A DNA stretch of 19,393 bases from Lama guanicoe (lineage: Eukaryota). Position 1 is the first letter of the stretch. Every line of letters starts with the position of its first letter. The notes under the pieces were generated by a model, which was not told the origin of the DNA, searched no databases, and saw nothing but the letters and a program-made list of their open reading frames with translations. The translations under genes and the position numbers were made by a program. Where the stretch lies: the NCBI GenBank assembly GCA_013239625.1, contig MU053164.1, positions 76,779-96,171 on the forward strand, in the 5' to 3' direction. Positions 1 through 19,393 of the stretch are shown here, in pieces.

Positions 1-139
1 AAAAAAAATCTATTCTGGTTATGAGGATATCTCATAAGCTAACTTTCCTGCTGAAAGGAAGAGTACTCTTGAGTTCTGGGTTTTCTACACCAAGCATGAG
101 TCTCCCTTATTTCTGAGCCATTTCTTGGTATAAATCCTT

Positions 140-170
140 TGTGTGTGTGTGTGTATGTTCATGTGTGTGT
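140..170. repeat. Interrupted (TG)n microsatellite
   Basis: tgtgtgtgtgtgtgt-atgttca-tgtgtgtgt read directly. Confidence 0.85.
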
Positions 171-979
171 TTAAGTAAACTCCTTAAGCTTCAGTTCTGC
201 ATGATGTCAGTGTGTGATAGAATTTGTAGAAGGCTCTAGGGTGTGATTTGGAAAATTTTGTTTCCGAATCCTCAAAAAATATACACAGGATGGTATTAGA
301 TATATATTGTTACTTAATTTGTACAGCATGTGTGCTCATTGTGTAGTGCCAGAGTGCACATACGTACGTAGGAAGATAGTTCAAAGTGCTTCTCTAATAT
401 ATTTTAATTTGTTAAGGCAAAGTAAATACGTTTTCTGGAGTTTGGCCTTATATGACAATGTGAGATGCAGGTTTGGGAGATGTTGAGGTTTAAATGCTAG
501 TTGTTTTATCTAGGTTTGATTTTTAGATTACAGCAACTTGGAATTCAGTTTAGAACTCCTCACAGCCTCTTGATCTGCTGTGAGGAGTGAATAAATTAGC
601 TAAAAACCTATACTTGTGAGGCAGGCCCATTACTTTGAGCAAGTAAAATAGATATTTTAAAGAAATACTCCATCTTTCCCAGGTCACAGAGATGGTGATT
701 ATTACAGCCTAAAATTTTTAGAGGGAAAGGAAACATTCTATCTTTGCCCCAAGAATGAGATGACTAAGAAGCAGAGAATCTTCAAAATACATGAACACAG
801 AGAAGCTTACTGCTTGAAGGCACAGCAAATGAATAGAGGGGGAGGAAAGCCAGAGATGAGCTAATTCAAGCAATAAATTGAATCACAAGGAGTTTAGAGA
901 AAATTGAGAAAAGGGAAAGAGTGTGGCCAGAGGGAGATAGAAGTGTTACAAATGATATAAATGCTAGTCAGACAGTGTA

Positions 980-1075
980 ATTTTTATTGCCAGGTACTGT
1001 TCTAGACCCTAGGATACAAGGTAAAAAAGGATAGCTTGTTTCTGTCCTCAAGTACTTTAAAATAACTTGGGAAAA
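980..1075 (-). mobile_element. L2 LINE 3' fragment
   Basis: tgccaggtactgttctagaccctaggataca...ctgtcctcaag resembles the antisense L2 3' end (tgccaggcactgttctagg...ggataca...cctgccctcaaggagct). Confidence 0.6.
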
Positions 1076-1104
1076 TTAGGCTGCAGAGAAGAAGGGGAGC
1101 AGTG

Positions 1105-1235
1105 AACACCCACTGGGCACTTAACTGTTGCCTCCATGCACTGGTGATCTGCACATTGTTTTATTTCATTTAATGTTCACTATATCCTATGTGGTGGGTA
1201 CCTTCAGAACCTCACTCTGACTCCAGGCTCTTTTT
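1105..1235 (-). mobile_element. MIR SINE fragment
   Basis: gcacttaactgt...atttcatttaatgttcac...cctatgtggtgggtac...tctgactccaggctc resembles the antisense MIR core. Confidence 0.6.
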
Positions 1236-2859
1236 TTCACCCTTTCATCTTAAAATAGTTTCCATAATAAAGCAGACACAAGGCGTGTACATGAGGACCT
1301 ATCCAAACCTTACTAATTTATTGTGTCTCAGTTAAATATCTCTAAGAAAATCCCCTCTCCCCTCCAAGTGTCTTCCAACAGGGACACCTGCCGATGCCAC
1401 ACAAGCACTCAGAGCTGTGGCAGTGGACAGAGCAGCAATTGGAACTGTAAGAGGGGGACAAGCAAACAGAGCCCCCCTCAGCTGGGCTGGGTCTGAGGGA
1501 TGCTCTGACCTATGGCTCTACCTATCCTGGCGTCCAACACAGGCCAGAGGTGATAGACAAAGTCAGAGGAGCTGATTTCAGTCAAGGCAGCTCTCTGCAC
1601 CCTGTCGCACTAGATCAACCAGTGGTTGGTCTGGTGTCATGTAGACAAAACAACTATTTGATGAGTGAGTCTTTCACTTCCCACAGCTCAAGTCAGCATG
1701 AGTCTAGGGTGGTGCCTGCCAAGTAGTGGGCAAATTGTGGCCCCAAACATGTTGCTGTTTGCCATGCTGGAGGCGGCCCCACATTCCCACTGCCCTCAGA
1801 GGGGTTTGGTTTGGAGCTGGGGGCAACAGAAGGAAGCTAAGACTGGGAAACTGACAACTAGGATGGGGCTAACCTGAAAAGGTCTCAGGGGTTTCCCAAG
1901 TTTAGTTACCCTCTTGTCCAGAGTGGGGTTGGCAGAGACCTTGGCCTCACCCCAGCGTGTGCCTGTGTGTGCCTGACCAGGCTGTAACAAAGGCTTTCTC
2001 GGAATCTGAGGTTAAGAAAGATGAAGGGCAGGGGCCGCCTGTCTGTCTGCAATGGTCATATTACATAATAATAGCTTTCTCTGATCTTTCTTCTGCCTGT
2101 TCGTGGTTTCTCTACTTCCCTTCAACTTTGTAACGTGACACCCAGCTGCTGGCTTCTTACCTCTGCTACCTGCCCCCACCTCCCAAATCTCAGATTCACA
2201 CAGAGAACAGAGACCCCTCCTGTTTTGAAGCCTGGAGGATCACACCAGTTCCCTTACAATCCCTCTGTTTGCTGGACTCATTGTTTAGTGATGCTGTAGC
2301 CAGTTGAGGGCCATTCATCCTGCCTCCATGTCTCCCTTTCCCAGTTTAGTCTAAGGTTACTGTGCTGGAAAAATCTGAGCAAAGTCGTAATGTGAGAATG
2401 TATCCCTAGTCCCTGAAGTTCAGGTTTTCTGTGGCTTTAAATATCACCTTGGGTTTTTGGGTTTTTTTTTTTAACTAATTTTTCTTTGTATGAACTTTCC
2501 TAACACTTAAGTATAGCTAAGGTTAAAAGTATATGATATAATTAAGAAGAAGGTGATTACATCTTATCCGTAAATGAAATATTTTGATGATGACCTACCA
2601 TTCTATTACATAGGAAGAATTTGTAAAATATATGTATTTTCAAGGAAGAGTTAGCCTTGCTTTTCTAAATTTATGTGTTTTTTTCTGTGAGATTGGGTTC
2701 TGAGAGCCAGCCTTTCAGTTGAATACTTTGATACACATGGTCTAATCTTTTTTTCAAAGATTAGCTTCATGTAGCTTTAATATTTATATAGTTTCTTTGT
2801 CTAGAAGTATTACTTTAATTGAACTAAGCTCTGAATACATGAGGAAAAGAAGAGGATCG

Positions 2860-3065
2860 CAGTGCCAGGAAAGTGCTGCCTGGTTGGGCACTGGACTAGG
2901 ATTCAGAGAATGACTACTCACCGAGGGGTCCTGAGAAGTCAGTCCCCATGGGCTTTGAAGTGGGTTTAATAATAATACCACATCTGGTTGGGTTGTTGAG
3001 AAAACTGAACTGCATGAGGGATGTGAAAGTGCTTGGAAGCCCCAAATCACTGTATATTTCTATTA
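2860..3065 (+). mobile_element. MIR SINE (degenerate)
   Basis: gcactggactaggattcaga (5' part) and aataataatacc...gggttgttgagaa...atgtgaaagtgcttgg (3' part). Confidence 0.6.
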
Positions 3066-3451
3066 TGTCCTGCTATTTTTGCAGCAGAAAAAATTGGATT
3101 ATTTGTCTTATTATTGAGTTGAAAGAGTTTATTATGCATCCTGTATACAAAGCCTTTATTAGACATATTATCTGCAGTTGTTCTGTCCCTGACTGTGGCT
3201 TGTCTTTTCATTTTTTTAATAATGCTTTTTGAAAAGCATATGCTTTTTTTTTTAGAAAGTTCAATTTATTGTTTCTTCCTGTTTTGTAGCCTATACTTTT
3301 GATGAGTTATTTAGAAATAATTACCAAATCCAAGGTTATGAGGATTTACTCTTATGTCTTCTTTCAAGAGTTCAAGAGTTTCATTTATTGCAGTTAGATA
3401 TATTATCCATTTTGTTAATTTTTATATATGTTATGAAGTAAGGATCTAAGT

Positions 3452-3655
3452 CAGAGGTTGGCAGACTTTCTCTGTACGGGGCCATCGGGCTTTGTGGGCT
3501 GGACAGCATCTGTCCCAGCTCCTCACCTGTGCTGTTGTAGCATGAAGCAGTCATGGACAGTATGCAAACAGATATGACTGTGTTTCAAAAAAGTTTATTT
3601 GCAAAAGGAGGCAGCAGACTGGATTTACTTTATGGGGGTAGTTTGTTGATCTGTG
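3452..3655 (-). mobile_element. MER58A hAT-Charlie non-autonomous DNA transposon inserted in the L1
   Basis: Ends cagaggttggcagactt... and ...gtagtttgttgatctgtg. Internal aagtttatttgcaaaa. Degenerate 8-bp TSD atctaagt (3444-3451) / gtctaaat (3656-3663) resembling the NTCTAGAN target. Confidence 0.9.
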
Positions 3656-3970
3656 GTCTAAATATTACTTTTTGCAGGTAGATATCCAATTGCCCCAGCT
3701 CCATTTGCTGGAAAAGATTATCTTTTCCCTATTGAATTGCCTTAATTTCTTTGTTGAAAATCTATTGACCATAATGAAGCACTATTTCTGGACTCTCTGC
3801 TGTGTTCCATTGAGTGGCATGTCTATCCTTTTGCCAGTACTACACTTTCTTGATAACTGTAGCTTTGTAGTAAGTTTTAAAATCAAGAAGTACAAATTTC
3901 AGCATTATTTTGACCATTCTAAATTGTCTGCATTTCCATATAGATTTTAGGGTCGATCTATCAATTTCTG

Positions 3971-4000
3971 CAAAAACAAAACAAAACAAAAAAACAAAAC
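3971..4000. repeat. (CAAAA)n A-rich microsatellite inside the L1
   Basis: caaaaacaaaacaaaacaaaaaaacaaaac. Confidence 0.8.
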
Positions 4001-4031
4001 TGATCTAAGATTTTCTCAGAGATTAGTGAAT

Positions 4032-4262
4032 GCCTCCGCCCACCTTCAGACCACAGGACGGGCTGGCACTCCAGAGAGACCCCCAAGCTGCAGCCTATCC
4101 CTCTGTCTCTGTTAGACTGATCTCCAAATTGTATTTTCATTGTTTAGAGTTTGGGCCTGTGAAATTAGAACTCATAAGTAGGTTCAAGAATTTCTTCCAG
4201 GACAAATTTGAGGTCCTCTGAACTTCTGTGCCCCTAAACCTAACCCTAACCCTAAACCTAAC
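4032..4262. other. 231-bp insertion of unrecognised sequence ending in telomere-like repeats, flanked by a 9-bp TSD
   Basis: TTAGTGAAT (4023-4031) and TTAGTGAGT (4263-4271) flank it. Removing it rejoins the L1 as ...gattagtgaatctatagatc..., matching the L1 motif ttgaatctatagatc. Confidence 0.8.
4232..4262. repeat. Short interstitial telomere-like tract CCCTAA-ACCTAA-CCCTAA-CCCTAA-ACCTAA-C
   Basis: Read directly: 3 canonical and 2 variant hexamers in register. Confidence 0.9.
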
Positions 4263-4379
4263 TTAGTGAGTCTATAGATCGATTTGAGAGAATTTCCATT
4301 TTAACAATATGGGTTCTTCCAATTGATAAAATTGGAAACTATATCAATTTATTTAGATCTCCTTTAATTACTTTCTGTT

Positions 4380-4528
4380 AAGAAAACAATAGCAATAAAC
4401 CACATTATCACCTCAATAGAAAAATACATTTGACAAATCTAATATTCATTTATGATGAAACCTGTCAAAAACCTTGGAATAGAAGAGAAATTCATTAGCT
4501 GGATAAAAGCCCTCTTTAAAAAATCCTG
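4380..4528 (+). mobile_element. L1 ORF2 reverse-transcriptase-region fragment, sense orientation
   Basis: aaccacattatcacctcaatagaaaaatacatttgacaaatctaatattcatttatgatgaaa...ggaatagaag is a decayed match to the L1 segment encoding [23 protein letters not shown]...LGIEG. Confidence 0.8.
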
Positions 4529-4929
4529 TCTTCTGAAGCAGCATGGAGATTTTTAGAAACAAGGAGCCAGGGGCCCACTCCCTAAAAGAATGAATCAGAG
4601 CCTCTGGCCAGGATCCCACCTTGGCTAGTGGTCTCTAGTCAGGAAACACGGACAGCGAAGCGCACAAGGAAGGACTGGGACACCCCGGAAGCGGGGGGGT
4701 GTGGGCAAAGGTCCGCAAGGCTCAGTCTTGTTTGGTTACTGCCAGCAGGGACTCTTCCTGCAGGGTCAGGAGCTGTGGACTCAGTGACTCAGGGGTCCTA
4801 GATACATGTCCTTTTGTAACAGGCACAACTGTTCTGCTGTACATTGATTGCTAACATTTTAAAGGCATGGTAGGTAGAGTCCACACATCTGAGGGAGGGG
4901 TCACCCCCCCACTTCTTATTTATGTCCAT

Positions 4930-5110
4930 TTAAGCTCTAAGCATTTTGGCCTACGTTATCACATCCCAATCCTCACAGCTCTTCCAAGTCAGCAGGTCAG
5001 GCTGCATTACGTATTTTCAAAAGAGACATCTTTTAATGCTTAGAGAAAGAAAATGTGTTGCCCCTGGGCCCGCAGTCTGGGGGTCATGCTGAGACTGGCC
5101 CCAGGCTCTG
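4930..5110 (-). mobile_element. MIR SINE (degenerate)
   Basis: ctaagcatttt...aatcctcacagc...tattttca...gcttagaga...ttgccc resembles antisense MIR. Confidence 0.5.
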
Positions 5111-5254
5111 AGGCAGGGAGGTAAATGGACCTTGCAGTTTCTTCATTCTCAGTTTGTCAGGGGAGGGAAGTACAAGGGGATTTAGAGGACAAAGCTTGCC
5201 CAAAGTGTGTGCCTTTGCTGGGGCATCCTGGAGAACTGGGGTAACTGGATGAAG

Positions 5255-5345
5255 TCAGAGCCACAACTGGAAAGCAGATCACCCAGTTCTAGACCCAGCC
5301 CTGCTGTGGTCCAGTGTGGTCCTGGGCGAGTCCCTTCCCCTTCTC
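5255..5345 (+). mobile_element. MIR 5' fragment
   Basis: agttctagacccagccctgct...tgtggtcctgggcgagtcccttccccttctc. Confidence 0.45.
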
Positions 5346-5780
5346 CCACCCCAGACCTCCTTGTCCTTAATGCAGGAAGAACTGCGTGGCTGACCTCTAA
5401 GGTGTAGGCTGGCACCAGGATGCAGATTCTTTCTGTTCATCTTCATTCTGCTTGGTTTCTATGGATTATGCTTTTGGAAAATGAATCAATTTGATTTCTT
5501 ATTGTAAATACTTCATTTTCCTTTATATAATTGCCAGTGAATATGAAGGACTTTATTTTCCATGCCAAGCCACAGTGCCTGTTACTTGACCCCCCCAAAG
5601 TGGCAACTTTAACCTCCCGATGACTGCTGTTAGAGACAAATGCAGAGGGTGGGGGAGGCACCAAGCCAGACAGTATCAGGACATCATCTCAATCCTCACC
5701 TAGGCTTTGAATCATCTTTGAATCATCTTTTGAGTGGGTTTCCAATGGTCTAAGTCAGCCCATGGACTCAACACCCCATC

Positions 5781-5970
5781 ATAATAATGTTCATTAAGCA
5801 TTTATTATGTGCCAGGCACTATTCTCCATGCTTTTCATACATTTGTTAATTTAATCCTTATAACAACTCTATTAAGTTATTGTTATTCTCATTTCAAACC
5901 AGTGAATATGAAGGCACAGACAGGGTAGGTAACTTGTCCCAGACCACACAGCAAGTGGTAGGAGCCCAGA
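5781..5970 (-). mobile_element. MIR SINE
   Basis: ttaagcatttattatgtgccaggcactattct...atttaatccttataacaactctat...aggcacagacagggtaggtaacttgtcccagaccacacagc. Confidence 0.85.
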
Positions 5971-6519
5971 GCTAGACAAGGCCCATGGTTACCAGTAAGA
6001 AACTGGAGAGGAAGCAAAGAGCATTAAGATGCAGATGTCTCCACGGACAGTGCTCCATCCCATGCCTGGTAAAATGGGGGTGACAGAGCCAGGTAGGTTC
6101 AGAAAATCTGAGAGCAATGAAGATATGGCAACAACTGAAGTGGAAATGTCTGAGTGGGGTGTGCAGGCAGGCAGGGGTCGGTGAGATCAGCAAGTGCCCA
6201 TGCCCAGCAGAGCAGGCAGGCACCTGTGTGTGCAAGGGCAGCCCTGAAGGAAACGGCGAGTTATCCAGCCTGAGGAACCCCTTGTACAGGGACAGGAGAA
6301 AGTCAGAGGAACCACGAGCTGACTGAGAGTGTTTCCACCAGGCAGGGGAACCAAGACTTAGAGCAAAGGTTAGTTACAAAAAGATCGTTACTTTTTTTGC
6401 ACGTGGGATTTTGTGGATTGAAATTTGTACCCTTTATTTTAAATAGGATTTTAAAACATGAAATATGGATCCCATTTTCAAGTTACTCCCAATCTAGGCA
6501 GGAAACAACTGTACCATAA

Positions 6520-6690
6520 GGGCCAGAGCCCTGGGTGTGCAAGGTCACAAGGCCTGACCTCAAGACCAGTTCCCCTACTTTCCAAAGTGATCTAAGCTTT
6601 GGGGTCCTTCATCTGTAAAATGGACACATGGCAGTAACTCACCAGGTACTGGGTATATTAAGTGAAAGGCATGTGAAGGACAGCAGGAAA
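6520..6690 (+). mobile_element. MIR SINE (degenerate)
   Basis: MIR core ccttcatctgtaaaatgg, followed by attaagtga...catgtgaag. Confidence 0.55.
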
Positions 6691-7129
6691 CTCTGTTTGC
6701 ATTGGGGCAGGCTCTGACACCTTGTAAGTGGATTTTTCTTTCTCTTTTTAGAAAATTAAATAAAATAATGCCAATAAAGCTCTTGTTGCAAAGTAGAACT
6801 TTAATAAATGTTAATTGCCTTCTCTTAAAAAAAAAACCCCCACCTTTTGCCCTTGATAGCAGACACTATAAATGCACCCACTCAAATCCCCTTCATTGGG
6901 TCTGTGAGTCCTCTTCAGTTTCTGTGTGCTTTGCTTTTAAAGGCTTGCATCTGTGATCTTCAGAAGGCTGCTCCGGGCTGCTAGAGCCATTTCCTCTCCA
7001 AACTACTCACCTCTGCAAAGCAGGAGGTGCCCGGGAGTTGATGTCCACCACTCTTCACACTCACATATGCACTTGCACTCACACAGGCAGCCAGCAGCTA
7101 GTGACTGACTTGTGCAGGAGATGCACACT

Positions 7130-7326
7130 CTGAGATGTAACGTACATGCCAGAGCTACCCCAAAGATCGGACTGAGGTTGGAATCGCTTCAAAACTCACC
7201 CTTGCTTGACTCCTTCCCCTCCCCTGTTCTCCTACCCCTCCCACCTCCTGCACTTTTCTCTCCTAATAAGTCACTTGCACACAAACCCCCACCTGAGGCC
7301 CGCTTCTAGGGAACCAGACTAAGACA
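7130..7326 (+). mobile_element. LTR16-family (ERVL) LTR, 3' portion
   Basis: ccagagctacccc...ggactgaggttg...cccttgcttgactccttcccctcccct...ctaataagtcacttgcacac...gcttctagggaaccagactaagaca matches the LTR16 3' end. Confidence 0.8.
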
Positions 7327-7331
7327 CTCAG

Positions 7332-7660
7332 GGCTATGGACTGAATGTCTGTGTCCCCCCACATATAGGATTTATTTGTTGAAACTGTAACCCCCCGGGG
7401 AACTGTATTAGGAGATGAAGCCTTTGGGAAATGCTCAGGTCATGAGGGTGGAGCCCTCATGAGTGGGGTCAGTGCCCCTATAACAGGGATCCCAGAGCAC
7501 CCCCTCGCCCCTCCCACCGGGTAAGGACACTGCAAGAAGACAGCCATCTGTGAACCAGGAGGCAGATCATCTTGAACTTCCCAGCCTCCAGAACTGTGAG
7601 AGGTAAATGTTTGTTGTTTACAGTACCCAACCTCTGGTAGGTTGGTTGTCTAAGCTATGC
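7332..7660 (+). mobile_element. MLT1A-like MaLR solo LTR
   Basis: gctatggactgaatgtctgtgtccccc...aggtcatgagggtggagccctcatga...atcttgaacttcccagcctccagaactgtgaga...aaatgtttgttgttta. Confidence 0.9.
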
Positions 7661-7879
7661 TGCCTGAACATCATGGAAGTCTGCTGAATCCCTCATGGTG
7701 CAGCGGAGCTGAGTTCTGCACCCCAGCTGTCGAGTGGCATGGGGGAGGTGGCAGGTGGAGATGCCTACCGCTGGGCAAGACAGAGTAGGGGGAGGAGAGA
7801 CCAGGACCAAGGAGAAGGTTTGCTGACAGAAATCCCTCCCTCTCTCTCCATGCCTCCTGACACCAAATTTTAAACCCCT

Positions 7880-8287
7880 TCATGGGAACTGTGGGGGAGC
7901 CATTCCTGGTTTTTGTAGAGAGAAGTGATGTGGTTCACCATTTGTATCAGAAAGTTGGCTTTGGGGGTAACATGATGACTCTATTGGAAATACCAGAGGC
8001 AAAAGAAAGGAAGGCCTGTTGAAAGACTATTGCAGCAATACTGAAGACAAATGACAAAGGGTAGCCGCAGTAGGGATAAGCAGTACTGAACTGTGATGAG
8101 ATTAATGAGAAGGGGCAGAATAAACAGAACCTGGAGATCCATCACATGCCTGTAGACCAGGGATAAGCGGGTTGGACCATGCCTGTGCTGCTGGGTATAT
8201 GAAGGAGGGGAAGAGGATAATGAGCAAGTTTGGGACAGAAGATAATTCATGGATGTGTTGTATTAACTTGATAGTGAGATATCCAGC
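7880..8287 (-). mobile_element. L2 LINE internal fragment
   Basis: gagaagtgatgtgg...gactattgcagcaata...aagtttggg...gagatatccag, purine-rich antisense L2 pattern. Confidence 0.6.
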
Positions 8288-8644
8288 TGTGTCAGCTACT
8301 GCCACAAAAATGCTGTGTAACAAGCCACCCCAGACTCAGTTACTTAAATCAATTGTCATTTCTTCTTCTTCATGTTTGCAGGTTAAATGGCTGTCAGCTG
8401 ATCTAGACTGAGCTGTTCCATGTTTGTCTTATCCTTGGACCAGTGCTCTATCCAAGGTATATTCTCATGGCAATGACAGAAGCCTATGAGGGCAAGCGGA
8501 AATACATAAGCACGTGTCAAGTCTCTGTTTGTCCTACATCTGCTAACAGCCATTAGCTAAAAGAAGTTTCATAGTTGAGCCCAAAATCAAGGGGCAAGAG
8601 GAAGGGAGAAAGGAGAAACTAACCACCAAACAATAATCAAATCC
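8288..8644 (-). mobile_element. Old MLT1 (J/K/L-like) MaLR LTR
   Basis: tgtgtcagctactgccacaaaaatgctgtgtaacaagccacccc...ttctcatggcaatgacagaag...acatctgctaaca...gagcccaaaatcaagggg. Confidence 0.75.
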
Positions 8645-8800
8645 AGCCATGAGCAAACTGTAATCTGTAGGTCAAGTCCAGGCTATTGCCTGTTTTTATA
8701 AACAAAGTTTTATTGCAATGCAGTCATGCCCATTTGTTTCTGTTGCCTCTGGGTGCTTTCACGCTACAGGGGCAGAGCTGAGTAGTGCAACAGAGAGACT
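8645..8800 (+). mobile_element. MER58A hAT-Charlie fragment
   Basis: gcctgtttttataaacaaagttttattg...gctttcacgctacaggggcagagctgagtagtgcaacagagagac. Opposite orientation to the copy at 3452. Confidence 0.85.
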
Positions 8801-9206
8801 TGGGTTGTTCTAGAAGTGTACATAAACGGAATCATACTGTCTGGATTCTTTCATTCAGCATGATTGTTTTGCGGTCATCCATGTTGTATTAGTGGTTTTT
8901 CCTCTTTAATTGTTGGGTAGCATTCTATTGTATGGTTATAGTATAATTTGTTCATCCATTCACCTGTTAATGGACATTGGGGCTGCTTCCACTTTTTGGC
9001 TATCACAAGTAAAGCTCTGTGAGCATGCAGACAGAACACTTGGTGTGGACATGCGCTTTCATGTCTCTCTCAAAGTAGAATGACTGGATCATATTTTATT
9101 ACATTTTTCTCCTTCATCCCTAATCTTTACTCTTGCTCTCCCTTAAGCACCCACTCTGATACATTCCTTTAACCATGAACATATCCTCTTAAAATGCTCA
9201 GAGCTG

Positions 9207-9241
<35 letters not shown>

Positions 9242-9740
9242 GGTGGCAGGGATGGTTAACTTACGTACACAGTACTAGGCTGTAAATCTAGTTCTGTTTC
9301 TTACTTGTTTCACTTGACCTTACTCTTTGAGCTCCACTCTGCATCCTCTGCAATTAAAAGCTTGTTGCTTCTAACTGCTGTGCAGCATTCATGGTGTGTC
9401 CCCACCACTTTACTTATCCCTCCCTTTGCTGGCCTGACTGCTTCCTCACTGCCTGACCAACCAGTTACCTGCCTGGGCTCCACCAGTGCTCCAGCCCCCA
9501 CCTCCCCACATCCTGGCCCACACTGGGTACCTACCCAATTTGCAAATCTTTGCCATTCTGATGGGTGTCAAGTAATACCGTGTTTCAGTGTATGTTTATC
9601 TTATTACTAATGAGACTGAGTATCTTTTCAAATACCCATTGGCTCTTAGGACCTCTCTTTCTGGGAATTACCATTTAATATTCTTTGCTTGTCAAACTTT
9701 GTTCTTCCTGGCTTGTCCTTACTGATAGGCAGGAGCTCTT
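8801..9740 (-). mobile_element. Old L1 (L1MC/ME-type) 3' fragments
   Basis: aacggaatcatac...cattcagcatg...catccattcacctgttaatggacattggggctgcttccactttttggctat, and ttgccattctgatgggtg...ttattactaatgagactgagtatcttttca. Confidence 0.75.
9210..9239. repeat. (TG)15 microsatellite
   Basis: Perfect dinucleotide run. Confidence 0.95.
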
Positions 9741-9744
9741 TTTT

Positions 9745-10430
9745 CTGGTTTGTTTGAATCAAGACATAACTTTCATAAAGTGAAGTGCACAGATCTTTAG
9801 TGTGGAACGTGACTAGTTCTTACATATGTTTACATCAGTGTAACCACTGCCCAGATCAAGACTTAGAGCAGTCCTAGCCTTCACAAAGGCTCCCTGTGGT
9901 CCCCTGGTCAAGTATCTCTTAAGGTAGCAGCTATTCTGACCTCTATCACCTTAGGTCAGTTTTCCTGTCCCAAAATTTCATATCAATGGAATTAAACAAT
10001 ATGTACTTTTTTCTCTGAATAGTGTCTGTAAGACCCGTCTATGTTGTTTGCAGCATTAAGTCAGTCTTCTTTATTGCTGCATGATATTCCACCGTGTGCC
10101 TACGCCACAATTATTCACCCTTTTGCTTGATGATGGACATTGGGTTGTTTCCAGTCTGGGGTTATTATATATGAATAAAGCTTCTATAAACATTCTTGAA
10201 CATGCCTTATGTTGGGTATAAGCACTCAGTGCAGTTGAGGGTGGAATTGTTGCATCATGGGGATTTTTGCAGGTTTAGCTTTAATGGACACTTGCAAACA
10301 TTTTCTAAAGTGTTCATACCAATTTACACTCCTACCAGTAGTGTGGGAAAATTCCAGTTGCTCCTCATCCCTGACAATACTTGATATTTTCAGTTTTTTT
10401 TAATTGTAGCCATTCTGGTGGGTTTTGTAA
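9745..10430 (-). mobile_element. Old L1 (L1MC/MD/ME-type) 3' end
   Basis: aagtgcacagatctt...tgtaaccactgcccagatcaaga...ctattctgacctctatcacc...gatggacattgggttgtttccagt...ataccaatttacactcctaccag...tgtagccattctggtggg. Confidence 0.85.
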
Positions 10431-10617
10431 GAGATCTATGTATTCTAAGAGATTCACTTCTCTAGGATTTTTTATACTGTATTGTAAAGGTAATTTCACC
10501 CACCTGTTATCTTAGTCTATCGTGTACGTATCTGTCTCCACACCTGTAAGTGGGAATAACACTATGTACCTTCAAAACCTGGCAAAAAATGGGTGCTCAG
10601 TTCATGTCACTGTACAT

Positions 10618-10747
10618 TTCTGTCTCCACCATCAGATTGGTGCTCTCCCAGGGCAGGGACTGAATCTTAACTTGTGTAGCAACCAGGGCCCAGCTCTGTG
10701 CCAGCAAGGAGAGGTTTTTCAATACAGTTTGTTGACTGAGTAAATGA
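10618..10747 (+). mobile_element. L2 LINE 3' end
   Basis: tgtctccacca...cagggcagggactg...tcaatacagtttgttgactgagtaaatga, the L2 terminal motif. Confidence 0.7.
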
Positions 10748-10839
10748 CAGCGCCTCCCAGACGCAATCTCCAGGCTGCAATTCAAGGATCTGAGGGAGGG
10801 AACGAGGGGCTGAGGCAGTGAAGCGGGAGAAAGCACTTC

Positions 10840-11440
10840 CCTGCGGGGGGCCAGCAGGGTCCGGTGGTGGGGGAGAGCCTCCTCCCCCAGGCCTCTGGCG
10901 CGGGACCTCGGGAGTGGGGATGCGGGTAGGTGGGACCCGGCCAGGAGGCGGTAGCTTTTCCTCCTGAGCACTCGCTGCCCTGGTGGGCCGTGCGGAGCTG
11001 GCCAGCTGCTTTCTGTCCCTCTGCCACTCCCTTTATCCCCCCAAACGCTCTGCCCAGAGGAGGAGCAGATGGAGCAGCAGGAGGAGCAGGCCGAGCCGGA
11101 GAAGGAGGTCGCTAGCGTCGCGCCCGCGCGGCCGCCCGAGCCTCCCTTGGGCTCCCACTGCCCTGGTTCGGCCCGGCCGGACCCGGCCTCGCCGGCGCCG
11201 GCAGCCGGACGGGGGCGCCGCGGCCCCTCGCCGCCCGGGCGCTCGGCCACCCGGCTGCCGCGGCCGCCGCCCCTTCTGCCCGCAGAGCGGCCGCAGCCAG
11301 GCTGGGCAGCCCCGGGGCGCCCCGCCGCGGGCATCGCCCTCCCCGGGCAAACAGCCCTTCTCAGCCAGGGGTTCGCCACGCCCCCACGGAGCACTTCCAG
11401 GCTCGCAATTAGGGTCTAGTCCACCCCTCCGTTTACGCAC
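10840..11440. promoter_or_regulatory. CpG island 1 (promoter/enhancer-like, gene not identified)
   Basis: Very dense CpG and high GC, especially 11090-11400 (gcgtcgcgcccgcgcggccgcccg, cgccggcgccgg), in an otherwise CpG-depleted background. Confidence 0.85.
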
Positions 11441-11689
11441 TAGGGCAGAAGGGGAAGCAACTGGTCAAAGTGGCGTGGTGGACTAGGGACAGAGTCAGCC
11501 CTAGGCTCTAACCCCAAACCCCGGTCCTCCCTTGCCTCTGCCCTGTGTCCAACACAGGCATTTCACTCAATTATGCCTCCCAAGTCCCTCTGGACTCCCC
11601 AGGCTCCCCTGGCTCTGCATGCTCTGAGTCAAAGACAGGTCCTGTGTACCACTGGGGCTGGAAGCCCCCATCATAGGCCTCCTGCCTTC

Positions 11690-12255
11690 CCTCTTGTCCC
11701 CCTAACATCCCATCCCCCATCCAGCAGCCAAAGTGATCTCTTAGAACATGAATCTGACCACCACAATGCCCTGTTTAAAAGTGACATCTTTCAGCACACT
11801 GGGAACACAGGTGAGAGCCAGGCCCACAGCCCCAGGCCCCTGCCTTTACTCCTCTCCTCCCACTAAGCTCAGCCTCTGGTCTGAGCTCCAACCTGCCAAG
11901 TTCATTTCCACCCCAGAGTCTTTGCACTTGCTGTTCCCTCTTCCCCAAACACTTTTTCCCTAGGGGTTCTTAACCAGCGGGTCCATAGGATGAGGTGGAT
12001 TTCCATTTCACTGAATTTAATTTATTTTCCTATGAAACACTTTGCATATTATTTTATGCATCATCTAGGGAAGGCGTCCTGAGGCTTTGCCACACTGTCC
12101 CAGCACCTGTGCCACAGAAGAGGTAGGATTCCCCCGACCTTTGCGTGTCTGGCTCTTCCTTGTCCTTCAGGTCCCAGCTCAATTTCACCTCCTAAGGGAG
12201 GTCTTCCTTGGCCATGCCAGCTACAGGTTCCCCCTTCCTCATCAGGTCATTGCTT
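11690..12255 (+). mobile_element. L2 LINE fragment interrupted by a DNA transposon
   Basis: cagcagccaaagtgatctcttagaacatgaatctgacca...ctttgcacttgctgttccctct, resuming at ctggctcttccttgtccttcaggtcccagctcaatttcacctcct. Confidence 0.8.
11961..12135. mobile_element. hAT-Charlie-type non-autonomous DNA transposon (subfamily uncertain)
   Basis: Starts taggggttcttaacc and ends gaggtaggattcccccg (degenerate TIRs). Splits the L2. Confidence 0.6.
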
Positions 12256-12259
12256 AGTA

Positions 12260-12450
12260 CAGTGGTTCTCAAAGCATGGTTCCTGGACTTGCAGCATCGG
12301 CATCACTCAGGAATTTGTTCAAAATGCATGTTCTTAGGACCCATCACAGACCTACTGAGTCAGAAACTCTGGGGATGGGGCCTGGCACTCTGTTTTAACA
12401 ATCCATCCAAGGTGGTCTGGATATTGGATTCTCAAGTGTGGACACCACTG
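12260..12450 (+). mobile_element. MER5A hAT-Charlie DNA transposon, near full length
   Basis: cagtggttctcaaag...gcagcatcggcatcac...cagacctactgagtcagaaactctgggg...tgttttaacaa...accactg, with TIRs cagtgg/ccactg. Confidence 0.9.
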
Positions 12451-13444
12451 GCCCAGCCTGTTATCCCTGTGCCCGCACAGTCTTCATCATCCAGCCAAGG
12501 AAAGTTGGAACCTGGGGGCCTGAAAAGAGAAAGGCCAATGCAGCCAAAGGTGGAAGGGGAGCTGGCTGAGTAATAAGGTGGAACTGCATTAGACCTGTAG
12601 CCCACAGAGGGTCAAGCCGTCTTGAGGAAGGGGCACAGTTTGATTTCAGCTGGAGTAAGGCTTGGGGAGTCTGGTTTCTGTGTCCTGTTGGCTGGCCCAG
12701 GTCAGCATCAAGCTGGAGAGGAGAAGAGGTCCACATTCCTGTGTCTTGCACATGACAGGAGAAGAGTTTGCACTCCCTTGGGCACTCATCCCTCTGCCCT
12801 GCTCTGAACATTAATCAGTGTCCCTGAAGTCCCATTTGGAACCAGCCACAGTCACTCCCAACTGATAACACTCTGGTCTCCTGGCCTCTGCCCCATTGGC
12901 CACAGGAGTTCCAGGGCAGTCCCAGGGCCCTCCCATCCTGAGCTGTTTCCTGTGTGTTTTCCACGAGGGCCAGATGCTTCTGCAGCCTGAATCTGAGCCT
13001 GTTCTTCAGACTAGAGAGCTGGTCTCTCTTTGCCAGTCGCTGGGAACTGCCTGTTGCTTCCAATAGACCCACTAGGTGCAGCCTGCAGCCTCTGGCTTTG
13101 ATGTTGTAAAGGGGGACTTACGGCCCTGTTCCTCTTGGCCCCTGGTCCCTGGCCTCTGTGCAGTTCCCAGGCCCTCAGGGGAAACCAGACACTTTTAATT
13201 GACTTCCCCAATCTGATGATAGAGTATCAGCTATCAATAGACCGCAGGCAAGCCACTTTCATCCATGATTTCAGACAGCAGCAGAAGCCCAGGCTGCCAC
13301 CACAGTCCTGCCACGCCATCTCGGGGGATGAGCTCACCCCTATCTGCTGGCACAGCGGCATTTGCTATGGCCAGGCCGTCTGATTCAGGACCGCCCAGGG
13401 AAGGGTCTAGGAAGCGGGGGTGTAAGTGATTACAGCAGCCTGCT

Positions 13445-13590
13445 GGAGGCCAGCCTGGAGTCAGGGGACCTGGGCATTCTCCCAGCTCAGCCTCTTCCTA
13501 GCTGAGGACATCAGGCAGATGACTCGTCCAATCTATGCCTCAATTTCCCTGCCTGCCAAGACGTAGGTGACAGTGCTGGCTCTAGAATTC
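13445..13590 (+). mobile_element. MIR SINE fragment
   Basis: gcctggagtcaggggacctggg...cccagctc...ctagctg...tgcctcaatttccct. Confidence 0.65.
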
Positions 13591-14019
13591 TACAGTGAAG
13601 CCCGAGTGTTTACTTCTACCCTGTCTTAATTGGAGTCTTGAGCCTTGCTAGCTGCCACCATGATAAGAATCACCAGCTTGGTAACATTCAGGGGCCCAGG
13701 GTATGGTTCCAGCTTCCCCACTTGCATGACCTTCCTGAACTTTGGCCAACACTCTGGGGACAGGACTGGAGAGGACTTCTCCCAGGTGTTCAGGGCACCT
13801 CACAGGCATACGCCTGCACGCCAGGTCCAGTGTGAGCAAGCGCAGATTGAGGAGACTGCGAAGTAGCCAGGATGCTGCGGGCACTTGTCCTGCCAGCCCC
13901 CGCCAGACCGCTGCACTGGGTCTTTCACTCAGCACTGCCCTGTCTGGGCTGCACGCCGCCCCTCCCCCACCAGCCTGTGAGTTTGGAGGCAGGAAGCGGA
14001 TCCCATCACCTCTGTGTCT

Positions 14020-14097
14020 GTAGGACCTAGTGGGAGCTTAATGAACAGTCATGGAACAAATGAATGGATGGGTGGGTGGATGGGTGGATGAATGAAA
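14020..14097 (+). mobile_element. L2 3' tail with (GGAT/GGGT)n simple repeat
   Basis: acctagtgggagcttaatgaa...aatgaatggatgggtgggtggatgggtggatgaatgaa. Confidence 0.55.
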
Positions 14098-16534
14098 GAA
14101 GGCAACTCATGAGAGGCAGGCTTGCCTGATATCCTGTGTGCATGTGCATGTCATTGCTCAGTGGGGGAGAAGACAGGATTAGTCACAGCCAGCTAGGAGG
14201 GGACTTGATGGCTCTGTGTGGAAGCCTTCCCCCTCAGTCATGGTCTGCAGACTCAAGAACAGGGAGAAGATTTCCTCTATGAGAAAAACCACAGACTCAT
14301 GGGATGTTGGCTCCAAGCGATAACCTCAGGTCACTTGATCCGCAGCCCTCCAGTGGGGAAGCAGAAAGCCCCGACAGGTTCGGTTCCTGCCTGCGCACTG
14401 CGCTCATCATGGGAACTGCTGTTTTTTCCATGAAAAATGAGCCAAGGGGCAGGGGAGAAGGGGCACAGGGAAGAGTCAGTATTAAAAAGACAACTGTTAT
14501 TACAGAGAAAGCCTGTGCCTTCCTAGGGGACTGACCAGCCAGGGCAGGGGGCTCACAAAGCAAAGGGGGCTTGACAAGCTCCAGGGGTGCCAGTTCGCCT
14601 GGGCTGGATCATAGACATTATGTAACAAGTCAGAGGCTCCACGAAACACCGAAAATGGCCTGGCGTTCATTCTGGAACGTGGTTTCTTGCTATTTCCTTA
14701 TTATAGAGGGACATTTTGCTGAGCATAGGGTTTTCTGCAGTTTCCATTCAATTGCTATTAAAGAGAAGCAGGAGACAAAATATAAAATCCTTCCCTGAGG
14801 TTGCCAGAATTCTTCCAGTTTTGAAGAAGGGAGGGCTTAAGCTCGATCCCATGGCCCCTAGAGGCCTGATGCACCTGAGACAGTGGGAGCTGATCCCAAG
14901 GTGAGATCTGCTGCTCAGACGGGCTGCCCCACTAGGGCCTGGCGGGGATCGGGGTGCTGAGCCCTTCTGCTGTGGCTGCGGCAGCCGTCTGGGCTTGCAC
15001 AGCTCCAAGAGGAGGGACAGTGAGAGGACAGGCAGAGCAGCGCAGGAGCCTTAGAGGCCTGGAGGAAGGAGCTCCAAGTAGAAGGTTTAAGTCAGCTTTG
15101 GAGAGGTTGATACAGGCCCTGACAAAGTTCATCATTGAAATTCTCCTCTCTGTCTTAATGCCTTGTCTCCAGAAAGCCCCGCTTAGGGAAGAAGGACAGA
15201 TGCCTTTAATGCATCCCTCTGGGGTGAGCACCTTGGGAAGCAAAGAATCCCTGACAGGGGTGGAGGGTAGGTCAGAGAAGTTCTAGACCACAGGGCCTCC
15301 ATAGGAGGGCAAGCCTGGGGGACATCAGTTCTCAGGGTCCCAGGAGAAGTGAGGGACGGATGCCAAGGGCCTGCCTGGACCTCAGCCTAAGGACGGGAGC
15401 AGAAAGACCTCACGGGAATACGCGCACACTCTGGGTCCAGAGTGAGTGTAGGGTGTTCTCACATCTGCCCCTTCCAAGCCCATCCTCGGGCCACCAGGCC
15501 CCTCCCCTGCATGTGTGGGAGGCAGCACAGACCGTGTGATGATCAAGAGTCAACCCCTGCCATCAAGGTCAGCGCTGCCCCTGGTAACCTGTGTGACTTC
15601 TCTCTGCCTCTGTCAGTGCATCTGTGAAATGGAAACAACACGGGCACCTCCAAGCCTGGGCTGATGTGAGAACTGAGACAAAGCAGCAAAGCGAGCAACA
15701 CCCATGTCCAGGCCCGGGCCCATGTCCAGGGCTCGATAAATGTGAGCCAGTAGGATGCTAACCAGCACTTCTGGGGCTGAATGAGGACAAGCATGGCCCA
15801 TTGAGCTGACATCTCTGGAGCTGCTTCATCTGCCAGCAGCGTGTCAGGCACAGCATGCGGGTGAGGCAGGGCACTGCGGGGTGAGTGAGAAAAGAGCCGT
15901 GCCTCTCAGGGTTTACTGCAAAGAATGGGCCTCATGGAAGGACAGCTGTGCTAACAGAGGCAGGAGGTGGAGTTCAGGGAATGCTGCCTAGAATGGGCGC
16001 TGGTGTCTCAGGGGGACTTGGTTCAGCGACCACAGGAAGCAGGGTCATGACAGCCAGCATCATCCCAGGCCACGTGCAGGACCCCATGGAGACGAGCAGC
16101 CCCAGCTCTGTCAACCCCTGGTCCTTGCAAGGGCTGCTGAGATTCAGTTGCCACATGGATGAATCTCAGGGACTCTGGTTGATGGGAGGAACTGGTTCCA
16201 ATGTCCTCGTTCTCTTCTGGGTGACTCCTCTGAAGCTTTGTGTGAGATCCCAAACCCCTGTGCTCCGCAAGTGCCTCATCTTTAAGCTTCTACACACTTC
16301 ACATCATAGTCACTGGGCACTGAGTTTTGGTGCCCCCACCGGCCTGAGTTCCCTGACAGCAGGGATTCTGTTGTCCACGAGCCCAGCTTAGCCTCTTGGT
16401 GCACCAGCTCAGTAAGGGCACCCACCCAAGAATTTTTTGAAAAAAGTTGGAATTTTGATATTTCTTTAAAAAACATCCGAGTCAGAGGTGGAACACCTTC
16501 CTCTGTGTGGCAGTGCAGGGCGAGGGCAAGTTCA

Positions 16535-16680
16535 GCAGCTCCGGACCAAGTTGATTCGAGCTTGAAACCCATTTCCACCACTGATCAGCTGTGTGACCTT
16601 GGGCAAGTCATGTGACCTTGGGCACCTCGAATGACCTCTGCAAGCCTTGATTCCTCCTCTCTAATGTGGGAATAATAATG
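16535..16680 (+). mobile_element. MIR SINE
   Basis: ccaccactgatcagctgtgtgaccttgggcaagtca...gggaataataat. Confidence 0.8.
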
Positions 16681-16872
16681 ATTATTCGCCAAGACCCAGG
16701 CACTGTTCTGACTGCTCTGCAAACATCACCTCACTTCATCCTTGCCAGAACCCTATGAGTTGGTTCTTTTGTTACCCTCTTTTACAGGTGAGGAAACTGA
16801 GGCACAGAGAGATAAGAAGCTTCCTTGGTGGGGCCAGGATTTCAATTTTCATCCAGCTGACCCCAGAGCTCC
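16681..16872 (-). mobile_element. MIR SINE
   Basis: ccaggcactgttct...aaccctatgag...ttttacaggtgaggaaactgaggcacagagag...gccaggatttcaa. Confidence 0.85.
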
Positions 16873-17321
16873 CCCATCCCTCCCTGTAGTGCCACCCAGA
16901 AGGGGTGCATAACACACACACCCCGGGCTCAGAGCCTGACACCTGGCGCTGCCCCTGCCGTCCTCAGTTCCCTCCCTGTGAGCGGCTGGAGGGAAGAGTG
17001 GCAGTCTGGGCCCAGGGGCCATTTGGCTCTTGTTTGCACTTTAGAAGTTCTTCCTGCCCAGGCAGAGAGCAACCACCATGGGCCCCACTTTGCAGCCGGC
17101 CTGGGTTTCACGTTCTGTGCCTCCTGCGGCCCCTTCTCCCCTACCCCAACCCACCCCACACACCCCCTGCAAAAAAAAAAAAATCCAGCCTCTGCTACTT
17201 GGTAGCATCAAAATAATTAAATTTTAAACATCTGTATTTGGTGCAAGCTCAGCCCTCTAAGAGGGACCTGGCTAAACCGAGTTCCAGAAAGAAAAAAATT
17301 AAAAAACCTAAGAGTAGGCTA

Positions 17322-17415
17322 TTTGTTTTAACATTTTTTATTGATTTATAGTCATTTTACAATGTTGTGTCAAATTCCAGTGTTCAGCACAATTTTTCAG
17401 TCATTCATGGACATA
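17322..17415 (-). mobile_element. Young, heavily 5'-truncated L1 3' end, camelid-type
   Basis: ttttttattgatttatagtcattttacaatgttgtgtcaaattccagtgttcagcacaatttttcagtcattcatggacata: T-rich tail, antisense polyadenylation-signal region and Laurasiatherian L1 3' motif ttacaatgttgtgt. Camelid assignment from memory. Confidence 0.75.
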
Positions 17416-17539
17416 ATGAACAGACTCAGAGACTAAAATAGCTGGGGGTGGGCGAGGGGGTGATTTGGGGCCAACGGGGTAGTAGAGCCACTCTGCAGAG
17501 AGAATCCCAGGGGGGCCGTGGGGACAGTCAGGGATAAGC

Positions 17540-18180
17540 CCATCCGTGCTTCGTCCAGGGTGCGGGTCTTTCAGTGGAGCCCTGGGCGCCTCTGCGTGAA
17601 CGTGGGGCGAGGCGGGCCCGGTCCCCGGCGGCGGCTCTGCGGTGCATCTGCCCGCGCAGCCACGGCCGGCCGGACGGCGGGCGGCCCCCGCGCTCGTGCT
17701 CGCTCCGCCGCTCTCCTTAAACAGACTCCAGAAGCAACGCTCACCCTGGGAGTGGGGCTGGCGCAGGAGTGGGCGGAGCCCAGGCTGTGGCCCAGGACTT
17801 CCCAGGGCCCCCCCACAAGGACCGCCCTCCTGGGCCCCCTCTGCAGGGCTCAGAGCGGCTGCGGTGGGACCCGAGATAAGCCTGGGCCCCTCGGTCCCTC
17901 GCTTCCCTGCCCTGAAGGGACTCGCTTTGCTCCTTGCCCCCTGACTCAGCGCACTTTCCGCTGCAGGGACGCAGAGCCCGCCGCAGAAGGTCGTGAGAGC
18001 TCAGCCCTGGCAGCCAGGGGACAGGCGAGTGTCAGTTTGCTCAGCCTTTTCTCCACCGGCTCAGCCCCCCACGCGCCCGGCTCCCGCTGCGTGCTGGGCA
18101 CCGCCTCCGTAACCACGAGCACAAGAGCTGAATCTACTGGGCGTTTACTGCGCGCCTGGCCCCGTGCTGAGCACCCACGC
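17540..18180. promoter_or_regulatory. CpG island 2 (promoter-like, gene not identified)
   Basis: Dense CpG. GC box GGGCGGAG at 17771-17778. TATA-like TTTAAG on the minus strand at 17716-17721. Donor-like sites at 17744 (-) and 18025 (+). Confidence 0.8.
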
Positions 18181-18355
18181 ACTTCCTCTCTTTAATCCTC
18201 ACAACAGCTCTGAGTGTATTTTCCTTACTTTATGATTCCCATTTTACAGGTGAGAAAACTGAGTCTGGGAGGACAAGTTCCTGCAGTCAGCCAAGAGCAG
18301 GCTGGGACTCCAACCCAGGCGTGTCCGATCTTAAAGCCCGTGCGCTTCACCACTA
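18120..18355 (-). mobile_element. MIR SINE, near full length, CpG-rich
   Basis: tttaatcctcacaacagc...cccattttacaggtgagaaaactgag...gagcaggctgggactccaacccaggc...aaagcccgtgcgcttcaccact. Confidence 0.85.
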
Positions 18356-18436
18356 AGCCCCCCGACTCCGTGGTGCACTAAACACCAAACAGTGGGCCAC
18401 AAAGACCTTAGGAGGGGTGAACTCTGAGTTCAGTAG

Positions 18437-18450
18437 TGTGTGTGTGTGTG
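18437..18450. repeat. (TG)7 microsatellite
   Basis: Read directly. Confidence 0.85.
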
Positions 18451-18619
18451 CAGTCTGCTGGTTTAGGGAACAGGCTTGGCGCTAGAGACTTCAGCAGGTA
18501 TCAGGGCCACACTACTGGTGTTTTCAGCTACTGCCCTTGATAATTTAATCACTCCCCAAATCTAACTGAGAACCTACGTTAGTGATGTCTCACATGTCAC
18601 TGTAGGCTTTTGGGTGTCA

Positions 18620-18770
18620 AACGTCATTTGGTCTCCACGGTGATGTGACCCAGACAAATTCAGTTTTTCAGATGGGGAAACTGAGGCTAAGGAAATTAAG
18701 ATGCTTGCCACCATGCATGTCACTAACTCGATTCCTTGGACTTACAGACTCTCAGGATGGGACAGGCCTC
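18620..18770 (-). mobile_element. MIR SINE fragment
   Basis: cagtttttcagatggggaaactgaggctaaggaaattaagatgcttgcc. Confidence 0.7.
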
Positions 18771-19393
18771 CGAAGAGCGTCTACTGCAGCCATCCGTCCA
18801 GTCTGCGACTCCCCCACCCCGCAACATCCTTCCAAAGCGGCTGCCATACCTTTTGTGTGAACATATTTAATGGAAGAATGCGCATTATCTTCCAAAACAC
18901 ATCATCCGTCCTCAGAAAGATCTCTCAATCGCTGAGAAGTTCCTCCCTATTTTAAGGGTAACTCTGTCTCCAGGTCCTTAAACTCCATCACTCCAGCTCC
19001 CTTTGGGGGCCCTGCAGGGCAGCATCCCTGTCTTCCAGGGGCCAGCCCTTCAAAAAGCCAGAAACGACCCTCCAGTCTCAGCCAGGAGGCCTCGGCCATA
19101 CCATGAAGTTGCTCGTGAAGACCTCTGTCCCGCTGCCCTGCCCCTCTGGGCCTGTCCCTCGTGTCTGTCCTGGCATCAGGCCAACACAAGTCTGCTTTCA
19201 ACACTCAAGGGGGGGGCCCTGTTTGCAGAGAGCTTCTGCCTAGTGGCCCGGCCCCAGGCACATTTGCCCAACCCGGTCTGCAGACGCTCCGGCCCGTGTG
19301 GTCCTTCCCCTTGTGCCAACTTTGCAGCCAGTCTGCTCTCCTCTGCCTCTCCCTCTGCTGCTGAGAGAGGGTTAGGGATGAAGCAGCAGCAAA

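What the first reader, a model, noticed from the sequence alone, without database searches (positions are those of the whole stretch)
4023..4271. TSD-flanked 231-bp insertion with a telomere-repeat end instead of poly(A)
Seen: an old L1 is cleanly split. TTAGTGAAT (4023-4031) and TTAGTGAGT (4263-4271) flank about 200 bp that I do not recognise as any repeat, followed by five CCCTAA/ACCTAA hexamers. Deleting the insert plus one TSD copy restores contiguous L1. There is no poly(A), no TIR, no TG...CA LTR ends, and the site does not match the L1 endonuclease TT/AAAA preference. Established: short interstitial telomeric sequences arise at repaired double-strand breaks, often with target duplication and extra captured sequence (in rodents sometimes TERC fragments). 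Inference, with three alternatives: (a) break repair that captured a fragment and added telomeric repeats, (b) a displaced monomer of a lineage-specific satellite or subtelomeric repeat, (c) an undescribed short retroposon with a (CCCTAA)-type tail. The G-rich strand reads from the right flank into the insert, opposite to a natural subtelomere-telomere junction.
Basis: partly seen in the sequence, partly recalled or inferred. Interest (0 to 1): 0.7.

Follow-up and report, generated by a model that had tools for sequence, protein, structure and literature searches.

The report
Fossil break-repair patch with telomere repeats
A 231-base piece made of older genomic DNA plus five telomere-like repeats was once pasted into a dead LINE-1 element, most likely as a one-off repair of a DNA break, a known kind of scar in mammal genomes; that it belongs to a new mobile element is unlikely but was not excluded.

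Summary
A 9-bp repeat (8/9 identical; 4023-4031, 4263-4271) flanks 200 bp plus 31 bp of CCCTAA/ACCTAA. It splits a decayed L1 ORF2 at the motif IYR|F with no L1 lost (by-eye match to ORF2p printed in a paper). There is no poly(A), no terminal inverted repeat, no Pol III box, no L1-endonuclease site (85), and no TERC or RNA-family match (8, 45). New here: bases 4052-4197 have a neutral DNA-level homologue, about 25% diverged, in two unnamed contigs whose upstream part does not match this L1 (59, 72, 81). So the body is cut from longer, older DNA. Best reading: a single break-repair patch, i.e. a templated fragment plus a short interstitial telomeric tract with target duplication (about 0.75). 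Whether telomerase added the hexamers here (0.45) or they came with the donor (0.28) is open: no flank base is in register, and the tract is an exact 18-bp period. Copy number, donor and empty site could not be measured, so a dispersed family (0.12) or a satellite (0.07) remains possible. A new member of a known kind.

The parts
3699..3845 (-). Decayed L1 ORF2, residues about 888-933 (host element, left of the insert)
   Evidence: phmmer against PDB chains, E 1.1e-5 to 1.4e-4 for five LINE-1 ORF2p sequences
3897..3974 (-). Decayed L1 ORF2, continuing after the insertion point
   Evidence: 7 of 19 residues identical by eye to the ORF2p fragment printed in PMC13278076; no PDB hit on its own
3973..4000 (+). 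(AAAAC)n microsatellite inside the L1; holds the 20-nt surplus left of the site
   Evidence: arithmetic
4023..4031 (+). Left copy of the 9-bp target duplication; keeps the base that codes the F of ORF2 IYRF, so it is the unchanged copy
4032..4231 (.). 200-nt non-L1 body: 48% GC, 2 CpG, no stable fold, no RNA family, no Pfam match; ends in one extra C before the first hexamer
4052..4197 (+). Part of the body with a neutral DNA-level homologue (source DNA of P0001/P0002), about 25% diverged
   Evidence: E 2.6e-4 in 1.84e9 proteins; 22 of 24 residue differences are one base apart; 88 bits against at most 19.4 in 16 control slices
4232..4262 (-). Short interstitial telomere-like tract, 5.2 units, two TTAGGT variants, exact 18-bp period; the G-rich strand runs from the right flank into the body
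4263..4271 (+). Right copy of the target duplication, one substitution
4272..4377 (-). Decayed L1 ORF2 up to the motif IVKM..IYR, contiguous with the left side
   Evidence: 15 of 29 residues identical by eye to printed ORF2p; no PDB hit at E up to 10

Best explanation
A single germ-line repair event at a staggered break in an already decayed L1. Shown: an insertion with a 9-bp duplication and no loss of L1; a body that is a cut-out of longer, older non-L1 DNA; a telomere-like tract whose G-rich strand starts at the right-hand break end. Inferred: the break left 9-nt 3' overhangs. Telomerase extended the right-hand 3' end by about five hexamers. The left-hand 3' end was extended on, or joined to, a distant template (DNA or an RNA copy). 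The two ends were then joined, perhaps through C/G microhomology at the CCCC junction (4231-4234). Later one substitution and an 18-bp slippage duplication gave the two identical variant units. No function is proposed. The wider claim, a one-off repair patch with or without telomerase, has about 0.75.
For: Clean split of ORF2 at IYR|F. No poly(A), endonuclease site, inverted ends or Pol III boxes. The body's homologue scores 88 bits over 4052-4197, and its upstream part does not match the L1 flank (13.3 bits, shuffles up to 16.9), so it is not the orthologue of this locus and the donor context runs beyond the insert. Changes fall 9 at codon position 1 and 11 at position 2, with 2 ambiguous, which is neutral DNA. 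No close paralogue came up in the one reading frame searched. Precedent: telomeric tracts were inserted with added sequence at 22 of 130 rodent loci and with duplication at 6 of 130 (PMC2246262); in horse 13 of 66 with insertion, 3 of 66 with duplication, 2 of 66 with deletion, addition and duplication (PMC7215372). Experimental templated insertions at breaks are 73-414 bp, median 191 (PMC5110952).
Against: 0 flank bases are in register with the hexamer phase, whereas 75-78% of mouse, rat and horse loci have at least one. Two independent substitutions would hit the same hexamer position with the same base with probability 0.066, or 0.009 for a transversion (post hoc), so a slippage step or an inherited variant array is needed. 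Repair-type (class 2) templated insertions usually lack a duplication. In 36 of 41 TERC-ITS loci the fragment lies upstream of the G-rich repeats; here it lies downstream. Copy number, donor and empty orthologue were not observed.
Confidence: 0.45

Rival explanations
1. One-step capture with no telomerase: the whole 231 nt was copied from a donor that already held a degenerate telomere-like tract (an older interstitial telomeric locus, or a subtelomeric duplicon where sequence lies beyond an internal tract).
For: No in-register flank base; identical variant units in an exact 18-bp period, 13 of 13. It needs only one template and one event. 2 mismatches in 5.2 units is like the old class of tracts, 0.29-0.40 per unit. 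The homologue is uninformative beyond about 4206, where its frame stops.
Against: The tract ends exactly at the duplication with no donor sequence beyond it, so the captured piece would have to end inside the tract. No donor with the tract was seen; a junction motif found nothing in viral contigs, which is a weak test.
Confidence: 0.28
2. A 5'-truncated copy of an undescribed or unrecognised dispersed repeat (retroposon-like) that ends in a CCCTAA-type tail and is inserted by target-primed reverse transcription at 3' overhangs.
For: The geometry (body, simple-repeat tail, 9-bp duplication) is that of a retroposon read on the + strand. A longer homologue extending upstream is what 5' truncation would give. 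The 25%-diverged homologue could be an old paralogue.
Against: No Pol III boxes, poly(A) or endonuclease site. No fold on either strand, z -0.02 and -1.07. Only 2 protein clusters, 96% identical to each other, carry the homologous frame. An exact 19-mer gave 1 unrelated hit in metagenomes and none in viral or prokaryote contigs. These collections are poor tests for a mammalian repeat.
Confidence: 0.12
3. A displaced monomer or fragment of a lineage-specific satellite, inserted for example from an extrachromosomal circle.
For: Satellites can shed dispersed copies (established knowledge). The alpaca catalogue is incomplete: 6 of 20 loci have no consensus and centromeric arrays were not its focus (PMC13751797).
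Against: No internal sub-repeats in the body and no second copy in the window. The catalogued monomers are 1.8-8.5 kb; one body motif and the two-unit telomere motif are absent from the first 400 characters held of each. A 25%-diverged homologue on 1.4 and 2.3 kb contigs fits ordinary DNA better (inference).
Confidence: 0.07
4. Two separate events at one site: a templated fragment with duplication first, a telomeric tract later (or the reverse).
For: It would explain the unusual order and the missing register.
Against: It needs a second break exactly at the first junction. Published tracts with extra sequence arose in one step where this could be dated (abstract).
Confidence: 0.05

Closest known systems
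Short interstitial telomeric sequences (s-ITS) inserted at double-strand breaks (PMC2246262; PMC7215372)
   Same: At least four hexamers with under one mismatch per unit; sudden appearance inside an older repeat, judged against the repeat's sequence; added sequence and target duplication are both listed modifications.
   Different: No in-register base. Addition plus duplication without deletion is not a row in the two tables read. The added piece is 200 nt with a traceable homologue; the examples I read give 7 and 17 nt called random.
TERC-ITS (PMC8537989; PMC2246262)
   Same: A telomeric tract joined to a non-telomeric fragment; the order flank, G-rich repeats, fragment matches type B (4 of 41 loci).
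   Different: The fragment is not TERC: no Rfam telomerase hit, 48% GC, 2 CpG, 200 nt against 25-118 nt.
Templated sequence insertion polymorphisms, classes 1 and 2 (PMC5110952)
   Same: A patch of about 200 nt copied from a distant region. It shares the duplication with class 1, and the lack of poly(A) and endonuclease site with class 2.
   Different: It fits neither class fully. That review reports no telomere sequence in human polymorphic cases, though three experimental insertions had telomeric repeats.
SINE/LINE copies with simple-repeat tails, e.g. RTE-mobilised SINEs (recalled)
   Same: Body, short-repeat tail and target duplication.
   Different: No promoter boxes and no evidence of copies. 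A five-term paper search listed 3 papers, none describing such a family by title or start of abstract.

Membership tests
short ITS inserted at a break | At least four TTAGGG units, under one mismatch per unit | tested here: met
   5.2 units, 2 mismatches in 31 nt; criterion
short ITS inserted at a break | Absent from the ancestral sequence (here judged against the host repeat) | tested here: met
   ORF2 is colinear across the site, by eye against printed ORF2p
short ITS inserted at a break | Empty orthologous locus in a relative | not testable with these tools
short ITS inserted at a break | Break-site bases in register with the hexamer (frequent, not obligatory) | tested here: not met
   0 bases; about a quarter of published loci also have 0
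short ITS inserted at a break | Hexamers absent from the donor of the added sequence | not testable with these tools
   Only protein translations of the homologue are held; they end before the tract
TERC-ITS | Added fragment homologous to telomerase RNA | tested here: not met
   No telomerase family among 9 and 2 weak Rfam matches at E up to 10; the species' own TERC was not available
L1-mediated insertion (class 1 TSIP, processed pseudogene, poly(A) SINE) | Target duplication of 5 bp or more | tested here: met
   9 bp, 8 identical
L1-mediated insertion (class 1 TSIP, processed pseudogene, poly(A) SINE) | Poly(A) tail with an upstream signal | tested here: not met
   Longest A run 3, T run 4, no signal on either strand
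L1-mediated insertion (class 1 TSIP, processed pseudogene, poly(A) SINE) | TTTT/A endonuclease site | tested here: not met
   Site context in both orientations
Class 2 TSIP (repair patch) | [quoted passage not shown] | tested here: inconclusive
   A homologue exists elsewhere and there is no donor in the window, but the donor in the host genome was not located
Class 2 TSIP (repair patch) | No target duplication | tested here: not met
   A duplication is present
SINE / retroposon family | Many dispersed copies, each with its own duplication | not testable with these tools
   Indirect searches were negative but do not cover the host genome
SINE / retroposon family | Internal Pol III A and B boxes or a tRNA/7SL/5S head | tested here: not met
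   Regex scan and Rfam; a 5'-truncated copy could lack them
DNA transposon / MITE | Terminal inverted repeats | tested here: not met
   3 of 15 matches
Satellite monomer | Tandem high-copy arrays in the host genome | not testable with these tools
   No genome and no depth data; published alpaca consensus sequences were readable only for their first 400 characters

The most novel reading that the evidence does not exclude
The insert is a truncated copy of an undescribed mammalian retroposon whose RNA ends in CCCUAA-type repeats instead of poly(A). It inserts at staggered breaks without the L1 endonuclease preference, with telomerase or L1 reverse transcriptase acting on a non-TERC RNA. The 25%-diverged homologue would then be an older member of the family.
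Probability: 0.1. Interest if true: 0.8.

Novelty: new member of a known kind. Interest (0 to 1): 0.27.

Why it matters
As read here it is a neutral fossil. Its modest value is that the added sequence, usually logged as random at such loci, has a traceable homologue. One genome search can therefore tell whether telomerase added the hexamers at this break or they were copied from the donor, which is the telomerase-versus-capture question posed for interstitial telomeric sequences (PMC2246262). It could also serve as a clade marker. If the novel case were true, it would be a mammalian mobile element with a telomeric tail.

Tried and rejected
TERC or another structured RNA: Rfam gave only sub-threshold matches (9, 2); folding is no better than shuffles. 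Local donor: no match better than E 0.44 in the rest of the window. Coding origin: six frames of the insert have no Pfam match; the 62-codon open frame has no Atlas hit; P0001/P0002 have no Pfam match and only sub-0.8 Atlas hits; the change pattern is neutral. Prokaryote, phage or plasmid origin: blastn gave 12 records each; all 12 phage and 10 of 12 plasmid hits cover only the hexamers, the other two 27-30 nt at E 0.7; none for the flanks; protein-guided scans confirmed none of 12, 276 and 108 candidate stretches. The single metagenome hit L001 looks unrelated outside the motif, by eye. An L1 protein could not be fetched, and short PDB searches missed. The source names of P0001 could not be queried. 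Public runs: 20 of 24 listed rows hold 0.96-1.00 of the words of 3700-4500, from 9 studies and 5 organism labels. 14 rows are flagged as possible sources; the other 6 come from 2 studies of one label. Earlier findings: three look-ups returned nothing. The 19-nt body motif is not in the paper library text; a camelid ITS search listed 20 papers, none on this topic by title.

Full report
Observation. The tract is beyond chance: 4 motif hits against a shuffle mean of 0.12. The 8-of-9 repeat is common by itself (2.5e-4 per position and offset) and is meaningful only because it marks both L1 junctions.

Host element. Bases 3699-3845 on the minus strand match LINE-1 ORF2p residues 888-933 (E 2.8e-5). 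The pieces next to the insert were too short or decayed for PDB searches, so I compared them by eye with human ORF2p fragments printed in Table 3 of PMC13278076 (two passages seen; row A has the 151 residues of the fragment that the text identifies as ORF2p). The right flank has 15 of 29 residues identical. After a one-base frameshift it reads IYR into the right repeat copy. The left copy codes the next residue, F, and the match resumes at 3974 (7 of 19 identical to row B). No L1 is missing; a 20-nt surplus lies in an (AAAAC)n tract. The left copy keeps the ancestral base and the right copy has changed. The two copies agree with each other better than this stretch agrees with ORF2p, so the duplication postdates much of the L1's decay (inference).

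What the insert is not. It has no poly(A) or signal, no inverted ends, no Pol III boxes and no L1-endonuclease site in either orientation. It has no Rfam match near threshold, telomerase RNA included, no fold beyond shuffles, no Pfam match in six frames and no donor in the window.

What the body is. One frame is open for 62 codons. Searched against 1.84 billion proteins it gave one hit, P0001, E 2.6e-4, 24 of 48 identical without gaps. Of the 24 differing residues, 22 are one base from the window's codon; nulls give 8.6 and 10.8, with 0 of 100,000 draws reaching 22 under either. Changes fall about equally on codon positions 1 and 2 (9 and 11; 2 ambiguous), so this is neutral DNA homology seen through a spurious frame, not a conserved protein. 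A codon-aware alignment scores 88 bits over 4052-4197, against 11.8-19.4 for 16 control slices; divergence peaks near 25% on a flat curve from about 18 to 35%. P0001 and its 96%-identical relative P0002 come from unnamed Logan contigs of 1.4 and 2.3 kb. A profile search found no others among 1026 candidates. Their upstream part does not match the L1 flank, so they are not this locus in another species. The body is a piece of longer, older DNA: either single-copy sequence or an old repeat. By eye the match may run to their stop codon near 4206 with one codon gap; they say nothing about the tract.

The tract. The G-rich strand starts at the right-hand break end and runs into the body, as de novo addition to a 3' overhang would. 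Against this, no flank base is in register, a minority state (22-25% in mouse, rat and horse). The tract is an exact 18-bp period with two identical variants, unlikely from two independent changes (0.009-0.066, post hoc); either slippage followed one change or the array was inherited. One extra C at 4231 allows a C/G microhomology join, which is untested. Age is loose: 1 of 9 (0.3-48%) between the repeat copies and 2 of 31 (0.8-21%) in the tract.

Distribution. 20 of 24 listed runs hold 0.96-1.00 of the sampled words of 3700-4500, under 5 organism labels; 14 may be the source of this DNA, and 6 from 2 studies of one label are not so flagged. An assembly artefact is unlikely. This is the main gap. 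Scans of prokaryote, viral, plasmid and metagenome collections were negative but say little about a mammalian repeat.

Comparison. Short telomeric tracts inserted at breaks, with added sequence or with duplication, are documented in rodents, primates and horse (PMC2246262, parts 1, 2 and 4 of 7 and passages; PMC7215372, passages, supplement search empty). TERC-ITS loci (PMC8537989, parts 1-4 of 7) share the layout of type B but need a TERC fragment, which is absent here. Templated insertions have the right size, but this case mixes class 1 and class 2 features (PMC5110952, parts 1-2 of 4). The alpaca satellite catalogue (PMC13751797: abstract, Results part 1 of 2, passages, spreadsheet) lists monomers of 1.8-8.5 kb; only the first 400 characters of each were readable and its slide file was not, so a match deeper in a monomer is not excluded. 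The per-locus supplements of the ITS papers may hold closer precedents than I saw. I found no paper on this sequence or on a hexamer-tailed mammalian SINE (listings only).

Verdict. A real, old, single-locus insertion, best read as a break-repair patch: telomerase-added tract 0.45, tract inherited from the donor 0.28, dispersed repeat 0.12, satellite 0.07, two events 0.05. It works like a short ITS with templated addition; it is not a TERC-ITS and not a standard L1-mediated insertion. Interest 0.27.

Noticed in passing
window 4379-4530: An L1 ORF2 piece on the + strand, opposite to the rest of the element; by eye it matches row C of the table (an upstream reverse-transcriptase stretch). This suggests a 5'-inverted L1 (twin priming). 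Pfam and PDB searches gave no real hit.
   Followed up: partly
window about 3445-3660: A more GC-rich piece of about 200 nt interrupts the same L1; it resembles a MER58-type hAT fossil (recalled, not tested), which would make the host L1 very old.
   Followed up: no
window 11000-11400 and 17500-18000: Two GC-rich, CpG-rich blocks (GC 0.73 and 0.72), probably promoter islands; the first follows GAGCAG-type repeats.
   Followed up: no
window 17330-17416: Resembles the 3' end of a young camelid L1 in reverse orientation (recalled, not tested).
   Followed up: no
window 4259-4266: The tract end and the start of the right repeat copy form a small inverted repeat (CTAA-C-TTAG), and the duplicated 9-mer itself begins with a telomere-like TTAG on the opposite strand; chance or a role in priming is not decided.
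   Followed up: no
window 9210-9239: Perfect (TG)15 microsatellite.
   Followed up: no
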